Of a stretch of 64,000 bases of DNA, positions 1-64,000 are shown one piece after another. The notes below the pieces were generated by a model. The model was given only the letters and a program-made list of their open reading frames with translations. It was not told where the DNA came from and made no database searches. Each line of letters opens with the position of its first letter. Within the stretch, counting starts at the first letter, position 1. A program made the position numbers and the translations under genes. This DNA is from an uncultured Eubacteriales bacterium (GTDB lineage Bacteria > Bacillota > Clostridia > Oscillospirales > UBA644), in the NCBI GenBank assembly GCA_959604355.1, contig CAUHAO010000007.1, positions 9,778 to 73,777 on the forward strand. The letters run 5' to 3'.

Positions 1-2
1 AA

Positions 3-2738
3 GTCACCGTCACACCTGCAAAAGAATTCTCAGCGGAGCTTTGCAAAAAGCTGCTCGGAATTCTGGAGCCGATAGCAGACAGACCTCACGTCGCGAAAGA
101 TGTGGAAATGCTTAAAATGGGCGTACTGCCGAAACACGACAGATACATTCCTGCCTGCTACGAACGCAAAGCGGGAATCCTTGATTACGCCCCCGATAAC
201 GCGTTATTTTTCATTTTCAATCTGCGCGACATTAAAGAACGCCTCGACGGCTTTATTTTCCGCCTTGAAAGTGATATAAAATCACTCGCGGAAGACGGCT
301 ACACGTTCCTCAAAGACGATTATTATTTTACTTCCGAGCAGATTTTTGCCTCGATAAAGTCCCCCGTGATATTTGAGACCCTTCCCTGCTCGGTCAATGA
401 GTTTCCGCCGCAAAAGATTATAGATATTGCGCTTTACCCCGCAAACGTTTCCACTCCCGCTATGCTCAAAGACAGTGTGCTGGAACTGCTTGAAAGCGGC
501 TATAACGTTACAGTACTTGCGTCGGATGCACGCCACACCGCGGAACTCATACAGGATTACCCGAACACTCTCGGTCTTACGATAACACAGGGCGCTCTTC
601 CCTACGGCTTCAATGCGCCGTCAATACGCACTGCCGTTTTCTCCTTCAAAAACATACGCACCGAAAACGCAAAAAAGCGCCGAGCGCGAAAATACGAACG
701 AGGCGAGCGCATAAAGAGCTTTTCGGACATCCACGAAGGCGACTATGTCGTACATTCCGACTACGGAATCGGTGTCTATGACGGCATACACAAGGTCACA
801 CAAAACAACATAACAAAAGATTTTATAAAAATTAAATATCTCGGCACGGATGTGCTTTATATCCCGTGTGAGCAGCTCGACCGCATCTCTAAATACATTG
901 GCGGAGACACGGAAGTAAAGATCAAGCTCAACAAACTCGGCGGAACGGATTGGACGAAAACGAAACAACGCGTCAAAAAAGCCGTGCGCGACCTCGCGAA
1001 AAACCTTATCGAGCTTTACGGCCAAAGGGCGAAGGTCAAAGGCCATTGTTTCAGCCCCGACACCGAATGGCAGCACAATTTCGAGGCGAGTTTTGAGTTC
1101 GAGGAGACAGAAGACCAACTGAGGTGCATCGACGAGATCAAAGCCGACATGGAATCCTCAAAGCCGATGGATCGTCTGCTTTGCGGCGACGTCGGATTCG
1201 GAAAAACGGAAGTCGCTCTGCGTGCCGTCTTCAAGTGCGTCAATGACTCTATGCAGGCGGCAATTCTCGCACCGACGACGATTCTTGCTTTCCAGCATTA
1301 CAACACCATCCTGCGCCGTTTTGACGGCTATCCCGTAAAAATAGAACTGCTTTCTCGAATGCGCACGCCTAAGCAGCAGGAAGAAATACTGCGAAAACTC
1401 AAACGCGGCGAAATTGACGTGCTCATCGGCACGCACCGTCTGATACAGAAAGATGTCGTATTCAAAAATCTCGGCTTGCTCGTAATCGATGAAGAACAGC
1501 GTTTCGGTGTAGCACACAAGGAAAAGCTGAAAGAAGCGACAAAATCGGTCGATGTGCTCACGCTTTCCGCGACGCCGATACCTCGAACGCTCAATATGTC
1601 TCTGGCGGGAATACGTGATATATCAATACTCAACGAGCCTCCGCATAACCGTTACCCCGTCACGACCTATGTCGCGGAATACGATATAGGTATAATCAGC
1701 GACGCGATAAAACGCGAAGTGGCACGTGGGGGACAGTGCTTCTATCTGCACAACCGCATAGAAACGATATATAAGACCGCGGCTCTGATAAATGAAAAAA
1801 CAGGTGTAAGAGTTGCAGTGGCTCATGGAAAAATGTCGCATGAAGAACTTTCGGGAATATGGGAAAGTCTCGTCGCCGGCGACATTGATGTACTCGTCTG
1901 CACGACGATAATCGAAACCGGTGTCGACGTGCCAAACTGCAACACACTAATTATTGAAGACGCGGACAAACTCGGACTTGCGCAGTTGCACCAGATACGC
2001 GGACGTGTCGGAAGAACCGACAGACGCGCATTTGCGTACTTCATGTTCAAGCGCGGCAAAACGCTTTCCGCAGACGCTTACAAGCGCCTTATGACTATAC
2101 GCGAATATACCGAATTCGGCTCAGGTCTCAAGATCGCGATGCGAGACCTTGAAATACGCGGTGCCGGAGACATTCTCGGCGCAGAACAGAGCGGTCATCT
2201 CGTCACGGTGGGCTTTGATATGTATATGAAGTTGCTCGAAACCGCGGTGTCGGAAGAAAAAGGCGAAGTTCCCACGAACGCGGAGTGTCTCGTGGACGTA
2301 AAAGTCAACGCGTACATTCCCGATTCATTCATAAGAGATTCCGAGACCCGAATCGAAATATACAAAATGATCGCGGGAATATCGACAGACGAAGATTATT
2401 CGGACGTACTCGACGAGATAATCGATCGATTCGGCGATCCCCCGCATGAGATCATCGATTTGATGAAAATCTCGATCCTCCGCACGCGCTCGGCGGCAGC
2501 AGGATTCTCTGAAGTGCGGCAAGTCAACACTAACCTTCTATTCTTCCCCTCAAGCGCACCCGAACTGCGAACTCTTGCACCGCTGAATGCAAAATACGGC
2601 AGGAAAGTGCTTTTCAGCGCGGGAACAAAGCCTTATTTCACGCTCAAGACCGACGGTGACCCTGTCGCTCAGGGCACAGACTTCGCGACGGAATACAGAA
2701 AATTGCTTGATGATATTTCCGCACATGACACACTCTGA
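3..2738 (+). CDS. mfd: Transcription-repair coupling factor Mfd (N-terminus cut by window edge)
   Basis: The frame is open from base 3. CarD-like region EGDYVVHSDYGIGVY. SF2 helicase motifs GDVGFGKTEVA, LVIDEEQRFG, SATPIPRTL and QLHQIRGRVGR. Confidence 0.95.
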   Translation, partial: VTVTPAKEFSAELCKKLLGILEPIADRPHVAKDVEMLKMGVLPKHDRYIPACYERKAGILDYAPDNALFFIFNLRDIKERLDGFIFRLESDIKSLAEDGYTFLKDDYYFTSEQIFASIKSPVIFETLPCSVNEFPPQKIIDIALYPANVSTPAMLKDSVLELLESGYNVTVLASDARHTAELIQDYPNTLGLTITQGALPYGFNAPSIRTAVFSFKNIRTENAKKRRARKYERGERIKSFSDIHEGDYVVHSDYGIGVYDGIHKVTQNNITKDFIKIKYLGTDVLYIPCEQLDRISKYIGGDTEVKIKLNKLGGTDWTKTKQRVKKAVRDLAKNLIELYGQRAKVKGHCFSPDTEWQHNFEASFEFEETEDQLRCIDEIKADMESSKPMDRLLCGDVGFGKTEVALRAVFKCVNDSMQAAILAPTTILAFQHYNTILRRFDGYPVKIELLSRMRTPKQQEEILRKLKRGEIDVLIGTHRLIQKDVVFKNLGLLVIDEEQRFGVAHKEKLKEATKSVDVLTLSATPIPRTLNMSLAGIRDISILNEPPHNRYPVTTYVAEYDIGIISDAIKREVARGGQCFYLHNRIETIYKTAALINEKTGVRVAVAHGKMSHEELSGIWESLVAGDIDVLVCTTIIETGVDVPNCNTLIIEDADKLGLAQLHQIRGRVGRTDRRAFAYFMFKRGKTLSADAYKRLMTIREYTEFGSGLKIAMRDLEIRGAGDILGAEQSGHLVTVGFDMYMKLLETAVSEEKGEVPTNAECLVDVKVNAYIPDSFIRDSETRIEIYKMIAGISTDEDYSDVLDEIIDRFGDPPHEIIDLMKISILRTRSAAAGFSEVRQVNTNLLFFPSSAPELRTLAPLNAKYGRKVLFSAGTKPYFTLKTDGDPVAQGTDFATEYRKLLDDISAHDTL

Positions 2739-2841
2739 TTTCGGCAGATATCGGACAATTTTTGAATATTTTCACGCCATTCATAGACTTTTTCCGCGTC
2801 GCGTGTTATACTTTATACAAATCCACGATAACGAGGTCAAT

Positions 2842-3981
2842 ATGAAAAAAATAAAGACTTTTATATCCTTACTTCTTCCCACGCTGATGCTGCTCGCGCT
2901 TCTCTGTGGTTGTGCCGACACGTCCTATGCCGCGCAGTCCGGAGATAAGAAATATCCGGCTTCCGTATACGCGTACTATGCCTACTCGGTGCGTGACTAT
3001 TACGAGGCGCTGCTCAAAGATTATTACGGCGCGGAAGATTTCGACACGCTCCTCAAAATGGATATAAAAACGGGATATCCACTCTACTCGTATATAATTG
3101 ACGCGACGAAATCGGAATATCTTTCTCACATTATAATTACCGAAAGATTCAACGAACTCGGGCTTGAATTTTCCGATGAGACGAAGGCTGACATAGACAA
3201 CTACATCACCGAAAATTTTGTTGACGTATACGGTGAAGACGGATTTGCCAATATATGCCGTACTCTCGGTCTTACAGGCTCGGAGTTCAAGGATGTAGTC
3301 TCGATGCCGTACAAGAGTGAAATGATACTCGACTATTATTTCGGAGAAAACGGTCCCTATGAAGTCTCTGATGAACAAAAGCGAGAAATATACGAAAGCG
3401 ACTACGCGCGCTTCAAATACATTGTCATCGGGAAAATAGGTTCCGACGGCTCACAGCTTCCGACTGCGGAACTTGTTGAGAAAATGAACAGGGCCGACGA
3501 GGCGCTTGAAAGAGCGAAAAACGGCGAAGAATTCGAATCTCTTATCGCTGAATATTCAGAGGATTATTACAAGATAACGGCTGATTTGTCGGACGAGGAA
3601 AAAGAAACAAAAACCTCAGCAAATGAAGTAATGGTCACCGACGGACTTGTGGTTGATAAGAAAGGAATCGTTGACTACAATTCCTACACATATTACGACT
3701 ACACGCTCGACTCGAATATCATAGACAAACTTTTCGTTCTCCAGAACGGCGATGTGGCTATGGTCGAAATTTCAAATGCGTTCTGGATAATCAAAAAATA
3801 TGACAAATACGAGGACGAAAAATATTATAACAGCAAAGAAAGCCTTATCTATAACAGTATTGCCGAGCCCATAAGCGAAGAACTTATGACAAAATGGACT
3901 GACGATCTGGGGCTCGTGTTTAACATCAAAACAGTCAACAAATACGACCCCAGAGAGATTTCCGCGCTTTTCACAAAATAA
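2842..3981 (+). CDS. PrsA/SurA-like foldase lipoprotein with a divergent parvulin-like domain
   Basis: The ATG at 2842 gives MKKIKTFISLLLPTLMLLALLCGC, a signal peptide with a lipobox Cys. GEEFESLIAEYSED and NAFWIIKKYD resemble the PrsA parvulin segments (FEELAKQYSED, FGYHIIK). The position after mfd is typical for prsA in Firmicutes. The 85 upstream codons of the track ORF overlap mfd and are rejected. Confidence 0.55.
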   Translation: MKKIKTFISLLLPTLMLLALLCGCADTSYAAQSGDKKYPASVYAYYAYSVRDYYEALLKDYYGAEDFDTLLKMDIKTGYPLYSYIIDATKSEYLSHIIITERFNELGLEFSDETKADIDNYITENFVDVYGEDGFANICRTLGLTGSEFKDVVSMPYKSEMILDYYFGENGPYEVSDEQKREIYESDYARFKYIVIGKIGSDGSQLPTAELVEKMNRADEALERAKNGEEFESLIAEYSEDYYKITADLSDEEKETKTSANEVMVTDGLVVDKKGIVDYNSYTYYDYTLDSNIIDKLFVLQNGDVAMVEISNAFWIIKKYDKYEDEKYYNSKESLIYNSIAEPISEELMTKWTDDLGLVFNIKTVNKYDPREISALFTK

Positions 3982-4016
3982 AGCGCGAGCACACAAAAAA
4001 TTAAATATACACGCAA

Positions 4017-4052
4017 AACGACCGCGGATTTAAATCCGCGGTCGTTGTTTTT
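4017..4052. terminator. Bidirectional rho-independent terminator between convergent genes
   Basis: Perfect inverted repeat aacgaccgcgg-atttaaat-ccgcggtcgtt, followed by gttttt. It is flanked by A-rich sequence on the other side. Confidence 0.8.
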
Positions 4053-4069
4053 ATCCTGTTATTTACCTA

Positions 4070-5368
4070 TTATTTACCTGAAATGACTATGTCGGAAACT
4101 TTGACCCAAGGCAGAATAGAGTCGCCGGTGTTGACAAGCTCTTTCGAGGATTCCTTGATATCAAGAAGGAGTTTCGCGAGGTTTCCGCTTATCATCGTTT
4201 CACTGACGGCACACGTTATCTTGCCGTCCTCAACAAGGAAGCTGTTTTTTGCAACACCCGAAAAGTCGCCGCTTCCGCCGGGAGATCCGCCCGAAAACCT
4301 CGAAACGATAAGGCCTTTTTTTACCGATGCTATCATTTCGTCAAGAGTATGCTCCCCTGCTTTCATAACGAGATTACCGCCCGCGCTGGAACTGCGCTTA
4401 TTGCCCGTTTTCTTCGCGCCGTAACGGCCGAGAACGAAGTTTTTGAGCACGCCGTCTTCTATGAGCGGCATGTTCTGCGCGACATATCCGTCACCGGTCA
4501 TGAAATAACCGCCGGGAAGATCCGTGTTTCTGGGCTGGCTCCATATAGAAAAGCTGTCCGCCGCGACTTTTTTGCCGAGGCTGTCTTTGAAAATACTTGT
4601 ACCATCAATGAGCGACCTCTCACTCATAAAGTTGCTGACTACTGACGAGAACATGTCTTCAAAGCACGAAGGCGTGAGAATCACGTCGCCGACAAACTTC
4701 CCGTTTACAGGAACTGTCTCTATCTGCTTTACAGTATCCGAGATGACGTTCTCGATCATGCCAAGTTTCATAAAGGGCTTCGTTATATCGTTAAAAAGTA
4801 CGTATGAGTAGTTCATGGAAGATGTTTTCCCGTCCTGCACCGCCATAAACGAGGGGGAGAAAACATAAAACCCGTTTGTCGAAACAAGGTCTGTACCTTT
4901 CGTGTTTCTGTAAAGCGACGTAACAGCGTCATGCTCTATGGTTATGCTGTCAAAGCTTATCTGCGGGTATTTTTCTTTGCACTCGGCAATGAATTTTTTC
5001 AGCCCGTTGTACATGCCCTCTTTATCGGGGACGAGTACGCCGCGCTCGCTTTTACCCATGTCCGGCACGTCGCATATTCCTTCCGCATCGTCGGGAATAG
5101 AGGACTCAAGTGCCGACATCGCCTGAGCTATACAGCCGTCAATGACCTCATGCTCCGTAGAGTTCGTGGATACAGTGCCTTTTTTATTGTCCTTGATCGC
5201 CTTCATTGATACCGAAGTGTCAAAGTTCGTGCGTATCATGCTGATTTTGCCGGATTCATAATAGATTTCCGTCTTGACCTTATCGGAGATATGGCATTCC
5301 GCCATATCCGCACCTGCTTTGGTGAAGGACTGCAGAATATAATTCGCAAGATTGTGTCTGTCTGTCAT
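4070..5368 (-). CDS. pmbA: TldE/PmbA family metalloprotease subunit
   Basis: 432 aa with a PmbA/TldD-fold sequence and no HExxxH. It sits directly downstream of tldD with a 12-nt gap. GGAGG lies before the ATG. Confidence 0.85.
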   Translation of the reverse strand: MTDRHNLANYILQSFTKAGADMAECHISDKVKTEIYYESGKISMIRTNFDTSVSMKAIKDNKKGTVSTNSTEHEVIDGCIAQAMSALESSIPDDAEGICDVPDMGKSERGVLVPDKEGMYNGLKKFIAECKEKYPQISFDSITIEHDAVTSLYRNTKGTDLVSTNGFYVFSPSFMAVQDGKTSSMNYSYVLFNDITKPFMKLGMIENVISDTVKQIETVPVNGKFVGDVILTPSCFEDMFSSVVSNFMSERSLIDGTSIFKDSLGKKVAADSFSIWSQPRNTDLPGGYFMTGDGYVAQNMPLIEDGVLKNFVLGRYGAKKTGNKRSSSAGGNLVMKAGEHTLDEMIASVKKGLIVSRFSGGSPGGSGDFSGVAKNSFLVEDGKITCAVSETMISGNLAKLLLDIKESSKELVNTGDSILPWVKVSDIVISGK

Positions 5369-5380
5369 TTCCGAACCTCC

Positions 5381-6766
5381 TTATCTGCCGCCGATATTGA
5401 CTTTGCATCTGATAGAGGGACCGCCCATGCTGACGGGGATACTCTGCTTCTTGCCGCACATTCCTGCGCAATTCCAGACCATTTCGTCGGAAAGCATATC
5501 GACGGTCTGAAGCATTTCAAACGCAACCCCGGAGATCGTGGTATCTTTTATCGCTCTGCCGAGCTTGCCGTTCTTTATCTCGTAACCGAAGTTGATGCCA
5601 AACATGAATTCACTCGTCGCATCTGCTTGTCCGTTTCCGGTATTGACAAGATAATAGCCGTCCTCAACGGATGCTATCATATCCTCAAGCTTGGACTTGC
5701 CGGGAAGGATTGCCGTGTTTCTCATTCTTATAAGCGGTTCGTCGGAGAAATTGAACGCTCTTGCGTTGCCCGTGGGCTCAACACCGAAATGCTGTGCGCT
5801 TTCCTTATTGTGCATATAGCCGCGCAGGATACCGTTTTCAATAAGCATCGCGTCTTTTGCCGGCGTGCCCTCATCGTCTACCCATACAGGGACGGGTAGG
5901 GTTTTGCCGTCATAGGTGTTTGCAAAGTCTACCATTGTAACCAATTCGCTTGCAACGCGTTTATTCAGATAAGGTCCTCCGACAGAGCCGGAAAGAACAA
6001 AGTCCGCTTCTACGGTATGCCCTACAGCCTCATGGGCAAGCATTCCCGCAAGTTCGGAGTCGATTATGCAGGTTTTGAGACCCGCGTCTGCGTAAACGCC
6101 TTCCTTTTTGCGGCGTACTTTGGTATATATTTTATCAATTCTCTCATAAAGTTTTGCGGGATCTGTAAACACCTCGTCAAACAGTCCGTAATACGCAAAA
6201 GGCTCGGCTATTTCAACGGGAACGCCATCATCTCCCATGACCGTCATGGAAACAAATATGGTGGATCTCGGAATAAAGCTGTGGCTCACGACGCCGTCGG
6301 ATGTAACGAGAAGTTTTTCCATATCCAGACAGTTCGCGATGACGAAACGGCTCGCAAGATCTTTGTATTTATCCGTGATATAAGCGTCCACCTGTGCCGA
6401 GAAATCCGCAAGGACTTTCTGTGACACGGTGTCATCACGGGAATAATTGAGAGGCTGAGTGAAGGATGCTACGGGAGCAAAAGGCTGTTTGCCGAGTTTT
6501 TCCTTAGAGTCAAGGAATACCGCGTTATCCTCTGCCGCAGCGACGACCGCCGCGATGCTTTCGGGAGAATATTCGGGATTTGCCGCGAATCCGTACGCAC
6601 CGTTCTTATATATTCTCGCATTGACGCCGCCCGTGGTAGATGCTCCGTTTGCGATCATATTTCCGTTGAGCAGAACGACACGTTTTGATGTGTTCTGCTG
6701 CGCTCTGACTTCCGTATAATCACGGAATCCGCCCGCAGCGTAAGCACTTATATAGTCTTTGAGCAT
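5381..6766 (-). CDS. tldD: TldD family zinc metalloprotease
   Basis: 461 aa. HEAVGH zinc motif (LAHEAVGHTVEAD). Paired with pmbA. SD GGAGAG. Confidence 0.9.
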   Translation of the reverse strand: MLKDYISAYAAGGFRDYTEVRAQQNTSKRVVLLNGNMIANGASTTGGVNARIYKNGAYGFAANPEYSPESIAAVVAAAEDNAVFLDSKEKLGKQPFAPVASFTQPLNYSRDDTVSQKVLADFSAQVDAYITDKYKDLASRFVIANCLDMEKLLVTSDGVVSHSFIPRSTIFVSMTVMGDDGVPVEIAEPFAYYGLFDEVFTDPAKLYERIDKIYTKVRRKKEGVYADAGLKTCIIDSELAGMLAHEAVGHTVEADFVLSGSVGGPYLNKRVASELVTMVDFANTYDGKTLPVPVWVDDEGTPAKDAMLIENGILRGYMHNKESAQHFGVEPTGNARAFNFSDEPLIRMRNTAILPGKSKLEDMIASVEDGYYLVNTGNGQADATSEFMFGINFGYEIKNGKLGRAIKDTTISGVAFEMLQTVDMLSDEMVWNCAGMCGKKQSIPVSMGGPSIRCKVNIGGR

Positions 6767-6934
6767 AAAATCTCTCCTTTTTGTAAGAAATATACTATTT
6801 TAAGTATATCACATTTTAACAAAAACTGCAAGTATTTACGAAAAAATTTACTAAAACTGCCGCATATACAGTCTTCATTATTCCGAAGAAATACCGACGT
6901 TAAAAGAGTTGCCCTAAATGTCACAAAAAAAGAC

Positions 6935-6963
6935 TTGCGCATTATTTTTTTATATGATAGAAT
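6935..6963 (+). promoter_or_regulatory. Putative sigma-A promoter of galE
   Basis: TTGCGC, 17 nt, then TGaTAGAAT (extended -10), about 50 nt upstream of the galE ATG. Confidence 0.5.
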
Positions 6964-7014
6964 AATAGGTAATAATCCCCTGCAAATAAATGAGTTCAGG
7001 AAGAAGGAAGTACC

Positions 7015-8034
7015 ATGACTGTATTGCTTACCGGCGGCGCGGGATATATCGGTTCTCACACCGCTGTGGAATTTCTTGAAAAAGGCTACGATGTCGTCAT
7101 TGCCGACAACTTTGTAAACAGCAGTCCCGAATCCGTAAAACGCGTTGAAAAGATCACGGGAAAGAAAGTCAAACTCTATGAATGTGACGTTGCGGATAAA
7201 TCCGCGCTCGAAAGAGTATTTGATGAAAACGAAATCGACGGCGTCGTACATTTCGCCGGGCTGAAAGCCGTCGGCGAATCCGTACGAGAACCGCTTATGT
7301 ATTACAGAAATAATCTCGACTCCACCCTTACCCTTCTCGAAACGATGAAGAAGTACGGCGTTCATAATTTTATTTTCAGCTCTTCGGCAACGGTCTACGG
7401 CACTCCCGAAAAGGTTCCCGTTGCGGAGACCGCGCCCACAGGCAACTGTACTAATCCATACGGCTGGACGAAATACATGATTGAGCAGATTGTCAAAGGA
7501 ACAGCTGTTGCAGATAAAGAATTTTCCGCGGTACTGTTGCGCTACTTTAATCCCGTCGGCGCACATAAAAGCGGACTTATAGGCGAAATGCCAAACGGTA
7601 TCCCTAACAACCTCATGCCGTTCATCACCCAAGTCGCGACAAAAAAACTCGACCACCTCAATGTTTTCGGCAACGATTACCCCACTCCCGACGGCACGGG
7701 TGTGCGCGACTATATCCATGTAGTTGACCTGGCAAAAGGCCACGTCTGCGCCATAGACTACTGCGTCAAGCACAAGGGCGTCGAAGTATTCAACCTCGGC
7801 ACGGGAATCGGTTACAGCGTTCTCGATATTGTCAACTCCTTCATGAAAGTCAATAATATCGACATTCCCTACGTCATCGCACCCCGCCGTGACGGTGACA
7901 TTGCAGAAACATACGCAGACCCCTCCAAAGCAGGCAGAGAACTCGGCTGGAAAGCGGAGCTTGATCTCAACGATATGTGTGCAGACTCCTGGAACTGGCA
8001 GAAAAAAAATCCTAACGGATACGAGGATAAATGA
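7015..8034 (+). CDS. galE: UDP-glucose 4-epimerase
   Basis: N-terminal GGAGYIGSH Rossmann motif, a YxxxK catalytic motif (PYGWTKYMIE), and the typical GalE length of 339 aa. Confidence 0.95.
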   Translation: MTVLLTGGAGYIGSHTAVEFLEKGYDVVIADNFVNSSPESVKRVEKITGKKVKLYECDVADKSALERVFDENEIDGVVHFAGLKAVGESVREPLMYYRNNLDSTLTLLETMKKYGVHNFIFSSSATVYGTPEKVPVAETAPTGNCTNPYGWTKYMIEQIVKGTAVADKEFSAVLLRYFNPVGAHKSGLIGEMPNGIPNNLMPFITQVATKKLDHLNVFGNDYPTPDGTGVRDYIHVVDLAKGHVCAIDYCVKHKGVEVFNLGTGIGYSVLDIVNSFMKVNNIDIPYVIAPRRDGDIAETYADPSKAGRELGWKAELDLNDMCADSWNWQKKNPNGYEDK

Positions 8035-8035
8035 C

Positions 8036-10630
8036 ATGACAGAACTGAAACTTAAATACAACGCTCCCGCGCAAGACACGCAGCGAGGCTGGGACAGCTA
8101 CTCTCTTCCCCTCGGCAACGGCTATATGGGTGTGAGCCTGTTTAACGGTGTTGAAAAGGATCGCTTACAGATAACGGAAAACTCCTACGCAAACCCGCCC
8201 AAATTCGGGGGGCTTACATACCCCACGGATCTTTATTTTGAATTTCCTCACGAGGGCTACGGCGAATACGAGCGCGGTCTTGACCTCAACGCAGGCAAAG
8301 CGTATACAAAATACACATTCAACGGCGTTGAATATACCCGCGAATACTTCACGTCGTACCCCGATAAGGTGCTCGTGATACGCCTTACGGCTTCAAAACC
8401 CGCGTCTCTTTCATTCACCGCAGGCGCAAACGTACCGTATATCAGATCCTACGCCGAGAAACGCGGTGACGGCGGCGGCAGACGCGGACGTATAAAAGCA
8501 AAAAGCAATACCGTAACGATAAAAGCACGTCTCAATTACTACAACGTGCGTTTCGAAGGACAGATACGCGTATTTCCCGTCGGCGGCGAACTGAAAACGA
8601 ACGAGAAAAACGTCGAAGTCATCAACGCGGATAGTGCTGTCATCATTTTCGGCTGTGCGACGAACTATGAACTTACGTCCAACGTGTTCTCGAATCCCGA
8701 TCCGAAAAAGAAGATCCCGGACGTCGATCCGCACGGAAAAGTGCAGAAAATAATGAGCGCAGCTTGCAGAAAATCATATGACCGCCTGTACAAGAACCAT
8801 TTCAAGGACTACAACGCGCTTTTCGGAAGAGTAACCCTCGACCTCACCACCGAATACGACCCCGCATATACTGACGAGATTCTTCAGGCGTACCGTGACG
8901 GCAAAAAGAGCAAATACCTTGAGCAGCTCTTCTTCCAGTACGGCAGATATTTGCTCATCTGCTCCTCCCGAAAAGGCTGTCTGCCCGCTCACCTGCAGGG
9001 TATATGGAACGCCCTTGAAACTTCTCCGTGGGGCTCCGGATATTGGCACAACGTAAACCAGCAGATGAACTACTGGCCCGCGTTCAACACCAACCTTATT
9101 GAACTTTTCGACTCCTACATAGATTTCAATGAAGCGTTCCGCGAAGAAGGCAGTAAATATGCCGCAGAATACGTCAAACACAGCAATCCCGCATCTTACA
9201 CCGACAAACCGGGCGAATGCGGATGGGTCGTCAGCACTCCTTGCTGGGCATATCAGACTTTAGGAATCGGAGAACACTCCGGACCGATGACATGCGGCTT
9301 CACCACGCAGATGTTCTGGGATGCTTACGCTTTCTCTCAGGACGAAGATATGCTCAAAAAGCACGTATACCCCGCTCTTTACTCATTGAGCAAGATGCAC
9401 ACGAAAGCCGTTTCCGACTACGACGGATATCTGTATTGCAAATACAGCGACTCTCAGGAGCAGGAACCGTTCGACGGCAGACACGAAGACTACAACACCA
9501 TAGGTTCTCCCTCTGATCAATCCATGATCTGGGAAAACGGCAGAGACCTTCTTCTTGCCGCAGAGATTCTCGGCAAGGACGACAAACTCATAAAACTCCA
9601 GCGCGAGCAGATGCCTCTTTACAACCCCATAGAAGTCGGCTGGTCGGGTCAGATAAAGGAATACCGCGAAGAACATTTTTACGGCGAGATCGGTGAATAT
9701 GAGCACCGCCATATGTCTCACCTGCTCGGTCTTTACCCCGGAAATCTCATTAACCGTAGCACGCCCGCATGGCTTGATGCGGCAAAGGTATCTCTTCGCG
9801 AACGCGGCTGGCTCAAACAGGGCGGTTGGGCGCTCGCACAGCGCACATGCGCATGGGCACGTGTAGGAGACGCAGAAAAAGCATACACCATGTACAACTG
9901 GCTTCTGACAAAACGTATTGCTCCAAACCTTTGGAACTCTCCGCTCTATCAGATAGACGGTAACTTCGGCGGAACGGCAGGCGTAGCGGAAATGTTGCTG
10001 CAGAGCCATGAAAGCCATATCGTGATTCTTCCTGCTCTTCCCGACGAATGGAAGGACGAAGGCAGTTATAAAGGACTCACGGCGCGCGGCGCGTTCGTTG
10101 TCGACGTAAACTGGAAAAACGGCACGGCCAAAAAGATTGTCGTCACGTCAAAGAAGGGCCGTACATGCAGACTTTCTTACGGCAACATCTCTCTCGCGAC
10201 AGTCAAGGACGGAAGCGGAAACACCGTTGACTTTACCGTTGACGGCAGAGATATGATATCCTTCGAGACAAAGCCCGGCTGCAAATATACAATAACGGGT
10301 ATCCAGGCACTCAAGCGCCCGCAGAAACCCGAAGAGCTTGACGCTGATAAAAAGACCATGACTCTCACGTGGAAGACCAAGAGAGGCCTTACATACAATG
10401 TATACCGCGCATTTGACAGTGCTCCGGACTACGAGCAGATTGCCGACGGCTTGCAGGCCGGCAAGCTCACAGATATGACCGCAGAGTTTGACAAGCACGA
10501 CATCGTCACATACAAGGTAACTTCCGTCTCCTCCGAAGGCGTCGAAAGCGACGGAGTGACTTTCACCGTCAACCACGCGACAAAACGCGAAATTGAGCTT
10601 TACAACAGATATGTCCATCATATATTCTGA
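8036..10630 (+). CDS. Glycoside hydrolase family 95 (alpha-L-fucosidase-like) with a C-terminal Fn3-like domain; no signal peptide
   Basis: The start MTELKLKYNAPAQDTQRGWDSYSLPLGNGYMGVSLFNG matches the GH95 N-terminal signature (PA..W....PlGNG.lG). 864 aa. The C-terminal approximately 90 aa (TLTWKTKRGLTYNVYRA...YKVTSVSSEGVES) looks Fn3-like. The ATG lies 1 nt after the galE stop. Confidence 0.8.
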   Translation: MTELKLKYNAPAQDTQRGWDSYSLPLGNGYMGVSLFNGVEKDRLQITENSYANPPKFGGLTYPTDLYFEFPHEGYGEYERGLDLNAGKAYTKYTFNGVEYTREYFTSYPDKVLVIRLTASKPASLSFTAGANVPYIRSYAEKRGDGGGRRGRIKAKSNTVTIKARLNYYNVRFEGQIRVFPVGGELKTNEKNVEVINADSAVIIFGCATNYELTSNVFSNPDPKKKIPDVDPHGKVQKIMSAACRKSYDRLYKNHFKDYNALFGRVTLDLTTEYDPAYTDEILQAYRDGKKSKYLEQLFFQYGRYLLICSSRKGCLPAHLQGIWNALETSPWGSGYWHNVNQQMNYWPAFNTNLIELFDSYIDFNEAFREEGSKYAAEYVKHSNPASYTDKPGECGWVVSTPCWAYQTLGIGEHSGPMTCGFTTQMFWDAYAFSQDEDMLKKHVYPALYSLSKMHTKAVSDYDGYLYCKYSDSQEQEPFDGRHEDYNTIGSPSDQSMIWENGRDLLLAAEILGKDDKLIKLQREQMPLYNPIEVGWSGQIKEYREEHFYGEIGEYEHRHMSHLLGLYPGNLINRSTPAWLDAAKVSLRERGWLKQGGWALAQRTCAWARVGDAEKAYTMYNWLLTKRIAPNLWNSPLYQIDGNFGGTAGVAEMLLQSHESHIVILPALPDEWKDEGSYKGLTARGAFVVDVNWKNGTAKKIVVTSKKGRTCRLSYGNISLATVKDGSGNTVDFTVDGRDMISFETKPGCKYTITGIQALKRPQKPEELDADKKTMTLTWKTKRGLTYNVYRAFDSAPDYEQIADGLQAGKLTDMTAEFDKHDIVTYKVTSVSSEGVESDGVTFTVNHATKREIELYNRYVHHIF

Positions 10631-10657
10631 TAGAATACAGTAATTACATGTAAAAAT

Positions 10658-10690
10658 ATAGCCGTGAGGAAGCTTATTCCTCACGGCTAT
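10658..10690. terminator. Bidirectional terminator
   Basis: 14-bp perfect stem atagccgtgaggaa/ttcctcacggctat with a 5-nt loop. Flanked by aaaaat and attttta. It lies between convergent genes. Confidence 0.85.
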
Positions 10691-10704
10691 ATTTTTACAT
10701 GCTT

Positions 10705-12453
10705 TTATTTGCTTAACGCGTATTTGTTAATGTATTTATTATAATTACTTTCATATTGATCGTCGGCAGACTTGATCTCTTTCAACGATTCATGCAAATT
10801 CATAGTATGCTTTGAAGCGTCCAGCACGCATCCGGCAATATTGGAGCAATGGTCGCTGACGCGCTCAAGGTTAGTAAGCAGATCCGACCAGACAAAGCCG
10901 ACCTCGATACTGCACTTACCGTCCTGCATACGAAGAATATGCCGGGTGCGCAGAGTTTCCTTCAAGCCGTCGATGACCTGTTCAAGCGGCTCGACAGAAT
11001 ATGCGGAATCAATGTCATTTTTTTCAAAAGCGGTAAGGGACAGCGAAAGCACCTCAGAAACGGCCGCGGTCATCACGTCATAGTCCTTCAACGCCTGCTC
11101 TGTAAGAGTCAGCTTCTTTTCACGCATTTCTTCTGCTGATTCCAGAAGGTTGACGGCGTGGTCGGAGATGCGCTCATAGTCACCGATTACTTTCAGCAGA
11201 GAGGTCGCTTCCTCGCTCTCCGCCTGTCCCATCTTCTGGGCACTCAAACGAACAAGGTAGGTGCCGAGAATATCCTCATAGTGGTCGCAAAGGTCTTCCC
11301 ATTCCCGAATCTCTTCTGCCTTTTGAGGCGAGTATTCCGTGAAACATCCCATAGATTGCTTCAGCGCCCGCACCGCAGTTTCTGCCATGTTCAAAGCGAA
11401 CTTCCGGCACTGTGCAAGGGCGAGCGGAGGGGTGATAAGCAAGCGCTCATCCAGTTCGGACACTCTTTCGGTGCGCTTTCCGTCAGGCACCAGTCGACAG
11501 ACCAATTTCTCGAGAAATCCGCCGAGGGGCAGCATCAGAAGCGTACAAAGGACATTGAAAACGGAATGGGCAACTGCTATTCCCAAAAGACTTGCCGATG
11601 TCCCGAGAAAAGAGGGCGCAAAAATTGCCTTGATCAGAGAGAATATGCCGAGCCAAACCGCCGTCCCGATGACATTGAAAGAAAGATGCACCATAGCGGC
11701 ACGCTTGGCGTTTTTGTTTGCACCTATCGAAGAAATCAGCGCCGTGACGCATGTGCCGATGTTCTGTCCCATGATGATTGGAATAGCCGCGCCGTAGGAT
11801 ACCGCACCGGTAGCGGCAAGTGCTTGCAGAATACCGACAGAAGCGGAACTGGATTGAATGATTGCCGTCAGCACCGCGCCGACAAGCACGCCGAGCACGG
11901 GATTCGCAAACATCAAAAAGAGGTTCTGAAATTCAGGAACATTTTCAAGCCCAACTAACGAGCCCGACATGGTTTCCATGCCGAACATCAAGGTGGCAAA
12001 GCCGAGGAGAATCATGCCGGTGTCCTTTTTTTTGTCCTTTTTGCAGAACATATAAAGGATAATACCGACCAGAGCCAAAATCGGTGTAAATGAGGAGGGC
12101 TTCAGAAGGTTCACCCACATATTTCCGCTATCGATGCCCGCAAGGCTCAAAAGCCACGCCGTCACCGTCGTACCGATGTTGGCACCCATGATAACATAGA
12201 TCGATTGCTTCAGCGTCATGAGCCCGGAGTTAACAAAACCGACAACCATGACCGTTGTCGCGGAGGAGCTTTGAATTACCGCCGTCACGCCGAGCCCTGT
12301 AAGAAGTCCTGCCGGCCGACTATTCGTCATTTTTCCGAGCACGTTGCGGAGCCCGCTTCCCGCACGGCGTTCCAGAGCCTGTCCCATAAGGCTCATTCCG
12401 AACAAAAAGAGACACAGCCCACCGATCATCGATAATAAATTGAAAATGTCCAT
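10705..12453 (-). CDS. Na+/phosphate cotransporter family protein with C-terminal PhoU-like domains
   Basis: N-terminus MDIFNLLSMIGGLCLFLFGMSLMGQALE, the duplicated Na/Pi cotransporter motif SSSATT/SSSASV, and a helical PhoU-like C-terminal approximately 200 aa. Confidence 0.9.
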   Translation of the reverse strand: MDIFNLLSMIGGLCLFLFGMSLMGQALERRAGSGLRNVLGKMTNSRPAGLLTGLGVTAVIQSSSATTVMVVGFVNSGLMTLKQSIYVIMGANIGTTVTAWLLSLAGIDSGNMWVNLLKPSSFTPILALVGIILYMFCKKDKKKDTGMILLGFATLMFGMETMSGSLVGLENVPEFQNLFLMFANPVLGVLVGAVLTAIIQSSSASVGILQALAATGAVSYGAAIPIIMGQNIGTCVTALISSIGANKNAKRAAMVHLSFNVIGTAVWLGIFSLIKAIFAPSFLGTSASLLGIAVAHSVFNVLCTLLMLPLGGFLEKLVCRLVPDGKRTERVSELDERLLITPPLALAQCRKFALNMAETAVRALKQSMGCFTEYSPQKAEEIREWEDLCDHYEDILGTYLVRLSAQKMGQAESEEATSLLKVIGDYERISDHAVNLLESAEEMREKKLTLTEQALKDYDVMTAAVSEVLSLSLTAFEKNDIDSAYSVEPLEQVIDGLKETLRTRHILRMQDGKCSIEVGFVWSDLLTNLERVSDHCSNIAGCVLDASKHTMNLHESLKEIKSADDQYESNYNKYINKYALSK

Positions 12454-12484
12454 CTGTTACCTATTCCTTTCCTGTATCAGAATA

Positions 12485-12540
12485 AGTATAACAGACGGAC
12501 ATCAAATCGGTTATCCTTGTTTTGTAAAATCGATGTAAAG
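12485..12540 (-). promoter_or_regulatory. Pho-box-like promoter (site 2) in front of the Na/Pi transporter gene
   Basis: The minus strand reads cTTTACAtcgatTTTACA, then 32 nt, then TATACT. The architecture and spacing are the same as at 15566-15621. A 34-nt core is identical at 28/34 positions. Confidence 0.6.
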
Positions 12541-12542
12541 TT

Positions 12543-13199
12543 TCAAATTAACTGCTGCTCATTAATCATAAGCTTGAATTGCAGCCCCACCTTTTCCGCC
12601 GCCTTTCGGCAGAGAATCATGCGTTCCATAAAGATTTCAAAGTATTCCATCACGCTGCCCACATGGGTATCGATCTGCAATTTCAGTTTGATCAATGTAT
12701 GCGCTTCATTGATTTTCAGTTCTGATTTTGTAACCGAATAATTCACACGGTCGTGAATATCAAATGTTGTAAGCTCATGATTACGCACACGGCTTCGGCG
12801 CACATCGGATTTATCTGCTAAAATCAGAGCGGCGGCGAGAGGACTGACAGGAACACCTGTGCCTTCATCGTGATTGCCGATAGCAGATACGATCAGTGCA
12901 ATTTCCTCCGGAGGAAAGTCCAGATGGTCAAGAATACGAAATGCCATAATCGCACCGCTTTGACTGTGATCCACCCTGTTGATGAGATTGCCTATATCGT
13001 GCAAAAAACCCGCAATTTTTCCAAGTTCAACTGTCCTTTCGGGATAGCCGAGCGTTTTCAAAATATACCCTGTCTTTTCCGCAACTGCCGTAACATGGGC
13101 AAAACTGTGTTCGGTATATCCAAGCTCGGCAAGTGTTTCATCCGCCGCCTTTACATAGGTTCGGATTGTCGGATCATCGCGGATTTGTTCATAGGTCAT
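12543..13199 (-). CDS. HD-domain phosphohydrolase
   Basis: H..HD..H..D pattern (FAHV, LHDIGN, GNHD, LADKSD). It overlaps the phoR-like stop by 11 nt. Confidence 0.75.
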   Translation of the reverse strand: MTYEQIRDDPTIRTYVKAADETLAELGYTEHSFAHVTAVAEKTGYILKTLGYPERTVELGKIAGFLHDIGNLINRVDHSQSGAIMAFRILDHLDFPPEEIALIVSAIGNHDEGTGVPVSPLAAALILADKSDVRRSRVRNHELTTFDIHDRVNYSVTKSELKINEAHTLIKLKLQIDTHVGSVMEYFEIFMERMILCRKAAEKVGLQFKLMINEQQLI

Positions 13200-14871
13200 G
13201 GTTGTCTTGACTCCTCTCTTTCGGGAAAATCACAGTGATCGTCGTCCCTTCGTCAAGAACGCTATGAACCTCGATTTTGGCATTATGGAGTTTTGCCGCA
13301 TGCTTGACAATGGAAAGCCCGAGCCCCGTGCCGCCGACAGACTTGGAACGACTCTTATCCACGCGATAGAATCGCTCAAAAATTCGCTCCTGTGCTTCGG
13401 GCGGAATCCCTATACCGGTGTCTCTGACAGATAGAACAGCGTTATTATCGTCGCCCGTCACCTTCACGAAGACGCTTCCTCCACGACGATTGTACTTGAT
13501 AGCGTTATCGCAAAGGTTATATACAATACCGGACAGAAGAGCGGGAATTCCGTCAATTTCTGTTGCCTCACCTTCAAGGGTCAGTTCGACTCCGGCATCT
13601 TTCGCCACAGGTGTCAGATTTCGCACGGTAAGAGAGGCGATCTCGTAGATATCCGTCTTTTCCCACTTCATATCCTCCGCACCCTCGTCAAGATGCGAAA
13701 GCTTGATGATATCATCCACAAGCGAGATCATACGGTGCGCTTCGTTATAGATCTGTCCTGAAAACTTCGGCACATCCTCCGCCTTGACCATCCCGCCGGC
13801 CATCAATTCCGCACAACCCGAAATGGTTTGCAGGGGGGTTTTGAGTTCGTGTGACACATTGGCGGTGAATTCGCGTCTTGTTTCCTCGGCTTTTTCTTTT
13901 TCGGTAATATCAAAGAGAATCAAAGCAACGCCTGTGACTTTTCCGTCAGTTATGACGGGGCTTGCGTTCATCTGATAACGCCGCTCTCCGATGACAATGT
14001 TTTTTTCCGCGTGATTGCCTGCTATGGAAACACGGAGCAATTCCTGTAAATCAAACGAATTATTGAAAAGTAACAGATCTTTACCTATGCAATAGCGGCT
14101 TATGCCGAGCAAGCGAGATGCAGATTCGTTAATACTGATGATGCATCCGTTTTCGTTCAGCAGAATGATTCCTTCGTTCATCTGCCGCGTTGCCGTGTCA
14201 AACTCATCCTTTTTTTGCTTAAGTTCGGCTTCCTGTCGCTTCAACTGCTTCTGTTGGGTACGAATCCGACGGACAAGGGAGGAAAGCTCTTCATATGTGT
14301 CCTCTTCCCGTAAATCGTCCAAGTTGAGCTTGTTCAAAGGATCAATTATCCTTTTGGAAAGCCGAAAGGCAAGCACGAGCGATAAAACTACAACGATGAC
14401 AGCGACGATCAAAATAGGCTGAAGCATGGAAAAGAGCAGTCCCCACCATGTCATTTGCGAAACAGAAAGACGAATCACCGTACCGTCCGAGAGCCTGGTC
14501 GCCGCATAATACTGCCGTTCCGTCAAGGTTTTCGAATAGCGTGAGCTTTCTCCGGTACCTGTCAACAGAGCCTCTTTTATTTCCTCTCGCTCCAAATGGT
14601 TCTCCATTCCCGAGCTGTCTGCTTTGCTGTCGAAAAGCACGCTTCCGTCTGCTGAAATCCACGTAATACGAGTATCATCGGCAGGAAGCCCCTTCAGGTA
14701 ATCAAGCCCCCCCTGCTCCACGGCGGTGGAAACCAATGATGTTTGCGTGACCAGTCTGCTTTTCTGCTGATCTGAAAAATAGGCATACAAAACGCCCATA
14801 ATTAAAACCAATGAAGCGAGAAAAACCGCAACCGAAACAATGCATATCGAGCGGAAAATTTTTTTTGTCAT
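13189..14871 (-). CDS. phoR: Sensor histidine kinase, PhoR-like (2 TM, PAS, HisKA, HATPase)
   Basis: H-box ANVSHELKTPL, N-box DNAIKY and G-boxes DTGIGI/GGTGLGLSIV. Two N-terminal TM segments. The genomic context includes a phosphate transporter and Pho-box-like repeats. Confidence 0.8.
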   Translation of the reverse strand: MTKKIFRSICIVSVAVFLASLVLIMGVLYAYFSDQQKSRLVTQTSLVSTAVEQGGLDYLKGLPADDTRITWISADGSVLFDSKADSSGMENHLEREEIKEALLTGTGESSRYSKTLTERQYYAATRLSDGTVIRLSVSQMTWWGLLFSMLQPILIVAVIVVVLSLVLAFRLSKRIIDPLNKLNLDDLREEDTYEELSSLVRRIRTQQKQLKRQEAELKQKKDEFDTATRQMNEGIILLNENGCIISINESASRLLGISRYCIGKDLLLFNNSFDLQELLRVSIAGNHAEKNIVIGERRYQMNASPVITDGKVTGVALILFDITEKEKAEETRREFTANVSHELKTPLQTISGCAELMAGGMVKAEDVPKFSGQIYNEAHRMISLVDDIIKLSHLDEGAEDMKWEKTDIYEIASLTVRNLTPVAKDAGVELTLEGEATEIDGIPALLSGIVYNLCDNAIKYNRRGGSVFVKVTGDDNNAVLSVRDTGIGIPPEAQERIFERFYRVDKSRSKSVGGTGLGLSIVKHAAKLHNAKIEVHSVLDEGTTITVIFPKERSQDNHDL

Positions 14872-15542
14872 ACATTTGCCTCCATTTTATATCCGACACC
14901 GCGCACTGTTTCGATTCTTTCTCCGGCTGTGCCAAGCTTGGTACGCAGTGTCCCGATATGGACATCCACCGTTCGCGTTTCTCCGATAAAGTCAATGCCC
15001 CAAATCTGAGACAGAAGCTGATCTCTTGTGAAAACCTGCCCGGGGTTGGATAAGAGAACACGCAAAAGGTCGTATTCTTTTAAGGTGAGGACAAGCGCCG
15101 AGCCGTCCACGGTCACGGTGTGTTTTTTACAATCCATACAAATCTGCCCGCTTTGCAATATCTCGCCTTTTTCCTTCGGAGTTGTCCGACGGAGCAGAGC
15201 GCGGACACGGGAGACCATTTCCATCATGCCGAAGGGCTTGGCGAGATAGTCGTCGGCACCGAGATCAAGCCCTATCACCTTGTCGTATTCGGTACCTTTT
15301 GCACTTGCCATCATCACCGGGATATCGGCGGTCAAAGGATTCGCGCGCAATTTCTTCAAAATCGAAATTCCATCCTCGCCGGGGAGCATGATGTCAAGAA
15401 GTATCAGATCCGGATTTTCCTGTTTCATTTCCTGCCAAAAGGATGGTGAATCTGGGAATCCCTTTGCCTCAAAGCCGGAGGCGTTCAGCGTATAAATCAT
15501 AAGATCACGAATGCTGTCTTCATCTTCTACACAGTAAATCAT
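14868..15542 (-). CDS. phoP: OmpR/PhoB-family response regulator, PhoP-like
   Basis: Receiver domain (LLDIMLPGEDG) plus a winged-helix C-terminus (RGVGYKM). 4-nt overlap with the kinase gene. Confidence 0.85.
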   Translation of the reverse strand: MIYCVEDEDSIRDLMIYTLNASGFEAKGFPDSPSFWQEMKQENPDLILLDIMLPGEDGISILKKLRANPLTADIPVMMASAKGTEYDKVIGLDLGADDYLAKPFGMMEMVSRVRALLRRTTPKEKGEILQSGQICMDCKKHTVTVDGSALVLTLKEYDLLRVLLSNPGQVFTRDQLLSQIWGIDFIGETRTVDVHIGTLRTKLGTAGERIETVRGVGYKMEANV

Positions 15543-15565
15543 ATTCGGCCTCCGTTTTTGACTAT

Positions 15566-15621
15566 AGTATATCCATTCAATGTAATGTCGGTTATCTTTT
15601 TTCTGTAAAATTCTTGTAAAG
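15566..15621 (-). promoter_or_regulatory. Pho-box-like promoter (site 1) in front of the phoP-like gene
   Basis: The minus strand reads cTTTACAagaatTTTACA, then 32 nt, then TATACT. A further 23 nt containing GGAGG leads to the ATG. Confidence 0.6.
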
Positions 15622-15691
15622 CTGTTTTTGTCTGCTCAGATTACTTCAACACGGTAATACCGGTAAATGACTGACAGAAAAATACGGCTGA

Positions 15692-15727
15692 GATATAATT
15701 ATCGGTATCCTCTACCGATATTATATC
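15692..15727. repeat. Near-perfect AT-rich palindrome (possible operator)
   Basis: gatataattatcggta-tcctc-taccgatattatatc. The arms match apart from one missing base. No U-tract on either strand. Confidence 0.5.
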
Positions 15728-16147
15728 ACAACAGTTCAATTAAGTCAAGAAATGAAGCTTCTTTTCTTTCTTGGGAATGATTGTTGAGTTTGTGGATGAA
15801 AAAAGAGCCGAGGACAGCCGAAAATTAAGGCATAACCGACCGCGAGGGCTGCAATCAGCCGCATGATGGCGGTCAACCGGAGATGTGTGTATGACGGTGT
15901 CGGATAGATTGAGCAGTTGAGTAATCTCCCGAGCTTGTTTTCGACGGAAATCTGCGTCGGTTTTCAATTCCGAAAACGCAATCCGTACAATCAGGATGCA
16001 TTTGAAAAAGACAATCGCCGACGGCAAAAGTAAAGAAACGGAAACCGCGCTTGCAAAAGTCTTAAATGCTCCGATCAGAGCTTTCTTTCATTACAATAAC
16101 TTTATGTTCTGATATAATTCTCTCACATATTTAAAACAACTCATTAT

Positions 16148-16193
16148 AACGCCTGAGGGATACCTGCTTTATCGCAGGTATCCCTCAGACGTT
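16148..16193 (-). terminator. Terminator after rplA
   Basis: 20-bp stem with 19/20 pairs (aacgcctgagggatacctgc / gcaggtatccctcagacgtt) and a 6-nt loop, 20 nt downstream of the rplA stop. Confidence 0.75.
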
Positions 16194-16213
16194 ATGTTAA
16201 TTTTCAATTATTA

Positions 16214-16906
16214 TCAGCCGAGTTTTGCAGAGTTGACTTTGATACCGGGGCCCATCGTAGAAGCAACGACACAACTCTTTATATACTGACCTTTAGCAGC
16301 TGCGGGTCTTGCCTTGATGATAGCGCCGAGAAGAGTGTTGAAGTTTTCTGCGAGCTTTTCTGCACCGAAAGAAGCTTTGCCGATCGGGCAGTGGATAATG
16401 TTGGTTTTATCGAGTCTGTACTCAATTTTACCGGCTTTGATCTCCTTGATCGCCTGAGCGACGTTAGGAGTAACGGTACCTGCCTTCGGGTTAGGCATCA
16501 AGCCTTTAGGACCGAGGACTTTACCGAGACGGCCGACAACACCCATCATGTCGGGAGTCGCGACAACGATATCAAAGTCGAACCAGTTTTCATGCTGAAT
16601 CTTTGCAACAAGATCTTCGCCGCCGACATAATCAGCGCCTGCAGCCTGAGCTTCGTCGATCTTATCGCCCTTCGCGAAAACAAGAACTTTTATGCTCTTA
16701 CCGGTTCCGTGAGGAAGAACGATAGCGCCTCTGACCTGCTGGTCAGCGTGACGGGAGTCAACGCCGAGTCTTACATGGACTTCAACAGTCTCATCAAATT
16801 TAGCCTTTGCGGTCTGGCAAACCAGGCCCATAGCTTCGTCTGTATCATAGAGCTTAGCTCTGTCAATGAGCTTTGCGCTCTCAATATATTTCTTACCCTG
16901 TTTCAT
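16214..16906 (-). CDS. rplA: 50S ribosomal protein L1
   Basis: Full-length L1 sequence ([15 protein letters not shown]..., [28 protein letters not shown]). Confidence 0.98.
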
Positions 16907-16971
16907 AATCTTAAAAAAATCCTCCTATGTGGTTTGTTCGGAAATTAATCCTCCCACTTATTGAATGGCAC

Positions 16972-17397
16972 TCAGTCTACTACTTCTACGCCCATGCTTC
17001 TCGCTGTACCTGCGACCATAGCCATAGCCGCTTCTACCGTGGTAGCGTTGAGGTCGGGCATTTTCTGCTCGGCGATAGCTTTAACCTGAGCTTTTGTGAT
17101 CTTTGCAACCTTTGTCTTATTGGGAACGCCGGAACCCTTTTCAAGTCCGCAAGCCTTCTTTATAAGAACTGCTGCCGGAGGAGTCTTGGTAATGAAAGAG
17201 AAAGAACGGTCAGCATAAACAGTAATGATAACGGGGATTATAAGACCCATATCACCCTTCGTTCTTTCGTTGAACTCCTTGGTGAATGCCATGATATTGA
17301 CACCGTGCTGACCGAGAGCCGGACCTACCGGAGGAGCCGGGTTTGCCTTGCCTGCAGGTATCTGTAACTTGATATATCCTACAATTTTCTGCGCCAT
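16972..17397 (-). CDS. rplK: 50S ribosomal protein L11
   Basis: [27 protein letters not shown] signature. 141 aa. Confidence 0.98.
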
Positions 17398-17456
17398 TGA
17401 AGTACGCCTCCTATGCTATACTATCAAAATGAATGAATAGTTTTGTTTAATTGGAA

Positions 17457-17975
17457 TCAGAACGGCTCAACCTGATCGAGTTCCAATTCCGCAGGTGTTT
17501 CGCGACCGAACATCGAAATAGTAAGATTGACTTTGTTCAACGGGATGTCGATGCTTTCGACAACACCGGTAAAGCCTTCGAGCGGGCCGCTTACGATCTT
17601 TACCTGATCGCCCACAGCGTAATCGACTTCTTCGAGATGCTTCATCAAGCCGAGAGAAGCGATCTCTGCGTCGGTCAAAGGAACAGGTTTGCCCTCGGGG
17701 CCGACAAAGCCCGTGACGCCGCGGATATTTCTTACCAAAATCCAGGTGTCATCATTGACTATCATATTGATGAGAACGTAACCGGGAAAAAGTTTATGTT
17801 CAACTTCAACCTGTTTGCCGTCGCGTTCTTCTACGGTCTTTTCCATCGGGATACGGACTTCGGAAATCAGGTCCTGCAGATTGCGCAGACTGACTACCGT
17901 TTCTATGCTCGTTTTAACCTTGTTTTCATACCCCGAGTAGGTATGCAGGACATACCATTTGCCGTTTTCTGCCAT
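17457..17975 (-). CDS. nusG: Transcription termination/antitermination factor NusG
   Basis: NGN domain (WYVLHTYSGYENKV) and KOW motif (GDQVKIVSGPLEGFTGVV). Confidence 0.97.
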   Translation of the reverse strand: MAENGKWYVLHTYSGYENKVKTSIETVVSLRNLQDLISEVRIPMEKTVEERDGKQVEVEHKLFPGYVLINMIVNDDTWILVRNIRGVTGFVGPEGKPVPLTDAEIASLGLMKHLEEVDYAVGDQVKIVSGPLEGFTGVVESIDIPLNKVNLTISMFGRETPAELELDQVEPF

Positions 17976-18033
17976 AATGACCTCCGTCAGATTTCAATAG
18001 GATTGACCAAATCAACAAGTTACCGCCGGAAGA

Positions 18034-18261
18034 TCAGACGACCAGACCGAGCAGGTACATGAACAGCGTATCGACAAGTCCGATAAAGACTGCCGAAAGT
18101 ATCATTGCAGACAGAACAATAAGAGTATTGTTCAGCATCTGCTTGGGAGACGGCCATACGACCTTGGATACTTCGCTTTTGGTCTCTTTGAAGAAAGATT
18201 TGATTTTCGCAAGTTTGCCGGGTTTTTTGGAAACTGCGGTCTTTTTGGTTTCTTCTGCCAT
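18034..18261 (-). CDS. secE: Preprotein translocase subunit SecE
   Basis: Basic N-terminus with a single C-terminal TM helix (KVVWPSPKQMLNNTLIVLSAMILSAVFIGLVD). I chose the second ATG (MAEETKK) because GGGAGG lies 10 nt upstream of it. The track ORF starts 9 nt earlier. Confidence 0.9.
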   Translation of the reverse strand: MAEETKKTAVSKKPGKLAKIKSFFKETKSEVSKVVWPSPKQMLNNTLIVLSAMILSAVFIGLVDTLFMYLLGLVV

Positions 18262-18276
18262 AAAGCTCATACCTCC

Positions 18277-18429
18277 CTATTTGGATTCCTTGTGAAGAGT
18301 GTGTTTGCGACAGAACTTGCAGTATTTATTCATTTCCAGTCTGTCGGGGTCATTCTTCTTGTTTTTGGTGGTGTTGTAGTTTCTCTGCTTGCACTCTGTG
18401 CACGCCATTACAACCTTATCCTTTCCCAT
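18277..18429 (-). CDS. rpmG: 50S ribosomal protein L33 (not in ORF track; 50 aa)
   Basis: Hand translation of the minus strand gives [50 protein letters not shown]. This has the CxxC...CxxC zinc ribbon typical of L33. AGGAGGTG lies 6 nt before the ATG. The position upstream of secE is conserved. Confidence 0.93.
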
Positions 18430-18497
18430 ATCGGCACCTCCTTATTATAATTGCCTCCCTTGCGCAATAAAGTGTAAAAAATATAAATTATTGCATC

Positions 18498-18550
18498 AAA
18501 AAAAAGCACCTTTACGCAAGGTAAGATAATTATATCATATCCTGCGTAAA
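18498..18550 (-). terminator. Probable terminator after metY
   Basis: The minus strand reads tttacgcagg-(19 nt loop)-ccttgcgtaaa-ggtgc-TTTTTTTT. An alternative 5-bp inner hairpin acctt/aaggt sits directly before the U8 tract. Confidence 0.5.
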
Positions 18551-18631
18551 AATGCAATACAAAAATATGAACATTTTGGAAACTCTGCGCCCTCTATATT
18601 ATTATATACTGCGATATAGTGCGAAAAATTA

Positions 18632-19924
18632 TCATTTTCCGAGAACCTTGTCAAGCGCCTGAGAGATATCCGCGATAATATCTTTTACGTCTTCCAGACC
18701 TGCTGAAAGCCTTATAGTGCTTTCATCTATGCCTCCGGCGCGGAGCTGTTCGGGAGAAAGCTGACTATGTGTCGTCGTCGCGGGATGGATTATAAGAGTA
18801 CGGGCGTCGCATACATTTGCAACATTCTGTATGAGTTGGAGATTGTCGATGAACTCCCCTGTTTTTTCACGGGACGCTTTCAGACCGAAAGTAAAGACGG
18901 AAGCGAGGCCCTTTTCGGCGTAGTATTTCTTGTAAAACGGATAATATTTATTATCTCGGAAAGCGGCGTAATTTACATACGCAACGCGGGGATCCGATTT
19001 AAGGAAAAGAGCTATATCACGAGCGTTATCGGAATGTTTTCTCATACGCAGAGAAAGCGTTTCAAGACCGAGGATCATCATATAGGCATTGAACGCCGAC
19101 ATGCAGGAGCCGAAGTCACGAAGCATGAGTACGCGGAGTTTCGTGATAAATCCGACATTGCCGAAATCGGTGGCGAAAACTTTTCCGTGATAACTTGCAT
19201 CGGGCTCGTTCATGGAGCGGAATCGGGGATTGCCCGCCCAGTTAAATTTACCGGAATCGACGACGATCCCTCCCATCGAGTTGCCATGACCGTTGATGCA
19301 CTTCGTTGCGGAATGGATAACGATATCCGCGCCGTGTTTTATCGGATTTATGAGATAAGGCGACGTGAAAGTAGAATCGATTATCAGAGGCAGACCGTGT
19401 CTGTGGGCAATCTGCGCAAGCATTTCGATATCTGCGACATTCGCGTTGGGGTTTCCTATCGTTTCCGCAAAAATGCACTTTGTACGGTCGTTTATCGCCG
19501 CTTCGATCTGTTCAGGCTTATCTATATCGACGAAATTCGCCTTGATGCCGTATCTTGCAAAGGTCTGTCCGAAGAGATTTATCGCACCACCGTAAATGCA
19601 GGACGATGAGACGATTTCATCGCCCGCGTCGCAAAGTGTAAGCATTGTAAGCGCGATCGCTGAATGTCCGCTCGAAAACGCACACGCCGCGGCACCGCCT
19701 TCAAGCGCCGTGACACGTTTTTCAAAAACGTCGACCGTGGGATTCATCATTCGGGAATATATGTTGCCTTCTTCGGAAAGGTCGAAAAGTTTACGCGCGT
19801 GCTCCGTGCTGTCAAAGCGATACGCATTGGACATATATATCGGCGGGATATTTACCTTTGTACCCTCTTCGCAGTCAAAACCCGCGTGAACCATAAGAGT
19901 ATCAAAGCCGTAATCCTTCTCCAT
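18632..19924 (-). CDS. metY: O-acetylhomoserine aminocarboxypropyltransferase/sulfhydrylase (PLP-dependent)
   Basis: Cys/Met-metabolism PLP enzyme family. N-terminus GFDTLMVHAG, PLP-lysine context HSATKCINGHG. 430 aa. Confidence 0.88.
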   Translation of the reverse strand: MEKDYGFDTLMVHAGFDCEEGTKVNIPPIYMSNAYRFDSTEHARKLFDLSEEGNIYSRMMNPTVDVFEKRVTALEGGAAACAFSSGHSAIALTMLTLCDAGDEIVSSSCIYGGAINLFGQTFARYGIKANFVDIDKPEQIEAAINDRTKCIFAETIGNPNANVADIEMLAQIAHRHGLPLIIDSTFTSPYLINPIKHGADIVIHSATKCINGHGNSMGGIVVDSGKFNWAGNPRFRSMNEPDASYHGKVFATDFGNVGFITKLRVLMLRDFGSCMSAFNAYMMILGLETLSLRMRKHSDNARDIALFLKSDPRVAYVNYAAFRDNKYYPFYKKYYAEKGLASVFTFGLKASREKTGEFIDNLQLIQNVANVCDARTLIIHPATTTHSQLSPEQLRAGGIDESTIRLSAGLEDVKDIIADISQALDKVLGK

Positions 19925-20062
19925 TTGAATACATCTCTCCCCTGTTCTTTTATTTATTTGTGCATAAAATTTTATAATTTTTTCCTACGGAACTATGGAA
20001 ATTCCGAGGAAAATATGTTATAATGGTTATGTAATTCACATTATACCCTCCGGAAGGTCAAC

Positions 20063-21424
20063 ATGTCAAGGACTTTTTTCAAAAATCTTTGTATATTTTT
20101 ATTATGTGCGGCAGTGTTTTTGTCCTGCGGCGCACCGTTTTCATTTTCGGCGAAAGCCGAAGAGCCCGAAACGTCATCCGCCGCCGCGATAATAATAAAC
20201 GCCGACACGGGGCTCGTACTGTACGAAAAGAATTCGGAAAGCCCGATTTATTGCGGATTTTTGCCGCGGCTCATGACATGTATCCTGCTTGTCGAAAGCG
20301 GGCTCAATCTTGATGAAGAAGTCACTTTAACATCAAAAATGCTCGAAGCGGCGCCCGAAAAAATATTGGACGGAAGCGCACACGTTTTCAGCAAAGGCGC
20401 GACAATAACGCTGCGAGATCTGATGAAAGCGTGCCTTGTGGCTAATTCCCAGGAAGCAGCGGCGGCGATAGCGCTCACCGTATGCAATGACATGACGGAT
20501 TTCATCATAATGATGAACGAAAAAGCAAGGTCGATAAAAGCTAAAAACACGCGTTTTGTAAATGTGACGGGATATTGCGATGACGCTGCGAAAGCGTCGC
20601 AGTACACCACGGCGTACGATATTTCCCTCATCACAGCGTACGCGTCGTCGCTCAATTATATTCAGGAGTATTCCGACAAATCATACGTTGACATAACCGT
20701 AAAAGACAAAAAACAACGGCTTTATACAAAAAACTCACTCGTCGACCCGAACAGCCAGTACTACTGCAAAAAAGCATCCGGCATAGCAATCTCGGGAAAC
20801 TCCAAAACAGGTTACGCGCTGTCAACGGCGGCGATCAAAACCGCGACAAAGGATTCACCCGCGATAAACTTCATCTGCTCGGCATATAACATATCGTCCG
20901 TGTCATCGCTCTATGCAGACATCACAACGCTCATAAATCACGCACTTACAGAATACTCGCCGAAATCCCTCGTCCTCGAAAATGCCCCCGTTGCAGAAAT
21001 CAAAGTAAAGTACGGCAAACAGGAGTGGCTGACGCTCTACGCAAAAAGTAAAGTCGCCGCATCATTACCATCTTCAATCGATATACAACATGACATAGTG
21101 ACCGTATACGACCTGCCCCATGAGATCGAAGCGCCGGTGACAAAGGGCACGTCTTACGGTACGGTGACTTACATATATAACGGCGACGTCATCGGCATGA
21201 CAGATCTTTGCGCGGTTACGGATATTTCCATTGACAGCGTAGCCTTGTACACGGAAAAAATAAGCATGCTTTTTGCGAACCCGATTTTCATCACATCGCT
21301 CGTAGTCGCAGCACTCCTCATCATTGCGTATTCCATCCTTGCGTACGTCAAGAACAAACAGCGTATGAGAGAAAGAAAACGCCGCAGCAGGTCGCGGGTA
21401 CACCCATCCATCACAAAGAAATAA
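20063..21424 (+). CDS. PBP5/DacF-type D-alanyl-D-alanine carboxypeptidase homologue with substituted catalytic motifs (probable pseudoenzyme)
   Basis: Signal peptide, S11-peptidase-like core (AAIIINADTGLVLYEKN), a retained KTG motif (NSKTGYA), and a C-terminal TM helix with a basic tail. SxxK is replaced by FLPR and SGN by NSQ, judged by by-eye alignment to B. subtilis DacF. Confidence 0.7.
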   Translation: MSRTFFKNLCIFLLCAAVFLSCGAPFSFSAKAEEPETSSAAAIIINADTGLVLYEKNSESPIYCGFLPRLMTCILLVESGLNLDEEVTLTSKMLEAAPEKILDGSAHVFSKGATITLRDLMKACLVANSQEAAAAIALTVCNDMTDFIIMMNEKARSIKAKNTRFVNVTGYCDDAAKASQYTTAYDISLITAYASSLNYIQEYSDKSYVDITVKDKKQRLYTKNSLVDPNSQYYCKKASGIAISGNSKTGYALSTAAIKTATKDSPAINFICSAYNISSVSSLYADITTLINHALTEYSPKSLVLENAPVAEIKVKYGKQEWLTLYAKSKVAASLPSSIDIQHDIVTVYDLPHEIEAPVTKGTSYGTVTYIYNGDVIGMTDLCAVTDISIDSVALYTEKISMLFANPIFITSLVVAALLIIAYSILAYVKNKQRMRERKRRSRSRVHPSITKK

Positions 21425-21430
21425 AACGAA

Positions 21431-21462
21431 AAGGCTTCGGTGGTTTCCGAAGCCTTATTTTT
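21431..21462. terminator. Bidirectional terminator
   Basis: aaggcttcgg-tggttt-ccgaagcctt followed by atttttg and preceded by aaaacgaaa. It lies between convergent genes. Confidence 0.8.
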
Positions 21463-21468
21463 GAATCT

Positions 21469-22308
21469 TTATATTTCAACGGTCATGCCGTCATACGCGG
21501 CGACAAAGCCTTCTTTTTCCGCAAGCGGGGCAAATTCGTCATACGTTACCCTTCCGTTGTGGGAAAAATGATTAAGACACATAACGGTCTTTTCGTCGAT
21601 ACATCCGAGTTTTTTGAGACGGTTTCGAACGGCGACGCATTGTTCAAAAGTCATATGTCTGCCGGAATTTTCGTGTTTGACAGCGGACGTACAGTCAAGC
21701 GAAACGATGTCGAAATGCGGCGTGTTTTCTTCGAGCCATTCCCACGTTTCGTCCTTGAGAGGGCCCGTGTCGTGCGCGTAGAAAAGAGATTTTCCGCGAC
21801 GCTTTACGATATAGATGAATGGCTCTTCCGTGCTGTGATTCGCGGGAAGCGCCGTCACAAGAAATTCACCTGCCCAGAAACTCTCAAACGCGTAATGACG
21901 ATATATTCTTGCTCCGCTCGAATCTTCATCCGCGTTGAGATCGCTCATCGGACTTGACTTGAGGGGCTCGAGCGTGGGCATGCTTGCATGAAAATTAAGG
22001 TACTTGGGCGCCTCGGTAAGATGTGCGTAACCTTTTCGTCTGAAAGAGACATCATCCGGATAAAGATGATCGGAATGAGAATGTGTCACAAGACAATGCT
22101 CTATCTGCGAAAGGTCGATATCGTTGGTTATAACATGCCAATACGTATCCGGAGGAAAATCTATCAGCAGAGAGTCATCAACAAGCGTTTGCAAACGTGT
22201 TCTGATATTTCTGCCGCCCGCTGCACGTGAGCGTTTGCAGACATCGCATTGGCAGAACAGCGCCGGAACTCCTTCGGCGGCAGCTGTACCGAGAAACTTG
22301 ACTTTCAT
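21469..22308 (-). CDS. MBL-fold metallo-hydrolase, PhnP-like
   Basis: HSHSDH (HxHxDH) motif and an N-terminal CQCDVC cysteine cluster like the structural Zn site of PhnP-type phosphodiesterases. Confidence 0.75.
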   Translation of the reverse strand: MKVKFLGTAAAEGVPALFCQCDVCKRSRAAGGRNIRTRLQTLVDDSLLIDFPPDTYWHVITNDIDLSQIEHCLVTHSHSDHLYPDDVSFRRKGYAHLTEAPKYLNFHASMPTLEPLKSSPMSDLNADEDSSGARIYRHYAFESFWAGEFLVTALPANHSTEEPFIYIVKRRGKSLFYAHDTGPLKDETWEWLEENTPHFDIVSLDCTSAVKHENSGRHMTFEQCVAVRNRLKKLGCIDEKTVMCLNHFSHNGRVTYDEFAPLAEKEGFVAAYDGMTVEI

Positions 22309-22331
22309 ATTATACTACTCCTGTCCCGGCG

Positions 22332-23354
22332 TCAGATCCCGACATCCGCGCCTAAATATTTATCAAGGAAATCAATTACAGTATTCATATATTGTTCTTC
22401 GTGGGTCATAAACCCGTATATGTGCAGGGTTGAATGAAATATCTCAATCTCCGCGTTGTTGTTCTTTTCCGCGGCGGAATAAAGCACACGGCTGTTTTCA
22501 GACGGAAACACTGAGTCACTGTCTCCGTGGAGAAAAAGATAACTCTTCGCCTCGGAATTCCGCACGGCGTCAAGCGGAGAAGAATTTTTCATCCGGTTAT
22601 CCGTGAGCATGTCCATGAAAAACTTCGTAACGGTATTGAAAAGTTTATCGTTTATCCCTGTCCAGACGCCGAGATCCGTGTCAAGATACTTTTCAAGGTC
22701 AAGATACGAGCTGTCGGCAATCACGGCTTCGACAAGCCCGTCTGTCGCCCCCTCATTGACAGCGGCGGCTGCACCGAAGCCCCATCCCATTACGGCGATA
22801 TGCCGCTGAAGTCTCGTTTCGGACGCGTAGCGCACGATAAGCGCGAGTTCATCGGTCTCTTCTGCCCCGAGGGTATAATTCTTACCCGAAGACGTACCGC
22901 AGCCCGAATAATCGAAGACGATCACGTTGTAGCCTGCGCGGATAAGGTATTTAGCCATGAACATACCGCTTATTTCATTCATTTCTCGGTTCGACTGGTA
23001 GTTATGTGAAAAAATGACAGTCTTTGAATTATCGGTTATTTCAAATTCGTCGCCTTCCGTCTGCGCGGGGATCCACCAGCCGCGCAGAACGTCGCCGTCA
23101 CGCACTCCGTTTACCGAAAAAGGCTCGCAGATGATACCGAGCTCGTCGATATGGTCAATGATACACATATACGAAAGCTCTCTGCGTTCGGGTGAGATTA
23201 ACGACTTCGCGGTAAAGAAGCATATAGCGGTATAAACAACGACAACGCATACAATGACCGCTGCGGCGATCACCGCGGCGACCTTTATTCCGTGAGACTT
23301 ATTTCCGGCTTTTTTACGATCCAAAGCTTTTCCCTCTATATCAATAATTCGCAC
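22332..23354 (-). CDS. Membrane-anchored alpha/beta-hydrolase-fold protein; nucleophile elbow reads GWGFG
   Basis: N-terminal TM helix (VAAVIAAAVIVCVVVVYTAICFF) and an alpha/beta hydrolase layout (VIFSHNYQSN..., LFLHGDSDSVFP, HSTLHIYGF). The GxSxG position is G-W-G-F-G. Confidence 0.65.
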   Translation of the reverse strand: MRIIDIEGKALDRKKAGNKSHGIKVAAVIAAAVIVCVVVVYTAICFFTAKSLISPERRELSYMCIIDHIDELGIICEPFSVNGVRDGDVLRGWWIPAQTEGDEFEITDNSKTVIFSHNYQSNREMNEISGMFMAKYLIRAGYNVIVFDYSGCGTSSGKNYTLGAEETDELALIVRYASETRLQRHIAVMGWGFGAAAAVNEGATDGLVEAVIADSSYLDLEKYLDTDLGVWTGINDKLFNTVTKFFMDMLTDNRMKNSSPLDAVRNSEAKSYLFLHGDSDSVFPSENSRVLYSAAEKNNNAEIEIFHSTLHIYGFMTHEEQYMNTVIDFLDKYLGADVGI

Positions 23355-23910
23355 CGGCAGTGAACGCTTTCTTGTTCACCTCGACGAATTTAGGCTTGAC
23401 GATCTCCTCAATGGATTTCTCGAAAAGCTTGCCTTCAATGCCGAGGAACTTCGACGCGACTCCGAGCAGAACGACGTTTACGGCCTTTGCGCTGCCGCAT
23501 TTTTCCGCCTCCTGAAGCGCGTCCACACAGACGAGGTCAACACCGAGAGCCTTTATCTTTTCCGGAATGTTTTCGGGGTATTGCTTTGCCCCGATTATTA
23601 CGGGCATCGGGTCTATTTTCTGAGTGTTCATTATGAGTTTGCCGTTCGGTGCGAGATACGGCAGAGCGCGTGCCGCTTCGAGCTGCTCGAACGCAAGAAT
23701 GACGTCCGCGGTCCCCTTCTCGATTATCGGAGATGCGACTTTTTCGCCGTAGCGGACGTATGTAACAACGCTTCCGCCGCGCTGAGACATGCCATGTACC
23801 TCGGATATTTTAACGTCGTAGCCGAGATCCGTGAGTGTGTGTCCGAGCAGACGGCTCGCAAGAAGCGTTCCCTGGCCGCCGACCCCGACGATCATTATAT
23901 TCTTTGTCAT
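23341..23910 (-). CDS. iorB: Indolepyruvate:ferredoxin oxidoreductase subunit beta
   Basis: The start MTKNIMIVGVGGQGTLLASR forms an ATGA overlap with the iorA stop. Sequence is of the pyruvate/ketoisovalerate oxidoreductase gamma-type domain. Confidence 0.85.
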   Translation of the reverse strand: MTKNIMIVGVGGQGTLLASRLLGHTLTDLGYDVKISEVHGMSQRGGSVVTYVRYGEKVASPIIEKGTADVILAFEQLEAARALPYLAPNGKLIMNTQKIDPMPVIIGAKQYPENIPEKIKALGVDLVCVDALQEAEKCGSAKAVNVVLLGVASKFLGIEGKLFEKSIEEIVKPKFVEVNKKAFTAGANY

Positions 23911-25634
23911 TTCACTATACCTCCGAATTTGCAGAGTTCCATACACAGACCGCAGCCCACGCAAAGCGTATGGTCTATCTTAACTTTTCCGTTCGACTTA
24001 TCCACGGAAATCGACGGGCAACCGATCTTCATGCACATCTTGCAGCCGCGGCATTTTTCCGTATCTATCGAAAACGGCGGATTTATAGTGGCTTTCTTTA
24101 TCATTATGCAGGGACGGCGCGCGATGATGACCGACGGCTCGTCTGCTGCGAGTTCTCTTTTGATGAGAGCCTCAAGTTCGTCTATTCTCTGCGGGTCGAT
24201 AACGGTCACTCTGTTTATACCCACCGCGCGGCAGAGTGCTTCGACATCGACAGAAGTAGTCATATCCCCTTTGAGCGTAATACCCGTTGTCGGGTTCTGC
24301 TGATGACCTGTCATACCCGTGATGGAATTGTCAAGGATTATGACCGTGCTGTTGCTGCGGTTATACGCGATGTTGATAAGTCCCGTTATACCGGAATGGA
24401 TGAAGGTAGAGTCGCCTATTACCGCGACTGTGTTTTTATTCTCGTCGGATGCTTTCGTGAAGCCGTGGATACCCGAAACGGAATAGCCCATACAGACGGT
24501 CGCGTCTATGGCATTGAGCGGAGCCGCGGAACCGAGAGTGTAGCATCCGATATCGCCGTTGACGGTAACACCGAGTTTTTTAAGTACATAGAACACTGAG
24601 CGGTGCGGGCACCCCGAGCACATAACGGGCGGACGTACGGGTATCTCTTCGGAGAATGTTTTTATCTCCGCGCGTTTGCCGAGAATCTTTTCGGCGATCA
24701 TAGAGGCGTTTATCTCGCCTATCATCGGAAAGAGCTCCTTGCCGACAACGTCAAGACCGAGAACGCGGCAATGCTTTTCAATAACGGGGTCGAGTTCCTC
24801 GATGACATATACGGTCTTGTATTTTTCGCAGAACGTTTTTATCGTTTCCGTCGGCAGAGGATTTACCATTCCGAGTTTGAGGTATGCGGCGGAGTCTCCG
24901 AGAGCCTCCTTTGCGTACTGATAGCATGCGCCGGAAGTGATGATACCGATATCGGACGGATTGTCTTCAACGATGTTCGCACAGAACGTCTCGCTGAATT
25001 CCGCAAGATCTCCCATACGCTTTTCGACCGCTATATGACGCGGCCCCGCGTTCGCAGGTACCATTACGAATTTTGCTGCGTTCTTTTCGTATTTCTTCAC
25101 CTCGATATTCTCTCTTTCACGCGTTTCGACAAGGCTCTGGGAATGAGCCACGCGGGTCGAAAGGCGCAGAAGCACGGGGGTATCGAAGTTTTCGGATATT
25201 TCATATGCGAGGCGCACGAAGTCACGGCATTCCGAAGAATCGGAAGGCTCGAGCATCGGCAGTTTCGCCGCTATTGCGTAATTTCTCGAATCCTGCTCGT
25301 TCTGAGACGAGTGCATTCCCGGGTCGTCCGCAACTGCAATGACAAGCCCCGCGTTGACCCCTGTATACGATGACGTGAACAACGGGTCTGCCGCGACGTT
25401 CAAGCCGACATGCTTCATTGCCGCGAACGATCTCGCGCCTCCGATACATGCTCCTATGGAGACTTCGACAGCGACTTTCTCATTCGGCGCCCATTCCGCG
25501 TACATTTCGTCATATTCCGCCGCGAATTCGGTTATTTCGGTGCTGGGAGTACCCGGATAGGAAGAGATTATCCTGCATCCTGATTCGTACAGACCGCGAG
25601 CAATGGCTTCGTTGCCCAAAAACAGTTTTTTCAT
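23907..25634 (-). CDS. iorA: Indolepyruvate:ferredoxin oxidoreductase subunit alpha
   Basis: N-terminus MKKLFLGNEAIARG, TPP-binding GDSTFIHSG, and two C-terminal 4Fe-4S motifs (CRGCKMCMKIGCP, CVGCGLCMELC). Confidence 0.9.
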   Translation of the reverse strand: MKKLFLGNEAIARGLYESGCRIISSYPGTPSTEITEFAAEYDEMYAEWAPNEKVAVEVSIGACIGGARSFAAMKHVGLNVAADPLFTSSYTGVNAGLVIAVADDPGMHSSQNEQDSRNYAIAAKLPMLEPSDSSECRDFVRLAYEISENFDTPVLLRLSTRVAHSQSLVETRERENIEVKKYEKNAAKFVMVPANAGPRHIAVEKRMGDLAEFSETFCANIVEDNPSDIGIITSGACYQYAKEALGDSAAYLKLGMVNPLPTETIKTFCEKYKTVYVIEELDPVIEKHCRVLGLDVVGKELFPMIGEINASMIAEKILGKRAEIKTFSEEIPVRPPVMCSGCPHRSVFYVLKKLGVTVNGDIGCYTLGSAAPLNAIDATVCMGYSVSGIHGFTKASDENKNTVAVIGDSTFIHSGITGLINIAYNRSNSTVIILDNSITGMTGHQQNPTTGITLKGDMTTSVDVEALCRAVGINRVTVIDPQRIDELEALIKRELAADEPSVIIARRPCIMIKKATINPPFSIDTEKCRGCKMCMKIGCPSISVDKSNGKVKIDHTLCVGCGLCMELCKFGGIVK

Positions 25635-25644
25635 CTTTTTTCGT

Positions 25645-25678
25645 CATCTGCCGCGGCAAACGGCAGATGTCTCTCTCC
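25645..25678 (-). promoter_or_regulatory. 5'-UTR hairpin between the SD-like GGAGAGAG and the iorA start codon
   Basis: The minus strand reads GGAGAGAGA-CATCTGCCG-tttgccg-CGGCAGATG-acgaaaaaag-ATG. The stem is a perfect 9 bp. No SD lies in the 10 nt directly before the ATG. Confidence 0.5.
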
Positions 25679-25762
25679 TTTTTGCTGATTATACATATAC
25701 ATTATAGCGCAAAACAATAATAAAATCAACATTATATTTGCGAACTTTTATAACAATTCGTG

Positions 25763-25791
25763 TTGACACGCTTTTGTAACATATATAATAT
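25763..25791 (+). promoter_or_regulatory. Putative sigma-A promoter of leuA
   Basis: Consensus TTGACA at 25763-25768, followed 15-17 nt later by atatataatat (TATAAT/TAATAT). Confidence 0.5.
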
Positions 25792-25832
25792 ATACTGTAA
25801 AATGATTGATTTTAAATTTTTCGGAGGATTCA

Positions 25833-27356
25833 ATGCGAAACATCAGAATTCTCGACACGACATTGAGAGACGGAGAACAGGCTCCCGGCTACTCTATGAA
25901 CACAAGAGAGAAAATCGAAGTGGCACGCCAGCTTGAAAAGATGGGCGTGAACGCGATCGAAGCGGGATTTGCCGTGATCAGCAAGGGAGACGCGGACAGT
26001 GTCGCCAAAATAGCAAAAGAAGTACATAACGCGTATGTATGCTCGCTTGCGAGAGCTTTGCGCAAAGATATAGACGCCGCAGCCGACGCGGTGCGCGGCG
26101 CGTCCCTTCCGATGATCCACACGTTTCTCGCTACGAGCGACATACATCTCGAATACAAGCTCAAAAAGACGCGCACACAGGCGCTCGAAACAATATCCGA
26201 GGCTGTGAATTACGCGAAAAAGTTCGTGTCAGAAGTCGAATTTTCCGCCGAAGACGCGACGCGAACGGATATAGACTTTCTCTGCCAGGCGGTCTCCGCC
26301 GCGATAAAGGCGGGCGCGACGGTTATAAACATTCCCGACACCGTAGGCTATGCGACGCCCGATGAAATTGCGTATAGGATAAAATACCTGCGCGAGCACG
26401 TTGAAAACATCGATAAGGTTTGTCTTTCAACGCATTGTCACGATGACCTCGGTCTTGCGGTTGCAAACTCGCTGGCGGCAATAAACGCCGGGGTTCAGCA
26501 GGTCGAGGGCACTATAAACGGTATCGGCGAACGTGCGGGTAACGCGGCTCTCGAAGAAATAATAATGACCCTGCACACAAAAAAAGAACTCTACGGCGCC
26601 GAAACGTCCGTGAATACGAAAGAAATATCGAGAACATCGAAGCTCGTGCAGATGGTGACGGGTGTGAACGTGTCTCCGAGCAAATCAATCGTCGGTGCGA
26701 ACGCGTTCCTGCACGAAGCAGGCATACACCAGCACGGAATGCTTGAAAATCCGCTGACATACGAAATAATAACGCCTGAAACTGTCGGCGCGACCTCGTC
26801 AAACTCTCTTGTTATCGGGAAGCACAGCGGCAGACATGCCTTTGACGCAAAAATAAAGGAACTCGGCTACGACCTTAGTGAAGAAATGCTCGGAATACTT
26901 TTCGAGGACTTCAAAAATCTCGCAGACAAGAAAAAAGACATCCACGACCGCGATATAGAAGCGCTCATTCTCAAAGCAAAAGCGAAATACAACGAACACA
27001 TGTTCCGACTCGTGCATTTCGTCATCACCTGCGGTGACGCTTTTTCTACCATCGCGTCGGTGACCATAGAGCAGGACGGCAAGACAGCGGAAGGTGTTTC
27101 GGACGGCGACGGCCCTATCGACGCGGCTTTCAAAGCAATCGAAAAGAGCATAGGCCTTCACTTCCAGCTCCTTGAATTCTCCATAACTGCGGTCACGGGC
27201 GGCAAAGACGCTCTCGGTACCGCAAAAGTACGTCTGAGATATGAAAGCAAAGAAATCACCGCCGTCGGTATTTCCACCGATATCGTGGAAGCGAGCATCT
27301 ACGCGTATCTTAACGCGGTAAATGAACTCGTTCCCGAACTTAAACTTAAACTGTAA
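25833..27356 (+). CDS. leuA: 2-isopropylmalate synthase
   Basis: The start MRNIRILDTTLRDGEQAPG is preceded by GGAGG. HCHDDLGLAVAN motif. C-terminal LeuA-dimer regulatory domain. Confidence 0.88.
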   Translation: MRNIRILDTTLRDGEQAPGYSMNTREKIEVARQLEKMGVNAIEAGFAVISKGDADSVAKIAKEVHNAYVCSLARALRKDIDAAADAVRGASLPMIHTFLATSDIHLEYKLKKTRTQALETISEAVNYAKKFVSEVEFSAEDATRTDIDFLCQAVSAAIKAGATVINIPDTVGYATPDEIAYRIKYLREHVENIDKVCLSTHCHDDLGLAVANSLAAINAGVQQVEGTINGIGERAGNAALEEIIMTLHTKKELYGAETSVNTKEISRTSKLVQMVTGVNVSPSKSIVGANAFLHEAGIHQHGMLENPLTYEIITPETVGATSSNSLVIGKHSGRHAFDAKIKELGYDLSEEMLGILFEDFKNLADKKKDIHDRDIEALILKAKAKYNEHMFRLVHFVITCGDAFSTIASVTIEQDGKTAEGVSDGDGPIDAAFKAIEKSIGLHFQLLEFSITAVTGGKDALGTAKVRLRYESKEITAVGISTDIVEASIYAYLNAVNELVPELKLKL

Positions 27357-27372
27357 CGGCAATGAGGACATC

Positions 27373-28965
27373 ATGAAAATCCATACATTCGACACAACAT
27401 TGAGGGACGGAGCGCAAAGCGAGAAAATACTTTTCTCCGCCAATGACAAACTGCGAATCGTCAAACTTCTCGACTCCCTGCATATAGATTATATCGAGGT
27501 CGGAAATCCCGTCTTCAATCCGGCGGAGGAGCCATTCCTCGAGGAGTTGCAGACGCTCGAGCTCAAGCATTCCCAGATAGTAATGTTCGGAAGCACATGC
27601 AAGGCGGATATGTCGCCCGAGAACTCCCCCGTTCTTGCAGCGCTCGGACACGAGAAATCTCCCGGATACTGCTCAGTTTTCGGCAAAGCGTGGGACCTGC
27701 ACGTACACGACGTACTGAACACCACGGAAGAGGAAAATCTGCGCATAATATCCGAAAGCATAAAATTCCTCAGGCAAAAAGGGAAAAAAGTCTTCTTTGA
27801 CGCGGAGCATTTCTTCGACGGTTTCAAATCGAACGAAGAATACGCGCTCAAAGTAGTGAAAACAGCGCAGGATGCAGGCTGTGACGCAGTCGTTCTGTGC
27901 GATACAAACGGCGGCACGTTCCCGGATGAGATAAAGGTGATAACGGAAAAGGTCGCGGCGGCCTGCTCCGTCGACATAGGCATACATTGCCACAACGACA
28001 TGGGACTCGCGGTAGCAGACACTCTCTCCGCAGTCGCGGCGGGCGCGGTGCTCGTCCAGGGCACTCTTAACGGCATCGGCGAAAGATGCGGCAATACGAA
28101 CCTCGCAACGGTGATAGCAAACCTGCAGCTCAAACTCGGCAATGACGTTCTCGGAGACAAAATCAGGATGCTCTCCCCTGTCAGCCGTGCCGCGGCCCAG
28201 ATATCGAACCTCAATACTGACGGACTGCCTTACATAAGCCGCAGCGCGTTTGCGCACAAAGCCGGCATGCACATCGACGCGGTGATGAAAAACCCTCACA
28301 CATTCGAGCACATCGACCCATCGTCCGTCGGAAACGCCCGCAACATACTTATTTCGGAAATGAGCGGAAAAAGTGCGATATATCCTTACGTCCAGCGAAT
28401 CGTCCCGTCTATGGACAAGGACAGTCCCGCGATGGACAGGATACTGGCTGTGATAAAGAAAAAGGAGGCGGAGGGGTATCACTACGAAGCGGCTCAAGCC
28501 TCTCTTGAACTACTGATAAAACAGGAGCTCGGAATCTTTACCCCTCATTTTATCCTTGAAAAATTCAAGCTCATCGCAGAGCAGACAAGCGTTGACAACC
28601 CTGACGGATGCAATTACGCGTTTCTCAAGGTCTCCGTATCGGGAACGACAGAAATGGCGGCGACGGAAAGTGACGGTCCCGTTCACGCGCTCGATGACGT
28701 TATTCGAAAGGCGCTCCATGGGTTCTACCCTGCGCTCAACGAAACGCGGCTGATAGATTATAAGGTGAGAGTGCTCGACAGCCGTTCTTCCACCGGCGGC
28801 AAAGTCCGCGTCTACATCGAGGCGACCGATGGGCACGAAACATGGGGTACTGTCGGTGTTTCCAGGGACATAATAGAAGCGTCCAAAACGGCTCTTATTG
28901 ACGCGGTGGAATACAAGCTCTGTATGGAAGACCAACTGAAGAGCTCAGCCTCAAAACATTCTTAA
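27373..28965 (+). CDS. cimA: (R)-citramalate synthase
   Basis: MKIHTFDTTLRDGAQSEKILFS, HCHNDMGLAVAD, and a length of 530 aa with a long C-terminal regulatory domain typical of CimA-type DRE-TIM synthases. Distinguishing CimA from a LeuA paralogue needs a profile search. Confidence 0.7.
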   Translation: MKIHTFDTTLRDGAQSEKILFSANDKLRIVKLLDSLHIDYIEVGNPVFNPAEEPFLEELQTLELKHSQIVMFGSTCKADMSPENSPVLAALGHEKSPGYCSVFGKAWDLHVHDVLNTTEEENLRIISESIKFLRQKGKKVFFDAEHFFDGFKSNEEYALKVVKTAQDAGCDAVVLCDTNGGTFPDEIKVITEKVAAACSVDIGIHCHNDMGLAVADTLSAVAAGAVLVQGTLNGIGERCGNTNLATVIANLQLKLGNDVLGDKIRMLSPVSRAAAQISNLNTDGLPYISRSAFAHKAGMHIDAVMKNPHTFEHIDPSSVGNARNILISEMSGKSAIYPYVQRIVPSMDKDSPAMDRILAVIKKKEAEGYHYEAAQASLELLIKQELGIFTPHFILEKFKLIAEQTSVDNPDGCNYAFLKVSVSGTTEMAATESDGPVHALDDVIRKALHGFYPALNETRLIDYKVRVLDSRSSTGGKVRVYIEATDGHETWGTVGVSRDIIEASKTALIDAVEYKLCMEDQLKSSASKHS

Positions 28966-28984
28966 AAATAAGTGGGGATCTATA

Positions 28985-29764
28985 ATGAACATAGCTGTTA
29001 TCACAGGTGCAAGTTCAGGAATGGGCAAGGAACTCGCCGTGCAACTCGACAAAGCTGAAAAATACGACGAAATATGGCTCATCGCGCGCCGTAAAGAGCG
29101 CCTCGAGGAACTTTCAGCCGAGCTTTCCGCACCGTGCGTCACGATCGCAATGGATCTGACAGACACATCCTCTTTTGACAAGTACAAAACGATGCTCGAG
29201 AAGCGCAAACCGAATGTAAAAACGCTCGCCAACTGCAGCGGTTTCGGGAAATTCGGCAAATATGACGACATTCCGATTCCCGAAAGCATGAACATGATAG
29301 ACCTCAACTGCAAAGCGCTCGTAACAATGACAGAACTCACTCTGCCTTATATGAGCGAGGGCTCCGATATAATCAATCTTGACTCTCTTTCATCGTTCCA
29401 GCCGGTACCGTTTCTTAACGTCTACGCGGCGACAAAAGCGTTCGTACTGAGTTATTCTCAGGCGCTTAACGCGGAACTTCGCCCGAGAAGGATCAAAGTC
29501 ATGGCTGTCTGCCCGGGTTGGGTGAAAACAGAATTTTTCGACCGCGCGACGACGACCGACGACAAGGCCGTAACATATTTCAATGTGATGTATACCGCCA
29601 AGCAGGTCATAACGACAGCAATGAAAGACCGCGCTAAAGGAAAGACGGTTTCCGTCCACGGTCTGCCGGTTAAATTTCAGGTTTTTCTTGTAAAGCACCT
29701 GCCGCATAAGTTTGTCATCAACACATGGCTCCGTCAACAGAAACATAATGAGTATATCGGATGA
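28985..29764 (+). CDS. Short-chain dehydrogenase/reductase (SDR) family oxidoreductase
   Basis: TGASSGMG cofactor motif and YxxxK (YAATKAF). Confidence 0.85.
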   Translation: MNIAVITGASSGMGKELAVQLDKAEKYDEIWLIARRKERLEELSAELSAPCVTIAMDLTDTSSFDKYKTMLEKRKPNVKTLANCSGFGKFGKYDDIPIPESMNMIDLNCKALVTMTELTLPYMSEGSDIINLDSLSSFQPVPFLNVYAATKAFVLSYSQALNAELRPRRIKVMAVCPGWVKTEFFDRATTTDDKAVTYFNVMYTAKQVITTAMKDRAKGKTVSVHGLPVKFQVFLVKHLPHKFVINTWLRQQKHNEYIG

Positions 29765-29799
29765 CGGGGCACTCGTTTTCAATAAAAGACAAGTAACAG

Positions 29800-29840
29800 C
29801 AAAGGGTCCCGCGGACCGTTATGGTCCGTGAGACCCTTTG
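29800..29840. terminator. Compound hairpin between convergent genes
   Basis: Outer stem caaagggtc/gaccctttg encloses inner stem cggacc/ggtccg. On the minus strand it is followed by T-rich sequence. Confidence 0.6.
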
Positions 29841-29868
29841 CTTAAAACAAATATAAATATTACACCTA

Positions 29869-31056
29869 TCATTTTGAAAGCAGCTCTACAAGTCTGCGTG
29901 CTGCTTCTTTTGTACCATCGGGACTTCCGAAGGTAGAGAAACGGAAATATCCTTCACCGCAGGCACCGAAGCCTTCGCCGGGAGTACCGACTACCTGAAT
30001 TTCACGGAGCAGATAATCAAAGAAATCCCAACTTCCCATACCTTTGGGGCACTGCATCCATATATACGGCGCATTCTTTCCTCCGCAGTACCAGATGCCA
30101 AGCTTATCCAGAGCTTTCATCAGCACCTTTGCGTTGTTCTTATAAATTCCGATATTATCGTGAATCTGCTTCTGGCCTTCTGGAGTGAATACCGCAGCAC
30201 CGCCCTTTTGGATGATATAGGACACTCCATTTGTCTTGGTTGTACGGTTACGCACCCACATAGCATTCAGGTTCATCCCGTTTCTGTTAAGTGCTTTGGG
30301 AATAACGGTATACCCCAGACGTGTACCGGTGAATCCTGCTGTTTTGGAAAGTGAACATATTTCAATTGCACAATTTTCAGCTCCATCAAGCTCAAAAATG
30401 CTGTGCGGCAGAGTTTCATCCTCGATAAAAGCTTCATAAGCGGCATCAAAAAGAATTACCGAACCCTTTTCGTTGGCAAAATTCACCCACGTCTGCAACT
30501 GATCACGGCTGAATACCGCACCGGTTGGGTTGTTGGGTGAGCATATATAAAGAATATCCGCCTCAATGTTCTTGTCAGGCTCGGGCAAAAAGCCGTTATT
30601 CTTATCCGAAGCCAGATGTATAATCTTCCTGCCTGCCATCACATTTGCATCTACATAAGCGGGGTATGCAGGTTCGATAACAAGAGCTGTACAACACCTG
30701 TCGAACAGATCAAGGATATCTCCCAGTTCATCACTGGCGCCGCTTGATACGAACACCTCGTCTGCAGAAAGCTTAACTCCTCTTTTCATATAGTATTCGG
30801 CTATCGTCTCGCGGAGAAAGGGTGCTCCGCATTCGGGCATATACCCGTGAAAACTCTCCTTTGTCGCCTGATCGTCAACAGCTTCGTGCAAGGCCTTGAT
30901 AACCGCATCGCACAGCGGCAGAGATACATCACCTATGCCCATACGGTAAAGGTGCTTGTCCGGATTGGCTTCAAGGTATGCCCTGGTCTTCTGAGCGATA
31001 TTGAAAAACAGATAAGAATCCTTTAAATCTGCATAGTGCATATTCGGTGTAATCAT
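29869..31056 (-). CDS. dapL: LL-diaminopimelate aminotransferase
   Basis: N-terminus NMHYADLKDSYLFFNIAQK, PLP-lysine context SLSKTAGFTGTRLGY, and 4-nt overlap with dapF. Confidence 0.85.
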   Translation of the reverse strand: MITPNMHYADLKDSYLFFNIAQKTRAYLEANPDKHLYRMGIGDVSLPLCDAVIKALHEAVDDQATKESFHGYMPECGAPFLRETIAEYYMKRGVKLSADEVFVSSGASDELGDILDLFDRCCTALVIEPAYPAYVDANVMAGRKIIHLASDKNNGFLPEPDKNIEADILYICSPNNPTGAVFSRDQLQTWVNFANEKGSVILFDAAYEAFIEDETLPHSIFELDGAENCAIEICSLSKTAGFTGTRLGYTVIPKALNRNGMNLNAMWVRNRTTKTNGVSYIIQKGGAAVFTPEGQKQIHDNIGIYKNNAKVLMKALDKLGIWYCGGKNAPYIWMQCPKGMGSWDFFDYLLREIQVVGTPGEGFGACGEGYFRFSTFGSPDGTKEAARRLVELLSK

Positions 31057-31844
31057 ATCACGGTTTCTCCTTCATAAACGATTTCTGCCGGACCGGTCAT
31101 GGTAACGGTATTATCATCGGCAATCCTGATATTCAGAATGCCGCCGTCGAGATGCACGGCAACAGTCGCGCCGTAAGCACAGAATTTCTTGGCGACTGCG
31201 ACCATTGTGACGGCACAGGCCCCGGTGCCGCATGCCATCGTAACGCCGCTGCCTCGCTCCCATACCCGCATACGCAATTCATTTTCACCTATGACCTGCA
31301 CGAACTCCACATTGACGCCGTCGGGAAAAGCTTCATGGCACTCGATTTTCGGTCCGATGACAGTCAGCGGTGCGTTTTCAATATCATCTACAAAGATAAC
31401 GGCGTGAGGATTGCCGACCGATACGGGCGTCAGCGTTACTTCTTCACCGCACACATTCAGTACCCTCTCCTTTTCTACTGAAGCAATCCCCATATTGACG
31501 GTAACGGTTTTCACCTTTCCGCCACAGACCTGAAGGTCCAGATGTTTGACCCCGGACAACGTTTCAATCTCGAGTTCTGTCTTATCCGTATACCCCTTGT
31601 CGTAAACATATTTGCCGACGCATCGAATACCATTCCCGCACATCTTTGCCTCTCTTCCGTCCGCATTAAAGATGCGCATCTTGAAATCGGCAATATCAGA
31701 GGGCGAAATATAAATCATACCATCAGAGCCGGCTCCGAAATGACGTTCGGACAATTTTACAGAGAGCTCCGCGATGTTTGTCGGAACCTCGCCGTAGACA
31801 TATAGATAGTCATTTCCCAGACCGTGCATTTTTGTGAAATGCAT
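31053..31844 (-). CDS. dapF: Diaminopimelate epimerase
   Basis: MHFTKMHGLGNDY, and catalytic Cys contexts MCGNGIRC and ACGTGACA. Confidence 0.93.
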   Translation of the reverse strand: MHFTKMHGLGNDYLYVYGEVPTNIAELSVKLSERHFGAGSDGMIYISPSDIADFKMRIFNADGREAKMCGNGIRCVGKYVYDKGYTDKTELEIETLSGVKHLDLQVCGGKVKTVTVNMGIASVEKERVLNVCGEEVTLTPVSVGNPHAVIFVDDIENAPLTVIGPKIECHEAFPDGVNVEFVQVIGENELRMRVWERGSGVTMACGTGACAVTMVAVAKKFCAYGATVAVHLDGGILNIRIADDNTVTMTGPAEIVYEGETVI

Positions 31845-31855
31845 AACATAACCTC

Positions 31856-34800
31856 CTATGAATCTATTGTAGAAATACCAAACGTAACCTCCTCCAGAAC
31901 GTCAAGAAGCATCTTTACAGTATCAAGAGATGTCAGCATTGTGATATTGTTCTGTGCGGCACAACGGCGGATAGCCACGCCGTCACCGAAATGATTACCG
32001 GAAAGGACTGCTCGGGTATTGATCACATAGCTTACATACCCCGCACGGATGGAATCCAGCACTTCTTCGCTGCCCTCGCTTGGTTTACGGAAGATCCTGG
32101 TGCGAATCCCGTGAGCCGTCAGAAACTCCCCCGTAAGCGTTGTCGCTTCGATATTGAATCCCATATCGTAGAACCGGCGGACAAGCGGCAGCGTTTCCTC
32201 TTTATCTTCATCGGCGACGCTGACAATGACCGTCCCGTAATTCTTAAGCCTGAGCCCCGATGCCAGCATCGCCTTATAAGCCGCACGGTGCAGTTTGTCG
32301 TCATAGCCGATGGCTTCGCCCGTTGATTTCATTTCAGGCGACAAATAGGCATCCATACCTCGAAGTTTTGAAAATGAAAATGCCGGAGCTTTCACATAGA
32401 AACGCTTCTTTTCCTTCGGGTAGATATTGAAAATACCCTGTTCGGGCAGGGATACGCCGAGATTTACAAGCGTGGCGATATCGGCAAGGCTGTAACCTGT
32501 CGCTTTTGACAGGAAAGGCACGGTTCGGGATGACCGTGGATTAACTTCTATGATATAAACCTCTTCGTGTTCGTCAACGATAAACTGAATATTGTACAAC
32601 CCGATAATACCGATGCCGGGCCCGAGCTTTTCGGTATAGTCCAGGATCGTCTTTTTCACTTTGTCCGAAAGGCTGTACGCGGGATATACACTGATAGAGT
32701 CTCCGGAATGGACACCGGTTCTCTCCACAAGTTCCATAATGCCGGGAACGAACACCCTCTTCCCGTCGCAGATGGCGTCCACTTCCACCTCTTTGCCGCG
32801 GATATACTTATCAACAAGCACAGGCTTGTCTTCATCTATCTCCACCGCGGTTTTGAGATAGTTGCGAAGAGCCTCTTCTTTTGCCACGATCTGCATCGCC
32901 CTGCCGCCGAGAACGAAACTCGGACGAACAAGCACGGGGTAGCCGATGTCTTCCGCAGCCTTTATGCCTGCCTCTATGGATGTCACCGCAAGACCTTTCG
33001 GCTGAGGAATATTAAGGCTTAACAACAGCTTTTCAAAGGCATCCCGGTTTTCCGCACGTTCGATGGCGTCACAGTCCGTACCGATTATTTTCACTCCGAG
33101 CTCATGCAAAGGCGCGGCAAGATTGATTGCCGTCTGCCCGCCAAGAGTTGCAATAACACCCTCCGGCTTTTCGAGTTCTATGACATTCATGACATCTTCC
33201 ACGCAAAGCGGCTCAAAATAAAGCTTATCCGAGCAGGTGTAATCGGTTGAAACCGTTTCGGGATTATTATTTATAATGATTGCCTCGAACCCCGAAGCTT
33301 TAATGGTCTGCACGGCATGAACGGTGGAATAGTCGAATTCCACCCCCTGACCGATACGGATCGGGCCTGAGCCAAGCACGACTACTTTCTTCTTTTCGGA
33401 TACGACAGATTCGTTTTCGTCCTCGTAGGTGGAGTAGAAATAAGGAATATAACTGTCAAATTCGGAAGCGCAAGTGTCGATCATTTTATACACAGGCATG
33501 ATTCCGTGCCCGCGTCTCAGATTCCATATATCGATCTCGGTCTTGTTCCATAAATTTGCGATCTCTTTATCGGAAAAGCCCATTTTCTTCGCTTTGAGCA
33601 GAACATCTATGCTATCCGGATTATTCCTGAGCTCACATTCTTCTTGCACTATGTTGCGGAGCTTACGGATAAAGAATTTATCAATAGAGGTGACATCCGC
33701 GATAACCTCGACGCTGCAGGCGAGCCGCAAAAGCTGCGCTATGGCATAAATACGGTCATCCGTCCCTATCTTGATATAATTGAGAAGTTCAGTCTCACTC
33801 ATCCCGTCAAACTTGCGGTTATAGAGATGTATAAGACCGATCTCGAGGGAACGGATGGCTTTGAGCAAGCTTTCTTCAACCGTTCTGCCGATACTCATTA
33901 CTTCACCGGTAGCCTTCATCTGTGTGGAAAGTGAATTGTTGGCATCCGCAAATTTATCAAATGGGAAACGGGGCATTTTGGTCACAACGTAATCCAGTGT
34001 CGGCTCAAATGATGCGGGCGTGTTTGCGATGCGGATTTCATCCAGTGTCATTCCCACACCTATTTTTGCCGAAACACGGGCAATGGGATAGCCGCTCGCC
34101 TTGGAAGCCAATGCCGAAGAACGCGACACTCTGGGGTTTACTTCAATGAGGTAATATCTGAAAGAGTTCGGGTCAAGAGCGAACTGCACATTGCATCCGC
34201 CTTCGATTTTAAGGGCGCGGATTATTCTGAGCGCACTGTCGCGGAGCATCTGATACTCCTTGTTTGTAAGCGTTTGGGAAGGACATACAACGATTGAGTC
34301 TCCCGTATGAATACCGACTGGGTCAATATTTTCCATATTACAAATCGTAATGGCAGTATCATTACTGTCACGAATGACCTCATATTCGATTTCCTTATAG
34401 CCCTTTATACTCTTTTCGACAAGCACCTGCCCTACCGGAGAAAGAGAAAGGGCGTTTTTCATTAAAGGCAGAAATTCCTCCTCATTATCGGCAAAACCTC
34501 CGCCGGTACCACCCAGAGTGAAAGCAGGACGGAGTACGACCGGATAACCGATCCGTTCCGCGACCTTCAGTCCTTCTTCGACGGAATTCGCGATATCGGA
34601 AGGCAAGACAGGCTCACCCAATTCTTCGCAGAGTTCCTTGAACAGTTCACGGTCTTCCGCGCGCTCAATACTGCGGCTCTGCGTTCCCAGAAGCTCCACT
34701 CGACATTCTGATAGTACGCCCTTCTTTTCAAGCTGCATGGCAAGGTTCAGACCGGTTTGACCGCCTATGCCGGGAAGTATGGCATCAGGACGCTCAAAGC

Positions 34801-35035
34801 GTATGATCTTTGCAATGTATTCTAAAGTCAGGGGCTCCATATATACATTATCCGCGATCGACGTATCGGTCATGATAGTTGCGGGATTGGAATTGCAGAG
34901 AACCACCTCATACCCCTCTTCCTTGAGAGCAAGACAAGCCTGTGTCCCGGCATAATCAAACTCCGCAGCCTGACCGATGACAATAGGACCGGAACCGATG
35001 ACAAGGACTTTTTTTATATCTGTTCTCTTAGGCAT
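31856..35035 (-). CDS. carB: Carbamoyl-phosphate synthase large subunit
   Basis: 1059 aa with duplicated ATP-grasp halves ([24 protein letters not shown] and [19 protein letters not shown]) and a C-terminal MGS-like domain. Confidence 0.97.
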
Positions 35036-36119
35036 TTTTCGTGTCCTCCTGCATTAGTTTAACAAATCGGTCGAAGAGATATGCGCTGTCCTGAGGCCCG
35101 GGCGCGCTCTCAGGGTGATACTGCACGCTGAATACTTTATCTTTATCGCATTTCGCGCCCTCGACGGTATTGTCAAGCAGATTGATATGGGTAACGGCAA
35201 GATGTGTTCCCTCAAGACTTTTCGCATCGACCGCGTAAGAGTGGTTCTGCGAAGTGATTTCTATTTTATTTGTTTCCAGATTCCGCACCGGATGGTTTCC
35301 TCCGCGATGTCCGAATTTCAGCTTGTATGTTTTTGCACCATACGCCAAAGAGATAATCTGATGGCCGAGACATATACCGAATATCGGGCACGTCCCGATC
35401 AGCGACTTTACGCTTTCTATTGTCTGAGGCACATCGGTAGGGTTTCCGGGGCCGTTTGATATAAACACGCCGTCGGGTTTCAGGTCTTTTATAATTTCCG
35501 CAGATGTATTCCACGGTACGACCGTGACCTTGCAGCCGCGCTTGTTCAAAGACCTGACGATATTCAGCTTCATGCCGCAGTCGATAGCTACCACATGCAA
35601 GCTTTCCGTCTCTGCATGAGATACCCACGTCGCTTCGCAGCTTACTCGAGCCACGGCGTTCGAGGGAATGCGTGCCTCTTTCAGTATTTCCAGACCCTTT
35701 TCCACGGAAGTTGATGCCCCTGTTATCAAAGCTTTTCGGCTACCACGGTCTCGTATAGACCGTGTGAGCTTACGGGTATCGACACCGTATACACCGGGAA
35801 TATTGTATCTTTTCATTACTTCCGACAGTGTCGCCGTAGATCTGAAATTGGAAGGCTCGTCGTTGTACTCGCGAACGATAAGTGCTCCGATTGTGGGTCT
35901 CTCGGTTTCATAATCATCATCAGCCATGCCGTAGTTGCCGATCAAGGGATATGTCATAACTACAGCTTGGTAAGTGTAGGAAGGATCGGAAATAATCTCC
36001 TGATAACCGACCATTGAGGTGTTGAATACGATTTCGCAAACCGCGTCTGCGGAATCTCCGAAAGAGTATCCGAAGTATTCCTGCCCATCTTCCAAAATAA
36101 TTTTTCTGTCAAAATCCAT
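35028..36119 (-). CDS. carA: Carbamoyl-phosphate synthase small (glutaminase) subunit
   Basis: Class-I amidotransferase motif GICLGHQ and HPE. 8-nt overlap with carB. Confidence 0.95.
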
Positions 36120-36131
36120 CTTTTCGACGCC

Positions 36132-37553
36132 TCATTTCTTTTTATCGGACAATCTCTGCTCAAACCTGTCCTTTCGGGTATCCGCAGGGACGTTTGTGGG
36201 GTATTTTCCATTAAAGCAAGCGCTGCAAAAATCCATATTGCCCGTAAGTTCCGAAAGCTTATCTTCCGGAAAATAACCGAGAGAATCTGCACCTATGATA
36301 CGCGCGATTTCCGGAACAGTATACTTACAGGCTACCAAATGCTCTTCGGAGTCTATATCGGTGCCGTAATAGCAAGGGTGTAAAAACGGCGGCGAAGAGA
36401 TACGGACGTGAACCTCTTTTGCTCCGGCGTCACGAAGCATCTTTACCACACGCCCCATCGTGTTTCCCCGAACAATAGAATCGTCAACCAGTACCACACG
36501 TTTATTCTTTATGCTTTCTTCCACCGCGGAAAGTTTGATCTTTACGCCGTCAAGGCGTGCACCCTGCCCGGGGATGATAAAGGTTCTGCCGATGTATTTA
36601 TTCTTTATAAGCCCGATGCCGTAAGGAATGTGAGATTCCTGACTGAAACCAAGCGCTGCATCGAGTCCCGAATCCGGAGCGCCTATCACGATATCCGCAT
36701 CACACGGATGTGCCTGCGCCAGTATTCTGCCCGCGCGAACGCGGGATGCGTGAACCGAAATGCCGTCAATGACAGAATCCGGACGCGCAAAATAGATATA
36801 CTCAAAAATGCAAAGTCTTTTTTTCTTTTCACCGCAATGCTCTCTGAGGGAAACGAGGCCGTTTTCTGAAAAAACCAGTATCTCGCCGGGGTCCACATCG
36901 CGTATAACCTCACCGCCGACAGCCTTGATCGCGCAGCTTTCCGATGCGACGATATACATACCGTCGGGAGTCCTGCCGTAGCAAAGAGGACGGAAGCCGT
37001 AAGGGTCTCTTACACATATCAGCTTACGGGGGGACATGAGCACAAGCGAATAAGCCCCGTCAAGGCTGTTCATTGCCGCACTGACGGCTTCTTCGATAGA
37101 GCCTGTTTTGAGTCGTTCTCTTGTGATGATGTAGGCAATGGTTTCGGTATCGCTTGTAGTATGGAAAATGGCGCCCTGGAGTTCAAGTTCATTTCTGAGT
37201 TCCACAGCATTGGAAAGGTTACCGTTATGCGCCAGAGCCATTCTGCCTTTTTGATGATTGACCTCAATAGGCTGACAGTTGTTTCTGTTAGTTCCGCCCG
37301 TGGTGCCGTAACGGACGTGGGCCACAGCCATCGTGCCTTTCGGCAAACGTGACAGGATGTCACCTGAAAAAACCTCGTTGACAAGGCCCAAATCTTTATG
37401 GGATACAAATAATCCGTCATCGTTGACAACAATGCCGCAGCTCTCCTGTCCACGATGCTGTAAGGTATATAATCCATAATAAGAAATGCTTGCTACATCG
37501 CACGGTTTCGGTGCCATCACACCGAACACTCCGCATTCTTCGTGAATACTCAT
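36132..37553 (-). CDS. purF: Amidophosphoribosyltransferase
   Basis: N-terminal propeptide then Cys (MSIHEECGVFGV), PRPP-binding VVLVDDSIVRGNT, and C-terminal Cys ligands for the 4Fe-4S cluster. Confidence 0.95.
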   Translation of the reverse strand: MSIHEECGVFGVMAPKPCDVASISYYGLYTLQHRGQESCGIVVNDDGLFVSHKDLGLVNEVFSGDILSRLPKGTMAVAHVRYGTTGGTNRNNCQPIEVNHQKGRMALAHNGNLSNAVELRNELELQGAIFHTTSDTETIAYIITRERLKTGSIEEAVSAAMNSLDGAYSLVLMSPRKLICVRDPYGFRPLCYGRTPDGMYIVASESCAIKAVGGEVIRDVDPGEILVFSENGLVSLREHCGEKKKRLCIFEYIYFARPDSVIDGISVHASRVRAGRILAQAHPCDADIVIGAPDSGLDAALGFSQESHIPYGIGLIKNKYIGRTFIIPGQGARLDGVKIKLSAVEESIKNKRVVLVDDSIVRGNTMGRVVKMLRDAGAKEVHVRISSPPFLHPCYYGTDIDSEEHLVACKYTVPEIARIIGADSLGYFPEDKLSELTGNMDFCSACFNGKYPTNVPADTRKDRFEQRLSDKKK

Positions 37554-37681
37554 GTCTTCCCTCCGCTAATAAAAATATTGCGCTTACAAAGTCTCTGTCA
37601 ATATCGCCGCTCCGGCCATGCACAAGCCGATGTTCCTCTCCTTACGACCGGCATCAGCAACACCTCAAACGGTGTTTTTGC

Positions 37682-37736
37682 AACAAAAAAGGCAATGGGG
37701 TCTTTAATGTTTTTCATTAAAGACCCCATTGCCTTT
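37682..37736 (-). terminator. Strong intrinsic terminator (perfect 22-bp stem, 5-nt loop, U-tract on minus strand)
   Basis: aaaggcaatggggtctttaatg-ttttt-cattaaagaccccattgccttt. The minus strand continues TTTTTTgttg. Confidence 0.85.
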
Positions 37737-37746
37737 ACACTCAAGT

Positions 37747-37775
37747 AATATACTTCACTTTCGGCTTTTTGTCAA
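37747..37775 (-). promoter_or_regulatory. Near-consensus sigma-A promoter directly upstream of the 22-bp hairpin
   Basis: The minus strand reads TTGACA, 17 nt, then TATATT. The predicted TSS falls only a few nt before the hairpin. Confidence 0.55.
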
Positions 37776-37892
37776 TCACCAAATGAAATGTTTTGCAATT
37801 TTTTCGATTTTCAAAGGAAAATTCCATGATCATCCGACGAAAATCATGTCTCGTAAAAAACGACTTTCGCGTCTTTTTTTGTTTTAATGAAT

Positions 37893-38465
37893 TCAATCAA
37901 ATTCGTATATGCGTTTTTCCGTATTAACCATGTGTGAAAGGTGAACGATATAAATGACGGTGAGAATATTCTGCAAGCCCATATAAACTATACACACACC
38001 CGAGACAATCATCATCGCATTGTGCGCACCTATCGGATCTATGAGCAAAAATATGCCCGCAGCGAGAGAAAGTACTGCGCCCACGAGTATGAGCCACCAC
38101 TCACCGAAGCCGAAACGTTTCGCGTCTATCCCCGTCTGGAATTTCAACGCGCTTGAAATGAGAAGACATATCCCGATAGCGAAAACGAACGCCGAAATTA
38201 CAGCTCGTGCAAAAATTGCAAGAAGAATACCGGCGGCAGCCACAGCGAAACCTACAGCAAAATCGAATCTGAACGGAACACGAGCGCTGCGTTCACGGAA
38301 ATAACCTACTATTTTTATAAGCCCGTAAACTACGAGTCCCGCCGCCGCGACATAGCACAGCACGAGCGACGACGTTTCGGGGAACGCAATGACCGCAATG
38401 CCGAGAATCACGAGCACCGTGGAGAGAATTATATAAAGCCACTTAACTTTTTTTATCATTGTCAT
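37893..38465 (-). CDS. HdeD/DUF308-family integral membrane protein
   Basis: The start MTMIKKVKW has GGAGG 8 nt upstream. Six predicted TM helices. The sequence WLYIILSTVLVILGIAVIAFPETSSLVLCYVAAAGLVVYGLIKIVGYF is typical of DUF308 repeats. Confidence 0.7.
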   Translation of the reverse strand: MTMIKKVKWLYIILSTVLVILGIAVIAFPETSSLVLCYVAAAGLVVYGLIKIVGYFRERSARVPFRFDFAVGFAVAAAGILLAIFARAVISAFVFAIGICLLISSALKFQTGIDAKRFGFGEWWLILVGAVLSLAAGIFLLIDPIGAHNAMMIVSGVCIVYMGLQNILTVIYIVHLSHMVNTEKRIYEFD

Positions 38466-38502
38466 AGTCTTGTCCTCCGGAAAACATTTATTTTGCATAT
38501 CC

Positions 38503-38531
38503 ATTATATCACCTTTTCGGTAAATAATCAA
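38503..38531 (-). promoter_or_regulatory. Sigma-A promoter of the DUF308 gene
   Basis: The minus strand reads TTGATT, 17 nt, then TGaTATAAT (extended -10). Confidence 0.65.
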
Positions 38532-38609
38532 GTATATTTTCAAAAAAATCTGTTTTCGGCGAATCGGTAAAAGTAAACCGGCAGATCGGCTATTTCAGCC
38601 TGACTTATT

Positions 38610-40430
38610 TTATTTTGCGCTGGCCGAACCGAGAGTAGTGCCGCCGAGAATGAAGGTGTATTCGCCTCCCGGAACGAGCCCTTCGGAGCATATCAATATG
38701 CATCCGTATGCTTTCGGGGGTATGATATCGAGGAGTGCCGATGACGAGGCGTCAACGACTTTGAGCTGAGTGTCAGCCTTACCGTCGAGAGACACGAAAA
38801 TATACGGCTGTGAACCGCTTGAAACGCCCTGCGCCATGCCTGTGCTGCCCAGAGCGATGAGTGTACCGCCCGTAACGGTGCAGGATCGGTCATAGTCGAG
38901 TGCCGCGTTGCCGTTATCCGTCGGACCGTAGACGAGAACATATCCGCCCGTCATTTCGACTGTGCCGTTGGAGTCTATGCCGTCACCAGAGGCGTTGACT
39001 ATGTATTTGCCGCCGCTTATTTTTATCTCTCCGCTTGATGACGAGAACATACCCATACCAGGTCTGCCGGAAATGGAAGATGAATCCGAGCCGCCGGCAG
39101 CATTAAAGCCGTCATCTGTTGCGATTATCGAGACATCCCCGCCCCGAAGGTCGAGAGTCGCCGCCTCGAGACCTTCATAACTCTTATTTATCATTATCGT
39201 GCCGCCGCTTATAACGAGCGTATCATCGGCATGGATGCCGTCGTCGCCCGAGCAAATACGAGCGCTCGCGCCGCTTATGATCACATTGCCGTTACAACAT
39301 ATACTGTCGTCGGAGGAATCTATGTCGAGCGTGCCGCCCGATACCGTGATATTATTCTGCGCTTTAAGACCTTTCGCACTTTCTGTATCCGATGAGGTTT
39401 TTGAACTTTCCTTTCCTCCCGGGGCTCCTCGTCCTCCGGGGCCGCCCATACCGCCCGCAGACCATTGTCCCCAGCCGCCGGGTCTACCAGCAGATGAAGA
39501 AGTGCTTGAATTCACACTGCCGCCGCCCGTAACAAGAGTAATTCTTCCTCCGGTAACGTTTAGATCTGTTGCCGCCTGAATCGCGTCATGCGTCGAGGTT
39601 ATGTTGACAGTTCCGCCATCGACATTGATATACCCTTTTCCGTCATCCGTATTTTTCGTTTTCAGCCCGTCGTCGCCCGCAGTAACGGTAACCGAGCCCG
39701 ATGCTATGATAACGGAATCCTTCCCGACAATCCCGTCGCCGACTGCCGTTACGGAAAGTGTCGCTTTTTCAAAACGGAAATCATCCTTTGTGTGTATGCC
39801 TTTTTCGTAATTTGCATTAATATTGAGTACGCCTTGACCCGTTATTTTGAGGTCATCGCGGCTGAATATGCACGCGTCCTCTTCCTCATCACCCAAAACA
39901 AACGTGTATTCCGCGCCGTCCGTGAGAGTGTTTTCTGTACCCTCTTCAAGTTCGATAACAAGTTTGTCCCCGACGTTGGCAACATATATCGCCGCGCCGT
40001 TTCCGCAAGTCACATTGATGCCGCCGAAAACAAGCTTTGTCTTTTCGCTGTCGGAAGAATCAACAACTATGCGCCCGTTGAACGTGCCTTTGAAATAAAA
40101 TGTTCCAGACATATTTACAGTCACGGTCGAGCCCGAAACAGATGCCCCCATGCCTGAAATCTGCGCGGTATTTCCGAGAAGAGTTACCTTAGCGGTATAC
40201 GTTTTTGTATCAGAAGGAGCGTCTTGAGGTGAATATGTTGAACGCTCTGTCGGAACGTCCGTTGCTTCATCCGAAGGAATTTCAGAATCAGCATCCGTGA
40301 AGGCTTCCGTGCGTCTCTCTGTCGGTGTTGAAGACGGGGATTCCGTAGAATATACGGGGATTTTCACATCACAAGCAGAGAGAATTATCACGAAGCAGAC
40401 AAGGAGCACCGCAAAAGATCCGAACTTCAT
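38610..40430 (-). CDS. Lipoprotein with repetitive right-handed beta-helix-like repeats (Cthe_2159/DUF4353-like carbohydrate-binding family)
   Basis: The start MKFGSFAVLLVCFVIILSAC (lipobox) has AAGGAAG upstream. A Ser/Thr/Pro/Asp-rich linker follows. Repeats are of the type GDDGIHADDTLVISGGTI, TDDGFNAAGG and SGDGIDSNGTVEMTGG. There is an internal Gly-rich tract GGMGGPGGRGAPGG. The 105-codon upstream extension in the track is rejected. Confidence 0.65.
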   Translation of the reverse strand: MKFGSFAVLLVCFVIILSACDVKIPVYSTESPSSTPTERRTEAFTDADSEIPSDEATDVPTERSTYSPQDAPSDTKTYTAKVTLLGNTAQISGMGASVSGSTVTVNMSGTFYFKGTFNGRIVVDSSDSEKTKLVFGGINVTCGNGAAIYVANVGDKLVIELEEGTENTLTDGAEYTFVLGDEEEDACIFSRDDLKITGQGVLNINANYEKGIHTKDDFRFEKATLSVTAVGDGIVGKDSVIIASGSVTVTAGDDGLKTKNTDDGKGYINVDGGTVNITSTHDAIQAATDLNVTGGRITLVTGGGSVNSSTSSSAGRPGGWGQWSAGGMGGPGGRGAPGGKESSKTSSDTESAKGLKAQNNITVSGGTLDIDSSDDSICCNGNVIISGASARICSGDDGIHADDTLVISGGTIMINKSYEGLEAATLDLRGGDVSIIATDDGFNAAGGSDSSSISGRPGMGMFSSSSGEIKISGGKYIVNASGDGIDSNGTVEMTGGYVLVYGPTDNGNAALDYDRSCTVTGGTLIALGSTGMAQGVSSGSQPYIFVSLDGKADTQLKVVDASSSALLDIIPPKAYGCILICSEGLVPGGEYTFILGGTTLGSASAK

Positions 40431-40522
40431 ATAAAATCTTCCTTTCATCTTTTCGTCTTTTATTATATGCTGAATTTTCGGTATAAAAATGAATTTCGGG
40501 AAAATTTTTGTGGCTAACACAC

Positions 40523-40551
40523 TTGATTTTGCATCGCAAATGTGATATATT
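40523..40551 (+). promoter_or_regulatory. Sigma-A promoter of the lyxose-isomerase-like gene
   Basis: TTGATT, 17 nt, then TGaTATATT. Confidence 0.6.
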
Positions 40552-40581
40552 ATACATAGGAAGAATATAAGAGGAGAAAAA

Positions 40582-41274
40582 ATGAAGAGATCAAAGATAA
40601 ACTCTATGATAAAGGACGCGGAACTGCTTTTTGAGCTCAACGGATTCCGCCTGCCGCCTTTCGCATACTTGATGCCGTCGGAATGGCTTACAAAAAGCGC
40701 ATCGTATTCAGAGCTGAGGCATAACGGCCTCGGCTGGATGTGCACGGACTTCGGCGCGGATCACGGCGCTGTTATACGCTTCATTCTTCGCAGAGGCGAC
40801 CCTGAAGCAGAGAAATACCGAAAACCGTATTCGGAAGAAATATTCATGTGCAGGAAAGGTACGAGTGTTCCTCCGCATTGCCATTTAAGCCGCATGCAGG
40901 ATATTGTCAATCGGGGCGGCGGGGTTCTCACGGTAAGGATACTCGGCACACGGAAAGGCATGGAAAACGTGACTCTGCGCAAAGACGGGTTCACCTTCAC
41001 CGTGCATCAGTACGGTTTAGTGAAGCTGTGCGAAGGCGAGAGTCTGACTATACCCGCCGGCTGTATACATGAGATATGCGCGGACGGCGACGACGTGGCT
41101 GTGTCGGAAATATCGACATTCATGTGTATCACCTCCGACGACTATTTCACGGTAAGGAAGCCCGCACGGTCCCTGAAACTTGAAGAAGACGAACCCCCTT
41201 ACAGACTTCTCATATCCGACTATAAAAATCTGTCGGCCTGCATTCGGAAAACAGTCTCCGACGACAAAATTTAA
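40582..41274 (+). CDS. D-lyxose/D-mannose family sugar isomerase (cupin)
   Basis: MKRSKINSMIKDAELLFELNGFRLPPFAY...GLGWMCTDFG...KYRKPYSEEIFMCRKGTSVPPHCH matches the D-lyxose ketol-isomerase family pattern. Confidence 0.8.
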   Translation: MKRSKINSMIKDAELLFELNGFRLPPFAYLMPSEWLTKSASYSELRHNGLGWMCTDFGADHGAVIRFILRRGDPEAEKYRKPYSEEIFMCRKGTSVPPHCHLSRMQDIVNRGGGVLTVRILGTRKGMENVTLRKDGFTFTVHQYGLVKLCEGESLTIPAGCIHEICADGDDVAVSEISTFMCITSDDYFTVRKPARSLKLEEDEPPYRLLISDYKNLSACIRKTVSDDKI

Positions 41275-41295
41275 TAAAATATTCACTTTATTATG

Positions 41296-41324
41296 TTGAA
41301 ATCAGCGAAAACCTGTGATATACT
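41296..41324 (+). promoter_or_regulatory. Sigma-A promoter of ilvE
   Basis: TTGAAA, 17 nt, then TGaTATACT. Confidence 0.6.
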
Positions 41325-41363
41325 GTATAAAAGACAAAAATTTCTCAGGAGAGGGAGATAATC

Positions 41364-42389
41364 ATGGAAAAGAAAAACATTGACTGGTCCAATCTCGGTT
41401 TCGGATATATCCAGACCGATAAAAGGTTTATTTCCAACTATAAAGACGGTGCGTGGGACGAAGGAACACTTACGTCCGACCCGAACGTCGTTATCAACGA
41501 ATGTGCATGCGTACTGCAATATGCGCAGACCTGCTTTGAGGGTCTTAAAGCCTACACCACAGAGGACGGACATATCGTAACGTTCCGCCCCGACCTCAAC
41601 GCGGAACGTATGGAACAGTCCGCGGAGAGACTTGAAATGCCGGTTTTCCCGAAAGAGAAATTCATCGACGCTGTCGTGAAGACCGTTGAGGCAAACGAAG
41701 CATACGTTCCTCCGTACGGCTCGGGCGCAACGCTCTACATACGCCCGTATATGTTCGGCTCAAACCCTGTCATCGGCGTTAAGCCCGCGACAGAGTACCA
41801 GTTCAGAATTCTCGTCACACCCGTCGGACCGTATTTTAAAGGCGGTGTACGTCCGCTCAATCTGCGTATAAGCGATTTCGACCGCGCGGCGCCCCACGGC
41901 ACAGGACACATCAAAGCGGGTCTTAACTACGCAATGAGCCTTCACGCGATAGTTTCCGCGCATAAAGAAGGTTTCGACGAGAATATGTATCTCGACGCTT
42001 CGAGCAGAACGAAGATCGAGGAGACAGGCGGTGCAAACATCATCTTTGTGACCAAAGACAACAAAGTTGTCACCCCCAAGTCTTCAAGCATCCTGCCATC
42101 CATCACCAGACGTTCCCTGATGTATGTCGCAAAAGAGTACCTCGGACTCGAAGTCGAGGAACGCGACATTTACCTTGCAGAAGTTCCTGACTTCGTCGAG
42201 TGCGGCCTCTGCGGCACTGCGGCTGTCATCTCCCCCGTCGGCACGCTCAACGACCACGGGAAAGTCATCACCTTCGCAAACGGCTGCAAGGAAATGGGCC
42301 CCGTTACAAAGAAGCTTTACGAGACTCTCACAGGTATCCAGATGGGAAAAATCAAGGCTCCCGAGGGATGGATAAAAGTAATAAAATAA
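41364..42389 (+). CDS. ilvE: Branched-chain amino acid aminotransferase (class IV)
   Basis: WSNLGFGYIQTD..., LQYAQTCFEGLKAY and TGGANIIFV. 341 aa. Confidence 0.92.
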   Translation: MEKKNIDWSNLGFGYIQTDKRFISNYKDGAWDEGTLTSDPNVVINECACVLQYAQTCFEGLKAYTTEDGHIVTFRPDLNAERMEQSAERLEMPVFPKEKFIDAVVKTVEANEAYVPPYGSGATLYIRPYMFGSNPVIGVKPATEYQFRILVTPVGPYFKGGVRPLNLRISDFDRAAPHGTGHIKAGLNYAMSLHAIVSAHKEGFDENMYLDASSRTKIEETGGANIIFVTKDNKVVTPKSSSILPSITRRSLMYVAKEYLGLEVEERDIYLAEVPDFVECGLCGTAAVISPVGTLNDHGKVITFANGCKEMGPVTKKLYETLTGIQMGKIKAPEGWIKVIK

Positions 42390-42409
42390 TTATTTTTCTC
42401 ATATTTTCA

Positions 42410-42438
42410 AGGCGGAAGAAAATTCTTCCGCCTCTTTT
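42410..42438 (+). terminator. ilvE terminator
   Basis: aggcggaagaa-aa-ttcttccgcct followed by cttttcg. Confidence 0.75.
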
Positions 42439-42533
42439 CGTACATGATTTATAAAAAACTGATAACAAAAAACGTTGTTTGTCGCAGTTCCTTTGATTTC
42501 TTGCAAATTTTTCCGCAAATGAAATGAAAACTA

Positions 42534-42562
42534 TTGATTTTACACAAAAGAAGTGCTATAAT
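42534..42562 (+). promoter_or_regulatory. Near-consensus sigma-A promoter of the membrane-protein/MutS-like operon
   Basis: TTGATT (42534-42539), a 17-nt spacer, then TGcTATAAT (42554-42562). The first ATG of the track ORF (42534) lies inside the -35 element and is therefore not the start. Confidence 0.7.
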
Positions 42563-42596
42563 TAAGAAAACTTATAGAATATTTCGAGGTGACACC

Positions 42597-43298
42597 GTGG
42601 AATTTCTGAGACTCATCGCATTGTTGCTGGTGTATGTCGGAGGCGGACTTTTCCTGCTGTTTGCGGTCATCTTCCCGATATTAAGATACATAGTATGCCG
42701 CATATTTTTATTCATCAGATGCCTTTTCTGCCGCGCCGAGTTTTCGGAAGTCGGCTTTATGCGCTGTCTTATACCGCATTTCGGCGATAAACCCGATATT
42801 CTGTTACTTTCCGGCAAAAACCTTTACGCTATAAAACTCATTTCTTTCCGAAAAACGAAAAAGACCGTCGTTTTTGCTTCCGATAAATACTGGGAAGTCG
42901 AAAACATCATACCTAACCCCCCGTCGGACAACGAAGGCGCCGCAGGAATGCTCTTTGTAAAATGGCACGAATTGCGCGTATTCCGTCACACTCGGCGAGC
43001 CCCGTACGGTCTTATAAAATATACCGCGAACATAAACAAAGCCCTCGCGGACGAAAAAATCGACTGTGTTCCCGTATACTTATTCAGCCCGTCGGTAAAG
43101 CAGCTGCGCACACTCACGAAGGTCGATATGCTCAACGGCGACACTACGTTCTACGGCGTGGTGGTCGGCAACGGATTTTACCCTGACAACGCAAAGCGCA
43201 GCGACCTTGACGCGAAGGAAAGCCGCCGAATCATGAAGACGGCAAAGAAAGCGCTTCGAGTCAAACTTCCCAAAGAAAGGAAAGGTTCAGCAACATGA
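42597..43298 (+). CDS. Membrane-anchored protein of unknown function (first gene of the MutS-like operon)
   Basis: The GTG start has GAGGTG 5 nt upstream. Hydrophobic N-terminus (LRLIALLLVYVGGGLFLLFAVIFPIL), a soluble approximately 150-aa domain, and a Lys/Arg-rich tail. The stop overlaps the next ATG (ATGA). Confidence 0.6.
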   Translation: MEFLRLIALLLVYVGGGLFLLFAVIFPILRYIVCRIFLFIRCLFCRAEFSEVGFMRCLIPHFGDKPDILLLSGKNLYAIKLISFRKTKKTVVFASDKYWEVENIIPNPPSDNEGAAGMLFVKWHELRVFRHTRRAPYGLIKYTANINKALADEKIDCVPVYLFSPSVKQLRTLTKVDMLNGDTTFYGVVVGNGFYPDNAKRSDLDAKESRRIMKTAKKALRVKLPKERKGSAT

Positions 43299-44878
43299 AA
43301 CTCTTCTTCGATCCGATAAAGACACCGCCGCAGCCCGCAAAACCCCTTGACAGATGTGTTGCACAGGATATGCAGCTCGAAGAACTGCTGCATAATTTCA
43401 TAGCGGACAGGGAAATGGAAGGCTCCGTTTACGACGTTGTGATGGATTTTTGTAGCGACGGAGACATAATCCGATACAGGCAGAATATTCTCGGAGACCT
43501 CATTTACAGCGATGATGTTTACGGTATGTTCACCGCGCTCAAGGATAATCTGTTTGAACTGAAAATACTGTTTGAAATGGAAATGTTCAAACAAATACCC
43601 GAAATGAAATCCATGAAAACGTTCCTCGTGACGGAAAAATTCGTTGACATATATACAGCGCTTCTCGGACGCGCGAAAGCGGCTAACAACTCTTCCCTTT
43701 CCGCGGAAACGAAAAAAATCATTGAAGATATCTGCGATGCGACGCGTGTGGCTGAGCTTGACACGATACGCAAAGACCTTGAAGGACTTCGCGAAAGCCT
43801 CAAAGAGCTTGAAAGGATACGTTTCAACCGCTTTTTCTCACGAGGTCAGAATATAGAAAACAGCATCATTCCCGCCACGAAAGAAAAATCCGTTACAACG
43901 GATATCGCCGAACTTGCGAAATGTATGGGCCTTGACGTGACGGAGGCGGAAGCCTGTGCACTTCAGGCAAGCCGCGAAATGACGCGCCCCGTATTCATCG
44001 CACTTTACAATGAATATCATCACATTTTCGAGCAAATAGACGCCTTCCATGACAAATACAACAGCACATTCGACATCGAATGGATAAACGTTATTCCAAA
44101 GCTCAACGCGATACTCGGCTTCGCGATAATGTATCGCCGCCTCCGAGAACGCGGATTTGCCATCGCGAAAGCGACGCAGGCGCCGTTGACAAACGTGAAC
44201 GGTCTTTACAGTTTCTTTCTTGTTGACAAAGGCCTCACGCCCGCACAAGTAGTGAGCAATGATTACGTCTGCACCGACGACACGTCGTTCTTCTTCATAA
44301 TGGGTCCCAATGCGGGCGGCAAGACGATATTCCTTTCTTCTGTCGGTCTGTGTCAGCTCTTTTTCCAGGCGTGCGGATTCGTTCCCGCTTCACGCGCGCA
44401 GATCAAGATAATGAAAAGAATGTTCACACACTTCCCCGTCGAGGAATACAATGACAACTCGGGCAGGCTTGTCGAAGAGCAGGGACGTGTTGAAAAGATA
44501 TTCGGAGATGTCACCGACGGTGAATGTCTTGCGCTGTTCAACGAAACATATTCCTCCACGAAAGCGGATATAGCGTATAAGCTCTCCGTAGAGCTCTGTG
44601 AAAAAGCCCGTGCCACGCGTCTTTCGGGAATTTTCGTCACCCACCTGCACTCACTCAAGGATTACGCCCGCGAGACCGTCTGCCGTGCGCCTCATATCGG
44701 AGCTCTGACGGCGATGAAAGATAAAAGAACGGGCGCACGTACATATAAGATAGTTCCGATGAGCGACCAGAACTCGTCCTTCGCAAAGGATATCCTCGAA
44801 AAATATGACATGACCGTTGAACAGATATTCGACAGAATACAAACAAAGCAGAAGGAGGACAAAGCTCATGTTTCCTGA
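43295..44878 (+). CDS. MutS-family ATPase paralogue A (core/lever-like region plus domain V; no mismatch-binding or nuclease domain)
   Basis: Walker A FFIMGPNAGGKTIFL, Walker B region CLALFNETYSST, FVTHLHSL motif, and an N-terminal helical region with IRYRQNILGDL, which resembles MutS domain III. Confidence 0.8.
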   Translation: MKLFFDPIKTPPQPAKPLDRCVAQDMQLEELLHNFIADREMEGSVYDVVMDFCSDGDIIRYRQNILGDLIYSDDVYGMFTALKDNLFELKILFEMEMFKQIPEMKSMKTFLVTEKFVDIYTALLGRAKAANNSSLSAETKKIIEDICDATRVAELDTIRKDLEGLRESLKELERIRFNRFFSRGQNIENSIIPATKEKSVTTDIAELAKCMGLDVTEAEACALQASREMTRPVFIALYNEYHHIFEQIDAFHDKYNSTFDIEWINVIPKLNAILGFAIMYRRLRERGFAIAKATQAPLTNVNGLYSFFLVDKGLTPAQVVSNDYVCTDDTSFFFIMGPNAGGKTIFLSSVGLCQLFFQACGFVPASRAQIKIMKRMFTHFPVEEYNDNSGRLVEEQGRVEKIFGDVTDGECLALFNETYSSTKADIAYKLSVELCEKARATRLSGIFVTHLHSLKDYARETVCRAPHIGALTAMKDKRTGARTYKIVPMSDQNSSFAKDILEKYDMTVEQIFDRIQTKQKEDKAHVS

Positions 44879-46391
44879 ATTTGACCTTCTCTACAAGAAC
44901 CCGAAAAAGACCTCTCCGTCCAAACAGCTCGACATGTCGATGGAAAATCTGCTGCTCAAGGAGGTCATCGACGGGATTACCGTCAATCCGATCTATGAGC
45001 GCAAAATGTTCGAATTACTGCGTTATCCCGAGCAGGACGTCGAAAACATAATCTGGCGACGCGACGCTCTGATAGATTTCAAGCAAAACGAATCTCTTTT
45101 GCATGAATTTGAAAAGATAGATGAAGCAGATAAAGAACTCGAAGAGTCCCTTAAAATAATCAAAAGAAACTCGTCCACAGTCCAGATATCGGGCAACAAA
45201 ACAAAGAGCTCGGATAAAGATTCCTCCGTATCGACCGTCAAAGTTCTTGCGGACTGCGTAGTCAAAGCGCTTAAAATATACGACATGTACAAAGCCGCGT
45301 TCGGAAGAGCGCATATCAAGGCGGAAATATTCGTTAAAATGAGTATGTTCGTTGACGATATCACATCCCGCCCGGAATTCGGCAAACTCTCAGAACTTGC
45401 ACAGCAGCTTTCGGACTCCATCGACTTGAGCACTTCGTTTGTCATTCTCGCAAAAATCGACAAATACCTGCGTATCTGCGACTGCGAAATGTTCCGCATC
45501 ACGAGCGATCCGTATTTCTATGACGAAAAATCTGGCACGCGCAAGGATAAAGACAAGGACATATCTTTTATCGGCTTTGACGAGGTTTCGGACCAGCAGC
45601 TGCAATTCTTCGCAGAGCGCAGTATGATAAAACTCGCGTCATTGCTTGAATCGATTGTGCGCCAACTTCGCAGACCTTTTGAGAAACTCTCGGCCGGATT
45701 TTTCTTCTACGATTTTGCACCGATATACGAAAGAGCACTCGAAAGTCTCGGTCTGCCCTGCTGCATGCCGGAATACAACACCGAGGGAAATCGCTTTGAG
45801 TGCGAAAACATCTACGACGTATGGTATTCGCTCAAGCAAAGAGAGAAAGACCGCGACGCCGTTCCCGGCAAAACTCTTGTACCAAACGACGCGATATTAG
45901 ACGCAGATTGCGCGGCATATATCATAACGGGTAAAAACAATGCAGGCAAAACCGTCTTTCTGCGCGCTGTCGGACTTATTCAGGTATTCGGTCAATCGGG
46001 ACTCCCCGTTCCCTGTACGAAAGCGGTTATCACTCCTGTCGCGAACATTTTCGCATACTTTACCGCGCTCGATATCGGTCAGGGACGCTTTGAAGAAGAA
46101 GTCGAGACTTGCTCTGGCTTTATCGATACCATGAAGCCCAAAGACATGCTGCTTTTCAACGAGGTATATCAATCCACGGCTTACGATGAAGGCTCTCTTG
46201 CATTGTGCGAATTCATCGCGATGTCCGCGGTATACGGCGCAAGGGTGATTTCTGTAACACATTTACCCGATATAAAGAAAAATCTTGCTGCATTACAGCA
46301 AAAATACGGCTTCAAAGGCACTGTCCGATACGCGAAAGCAGAAGAAAAGGACGGACAGAGCACACACAGATTTATACCCGACGAAAATTGA
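44868..46391 (+). CDS. MutS-family ATPase paralogue B (core/lever-like region plus domain V; no mismatch-binding or nuclease domain)
   Basis: The start MFPEFDLLY has GAAGGAGG 9 nt upstream and overlaps gene A by 11 nt. Walker A YIITGKNNAGKTVFL, Walker B region MLLFNEVYQSTAYDEG, and SVTHLPDI. Confidence 0.8.
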   Translation: MFPEFDLLYKNPKKTSPSKQLDMSMENLLLKEVIDGITVNPIYERKMFELLRYPEQDVENIIWRRDALIDFKQNESLLHEFEKIDEADKELEESLKIIKRNSSTVQISGNKTKSSDKDSSVSTVKVLADCVVKALKIYDMYKAAFGRAHIKAEIFVKMSMFVDDITSRPEFGKLSELAQQLSDSIDLSTSFVILAKIDKYLRICDCEMFRITSDPYFYDEKSGTRKDKDKDISFIGFDEVSDQQLQFFAERSMIKLASLLESIVRQLRRPFEKLSAGFFFYDFAPIYERALESLGLPCCMPEYNTEGNRFECENIYDVWYSLKQREKDRDAVPGKTLVPNDAILDADCAAYIITGKNNAGKTVFLRAVGLIQVFGQSGLPVPCTKAVITPVANIFAYFTALDIGQGRFEEEVETCSGFIDTMKPKDMLLFNEVYQSTAYDEGSLALCEFIAMSAVYGARVISVTHLPDIKKNLAALQQKYGFKGTVRYAKAEEKDGQSTHRFIPDEN

Positions 46392-46438
46392 ATAGCATTA
46401 TAAAAAAAGCCTAAAATATAAGCGAAAGGAGCTTTTAT

Positions 46439-46756
46439 ATGGAAATAATGAAATTAACATCCGAAAACTTTGAAGAAGAGGTACTTGAATCAGATATTCC
46501 CGTACTCGTGGATTTCTGGGCGGAATGGTGCGGTCCCTGCAAAATGATGTCCGCAGTCGTGGACGATGTTGCAAAGGATATTCCCGAAACCGCCGCAAAA
46601 ATAGGAAAGATCAATGTGGACGAAGAGCCCGACCTCGCTCAGCGTTTCAATATAATGAGCATTCCCACGCTGATACTCTTTAAAGACGGAGAAATCGCAG
46701 AGACTTCCGTCGGCGTAAAGCCAAAACAGTTCATCGTTGACCTTATCGAAGAATAA
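46439..46756 (+). CDS. trxA: Thioredoxin
   Basis: WAEWCGPCKM active site. 105 aa. Confidence 0.95.
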   Translation: MEIMKLTSENFEEEVLESDIPVLVDFWAEWCGPCKMMSAVVDDVAKDIPETAAKIGKINVDEEPDLAQRFNIMSIPTLILFKDGEIAETSVGVKPKQFIVDLIEE

Positions 46757-46760
46757 ACAC

Positions 46761-46791
46761 AAACCGCTGACGTACTTTCCGTCAGCGGTTT
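46761..46791. terminator. Terminator hairpin between trxA and pduL (convergent)
   Basis: 12-bp perfect stem aaaccgctgacg/cgtcagcggttt with a 7-nt loop. Confidence 0.7.
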
Positions 46792-46810
46792 GCTTATGTA
46801 ATAAAGAACA

Positions 46811-46845
46811 CCGCGGCTTTCTACTGGCCGCGGAATGTTTTTTAT
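46811..46845. terminator. Second terminator hairpin between trxA and pduL
   Basis: ccgcggc-tttctactg-gccgcgg followed by aatgTTTTTTatt on the plus strand. Confidence 0.65.
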
Positions 46846-46850
46846 TATGA

Positions 46851-47420
46851 TTACAGAATTATTTCACCGTAGACATTGCCTGCAATAGCCGCAGCGTTTG
46901 CCTCATCGGTATCGATATGCATAGCGGGAGCAAATTTCGGGCTGACACGAACAACGACGTCGCCGAAAATAAGGCTTCTGCCGTCTGTGTTGACCTTGAC
47001 GCTGACGATCTGCTTATCCTGAACTCCTGCCGCCGCTGCGGTCTCGGGAGTGAAGTGGATATGTCTCTTTGCGACGATAACGCCCTCGGATATCTCAACT
47101 TCGCCGCAGGGACCGACGAGTTTAAGACCGGGAGTGCCTGCGATATCGCCTGATTCTCTTACAGGGGGCTTTACGCCGAGAGTTCTCGCATCGGTAAATG
47201 AAAGCTCTACCTGCGTTGCGGGACGTGTAGGTCCGAGAATGGAAACTTTGAGTTCGCCTTTAGGTCCGACAAGTGTGACTTTCTCTTCACAAGCGAACTG
47301 ACCGGGCTGGGAAAGATCCTTTTTATTGGTAAGTTTATGGCCCTCGCCGTAAAGCTTGGCAAGGTCCGCGTCTGTAACATGGATATGACGTGCGGAAGTT
47401 TCAACGAGTATTTCAGACAT
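46851..47420 (-). CDS. pduL: Phosphate propanoyltransferase / PduL-type phosphotransacylase
   Basis: Duplicated PduL motif (ETSARHIHVTDADL and VAKRHIHFTPE). 189 aa. Confidence 0.88.
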   Translation of the reverse strand: MSEILVETSARHIHVTDADLAKLYGEGHKLTNKKDLSQPGQFACEEKVTLVGPKGELKVSILGPTRPATQVELSFTDARTLGVKPPVRESGDIAGTPGLKLVGPCGEVEISEGVIVAKRHIHFTPETAAAAGVQDKQIVSVKVNTDGRSLIFGDVVVRVSPKFAPAMHIDTDEANAAAIAGNVYGEIIL

Positions 47421-47523
47421 GACTTTTATCCTTTCAAAGATAAATTTTCTTTAATTATATCATCTTTTACACCGCATTTCAAGGGCATACGGAAAAATTT
47501 GAAATTTTTTCGCTTTACTCAGC

Positions 47524-47551
47524 ATATCCGACGGTGTCGCGTCATACCAAT
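47524..47551 (+). promoter_or_regulatory. Possible mother-cell (sigma-E-like) sporulation promoter
   Basis: ATA, 16 nt, then CATACCAAT resembles the Bacillus sigma-E consensus (ATA, 16-18 nt, CATACA-T). It lies 32 nt before the DUF3794-LysM gene. Confidence 0.3.
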
Positions 47552-47583
47552 AAGTAAACGCGAAATCAAAAGGAGACAGTTCT

Positions 47584-49089
47584 ATGGAATGTAAAAAAGA
47601 AAATATCAAGGCCCTCGCCTTCCCCGAAACGACTTCGGCGGAGTCGTCTGTCGAGGGAGAAGTTATCCTGCCCGACTATTGCCCGAACATCATGCGTGTC
47701 GTGCGCACAAAAGCCCGCCCGTACATAGTCTCAAAGACTTCCCGCTCCGAAAGATACTGCATCGAGGGCTATGTGGAGTTCTCGGTTCTCTACACTTCAG
47801 AGGAAGACGGCTCTCTTAAAAGCGTCATGCACGCACTGCCGTTCAGCCACACGTTCGAAACTGATGTAAATGAGACAACCTTTACACATTTGACCGCAAC
47901 CGTCACTTCCGTCAACACCAGGGCTCTTAGTCCGCAGAAACTTTATCTTCGCGCAGTTTTACAGCTAAATCTGCTTATATCCTGCGAAATTCAGGCTGAA
48001 ATCGCCACTTCCGACGGCGCTCCGAAAGGCGTTTGGATGAAAAAGGAAGACGCGATAGAGTCATGTGCGGTTGTCTGTAAAGGTCAAAAGCCTGTCAAGG
48101 TATCGGATGAAATTTCTCTCGCTCCGAAGAAGTGCGACAAGATCCTGGGATATGACGCAACGTTTGTGCAGACCGATAAAAAGCTTCTGACGGGCAAAAT
48201 GATAACAAAAGCGGATATGACGCTTAAAATTCTTTATTCCGACGCCGAAACGGGACTGCCTGCAACAGTAGAACGCACAGTCCCCGTATCGCAGGCGGTG
48301 GATATCGAGACCGCGAATGAAAATACGACTTGCAGCGTGGAATATTCTCTTCGTGACTGCAAGATTGAGGTGCTCGAATCGGGTGACGGAGCAACGGACA
48401 TCGCATACGAGGCGGAGGTCTGCGCCGAAGTGCAGGGATTGAAAACATCCATCGTGGAATACTGCTCGGACGCGTTTTCGGAAACCGACGAGCTTAAGAT
48501 CGCATGCGCGGACATCACCACCGCAAAATGTTACCAGGTAAACTGCTGCGGCACGGCGCGTGAAACGATTCAGACGGGCTATTACGATAAAATATTCTCC
48601 ATCTCCATAGATCCGGTCATAACGTCCGAAACTTTAAACACGGATTACGGATGTCTGACTGTCGAGGGCGAATTCGTCTGCGACATAATCCTCACCGACG
48701 CCGAAAAGGATTTCAGATGCATAGAAAAATCCCTTCCGTTCTCCTTTACTGTAACGCTGCCGGGCTGCAGCGGAAACGTAAAAAGTGCGGCGGAAATATG
48801 TGTCAAAAACTTTGCTTTTGTTGAGAATGATGCACAGTCGATAGAAGTCCGCGTTGACTACTGCTACGACGGGATCGTTTTCTGCTCCTGCACATGCAAT
48901 ATGCTGACCGGAGTAGAAAGTTCCGGCGCAAGAAGCACGGACGATCGTTCGGAGATGGTACTGTATTTCGCCGAAAAAGACGAGAGCGTCTGGGGAATTG
49001 CAAAAAAATATGCCGTTTCGCCTGATAAAATATGCTCTGTAAATAATATCGACGGAGCAATCAAAGATAAAACAACATTGCTCATATAA
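47584..49089 (+). CDS. DUF3794 (SPOCS) domain protein with C-terminal LysM domain
   Basis: The N-terminal pattern EGEVILPDYCPNIMRVVRTKARP is typical of DUF3794 repeats. The C-terminal VLYFAEKDESVWGIAKKYAVSPDKICSVNNI is LysM-like. Confidence 0.7.
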   Translation: MECKKENIKALAFPETTSAESSVEGEVILPDYCPNIMRVVRTKARPYIVSKTSRSERYCIEGYVEFSVLYTSEEDGSLKSVMHALPFSHTFETDVNETTFTHLTATVTSVNTRALSPQKLYLRAVLQLNLLISCEIQAEIATSDGAPKGVWMKKEDAIESCAVVCKGQKPVKVSDEISLAPKKCDKILGYDATFVQTDKKLLTGKMITKADMTLKILYSDAETGLPATVERTVPVSQAVDIETANENTTCSVEYSLRDCKIEVLESGDGATDIAYEAEVCAEVQGLKTSIVEYCSDAFSETDELKIACADITTAKCYQVNCCGTARETIQTGYYDKIFSISIDPVITSETLNTDYGCLTVEGEFVCDIILTDAEKDFRCIEKSLPFSFTVTLPGCSGNVKSAAEICVKNFAFVENDAQSIEVRVDYCYDGIVFCSCTCNMLTGVESSGARSTDDRSEMVLYFAEKDESVWGIAKKYAVSPDKICSVNNIDGAIKDKTTLLI

Positions 49090-49093
49090 AAAC

Positions 49094-49117
49094 AAGCGCC
49101 CCGTCAAAGGGGCGCTT
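49094..49117. terminator. Bidirectional terminator
   Basis: aagcgcccc-gtcaaa-ggggcgctt flanked by aaaaac and atttat. It abuts the tadA stop. Confidence 0.75.
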
Positions 49118-49119
49118 AT

Positions 49120-49572
49120 TTATCTCAATTTTTCGAAAAAATCCGAAAGGATGGCTGCGCAGTCGCTCTCAAGCAGGCCCTGATGTATCTCGGGACGATG
49201 TGTAAACATGACCGACATGTCACACACTCCGCCGAACGCGCCGTTTTTGATGTCGAACGCGCCGAAATAGACACGTTTTATACGGGAGTTTATTATCGCG
49301 CCCGCGCACATCGGACAAGGTTCGAGTGTGACGTAAATATCGCAGTCATCGAGTCTCCATCCTTTGAGAGCCTTGCACGCGTCATTTATCGCGACAATCT
49401 CCGCGTGGAGCAGCACGTTTCTCTCAGCTTCGCGGCGGTTATGCCCTACCGAAACGACTTTGCCGTCTTTGACCACGACCGCACCGACGGGGACGTCTCC
49501 AGTTGAGGGCGCTTTTTGTGCCTCATCGAGCGCAAGACGCATAAACTTTTCCTGTTCGGATGTGAACATCAC
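49120..49572 (-). CDS. tadA: tRNA adenosine(34) deaminase
   Basis: HAE...PCPMCAGA deaminase zinc motifs. 150 aa. Confidence 0.93.
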   Translation of the reverse strand: MMFTSEQEKFMRLALDEAQKAPSTGDVPVGAVVVKDGKVVSVGHNRREAERNVLLHAEIVAINDACKALKGWRLDDCDIYVTLEPCPMCAGAIINSRIKRVYFGAFDIKNGAFGGVCDMSVMFTHRPEIHQGLLESDCAAILSDFFEKLR

Positions 49573-51248
49573 ATTTTCTCCGGAGCGGAAACTTTAAGTA
49601 TGGAAAGAGCGTTTTCAATAACGGTTTTGGTAGCCCTTACGAGTGCGATACGAGCAAACATTACGTTTTCATCGTCGACCTTTACGCGGCATGCGTTGTA
49701 GAAGCTGTGAAACGCCGTCGCAACGTCCATCGCGTATTTTGTGACACGGGAAACATCATAATCCACCGCCGTGCGAACGAGTTCTTCGGGGAAGATCATC
49801 AACTGGCGGATAAGCTCACGCTCTTCCTTTTCGGAATATACAGGCTCGTCGGGCTCTTTTGCCGTGTCAACGCCGCTCTGGGCAAGCACGGCAAGGATGC
49901 TGCAAATACGCGCGTGAGCGTACTGCACATAGTATACGGGGTTTTGGTTCGTTTGTGCAATGGAAAGGTCAAGGTCGAAATCGAAGTGCGTGTCAGCGCT
50001 GCGCATATTAAAGAAGAAACGTGCCGCGTCGATACTCGATATCTCGAAAAGATCTTCGAGAGTAATGCTTCTGCCCGTACGCTTGGACATTCTTACCGCT
50101 TCGCCGTTCTGCATCAGGCGGACGAGCTGCATTATGATGACTTCAAGACGGTTGCCGTCAACCCCAACAGCGTTGAGCGCACCCTTGAGACGTGCGACAT
50201 GTCCGTAATGGTCAGCGCCCCAGATGTCGATTGCGCGGTCAAAGCCGCGGGTTATAAGTTTATTGCGGTGATATGCGATATCCGCCGCGAAATATGTAGG
50301 CGTGCCGTTTGCTCGTATGAGAACCTCGTCCTTTTCCGCGCCGAAATCGGTCGCCTTGTACCACAAAGCACCGTCCTTTTCATATGTATGGCCGTTTTTG
50401 GTGAGGATGTCGATTACTTCCTTTACCGCGCCGCTTTTGTGCAGGTCTGATTCGAGGAACCAGTTATCGAATTCCGCGCGGTACTGTGCAAGATTCGATT
50501 TAATGATACCGAGATTCTTCGGAAGAGCGTATTCGACGAGAGCCTGACGGCGCTCCTCTTCGGACGCGTTGACGTAAGCATCTCCATGCATGTCCGCAAA
50601 CTCTCTTGCTCTGTCTTTTATGTCCTCGCCCTTGTAACCGTCCTCGGGGAACGGAACGGCGTCTTCGCCTTTATATATCTGCAAATAGCGCGCGGAGAGA
50701 GAGTCCTTGAATTTCTCTATCTGATTGCCCGCGTCGTTGACGTAAAACTCGCGTGTAACATCAAAGCCTGTCTTTTTGAGTACCGTCGCAAGACAGTCGC
50801 CGATAGCGCCGCCGCGAGCGTTGCCCATGTGCATCATGCCGGTAGGGTTCGCGGAAACATACTCGACCATGACTTTCTCGTGTTTGCCGAAGTCGCTTTC
50901 GCCGTATTTTTCGCCCTCGGCGTTAACGGTTTTTACAGCGTCGGCAAAGAACTGTGCGGACGTGCGAAAATTTATAAACGGGCCTGCAATCTCTACGCTT
51001 TCAATCCATTTGTGACATGCGAGATTTTCGAGTATCGCCTTTGCGATAACGGGAGGCGCGAGGCGGAAAGCTCTTGCACCGACCATGGCGGCGTTCGTCG
51101 CAAAGTCGCCGTGAGATGTGTCTTTGGGTATCTCGACCGTGAATGGATATGGCTCAGCCTGAGGCAAAGCTCCTGCAGACTGCGCTTTGGATATAGCGTC
51201 TGAGACCAGAGCCGTAATTTCTTTTTTAATTTCAGAGAGAAGATTCAT
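49569..51248 (-). CDS. argS: Arginine--tRNA ligase
   Basis: Class I signature region SANPTGMMHMGNARGG, MSKRTG (KMSK-like), and a C-terminal DALR anticodon-binding domain. Confidence 0.96.
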   Translation of the reverse strand: MNLLSEIKKEITALVSDAISKAQSAGALPQAEPYPFTVEIPKDTSHGDFATNAAMVGARAFRLAPPVIAKAILENLACHKWIESVEIAGPFINFRTSAQFFADAVKTVNAEGEKYGESDFGKHEKVMVEYVSANPTGMMHMGNARGGAIGDCLATVLKKTGFDVTREFYVNDAGNQIEKFKDSLSARYLQIYKGEDAVPFPEDGYKGEDIKDRAREFADMHGDAYVNASEEERRQALVEYALPKNLGIIKSNLAQYRAEFDNWFLESDLHKSGAVKEVIDILTKNGHTYEKDGALWYKATDFGAEKDEVLIRANGTPTYFAADIAYHRNKLITRGFDRAIDIWGADHYGHVARLKGALNAVGVDGNRLEVIIMQLVRLMQNGEAVRMSKRTGRSITLEDLFEISSIDAARFFFNMRSADTHFDFDLDLSIAQTNQNPVYYVQYAHARICSILAVLAQSGVDTAKEPDEPVYSEKEERELIRQLMIFPEELVRTAVDYDVSRVTKYAMDVATAFHSFYNACRVKVDDENVMFARIALVRATKTVIENALSILKVSAPEKM

Positions 51249-51718
51249 ATGTTTGTCCTTTCGGTTTTTTCCTTTGTTTTACGTCTCCGCGGTTTGTTGC
51301 GCCGCACGTACAGTTTAAGTTTGTTCGACACAGAATACGCGCTGTTGATATCAAGAGTATACTCAATCTCGACCTTGCCGCCGTCGTCCGAAAGCGTGGA
51401 ACGGATATTCCCGGTAGTAAGCCCTATGGTCAAAGGTGCGCGCTCGGGATTATGAAGATACTGCCTCTGCCCCGAGCGGAACTCGACATTCCCTAAAGCG
51501 CTGAAATATCTGCATCTATCGGAAATTACGGTCACTGTGTCTTTTGCTTCGACGATGAAATCCGTACGGTGACGCCCGTAACGGCCCTCGGATTCATTGA
51601 ATGATATTTTATAGGTATTGTCGCTCATGCGGCGCATCTTCGCGTCGGAAACAAAAAGAGAAAGGTTTTCGCCATCTCGCTCCGTTTCAATGAGCAGCGA
51701 AACGTTTGTTATCATCAA
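51245..51718 (-). CDS. DUF1934 (YwiB-like) beta-barrel protein
   Basis: It sits directly upstream of argS and overlaps it, as DUF1934 genes do in Firmicutes. The sequence pattern ...YKISFNESEG...IEYTLD... fits, and there is a basic C-terminal tail. Confidence 0.65.
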   Translation of the reverse strand: MMITNVSLLIETERDGENLSLFVSDAKMRRMSDNTYKISFNESEGRYGRHRTDFIVEAKDTVTVISDRCRYFSALGNVEFRSGQRQYLHNPERAPLTIGLTTGNIRSTLSDDGGKVEIEYTLDINSAYSVSNKLKLYVRRNKPRRRKTKEKTERTNI

Positions 51719-52527
51719 AACTCCTCTATATTAACCTTTTCAACCCTTCCTTCAAGGGGTCTGTGTAAAAATATTTCGGCAAGAGGCTCAAAATTTGCCA
51801 CCTCGTCCGAAACATAGAACATCGCGCCGCCGTTTTCGGAAGAAAGCATTCCGTTTTCGGAAAGATAGGCAGCAATATCATTTGCCCCTTCTCTGCCCGA
51901 ATCGACGAGTGTCGCTTTTCCGTCCAAACAATCCGATATAACATCCGAAAGAAGAGGAAAATGCGTGCATCCTAAAATCACGGTGTCCGCGCCGAACTCT
52001 TTAACGGACGCGAGATAATCCGCGGCAATGAGCTTTGCCACTTCACTGTCTTTGGTGAAATACCCGTTTTCGACAAGCTGCACAAACATCGGGCACGCGA
52101 CACTAATTACTTCCAAATCGGAAGAAATGGCATGTATCGCTTTTTCATAGGAACGACTTCTGACCGTTGCCCCTGTACCGAGAACCGCTATTCTGCCGTT
52201 TTTTGTCGTGTTCACCGCGGCTTTCGCAGTAGGCTCGACGACACCCGAAATTCGTACAGGACAAGTCTGCTGCAGCGTCGGAAGAGCGACGGAGCTTATT
52301 GTACCGCATGCAACAAGGATCGCTTTGAGTTCATGAGAAAGCATGAACCTCATATCCTGCTGTGCAAAATGCAATACAGCCTCCGCCGAACGCGTACCGT
52401 AAGGCAATCGGGCCGTGTCGCCGAAATAGATAATTTTTTCGTCTGGCAGCAGCTGCATCAGTTCTCTGACAGCCGTAAGTCCCCCCAGACCGGAGTCGAA
52501 AACTCCTATCGCCTTATCACCCATCAT
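51715..52527 (-). CDS. murI: Glutamate racemase
   Basis: IGVFDSGLGGLT, with catalytic Cys contexts LVACGTIS and LGCTHFP. Confidence 0.95.
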   Translation of the reverse strand: MMGDKAIGVFDSGLGGLTAVRELMQLLPDEKIIYFGDTARLPYGTRSAEAVLHFAQQDMRFMLSHELKAILVACGTISSVALPTLQQTCPVRISGVVEPTAKAAVNTTKNGRIAVLGTGATVRSRSYEKAIHAISSDLEVISVACPMFVQLVENGYFTKDSEVAKLIAADYLASVKEFGADTVILGCTHFPLLSDVISDCLDGKATLVDSGREGANDIAAYLSENGMLSSENGGAMFYVSDEVANFEPLAEIFLHRPLEGRVEKVNIEEF

Positions 52528-53561
52528 TATTCTCCGTACTGCACCGCAAGAGCAAGCAGTCTGTCTATAAGTTCTGAATAAGGAATACCCGACGCCTCAA
52601 AAAGCTTCGGATACATGCTTATGGAAGTGAACCCCGGAAGGGTGTTTATCTCATTTATATAAACGGTATTCGCGTTATCGACAAAGAAATCTACGCGAGC
52701 AAGTCCCTTGCAGTCGCATGCCTTATAAGCTTTGAGTGCCGTCATGCGGATCTCGTTTGAAATTTTATCCTCAATATCTGCGGGAATAAAAAGACGTGAC
52801 TCGGGATTGCTGTATTTCGCGTCATAATCGTAAAATTCGGCAGCCGCCTGAATACGTCCCGCAACGGAGACTACCGGCTCATCGTTGCCGAGTACCGCAG
52901 TCTCTATTTCGCGTATATGTTCAAGCCCCTGTTCCGCGACTACTCGCGAATCGTGCATAAACGCGAGCTCAAACGCCTTGACAAGCGTTTCATCATCGCG
53001 GCATTTCGTTATACCGACAGACGAACCGGCGTTCGAGGGTTTTATAAATATCGGGTAATGCAGACGCGCCTTTGTTTTGCGGATGATAGCGTCGCGGTCT
53101 TTCTCGTAATCGAATTTTTCGACCGCAAGCCATGCCACATGATTTATACCGCTGTAATCAAAAATCGCGTTCGTGTACGCTTTATCCATGCAGACCGCCG
53201 ACGACAGCACACGGCAGCCGACGTAAGGTATCTGAAGCATTTCAAAAAGCCCCTGAATACGTCCGTCTTCACCGTTTCTGCCGTGAAGTACCGGGAAAAC
53301 GACGTCAGCACGTATGCGTTTGCCGCCGCACACAAAACAGTTGTTGTTGATGTCAATTGTCACGGCTTCGTTGGGACATTTTTCCCATTCACCGCTTTTT
53401 ATCTGCGCTGCGGTCGCATCGGTGCGAAACCAGCGTCCATCTAAAGTTATCCCTATTTTATATACATCATGCCCGACCATATTCTCGATGATCGAGCCCG
53501 CGGAGACGCATGAAACGTCGTGTTCGGAAGATTTTCCGCCGAAAATGACTATGACTTTCAT
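52527..53561 (-). CDS. ddl: D-alanine--D-alanine ligase
   Basis: IFGGKSSEHDVS, ATP-grasp, and INEINTLPGFTSISMYPK. Confidence 0.95.
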   Translation of the reverse strand: MKVIVIFGGKSSEHDVSCVSAGSIIENMVGHDVYKIGITLDGRWFRTDATAAQIKSGEWEKCPNEAVTIDINNNCFVCGGKRIRADVVFPVLHGRNGEDGRIQGLFEMLQIPYVGCRVLSSAVCMDKAYTNAIFDYSGINHVAWLAVEKFDYEKDRDAIIRKTKARLHYPIFIKPSNAGSSVGITKCRDDETLVKAFELAFMHDSRVVAEQGLEHIREIETAVLGNDEPVVSVAGRIQAAAEFYDYDAKYSNPESRLFIPADIEDKISNEIRMTALKAYKACDCKGLARVDFFVDNANTVYINEINTLPGFTSISMYPKLFEASGIPYSELIDRLLALAVQYGE

Positions 53562-53582
53562 TAAAAAGACCTCTTATCTGTC

Positions 53583-54431
53583 TTATTGTTTATATTGTGC
53601 TATGACCGCGCGATCTATTCCCGCGGCATCTTTTGCCGTACAAATATTTATAAATCCGTTCTGCCGGAATATTTCCTCAACGTCAGGGGATTGCCGTATA
53701 CCGCATTCCACGGCGATATATCCGTCTGGAAGAAGATTGCGCTTATACTTTTTCGCGATCGCCCGGTAAAACATCAACCCGTCGTCGCCGCCGTCAAGCG
53801 CGAGCATAGGCTCGTGAAGGACGTCCTTGGCGAGCGTTTTTGTGTTGCAGGTCGGGATATACGGAGGATTCGAAGCGATAACGTCAAATTTTCCGAGCGC
53901 ATCGGGCAAATCATTGAGTACGTCGTGGCAAATGACCTCAACAAGCGCGTCCGCTCCGAGCAAATGTGCGTTTTCTTTCGCGAGTTCGAGTGCATACGGT
54001 GAAATATCGGCGCACATCGCTTTAACATTTTTTTGGAGTGCCGCCGTAATGCCCACGCATCCGCTGCCGGTGCAAAGGTCGAGTAATCTGCCGCCTTCGG
54101 GTATGCGTTTGAGAACTTCATCAACGAGCGTTTCCGTGTCAAAGCGCGGAATGAGTACGTTTTCGCGAGTATGGAAAGTATAGCCGTAAAAATCAGTGCG
54201 TCCCGTTATATATTGCAAAGGCTCACCGTCAATGAGTCTGCCTGTAAGCGCGTCAAGCATCGACACCTGCGCTTCGGAGATCTTTATATCGCCGAGTAAA
54301 CGTTGCGTACGGACTTCGGAATACGGGGCACCGGTGACGAAAGATATGAGCTCTGTCAACTTCGCGTCAGGCTCACTTACGCCTTCCCGCAGAAGCCTTT
54401 GCTTATATTCGGAATAAAAGTCTTTCATCAT
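53583..54431 (-). CDS. prmC: Peptide chain release factor N5-glutamine methyltransferase
   Basis: SAM motif LDLCTGSG and NPPY (IASNPPYIP). Confidence 0.9.
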   Translation of the reverse strand: MMKDFYSEYKQRLLREGVSEPDAKLTELISFVTGAPYSEVRTQRLLGDIKISEAQVSMLDALTGRLIDGEPLQYITGRTDFYGYTFHTRENVLIPRFDTETLVDEVLKRIPEGGRLLDLCTGSGCVGITAALQKNVKAMCADISPYALELAKENAHLLGADALVEVICHDVLNDLPDALGKFDVIASNPPYIPTCNTKTLAKDVLHEPMLALDGGDDGLMFYRAIAKKYKRNLLPDGYIAVECGIRQSPDVEEIFRQNGFINICTAKDAAGIDRAVIAQYKQ

Positions 54432-55432
54432 TCCTTATACGCAGCGTCAGTGTCGATATTGTCGTTGCTGTCGCAAAGAGACGCTTTGAGTGCCGCTATT
54501 GCGACCTCGATTTGGCTGTCGTCGGGCTCTTTCGTCGTTATAAGCTGGAGTGCTTTACCGGGAGCGCTTATGATGCGCGTAAAGACGTTGTCATACTTAC
54601 CCGCGAGACGGATTAACTCAAAACTGATACCGGCGATAACGGGCAGAATCAGGATTTTAAGCAGCACATACACAAGCGTCTTGCCCTTCGGAAGGAACAT
54701 CGCAACAATTATACTCACTATCATGACTATCACGATAAAGCTCGTGCCGCAGCGGGGATGAAGTCTTGACTGGCGGCGGACGTTTTCGGGAATAAGATCC
54801 TCTCCCGCTTCAAAGCAGAATATCGTTTTATGTTCCGCGCCGTGATACTCAAACACGCGGCGTATCTCCCGCATACGCGATACGAGAAGTATGTAAACAA
54901 GGAATATCGCCATTTTCAGCACCCCTTCAAATATCGGGGACCAATATTTGCCGAAAGAGAACGAAAACAGAACTTCCAGACCGCGGCGTATTCCGACGGG
55001 CAGGAATATGAAAAGGCCAACACACAGCGCGACACCCAACACGACCGCAAGTATTATCGCGGAGGCTTTGAGAACTTCCGCCTTTTTAGACTCCTTTTCG
55101 GTAGCCGTCTCGCCTTCCTTTACCGCTTCCTCGGCGGCATCGTCGAGACCCGAAAGTTCCGCGGAACGTGTTATCGATGAAAATCCGGAAACAAGACTTT
55201 CGACGAACGACGCCATTCCCCTTAATATCGGTATGCGGAAAATCGGCAAACGGTTACGGATATCGAACCATTTTATTTCTTCTGTCACTATTTCCCCTTC
55301 GGGAGTTCTGACGGCGAGAACGGATTTTTTCGGAGAGCGCATCATTATGCCCTCCATTACCGCCTGCCCTCCTACATTTGCATATTTAGCCTTGCCCATT
55401 TGCAGAATTTCCTTTCTCTTGCTCATTTTCAT
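54428..55432 (-). CDS. DUF1385 family membrane protein
   Basis: GGQAVMEGIMMRSP signature, TM helices, and a conserved position upstream of prmC. The start is ambiguous (55432, 55426 or 55399). All options overlap the 3' end of the kinase gene. Confidence 0.75.
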   Translation of the reverse strand: MKMSKRKEILQMGKAKYANVGGQAVMEGIMMRSPKKSVLAVRTPEGEIVTEEIKWFDIRNRLPIFRIPILRGMASFVESLVSGFSSITRSAELSGLDDAAEEAVKEGETATEKESKKAEVLKASAIILAVVLGVALCVGLFIFLPVGIRRGLEVLFSFSFGKYWSPIFEGVLKMAIFLVYILLVSRMREIRRVFEYHGAEHKTIFCFEAGEDLIPENVRRQSRLHPRCGTSFIVIVMIVSIIVAMFLPKGKTLVYVLLKILILPVIAGISFELIRLAGKYDNVFTRIISAPGKALQLITTKEPDDSQIEVAIAALKASLCDSNDNIDTDAAYKE

Positions 55433-56840
55433 GCTCCGGTTCCGTATCCGAGGGAAGAGTCACGGCAACAGTCGTACCTTTACCCTCTTCGCTCTCGATA
55501 TTCAGAGAGCCTCCGTGAAGTTGGATTATCTCGTCGCAGACTGCAAGTCCTAGACCCGAGCCGGGTTTGGTGGATGACCCCTTGTAAAATTTTTCTTTTA
55601 TCTTCGGCAGATCTTCCGCCTTTATTCCGTGACCGTGGTCCGTGAAAAAGACAGTGTACATTCCTCCTGCGCACGCAAACGAAACGTTTATCGTGCTGTC
55701 CGGATCCGAATGTTTAACTGCGTTGTCTATGATATTGATAAATACCTGTTTTAATCTGTTTGCATCGCCGCGCACATACGTTGAAAATATCGGAGTGTCA
55801 TAGACGATATCGACGCCTGCGGCCGCCGCTTTGGGCGCATAGATATCGAAAGTTTCAAGAAATAGCGCAAACAGATCGACGCGCGACTTCGATATCGTGA
55901 ATCTGCCGCTCTGCATTTTAGTGTAGTCGAGAAGTTCCTCGACCATTTTTGAGAGCCTGTCCGTCTCTGTATCTATGATTTGCAACCCCTTTGCGATCGT
56001 ATCGGCGTCCGTCTCAGGGTCACATGAGGCTATTGTCTCATTCCAACCGCGGATAGCCGTAAGCGGCGTGCGAAGTTCGTGCGAAACGGAGGAAATAAAA
56101 TCGTTTTTAAGCCTGTCAATATTTGAAAGCTCCGCCGCCATGTTGTTTATCGCGTCGGAAAGATCGCCTATCTCGTCATCATGCTTTTTATCAAGACGTA
56201 TGCTGAAGTCTCCTTTGGCGATCCTGCTCGCGGTCTTCGTCACCTTATTGACAGGGCTGACGATCGACTGCATGAAGTAAAAACCGGATACAAAAACGAA
56301 AAGAGCTATAAGAACACCTGCTACAACAGATGTTATTATATAAAACATCTGCCGTGAATGGATTTTTTCAAGTGAGACAGTAAACCTCAGAGCTCCGTAG
56401 ATCTTGCCTGCAGAATCTCTGAGAGGAACCGTCTTTGCCATAAGGCGTATACCCGTATCGGAATCGACATACGTTTTGGTCGTCTGGGACTCGGGAACTG
56501 ACTCAAGAGTACCGCCGAACGAGCCCTCGGACGAGCGTACAAGACGGGTCTCTGTATCGAATATTTCTGTTTTTACTGTATTTTCCCCTTGTGTGATATC
56601 GTTGAAAAGCGTCTCGGCAGCGGCATAGATATCATACCCACTCTCGACGATGATACTTGAAAAGCTCTTTATCCCCACATCTGTCTTGCGATCGAGATAC
56701 GACGTTGCGGGAGCCTCGGAATTACTGTTTATATATGTAATAAGAATGATTTCCAATACTATAAGGAAGAAAAGAATCACCGAAAAGACAGAGAAAAACC
56801 AGCGGGAAGTGATTGAGTTCATTTTCCGCTTCAATTCCAT
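55386..56840 (-). CDS. Sensor histidine kinase (2 TM, periplasmic-type domain, HAMP, HisKA, HATPase)
   Basis: H-box SSVSHELRTPLTAIRGW, N-box IDNAVKHS, and G-boxes DHGHGI/GSGLGLAV. Confidence 0.88.
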   Translation of the reverse strand: MELKRKMNSITSRWFFSVFSVILFFLIVLEIILITYINSNSEAPATSYLDRKTDVGIKSFSSIIVESGYDIYAAAETLFNDITQGENTVKTEIFDTETRLVRSSEGSFGGTLESVPESQTTKTYVDSDTGIRLMAKTVPLRDSAGKIYGALRFTVSLEKIHSRQMFYIITSVVAGVLIALFVFVSGFYFMQSIVSPVNKVTKTASRIAKGDFSIRLDKKHDDEIGDLSDAINNMAAELSNIDRLKNDFISSVSHELRTPLTAIRGWNETIASCDPETDADTIAKGLQIIDTETDRLSKMVEELLDYTKMQSGRFTISKSRVDLFALFLETFDIYAPKAAAAGVDIVYDTPIFSTYVRGDANRLKQVFINIIDNAVKHSDPDSTINVSFACAGGMYTVFFTDHGHGIKAEDLPKIKEKFYKGSSTKPGSGLGLAVCDEIIQLHGGSLNIESEEGKGTTVAVTLPSDTEPEHENEQEKGNSANGQG

Positions 56841-56873
56841 GTTTTTCCCTCCTTTCGGGCATTTAGGAACACG

Positions 56874-57566
56874 TCAGATCATGAATCTGTATCCCGCGCC
56901 CCACTCTGTCAGCAAATACTTGGGTTTTGAAGGCTCGTCCTCGATCTTCATACGCAGGCGGCGGATATTGACATTTACGATATCCGTATCGCCGTTGAAA
57001 TCATATCCCCAGATTGAAGTGAGGAGGTCGTCTCTGGAAATAAGGACGTTCGGATTTTCAATAAAATATTTGAGGATGTTATACTCAATGGGAGTAAGGA
57101 CGAGAGCTTTGCCGTTCTTTTTTATCATACGGTTTGCAGTATCGACTGTAAACACGGGGTCTGCGGGCTTCGCCGCCTCGGGCTCCGTGGGTGTCGCAGC
57201 GGAGATTCGACGGTAGAGGGCATCAACCTTTGCGACAAGCACCGAAGGGCTTATCGGCTTTTTGATATAGTCGTCGGCGCCCGACATGAACCCTGACAGA
57301 ACGTCTTCATCGAGGTCCTTTGCAGAAAGCATTATTATACCCATTGTCTTATTCTGCGCACGAAGTTTGCGGCACACTTCAAATCCGTCAATATCCGGAA
57401 GCATAACATCAAGCACCGCCAGAGTTATACCCGGATTCTCCGCAAAAACGGAAAGAGCTTCATTTCCCGTGCAGGCATCAAAGACCTCGTACCCTGCGCG
57501 CTTGAAATTGAAGCATATGAATTCGCGGATCGAAGTTTCGTCTTCAAGAATAAGAATTTTTTTCAT
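56874..57566 (-). CDS. OmpR-family response regulator
   Basis: Receiver domain (LAVLDVMLPDIDG) and winged-helix domain (WGAGYRF). Confidence 0.9.
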   Translation of the reverse strand: MKKILILEDETSIREFICFNFKRAGYEVFDACTGNEALSVFAENPGITLAVLDVMLPDIDGFEVCRKLRAQNKTMGIIMLSAKDLDEDVLSGFMSGADDYIKKPISPSVLVAKVDALYRRISAATPTEPEAAKPADPVFTVDTANRMIKKNGKALVLTPIEYNILKYFIENPNVLISRDDLLTSIWGYDFNGDTDIVNVNIRRLRMKIEDEPSKPKYLLTEWGAGYRFMI

Positions 57567-57581
57567 CGCAGCTCTCCGTTT

Positions 57582-59006
57582 TTATTTAATATTGTCGCCG
57601 TTGATTATGCTTGTACAGATGAGGCAGGAACGGAGCTCATCGTTCGTCGGCAGAAGTGCCTTTTCCTCGTCGCTGAGTCCGTCGGAAATCCTCATTATAA
57701 AATATGAATACGAGTTTTTACCGAGGATATAGCAGTTTTCCTCAGGTGTTGACGCCGCAGAAACTGTAAACAGCAGGGTCTGAGTCACCGTGGGAATGAG
57801 CGTGACAGGATCCGCTGTCATTCTCTCGTAATAAAACAGCAATTCACCGCGGCTGTTGCGGTAAACTCGGATATTCTCAAATTTTGAAGGATCCGATACA
57901 AGAAAAACGTAATTTTCCTTTTCGTTTATGTAACCGGTATACTTTTGCTCAAGTTTTCCGTCCATGAGTGTGTACCAATTATATAAATATATCGGCAGGT
58001 CTTTGTTTCTCGACCTGTTGGCTATTATGGTCGCCTCGTCGAAATTACGGCACATCGGGATCTCCGTAACACCGTCACCGTCAATATCGCTCGGCAGATA
58101 CCGTCCGAGAGTACAATATTCGTCGCTTATTCCGCTCACGACCGTTGAGCTTTCGTAGCCGCCGTAGCGTGATATGTTGACCATCGACGCTATCGAGCGG
58201 TTCCATAAAAGAATTTCATCGGACATGAGCAGCGAGCTGTGCGGATATGACACGACGACGTAATTCTTGCCGTCCGACCCGACCGCCGGAGTAAGTCGGC
58301 AGAATCCTCTGTCATATGCGAGCCAGTCGTATGCGCCGACATATTCTTTGATGGACGGGTCGCGTGTTCCTGCGCATTTTATCAGACGTGCGTAAGAATA
58401 CGCGCGGAAGGTATCGGTATAGACATAAACAATATCGTCCATGCCGTTTGCATCAATGTCAACCACGGTCCAATCGGTATATGTACGCTCTATTACGGTT
58501 GATGCCTGCGAGGATTCCATATCTATGGAATACACGCACATAACAAGGGATCTGTCATTCGGCTGAACGAATCCGACGATCATTTCAAGGCAATCCCTGC
58601 CGTCGAGATTCGCAAAAGAGATTTTATCCAGTTCCGTGCCGACACCGTTGATCCTTATGACTTTATCGGTACCGTCCTCATATGTTTTCATTATGAGTAT
58701 ATCGACCGCATCCTTAACGTCGGAGACGGAAGACGCGCTTTTACAGGCGACGAAGACCTCATCCTCGCCGTCGCCGTCAATATCTATGAAATTTACGGGG
58801 TTCTGATATGCCCCTCCGTTTGCGTATACAAGCTCTGCATCCGCGGAAACGATCTCGGAGATCTTCTGCCTGACCTTCTGCTCCCGTACAGTGACAGGTG
58901 GTGCGGAAAGCTGATCTTCAAGATCACCCGAAAACTGATCGCATCCGGAGAGGATAGCAAAAAGCAGTAAAAACGCCGAGAGGATCAGTACGGATCTGAA
59001 CTTCAT
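57582..59006 (-). CDS. Lipoprotein with FG-GAP/VCBS-like Ca-binding repeats
   Basis: Signal peptide with lipobox (LLLFAILSGC). Three DxDxDG-type motifs (DIDGDGEDEVF, DIDANGMDDIVY, DIDGDGVTEIP). It lies 15 nt upstream of the response-regulator gene. Confidence 0.6.
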   Translation of the reverse strand: MKFRSVLILSAFLLLFAILSGCDQFSGDLEDQLSAPPVTVREQKVRQKISEIVSADAELVYANGGAYQNPVNFIDIDGDGEDEVFVACKSASSVSDVKDAVDILIMKTYEDGTDKVIRINGVGTELDKISFANLDGRDCLEMIVGFVQPNDRSLVMCVYSIDMESSQASTVIERTYTDWTVVDIDANGMDDIVYVYTDTFRAYSYARLIKCAGTRDPSIKEYVGAYDWLAYDRGFCRLTPAVGSDGKNYVVVSYPHSSLLMSDEILLWNRSIASMVNISRYGGYESSTVVSGISDEYCTLGRYLPSDIDGDGVTEIPMCRNFDEATIIANRSRNKDLPIYLYNWYTLMDGKLEQKYTGYINEKENYVFLVSDPSKFENIRVYRNSRGELLFYYERMTADPVTLIPTVTQTLLFTVSAASTPEENCYILGKNSYSYFIMRISDGLSDEEKALLPTNDELRSCLICTSIINGDNIK

Positions 59007-59027
59007 ATTCCTCCGGCACCGAATGAA

Positions 59028-60680
59028 TTATTCGGCGGAAATTATATAATAGTAGACAGGCTGGCCTCCGTTGACAAACGATATCTCGGCGTCACCTATT
59101 CTGGGCTTGATGAATTCGCTCATTTTCGTCGCCTCATCTTCGGAAACGTCCTCACCGTAAAACACTGTTATGTAGGACGCATCTGTCATTTCCGAGACGA
59201 GATTTTCCATACATTCCTCTTTTGTATCGCAAACATAGCGTACGTCGTTCTCGACCATTCCGAGCATCTGGCCTTCTTTGATGACCTTGTCGGAGTAGAC
59301 GGAGTCTCTTGCGGCAAAGGTCATTTTCGCGGTGCGCACGGATTTGACCGCGTCAATCATGACCTCCGTATTCTGCTCGACGTCAAGTTCCTCGTTGAAC
59401 GCAAGGACAGCCGAAATTCCCTGAGGCACGGATGTGGTTCGGATAACGATGACTTTTTTATCCGTAACAAGCCCCTCTGCCTGCTTTGCCGCCATGTATA
59501 TATTCTTGTTGTTGGGCAGAACGTAAACGATTTCCGCGGGAGTTTCGTCCACAGCCGCGATGATGTCGTCAGTGCTGGGGTTCATCGTCTGACCGCCTTC
59601 GACTATGCAGTCAACGCCGATATCTCTGAATACGGAAACAAGCCCCGCACCCGCAGCAACAGAAACAAAACCGTATCTCTTCTCGGGGACGCGTTTTACG
59701 TGTTTCGGCTCTTCGGGAGCGACCTCGGCGTTCTGTTTTGCAACGAGGTTTGTGTGTTGATTCTTCATGTTTTCGACCTTGACCGTTGCAAGAGAACCGC
59801 ATGTGACGGCGGAGGAAAGAACTCTTCCAGGGTCATTGGTATGAACGTGCACTTTAATTATTCCCGCTTCAGCGTCATTGACGAACACCTGAGAGTCACC
59901 TATGCCCATGACAAGGCTTTCAAAAGCCTCAAGTGCCGAAGGCTGCACGTCGGGAGCCTTATCGACGATACATTCGGTACAGTACTGGAATTTTATATCT
60001 TTGGTGTCAAACTGGTCAAATGTTGCGCCCTGAGTATCGGAATCCGCGTTTTCTTCGGCGGGAACGATCTCTTCTTTGTTAAGATAATAAACTATGCCTG
60101 AGAATATCGAAACGATACCTCTGCCGCCTGCGTCAACGACGTTCGCCTGTTTGAGTACGGGTAGCATTTCGGGAGTCTGCGCAAGAGTTTCTTTCGCCTG
60201 AGAAAGTATTTCCATGAAGAATTCCGGCATTTCCGTTGTCTTTGCGGCTATCTGCTCCGCCCTTGTAGCACACATTCTCACAACGGTGAGGATGGTGCCT
60301 TCCGTAGGATGACGAACCGCCTTGTAAGCGGACTCTACGCCCATTTTGAGAGCTGCCGCAATCTCCGCGGTATTTGCTTCTTTTTTGCCCTTGAGCCCCT
60401 TCGCCACTCCTCTGAAAAACAAAGAGAGTATGACACCGGAGTTACCTCTTCCGCCTCTGAGCAAAGAGTTTGCGACGAGATCCGCACATGATGTGAGATC
60501 TCCCGAATAATCCGCAAGTGCTTTCTTTGCCGACTGCATTGTCAGGCTCATGTTTATGCCCGTGTCTCCGTCCGGTACGGGAAAAACGTTGAGGCTGTTT
60601 ATCTTTTCTTTTTCGTTTGCGATATTGTTTGCGGCGGAGATCATCATATCGCGGTAAATTTTTCCGTTTATGGTTTGCAT
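59028..60680 (-). CDS. DAK2 domain-containing protein (YloV family)
   Basis: The N-terminal sequence LNVFPVPDGDTGINMSLTM is typical of the DAK2/YloV family. 550 aa. It follows an Asp23-family gene as in yloU-yloV. Confidence 0.85.
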   Translation of the reverse strand: MQTINGKIYRDMMISAANNIANEKEKINSLNVFPVPDGDTGINMSLTMQSAKKALADYSGDLTSCADLVANSLLRGGRGNSGVILSLFFRGVAKGLKGKKEANTAEIAAALKMGVESAYKAVRHPTEGTILTVVRMCATRAEQIAAKTTEMPEFFMEILSQAKETLAQTPEMLPVLKQANVVDAGGRGIVSIFSGIVYYLNKEEIVPAEENADSDTQGATFDQFDTKDIKFQYCTECIVDKAPDVQPSALEAFESLVMGIGDSQVFVNDAEAGIIKVHVHTNDPGRVLSSAVTCGSLATVKVENMKNQHTNLVAKQNAEVAPEEPKHVKRVPEKRYGFVSVAAGAGLVSVFRDIGVDCIVEGGQTMNPSTDDIIAAVDETPAEIVYVLPNNKNIYMAAKQAEGLVTDKKVIVIRTTSVPQGISAVLAFNEELDVEQNTEVMIDAVKSVRTAKMTFAARDSVYSDKVIKEGQMLGMVENDVRYVCDTKEECMENLVSEMTDASYITVFYGEDVSEDEATKMSEFIKPRIGDAEISFVNGGQPVYYYIISAE

Positions 60681-60763
60681 AAGTTTAAAGTCTTCCTTTA
60701 CTGATCGCGCATTACCGTCCGAAAAAACAGAGGGCGGTATGTCCGCGTATTTTTCGGATGGGT

Positions 60764-61114
60764 TTATTTGGTATTTATCGCGTCAACAAAGACGCAAACC
60801 TTCTTTACCTTGAACCCTGTGCTTTCTTCAAGGCTGTATGTTATTTTATGAACGATGCTTTCCGTTATGGCCGGAATGTTGATACCGTAAACGACCATTA
60901 TATGAAGGTCGACGGTTATCTCATTGCCCGTACATTTGACGGAAATTCCCTTATCGTGACTGTCACGTTTAAAAAGATTCCAGAATTCTTCCGAAACATT
61001 TTTCGCAGTCATTCCCGTTATACCGAAACAGTTTCCCGCGGTTATTGAGACGATGTTCGCAACAGCGTTGTCATCAAGAGCTATCAAGCCTTGTTCGTTC
61101 TCTATTTTCAGCAT
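60764..61114 (-). CDS. Asp23/Gls24 family envelope stress protein (YloU-like)
   Basis: 116 aa. The pattern ALDDNAVANIVSITAGNCFGITGM fits. GGAGG lies before the ATG. Confidence 0.8.
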   Translation of the reverse strand: MLKIENEQGLIALDDNAVANIVSITAGNCFGITGMTAKNVSEEFWNLFKRDSHDKGISVKCTGNEITVDLHIMVVYGINIPAITESIVHKITYSLEESTGFKVKKVCVFVDAINTK

Positions 61115-61248
61115 TAATCTTCCTCCTTGACAGAGATTTTTTCACACTTATGCTTATAAAGCAATGAATCATATATACTATACACCAATTTTTATGACAT
61201 TACAATACTTTTTGCTAAAAATTCGTTATTTATTACGAAAACTCTGCA

Positions 61249-61280
61249 AAAAAATAAAAATCCCCGTCTGGTGACGGGGA
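61249..61280 (-). terminator. Terminator after the M14 peptidase gene
   Basis: The minus strand reads tccccgtc-acca-gacgggga followed by TTTTTATTTTTTT. Confidence 0.8.
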
Positions 61281-61286
61281 AAAAAG

Positions 61287-62579
61287 CTATTCGGCAGCGG
61301 CAATCGCGGCGGTCGTAAGGATTCCGACATTGTCACTGTATATCTCCGGAAACTGTGACAGGGGCAGAGGATTGGTACCCTTTCCTACCTCGACAGTATA
61401 CCCGGGACGGCGATACTTGAGGATAAACCAGTCCTTGTAGCCGGCATATCCCGACTCCGCAGGAGTAGTTTCGAGGCTGTACCCGCTGACATCGGCAAGG
61501 CGCTGTCCTATCTCGAAGGCGCGCGGTACGTCATAGTTGAGATACTTCCAATAGATGATCTCACCCTGAGCGTGGTACGACAAAGTAAGCGCAAAATCAT
61601 GCTTACACGTGAATTCCGCTACCGCACTGCTTTCCGGCTCGGAGAGAGGCGACGCGCCGACGTAGTCTCTCGGCGCAGGTCTGTTGTATCCCTGAGCGAA
61701 TTTTATTGCCTTTGCCTCTTCCCAGCCCGCGGGATAATTCAGATTCAGATCCGTGCCGCGGATATTCGCTTTCCAGCCGGAAGGGAACGGGATATTAGGA
61801 AATGATGCGGCTATAGTCTGCGCAGCTCTGTAAGAAGTCGTATTGGGACCTGTCGCGCCCGTAACGAGATCCACCCCGTCGGGGTTGACCATCGGAACGA
61901 TATATATTGCTGCGGTAGAGTACAGATCCTGCGCGGAAACGCCCCCGATCATACCTCCGTTGACATACGCGCGGCTGTAATCCTCTATAAATTTCATCAT
62001 CACAACACTCGTTATCCATTCGTTTGCGTGATGTGATGCGTTATAGAACACCTCCGTGCAAGCAGACGGAGAGCCGATGCGGATATAAGGTATATCCTTG
62101 CCGTCTATGCTTCTGCCGATACTGCCCGTTTCAAGAAACGGATACCGCTTTTTGAGAGACGCAATATTGCAGTACATTATCTGCGAGGAATAATTGACAT
62201 TCGTCGGCACTATCGCTCCCCCAACTGGGATTATGATCGTCTGCCCGATCTGAAGGTTGAGCGGATCGACGCCCGGGTTTGCAGCCTCGATGGCGCTGAC
62301 GGTTGTCGAAAAGCGTTTTGCCAACGCCCAGAAGGTGTCACCTTCTCTTACTGTGTATTCTATATACCCATCGATATATGGCATCAGCGCCGCCCATGTC
62401 TTCGGCCCGACTATTCCGTCGACGTCGAGGCCCACAGCTTTCTGGAACCGCTTTACAGCGTTTTCCGTTCTCGGCCCAAATATGCCGTCAACCTTTCCTA
62501 CGGCGAAACCGAGCTTCGCAAGCGTGCTTTGCAGGAGCATCACTTCGACGCCCCGAGAACCTTTTCTTAAAGTCAGCAT
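61287..62579 (-). CDS. M14-family peptidoglycan peptidase (PG-binding-1, LysM and zinc carboxypeptidase domains; gamma-D-Glu-meso-DAP peptidase-like)
   Basis: PGBD1 (GSRGVEVMLLQSTLAKLGF...DGIFGPRTENAVKRFQ), LysM (YTVREGDTFWALAKRFSTTVSAIEAAN), and M14 zinc motif HHANEW. Confidence 0.8.
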   Translation of the reverse strand: MLTLRKGSRGVEVMLLQSTLAKLGFAVGKVDGIFGPRTENAVKRFQKAVGLDVDGIVGPKTWAALMPYIDGYIEYTVREGDTFWALAKRFSTTVSAIEAANPGVDPLNLQIGQTIIIPVGGAIVPTNVNYSSQIMYCNIASLKKRYPFLETGSIGRSIDGKDIPYIRIGSPSACTEVFYNASHHANEWITSVVMMKFIEDYSRAYVNGGMIGGVSAQDLYSTAAIYIVPMVNPDGVDLVTGATGPNTTSYRAAQTIAASFPNIPFPSGWKANIRGTDLNLNYPAGWEEAKAIKFAQGYNRPAPRDYVGASPLSEPESSAVAEFTCKHDFALTLSYHAQGEIIYWKYLNYDVPRAFEIGQRLADVSGYSLETTPAESGYAGYKDWFILKYRRPGYTVEVGKGTNPLPLSQFPEIYSDNVGILTTAAIAAAE

Positions 62580-62666
62580 TATGTATTTCCCTCCGTTGAT
62601 TATTCAATACCATCATATGCACGGAGTGCGAAAATGACAAATCCGCCCGGATCCGGGCGGAGGGCT

Positions 62667-63728
62667 TTATTCTATTGCGGCGATACCGCTCGCCATGACC
62701 ATACGGCGCAGCGCAGGCCAATACATAAAGGGGCATTTGAGAAGTTTCGCAGTGAGCCTGAGCTTCAGAGAAAGCGTTTTCAAGGCGTAAGGGTATCTTA
62801 TTTTTGTAAAGTCAAGACACTTAACATCGTTGAAAACATCAGCCAGAGACGAGCCTGTTATCATTGCCGAAGATATTCCCTCAAGCGAACTCGGAGATAT
62901 GAAACCCGCGGCCTCTCCGACATAAAAAACGCCGTCCTCCCCGATATCGAAACTCGAAAATCCCTTAGGGCGAAGCACGATACATGCATCCGTCCGCAAC
63001 GGGTCGCCGAAGGTGAAGCCGTGCGCCGAAAGCACCTCTTTTTGCCTCTCGAAAAGGGCTCGGCAATCCTTCTTCGGATACGCTCCGCCGAAGATGTAGA
63101 CTCCGTCCTTATGAAGTCCCCAGCTGTAACAGTCTGTTGCCTTACAGTCAAAGATGCATGAATAAAACGAATCTTCTGTACAGGCGCGGAAGTATTGTTG
63201 CAGAGAGACATATTCACGGGTGTTAAGAGGCTTCCCGACAGCTCTGCGCACGGCGCTGTTTGCCCCGTCCGCGCCTATTACGCATCTCGCGCGGAGGACA
63301 TGTTCTTGCCCGCCGCGTAAAAACGAGACTTCGAAAACTCCGCCGTCACGCCTTTTGACGGAAACGACGCGGGAGTTCTCAAAAAGGGTGCATTTCTCCT
63401 CCGCAAGGCCTCTGAGCCACATGTCAAATGCGTGCCTGTCGATATTTACATACTTTCTGCCGTAACGGCGCACGATACCCGACTGAACGTCAAGCGTGCG
63501 CACCGAAAACAACTGAGGTGAAACGAGGACATCCTCGGGCAGTGTTAGCCCGGATTTTCTTAGAACATTCTGCGCGTCGGGAGAAAGCAGCCCGCCGCAA
63601 GGCTTGCGAAAGCCGTCTGCGTCCCCCTTGAGATCTATCATTGCGACATTTAACGAGCCGTTGAGCTTCATTGCAAGCATCGACCCCGCAGGGCCTCCGC
63701 CTACGATCGCTATATCGAAAATGTCCAT
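62667..63728 (-). CDS. FAD-dependent oxidoreductase (geranylgeranyl-reductase-like family)
   Basis: N-terminal dinucleotide fold FDIAIVGGGPAGSMLA. 353 aa. Confidence 0.7.
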   Translation of the reverse strand: MDIFDIAIVGGGPAGSMLAMKLNGSLNVAMIDLKGDADGFRKPCGGLLSPDAQNVLRKSGLTLPEDVLVSPQLFSVRTLDVQSGIVRRYGRKYVNIDRHAFDMWLRGLAEEKCTLFENSRVVSVKRRDGGVFEVSFLRGGQEHVLRARCVIGADGANSAVRRAVGKPLNTREYVSLQQYFRACTEDSFYSCIFDCKATDCYSWGLHKDGVYIFGGAYPKKDCRALFERQKEVLSAHGFTFGDPLRTDACIVLRPKGFSSFDIGEDGVFYVGEAAGFISPSSLEGISSAMITGSSLADVFNDVKCLDFTKIRYPYALKTLSLKLRLTAKLLKCPFMYWPALRRMVMASGIAAIE

Positions 63729-63752
63729 CTGCAGGCCCCCGTTCCGGATATT

Positions 63753-64000
63753 TTAATATTCTACGCCGTAAAGAGCTCTGTATTCTTTCATTGCACCGAG
63801 GTATTCTTTACCCGCTATGACGCCGCTTTCAACAGCCGCGATGATGTCGTTTATAGTCGCAATTGAATACACCTTAACTCCGAAATCCGTATACGCGGAC
63901 TGCACGGCGCTCATATCGCTGTCGAGCGCTTTTTCCATTCTGTCAACGGATATCACCATGCCGGTTATATCGACGTTTGCCGCGTCCCGGAGCTTTGGCA
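63753..64000 (-). CDS. pyrE: Orotate phosphoribosyltransferase, C-terminal part (5' end outside window)
   Basis: The frame is open to the window edge. The tail LRDAANVDITGMVISVDR...VYSIATINDIIAAVESGVIAGKEYLGAMKEYR resembles the C-terminus of B. subtilis PyrE (LREAGCEVLGIVSIF...YSLSDYSALTEVAAEKGII...LQEWR). Confidence 0.6.
   Translation of the reverse strand, partial: PKLRDAANVDITGMVISVDRMEKALDSDMSAVQSAYTDFGVKVYSIATINDIIAAVESGVIAGKEYLGAMKEYRALYGVEY

Follow-up and report, generated by a model that had tools for sequence, protein, structure and literature searches.

The closest described relatives of the locus considered here are the MutS4 proteins, which have been named but are barely studied. 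MutS4A and MutS4B were named and defined as tandem pairs by Lin, Nei & Ma (2007; PMC2190696), and mycobacterial examples were given by Kim et al. (2017; PMC5742357). One locus in our comparison set, L010, consists of exactly the M. branderi proteins presented there as MutS4A/B. The only experimental report on the group, of raised recombination in M. smegmatis, is indirect (PMC5742357). MutS4A and MutS4B are proteins of ~500 aa in which MutS domain V alone is detectable by sequence. They are encoded by paralogous genes that lie side by side on one strand, such that the stop codon of the first gene overlaps or directly adjoins the start codon of the second. All four of the reference MutS4 loci examined lie behind fluoride riboswitches (RF01734), in fluoride-resistance clusters that include crcB, DUF190, enolase, Na+/H+ antiporter, USP and P-type ATPase genes, and the pairs are often on plasmids. 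These are the nearest relatives that offer a clue from context, and the clue points to fluoride or ion stress rather than to DNA or the membrane.

Other MutS-like proteins served for comparison. MutS1 and the eukaryotic MSH proteins combine the domain V ABC ATPase with a helical architecture of the lever/clamp type; MSH2–MSH3 and MSH2–MSH6 are paralogue pairs that act as asymmetric heterodimers. MutS2 (e.g. B. subtilis RqcU/MutS2, PDB 7qv3, and the T. thermophilus MutS2 core, 7vuf/7vuk) has a core without domains I and II and is the product of a single gene, the dimer in 7qv3 comprising two identical chains. KamC (NCBIfam NF052383), the lysine 5,6-aminomutase reactivase ATPase, is a short MutS-like ATPase of 508 aa to which NCBI assigns a non-repair role.

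The locus lies in a stretch of 64,000 nucleotides, referred to here as the window. It comprises a small gene, ORF1, followed by two genes for short MutS-like proteins, termed subunits A and B. Its features, with those of the neighbouring trxA gene, are as follows.

42410–42433, forward strand: ilvE intrinsic terminator, a 10-pair stem with 6 GC pairs, then a T-rich tail
42534–42562, forward strand: sigma-70-type promoter-like site, TTGATT, 17-nt spacer, TGcTATAAT (extended −10)
42597–43298, forward strand: ORF1, 233 aa, membrane-anchored orphan protein
43295–44878, forward strand: subunit A, 527 aa, MutS4A-like short MutS
Residues ~175–190 of A: conserved clamp-tip motif, RFNRFFSRGQNIENS
44303–44326: Walker A of A, GPNAGGKT, residues 337–344
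44462–44470: G390-R391-L392 of A, replacing the S-T-F signature
44540–44545: Walker B of A, N416-E417
44639–44644: T449-H450 of A
44852–44858: ribosome-binding site of B, AAGGAGG
44868–46391, forward strand: subunit B, 507 aa, MutS4B-like paralogue
45930–45953: Walker A of B, GKNNAGKT, residues 355–362
46083–46091: G406-R407-F408 of B
46158–46163: Walker B of B, N431-E432
46257–46262: T464-H465 of B
46439–46756, forward strand: trxA (thioredoxin, 105 aa), neighbouring gene
46759–46793: bidirectional terminator after trxA

The original prediction had placed a promoter immediately after the ilvE terminator and three joined reading frames behind it, and we found all of these elements again. The ilvE gene itself occupies 41364–42389, just upstream, and its terminator is the 5′ boundary of the operon. 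The promoter-like site (hexamers at 42534–42539 and 42557–42562, the spacer ending in TGc) agrees with the consensus at 10 of 12 positions and has TG before the −10; it is a consensus match only, and the region holds no excess of such sites (11, against 7.8 ± 2.9 expected). ORF1 begins with GTG at 42597, 5 nt downstream of GAGGTG (42586–91), and its homologues begin at the same M-[ED]-F-L residues. ORF1 overlaps A by ATGA (43295–43298) and A overlaps B by 11 nt, B starting at 44868 and A ending at 44878. The three genes form an operon tightly coupled in translation, with transcription predicted from the one promoter-like site. The arrangement is conserved: ORF1, A and B occur in this order on one strand in 12 of 12 loci (the window and 11 relatives), with gaps of −4 to +16 nt between ORF1 and A and of −11 to +4 nt between A and B, and with identities of 29–43% for ORF1, 35–58% for A and 39–69% for B.

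A and B have, as originally proposed, the same layout. It comprises a helical core and lever, a small clamp tip and a domain V ATPase, to which A adds a C-terminal HTH-like tail that B lacks. They are co-linear, full-length paralogues (hhalign E 6.6e-50 over 470 columns). The four ATPase motifs reported earlier are all present, GPNAGGKT and GKNNAGKT at the Walker A positions listed above, and FVTHLHSL and SVTHLPDI around the His loop. Both proteins retain the catalytic Glu and the His loop along with Walker A, whereas the Mg-coordinating Asp of Walker B is replaced by Asn and the S-T-F signature by G-R-[LF]. Pfam detects MutS_V as the sole domain (A 334–461, E 3e-12; B 352–478, E 4e-15), and no MutS_I, II, III, IV, Smr, HNH or NERD domain in any of the three proteins. 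A and B lack both the mismatch-binding domain I and nuclease domains, and the trio is therefore not a system of classical mismatch repair, in agreement with the earlier reading. Compared with MutS1, the two are ~300 aa shorter and lack the connector domain II as well.

Phylogenetically, A and B sit in a clade apart from MutS1 and MutS2 (100% bootstrap). Its hallmarks are Asn-Glu rather than Asp-Glu in Walker B and G-[RK]-[LF] rather than S-T-F, and the published MutS4A/MutS4B pairs belong to it too. Within the clade, bootstrap is weak for the grouping of A with MutS4A (50%) and of B with MutS4B (30%). By sequence, the A/B pair is placed as a divergent branch of the MutS4A/MutS4B tandem pairs, and the trio therefore does not represent a novel type of system. 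The suggestion of an uncharacterized system stands in part: no characterized family claims the proteins, but the pair belongs with proteins that already have a name. It differs from them in several respects. Identity is just 23–33%, mainly in the ATPase half; the signature is G-R-[LF] in both subunits of the trio and G-K-[LF] in MutS4; the His loop is T-H in both subunits, while that of MutS4A is degenerate (T-F); a membrane protein resembling ORF1 is missing from MutS4 loci; and the trio occupies a housekeeping chromosomal context without a riboswitch.

The MutS-core-like segments that had been read into the N-terminal halves are invisible to sequence profiles, and the likeness appears at the level of predicted fold only. 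The AlphaFold2 model of A (pLDDT 86.6, pTM 0.82) gave 192 PDB matches in Foldseek at E ≤ 1e-3; the best 50 of these are all MutS, MSH or MutS2, aligned over 510–616 columns, so that the model resembles these proteins across nearly its whole length. The predicted fold of the two, modelled for A, resembles the core of MutS2 and consists of lever helices and a small clamp tip in addition to the domain V ABC ATPase. MutS2 is co-linear with A and B, its ATPase domain likewise beginning near residue 290, and its core aligns with the predicted fold of A over ~530–590 columns. At the profile level its N-terminal half is not detectably similar, and the hhalign match does not begin until about residue 262 of A and residue 296 of B. 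The two subunits are a paralogue pair rather than a single gene product, carry Asn-Glu and G-R-[LF] where MutS2 has Asp-Glu and S-T-F, and lack its C-terminal region of coiled-coil, KOW and Smr. The absence of KOW and Smr argues against a MutS2-type nuclease or ribosome-rescue factor.

ORF1 proved to be, as the original prediction had it, a membrane-anchored protein of no recognizable family, with no match in Pfam, NCBIfam, PADLOC, PHROGs or PDB sequences. A lone TM helix at its N-terminus (~residues 3–29, topology N-out/C-in) is followed by a basic domain of ~190 aa (net +13), which the distribution of charge around the helix indicates to be cytoplasmic. P27, R35, D67, K80, P159 and P165 are invariant. 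The family is tiny: 8 clusters at 50% identity among 1.84 billion representatives. Two other Clostridial pairs, L006 and L021, are preceded by genes for distantly similar TM-anchored proteins; some Clostridial pairs (L007 and L022) have no ORF1-like gene. AlphaFold2 is confident for the TM helix only; the soluble domain is poorly modelled (pLDDT 42), and for this reason the role of tether that we propose below is suggested by the architecture only.

Taking these observations together, we lean, if only somewhat, towards the trio as a membrane-tethered, heterodimeric, MutS4-like switch or clamp driven by ATP. Dimerization through domain V is, to our knowledge, common to all MutS proteins studied. 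A and B would form a 1:1 heterodimer in this way, as one would naturally infer for such a pair and much as the MSH paralogues do, and the dimer would be asymmetric because only A keeps the HTH-like tail. ORF1 would hold it at the inner face of the membrane, and binding of ATP would close the two levers and clamp them around a macromolecular ligand. The Asn of Walker B is the natural equivalent of the Mg-site mutant D693N of E. coli MutS (Lebbink 2010; PMC2857095). By analogy, the site would coordinate Mg2+ weakly, with lower affinity for ATP and altered allosteric coupling, and would retain hydrolysis. Nucleic acid at the membrane is the likeliest ligand, and this is the least certain step: a ‘nucleic-acid clamp’ is suggested by the fold only, and because the clamp tips of A and B carry no net positive charge they give DNA binding no specific support.

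That charge is equally a point in favour of an ATPase directed at protein. It could remodel a partner enzyme, as a ‘reactivase’ or chaperone of the KamC type, or act on membrane-bound ribosomes in the manner of MutS2. KamC is similar in length to A and B. KamC-model scores for A and B (41–57 bits) are about equal to their MutS-model scores, second-gene members of the clade score slightly better with KamC than with MutS, the closest PDB entry by sequence shows B. subtilis MutS2 bound to collided ribosomes (7qv3), and MutS-family genes occur in lysine-fermentation clusters (PMC3149608). Nevertheless, the KamC scores fall far under the 300-bit cutoff and are confined to the ATPase core, the flanks examined hold no aminomutase or B12 enzyme genes, and the domains that recruit MutS2 to ribosomes (PMC10897456), KOW and Smr, are missing. 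The pduL gene adjoins the trio in 4 of 12 loci, but it is on its own there, and in the window it is encoded on the other strand. We regard this explanation as improbable. A role in fluoride, Mg–F or related ion stress, the trio doing constitutively and at the membrane the job of the riboswitch-linked MutS4A/B pairs, also strikes us as unlikely, if slightly less so. The trio and those pairs belong to one clade, have their genes arranged alike and share the Asn-Glu Walker B, an unusual chemistry for the Mg site. A location at the membrane would fit a role connected with ions, and mutS genes behind crcB motifs were already noted by Weinberg (2010). Against this, no fluoride riboswitch reaches the gathering score in the window or in L001, L003, L006 or L007, and relaxing the threshold to E ≤ 10 reveals none upstream of ORF1; the surroundings of the trio loci contain no crcB, eriC, enolase or antiporter gene; and the low identity to MutS4 and the intact His loops tell in the same direction.

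In many defence systems a TM effector is paired with an ATPase of the ABC or SMC type, and the trio could be imagined as another, the MutS-like pair sensing foreign phage or plasmid DNA and ORF1 acting as effector, e.g. by membrane disruption (abortive infection). Relatives of the pair are horizontally mobile, plasmid-borne and patchy in taxonomy (PMC2190696), and B has weak, Walker-A-only matches to AbiLi and AriA models (E ~1e-3 over 20 residues). We consider defence, one of the roles first proposed, very unlikely. PADLOC returned no real match for ORF1, A or B; searches of phage and plasmid databases gave essentially nothing; and a single TM anchor with a large basic cytoplasmic domain is not pore-like. 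The flanks vary among loci, and those annotated at the loci examined, which represent three different neighbourhoods, contain ilvE, citrate synthase, ABC transporters, scpAB, deoC, parB, nifSU, pduL, sipL and argS, with no defence, integrase or transposase genes; in the closest relatives of the window the trio stays beside ilvE. All trio loci come from MAGs of uncultured Clostridiales/Eubacteriales and, among the loci found, the trio is confined to uncultured gut Clostridia. Within a narrow lineage of gut Clostridia that form spores, its role appears to be one of chromosomal housekeeping, and not that of a mobile defence element.

Downstream, trxA adjoins the trio in none of the 11 related loci and is outside the conserved module. 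Its proposed co-transcription with the trio is possible in the window genome itself, where no terminator is predicted in the 47 nt that separate it from B; at 46388–46417 there is a weak promoter-like site.

The trio comprises ORF1, a membrane-anchored protein of 233 aa, and two short MutS-type ATPases, subunits A (527 aa) and B (507 aa). It is a coupled operon, with the following elements in the window:

Elements of the trio and its upstream flank
41364-42389: ilvE, the gene upstream of the trio
42410-42433: ilvE terminator, a 10-pair stem
42534-42562: promoter-like site, TTGATT, 17 nt, TGcTATAAT; 10/12 matches, extended -10
42597-43298 (+): ORF1; GTG start, GAGGTG 5 nt before
43295-44878 (+): A, 527 aa; its ATG overlaps the ORF1 stop as ATGA
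44868-46391 (+): B, 507 aa; AAGGAGG 9 nt before the ATG, 11-nt overlap with A

The promoter-like site that the original prediction placed behind the ilvE terminator is indeed present in the sequence, as are the two overlaps from which it argued coupling. It also noted that trxA starts 47 nt past B with no terminator in between. That is so; we reject trxA as a member of the operon because it is not beside the trio at any other locus.

The trio is a unit, a conserved operon of narrow distribution. Conservation of the neighbourhood had been proposed as a check, and the order ORF1–A–B proved to be invariant in the window and 11 related loci. ORF1 and A are spaced −4 to +16 nt apart in this set, and A and B −11 to +4 nt (−11 in the window, −1 to +4 in the 11 related loci), with identities falling as low as 29% for ORF1, 35% for A and 39% for B. 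In a database of 5.8 billion proteins the A family has few members, all from uncultured Clostridia, and the same holds for the B family. ORF1 has five close clusters, and at 50% identity only eight among 1.84 billion representatives. When 185,579 species genomes were scanned with a 7-sequence alignment, nine ORF1 loci were found, all in uncultured Clostridiales/Eubacteriales MAGs, several of which are titled as human-gut assemblies (UMGS, MGYG-HGUT, Hadza).

The flanks vary among loci. ilvE lies upstream only in the closest relatives, and deoC/pfkB, scpAB, parB, nifSU and pduL are found beside the trio elsewhere. In the window the surroundings are ordinary chromosome (mfd, GH95, two leuA-type genes, carB, ilvE, pduL, sipL and argS).

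A stand-alone pduL (phosphate propanoyltransferase, PF06130) lies within ~0.5 kb of the trio in the window, beyond trxA (46851-47420, minus strand), and directly downstream on the same strand (+) at three distant trio loci, L016 (8009-8563), L017 (10881-11483) and L018 (10937-11491); the proximity may be a relic of synteny or point to a functional link. Chromosome-organisation genes lie upstream in two different neighbourhoods, a ParB-family gene directly before the trio in L017 (5969-6763) and scpA–scpB ~4.5 kb away in L003 (136-1485); with two loci, this may be coincidence. The window also has sipL, 1.2 kb downstream of the trio. In two other lineages, short MutS genes sharing the altered Walker B motif described below adjoin spo0A-like genes (Response_reg + Spo0A_C): L005 (6001-7641, 8863-10503), a singleton of 546 aa with a SpoIVB-type peptidase also nearby, and L007 (5018-5809, 6001-9136), a pair of 515 and 531 aa. 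A sporulation link is possible, though such genes are widespread in these genomes.

A and B are paralogous over their full length (hhalign, 470 columns at ~19% identity, E 6.6e-50). The predicted domain V ATPase is present in both, as Pfam MutS_V (PF00488) at residues 334-461 of A and 352-478 of B, and it is the sole Pfam match in either; domains I–IV are not seen by sequence. The prediction was also right that a mismatch-binding domain, Smr and HNH are missing: Pfam finds none of these in A or B, nor NERD. Alignment with the MutS2 profile by hhalign covers the C-terminal part only (A 262-514, B 296-503), and A retains the HTH-like tail found after the ATPase of MutS2, B stopping before it.

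The N-terminal halves had been called 'MutS-core-like'. Profiles detect only the ATPase half, so this resemblance could be seen only by structure prediction, which bears it out for A. The AlphaFold2 (AF2) model of A, built from a 47-sequence alignment, has a pLDDT of 86.6 and a pTM of 0.82, with low confidence at residues 178-195 and 221-227. Among the best 50 Foldseek matches in the PDB, only MSH2, MSH3, MutS and MutS2 chains appear (E ~1e-17 to 1e-15 over 510-616 columns). On this result the helical N-terminal half of A is predicted to comprise a core and a lever of MutS type and a small clamp tip. The tip is modelled with low confidence, carries no net positive charge, and includes RFNRFFSRGQNIENS, a motif particular to the A family of the trio.

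Neither subunit belongs to the characterized MutS families. MutS1 has domain I (PF01624, with its F-x-E motif) and connector domain II, whereas A and B match neither PF01624 nor PF05188; MutS1 also has Asp-Glu in Walker B and the trans signature S-T-F, in place of which A and B have Asn-Glu and G-R-[LF]. MutS2 carries a C-terminal Smr (PF01713) and KOW/MSSS (PF20297), neither of which is matched by Pfam in A or B, and neither subunit extends past the equivalent of MutS2 residue 502. The predicted model of A does match the core, lever, clamp and ATPase fold of MutS2, co-linearly from residue 1 (7qv3, 7vuk and 7vuf, E ~1e-16 over 530-590 columns by Foldseek). The profile check against characterized families gave, in NCBIfam, only partial matches far below cutoff: 38-60 bits vs 480-642 for the MutS models, and 49 bits vs 400 for TIGR01069 (MutS2).

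In alignments with MutS1 and MutS2 references, the Walker B aspartate is replaced by asparagine (hhhhN-E) in both A and B, and the trans-acting S-T-F signature by G-[RK]-[LF]. These two changes are common to almost every other ~500-aa, domain-V-only relative that we collected. Together they form a hallmark that all MutS4 reference proteins possess and the MutS1 and MutS2 references lack; it was observed in this analysis and is not a published criterion for MutS4. The Walker A lysine and the catalytic glutamate are kept. One distant clade member, P0067, has Asp-Glu in Walker B, by retention or reversion. The Asp-to-Asn change is a natural counterpart of the D693N substitution in Escherichia coli MutS. 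In that mutant ATP binding is ~15-fold weaker and Mg2+ coordination poor; ATP is still hydrolysed, DNA binding is no longer coupled to ATPase activity, and partial activity remains in vivo (PMC2857095). PDB entry 3k0s is among the PDB sequence matches of A and B and the Foldseek matches of A.

MutS4 was defined by Lin, Nei and Ma in 2007 (PMC2190696) for proteins with MutSac only, usually encoded by two adjacent genes, MutS4A and MutS4B, the stop of the first overlapping the start of the second; its distribution was described as patchy and its function as unstudied. These pairs are still almost unstudied, the sole functional report that we found being indirect. A and B share this layout. In both, domain V alone is detectable by Pfam, without MutS-I, MutS-II or Smr; the genes overlap, by 11 nt in the window and 4 nt in reference loci L009-L011; and the references carry Asn-Glu with G-K-[LF]. 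In a Poisson-corrected neighbour-joining tree (472 columns, 200 bootstraps, small sampling), A, B, the other Clostridial pairs and the literature-anchored MutS4A/B proteins form one clade with 100% bootstrap against MutS1 and MutS2. Within it, the Clostridial first-gene proteins group with A (98%) and the second-gene proteins with B (82%). Because the groupings of A with MutS4A (50%) and B with MutS4B (30%) are weakly supported in this small sampling, we treat the window pair as MutS4-like, a divergent Clostridial branch rather than a proven orthologue. The claim of an uncharacterized system thus stands as to function; the kind had already been described. What is new is that the ATPase pair varies a named but uncharacterized kind, and that its membrane partner is an orphan.

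Overlapping pairs were found by tblastn with B on plasmids of Rhodococcus, Mycobacterium, Alicyclobacillus, Burkholderia and Enterobacteriaceae. One reference locus, L010 from M. branderi, encodes WP_083134047/WP_083134046, accessions listed as MutS4A/B by Kim 2017 (PMC5742357). In four of four MutS4 reference loci, the Rfam fluoride riboswitch RF01734 lies just upstream of the pair or its operon, a context seen in the reference loci of this analysis rather than a published criterion for MutS4:

MutS4 pairs behind RF01734 (locus coordinates)
L008: 4250-7611
L009: 2697-7846
L010: 4719-7867
L011: 4641-7864

The genes around these pairs, several of which are on plasmids, include crcB, DUF190, enolase, an Na+/H+ antiporter, USP and a P-type ATPase. 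[quoted passage not shown] A 'mutS' behind crcB motifs was already noted by Weinberg et al. (2010), and since the M. branderi MutS4A/B pair and the other reference pairs sit behind RF01734, 'MutS4' and these 'mutS' genes appear to be the same family. We found no paper linking the two, or on the function of fluoride-linked MutS genes. The link gives the family its first physiological context. In the alignment columns of window A 416/390-392/449-450, the MutS4A proteins of the fluoride-linked pairs have V-T-F, and phenylalanine for the His-loop histidine; their second subunits keep T-H, as do both window subunits. This suggests that the fluoride-linked pairs have one degenerate and one active ATP site.

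Turning to ORF1, each of 14 family members has one N-terminal hydrophobic segment followed, over 20 residues, by 2-7 Lys/Arg and no acidic residue, and the topology is therefore read as N-out, C-in. ORF1 is thus predicted to be a cytoplasm-facing, membrane-anchored basic protein, with a soluble part of ~190 aa, a net charge of +13 and a very basic tail. P27, R35, D67, K80, P159 and P165 are invariant in the family. The D67-x12-K80 spacing resembles the strand pair of PD-(D/E)xK and NERD domains, with Lys in the position of an acidic residue, and the fold may be degenerate nuclease-like. A NERD (PF08378) or PD-(D/E)xK identity was considered, and has no profile support: no Pfam family is consistently matched by the 14 members at E≤10, and ORF1 has no match in NCBIfam, PADLOC, PHROGs, PDB sequences or plasmids. 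The AF2 model (5-sequence alignment, pLDDT 41.9) is usable for the transmembrane helix only. Two other Clostridial pairs, L006 and L021, are preceded by proteins of 186-189 aa with a transmembrane segment and a D-x12-K-L layout, which resemble ORF1 weakly (hhalign probability 77%; 10.6 and 8.0 bits). The pair of L007 has no ORF1-like gene, and L022 has an HTH protein instead. The MutS-like genes of L006 (4056-7461), of 468 and 486 aa, do not overlap but have two small called ORFs (33 and 137 aa) between them; this pair may be a disrupted or rearranged copy.

The mechanism we propose builds on the coupling of the operon, on the altered Mg site of two paralogous ATPases of MutS fold, and on a membrane-anchored basic partner. 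A and B would form an asymmetric heterodimer through domain V, ORF1 would tether it, and ATP would drive the levers closed onto a ligand, for which nucleic acid at the membrane is the most plausible candidate. We consider this overall picture, a membrane-tethered A/B heterodimer with an ATP-driven clamp, somewhat better than an even bet; any particular ligand is much less certain. If it is true, and such a clamp works at the membrane of spore-forming gut anaerobes, MutS biology would extend beyond repair, recombination and ribosome rescue. If it is not, the trio remains an orphan operon with clear limits, of use to structural genomics.

Kinship with MutS4 could mean that the trio shares a fluoride or ion-stress role, which we judge unlikely: RF01734 was not found in the window or in loci L001, L003, L006 and L007, nothing resembling it lies upstream of ORF1 (window 42300-42700) even at E≤10, and the trio loci examined showed no fluoride genes. 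The Clostridial branch has, it seems, swapped the riboswitch context for a dedicated membrane-anchored partner. A protein- or ribosome-directed ATPase, MutS2-like or like KamC (NF052383, lysine 5,6-aminomutase reactivase ATPase), we hold to be quite unlikely, since KOW and Smr are absent and A and B score 41.5 and 56.6 bits against the KamC cutoff of 300. No kam genes occur among the neighbours examined, and the literature that we found on KamC notes only that mutS genes occur in lysine-fermentation clusters. A defence system, suggested in the original prediction, is very improbable. ORF1 and A have no match in PADLOC-DB 2.0, B matches by its P-loop only (~20 residues, E≥1e-3), phage and plasmid searches were negative, and the flanking genes annotated at the loci examined include none of defence or mobile-element type.

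A broader reading concerns the whole Asn-Glu clade (MutS4A/B, the Clostridial pairs and the trio), whose hallmark separates it from all characterized MutS proteins and corresponds to a biochemically characterized mutation, E. coli D693N. Its members might be ATP-gated clamps that act as heterodimers, have a re-engineered Mg2+ site and do not serve DNA repair; we regard this as unlikely. The site may combine asparagine, for the Mg-coordinating aspartate, with a basic residue in the trans signature. Control by fluoride riboswitches may then reflect a function that works, or is specifically needed, when Mg-fluoride poisons ordinary NTPases, and the trio may be a constitutive version docked at the membrane by its anchor protein, a new three-component machine.

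Other features of the window deserve brief mention. The 64 kb (window 1-64000) match no RNA family of Rfam at its gathering thresholds; for a stretch with leuA, ilvE and carB, the lack of any tRNA, riboswitch or leader is unusual. A candidate second MutS-like pair at 25806-28965 was rejected, both ORFs being LeuA-type synthases that overlap by 35 nt:

Further genes of the window
25806-27356 (+): LeuA-type synthase, 516 aa; HMGL-like + HCS_D2 + LeuA_dimer
27322-28965 (+): LeuA-type synthase, 547 aa; HMGL-like + HCS_D2 + LeuA_dimer
38610-40745 (-): ORF of 711 aa; Cthe_2159 carbohydrate-binding beta-helix domain

Of the two synthases, one is probably a 2-isopropylmalate synthase and the other a paralogue of citramalate or homocitrate type. 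The 711-aa ORF has a long N-terminal extension that overlaps the region of a divergent lyxose-isomerase gene, and its real start is probably an internal Met before a signal-peptide-like segment (MKFGSFAVLLVCF...).
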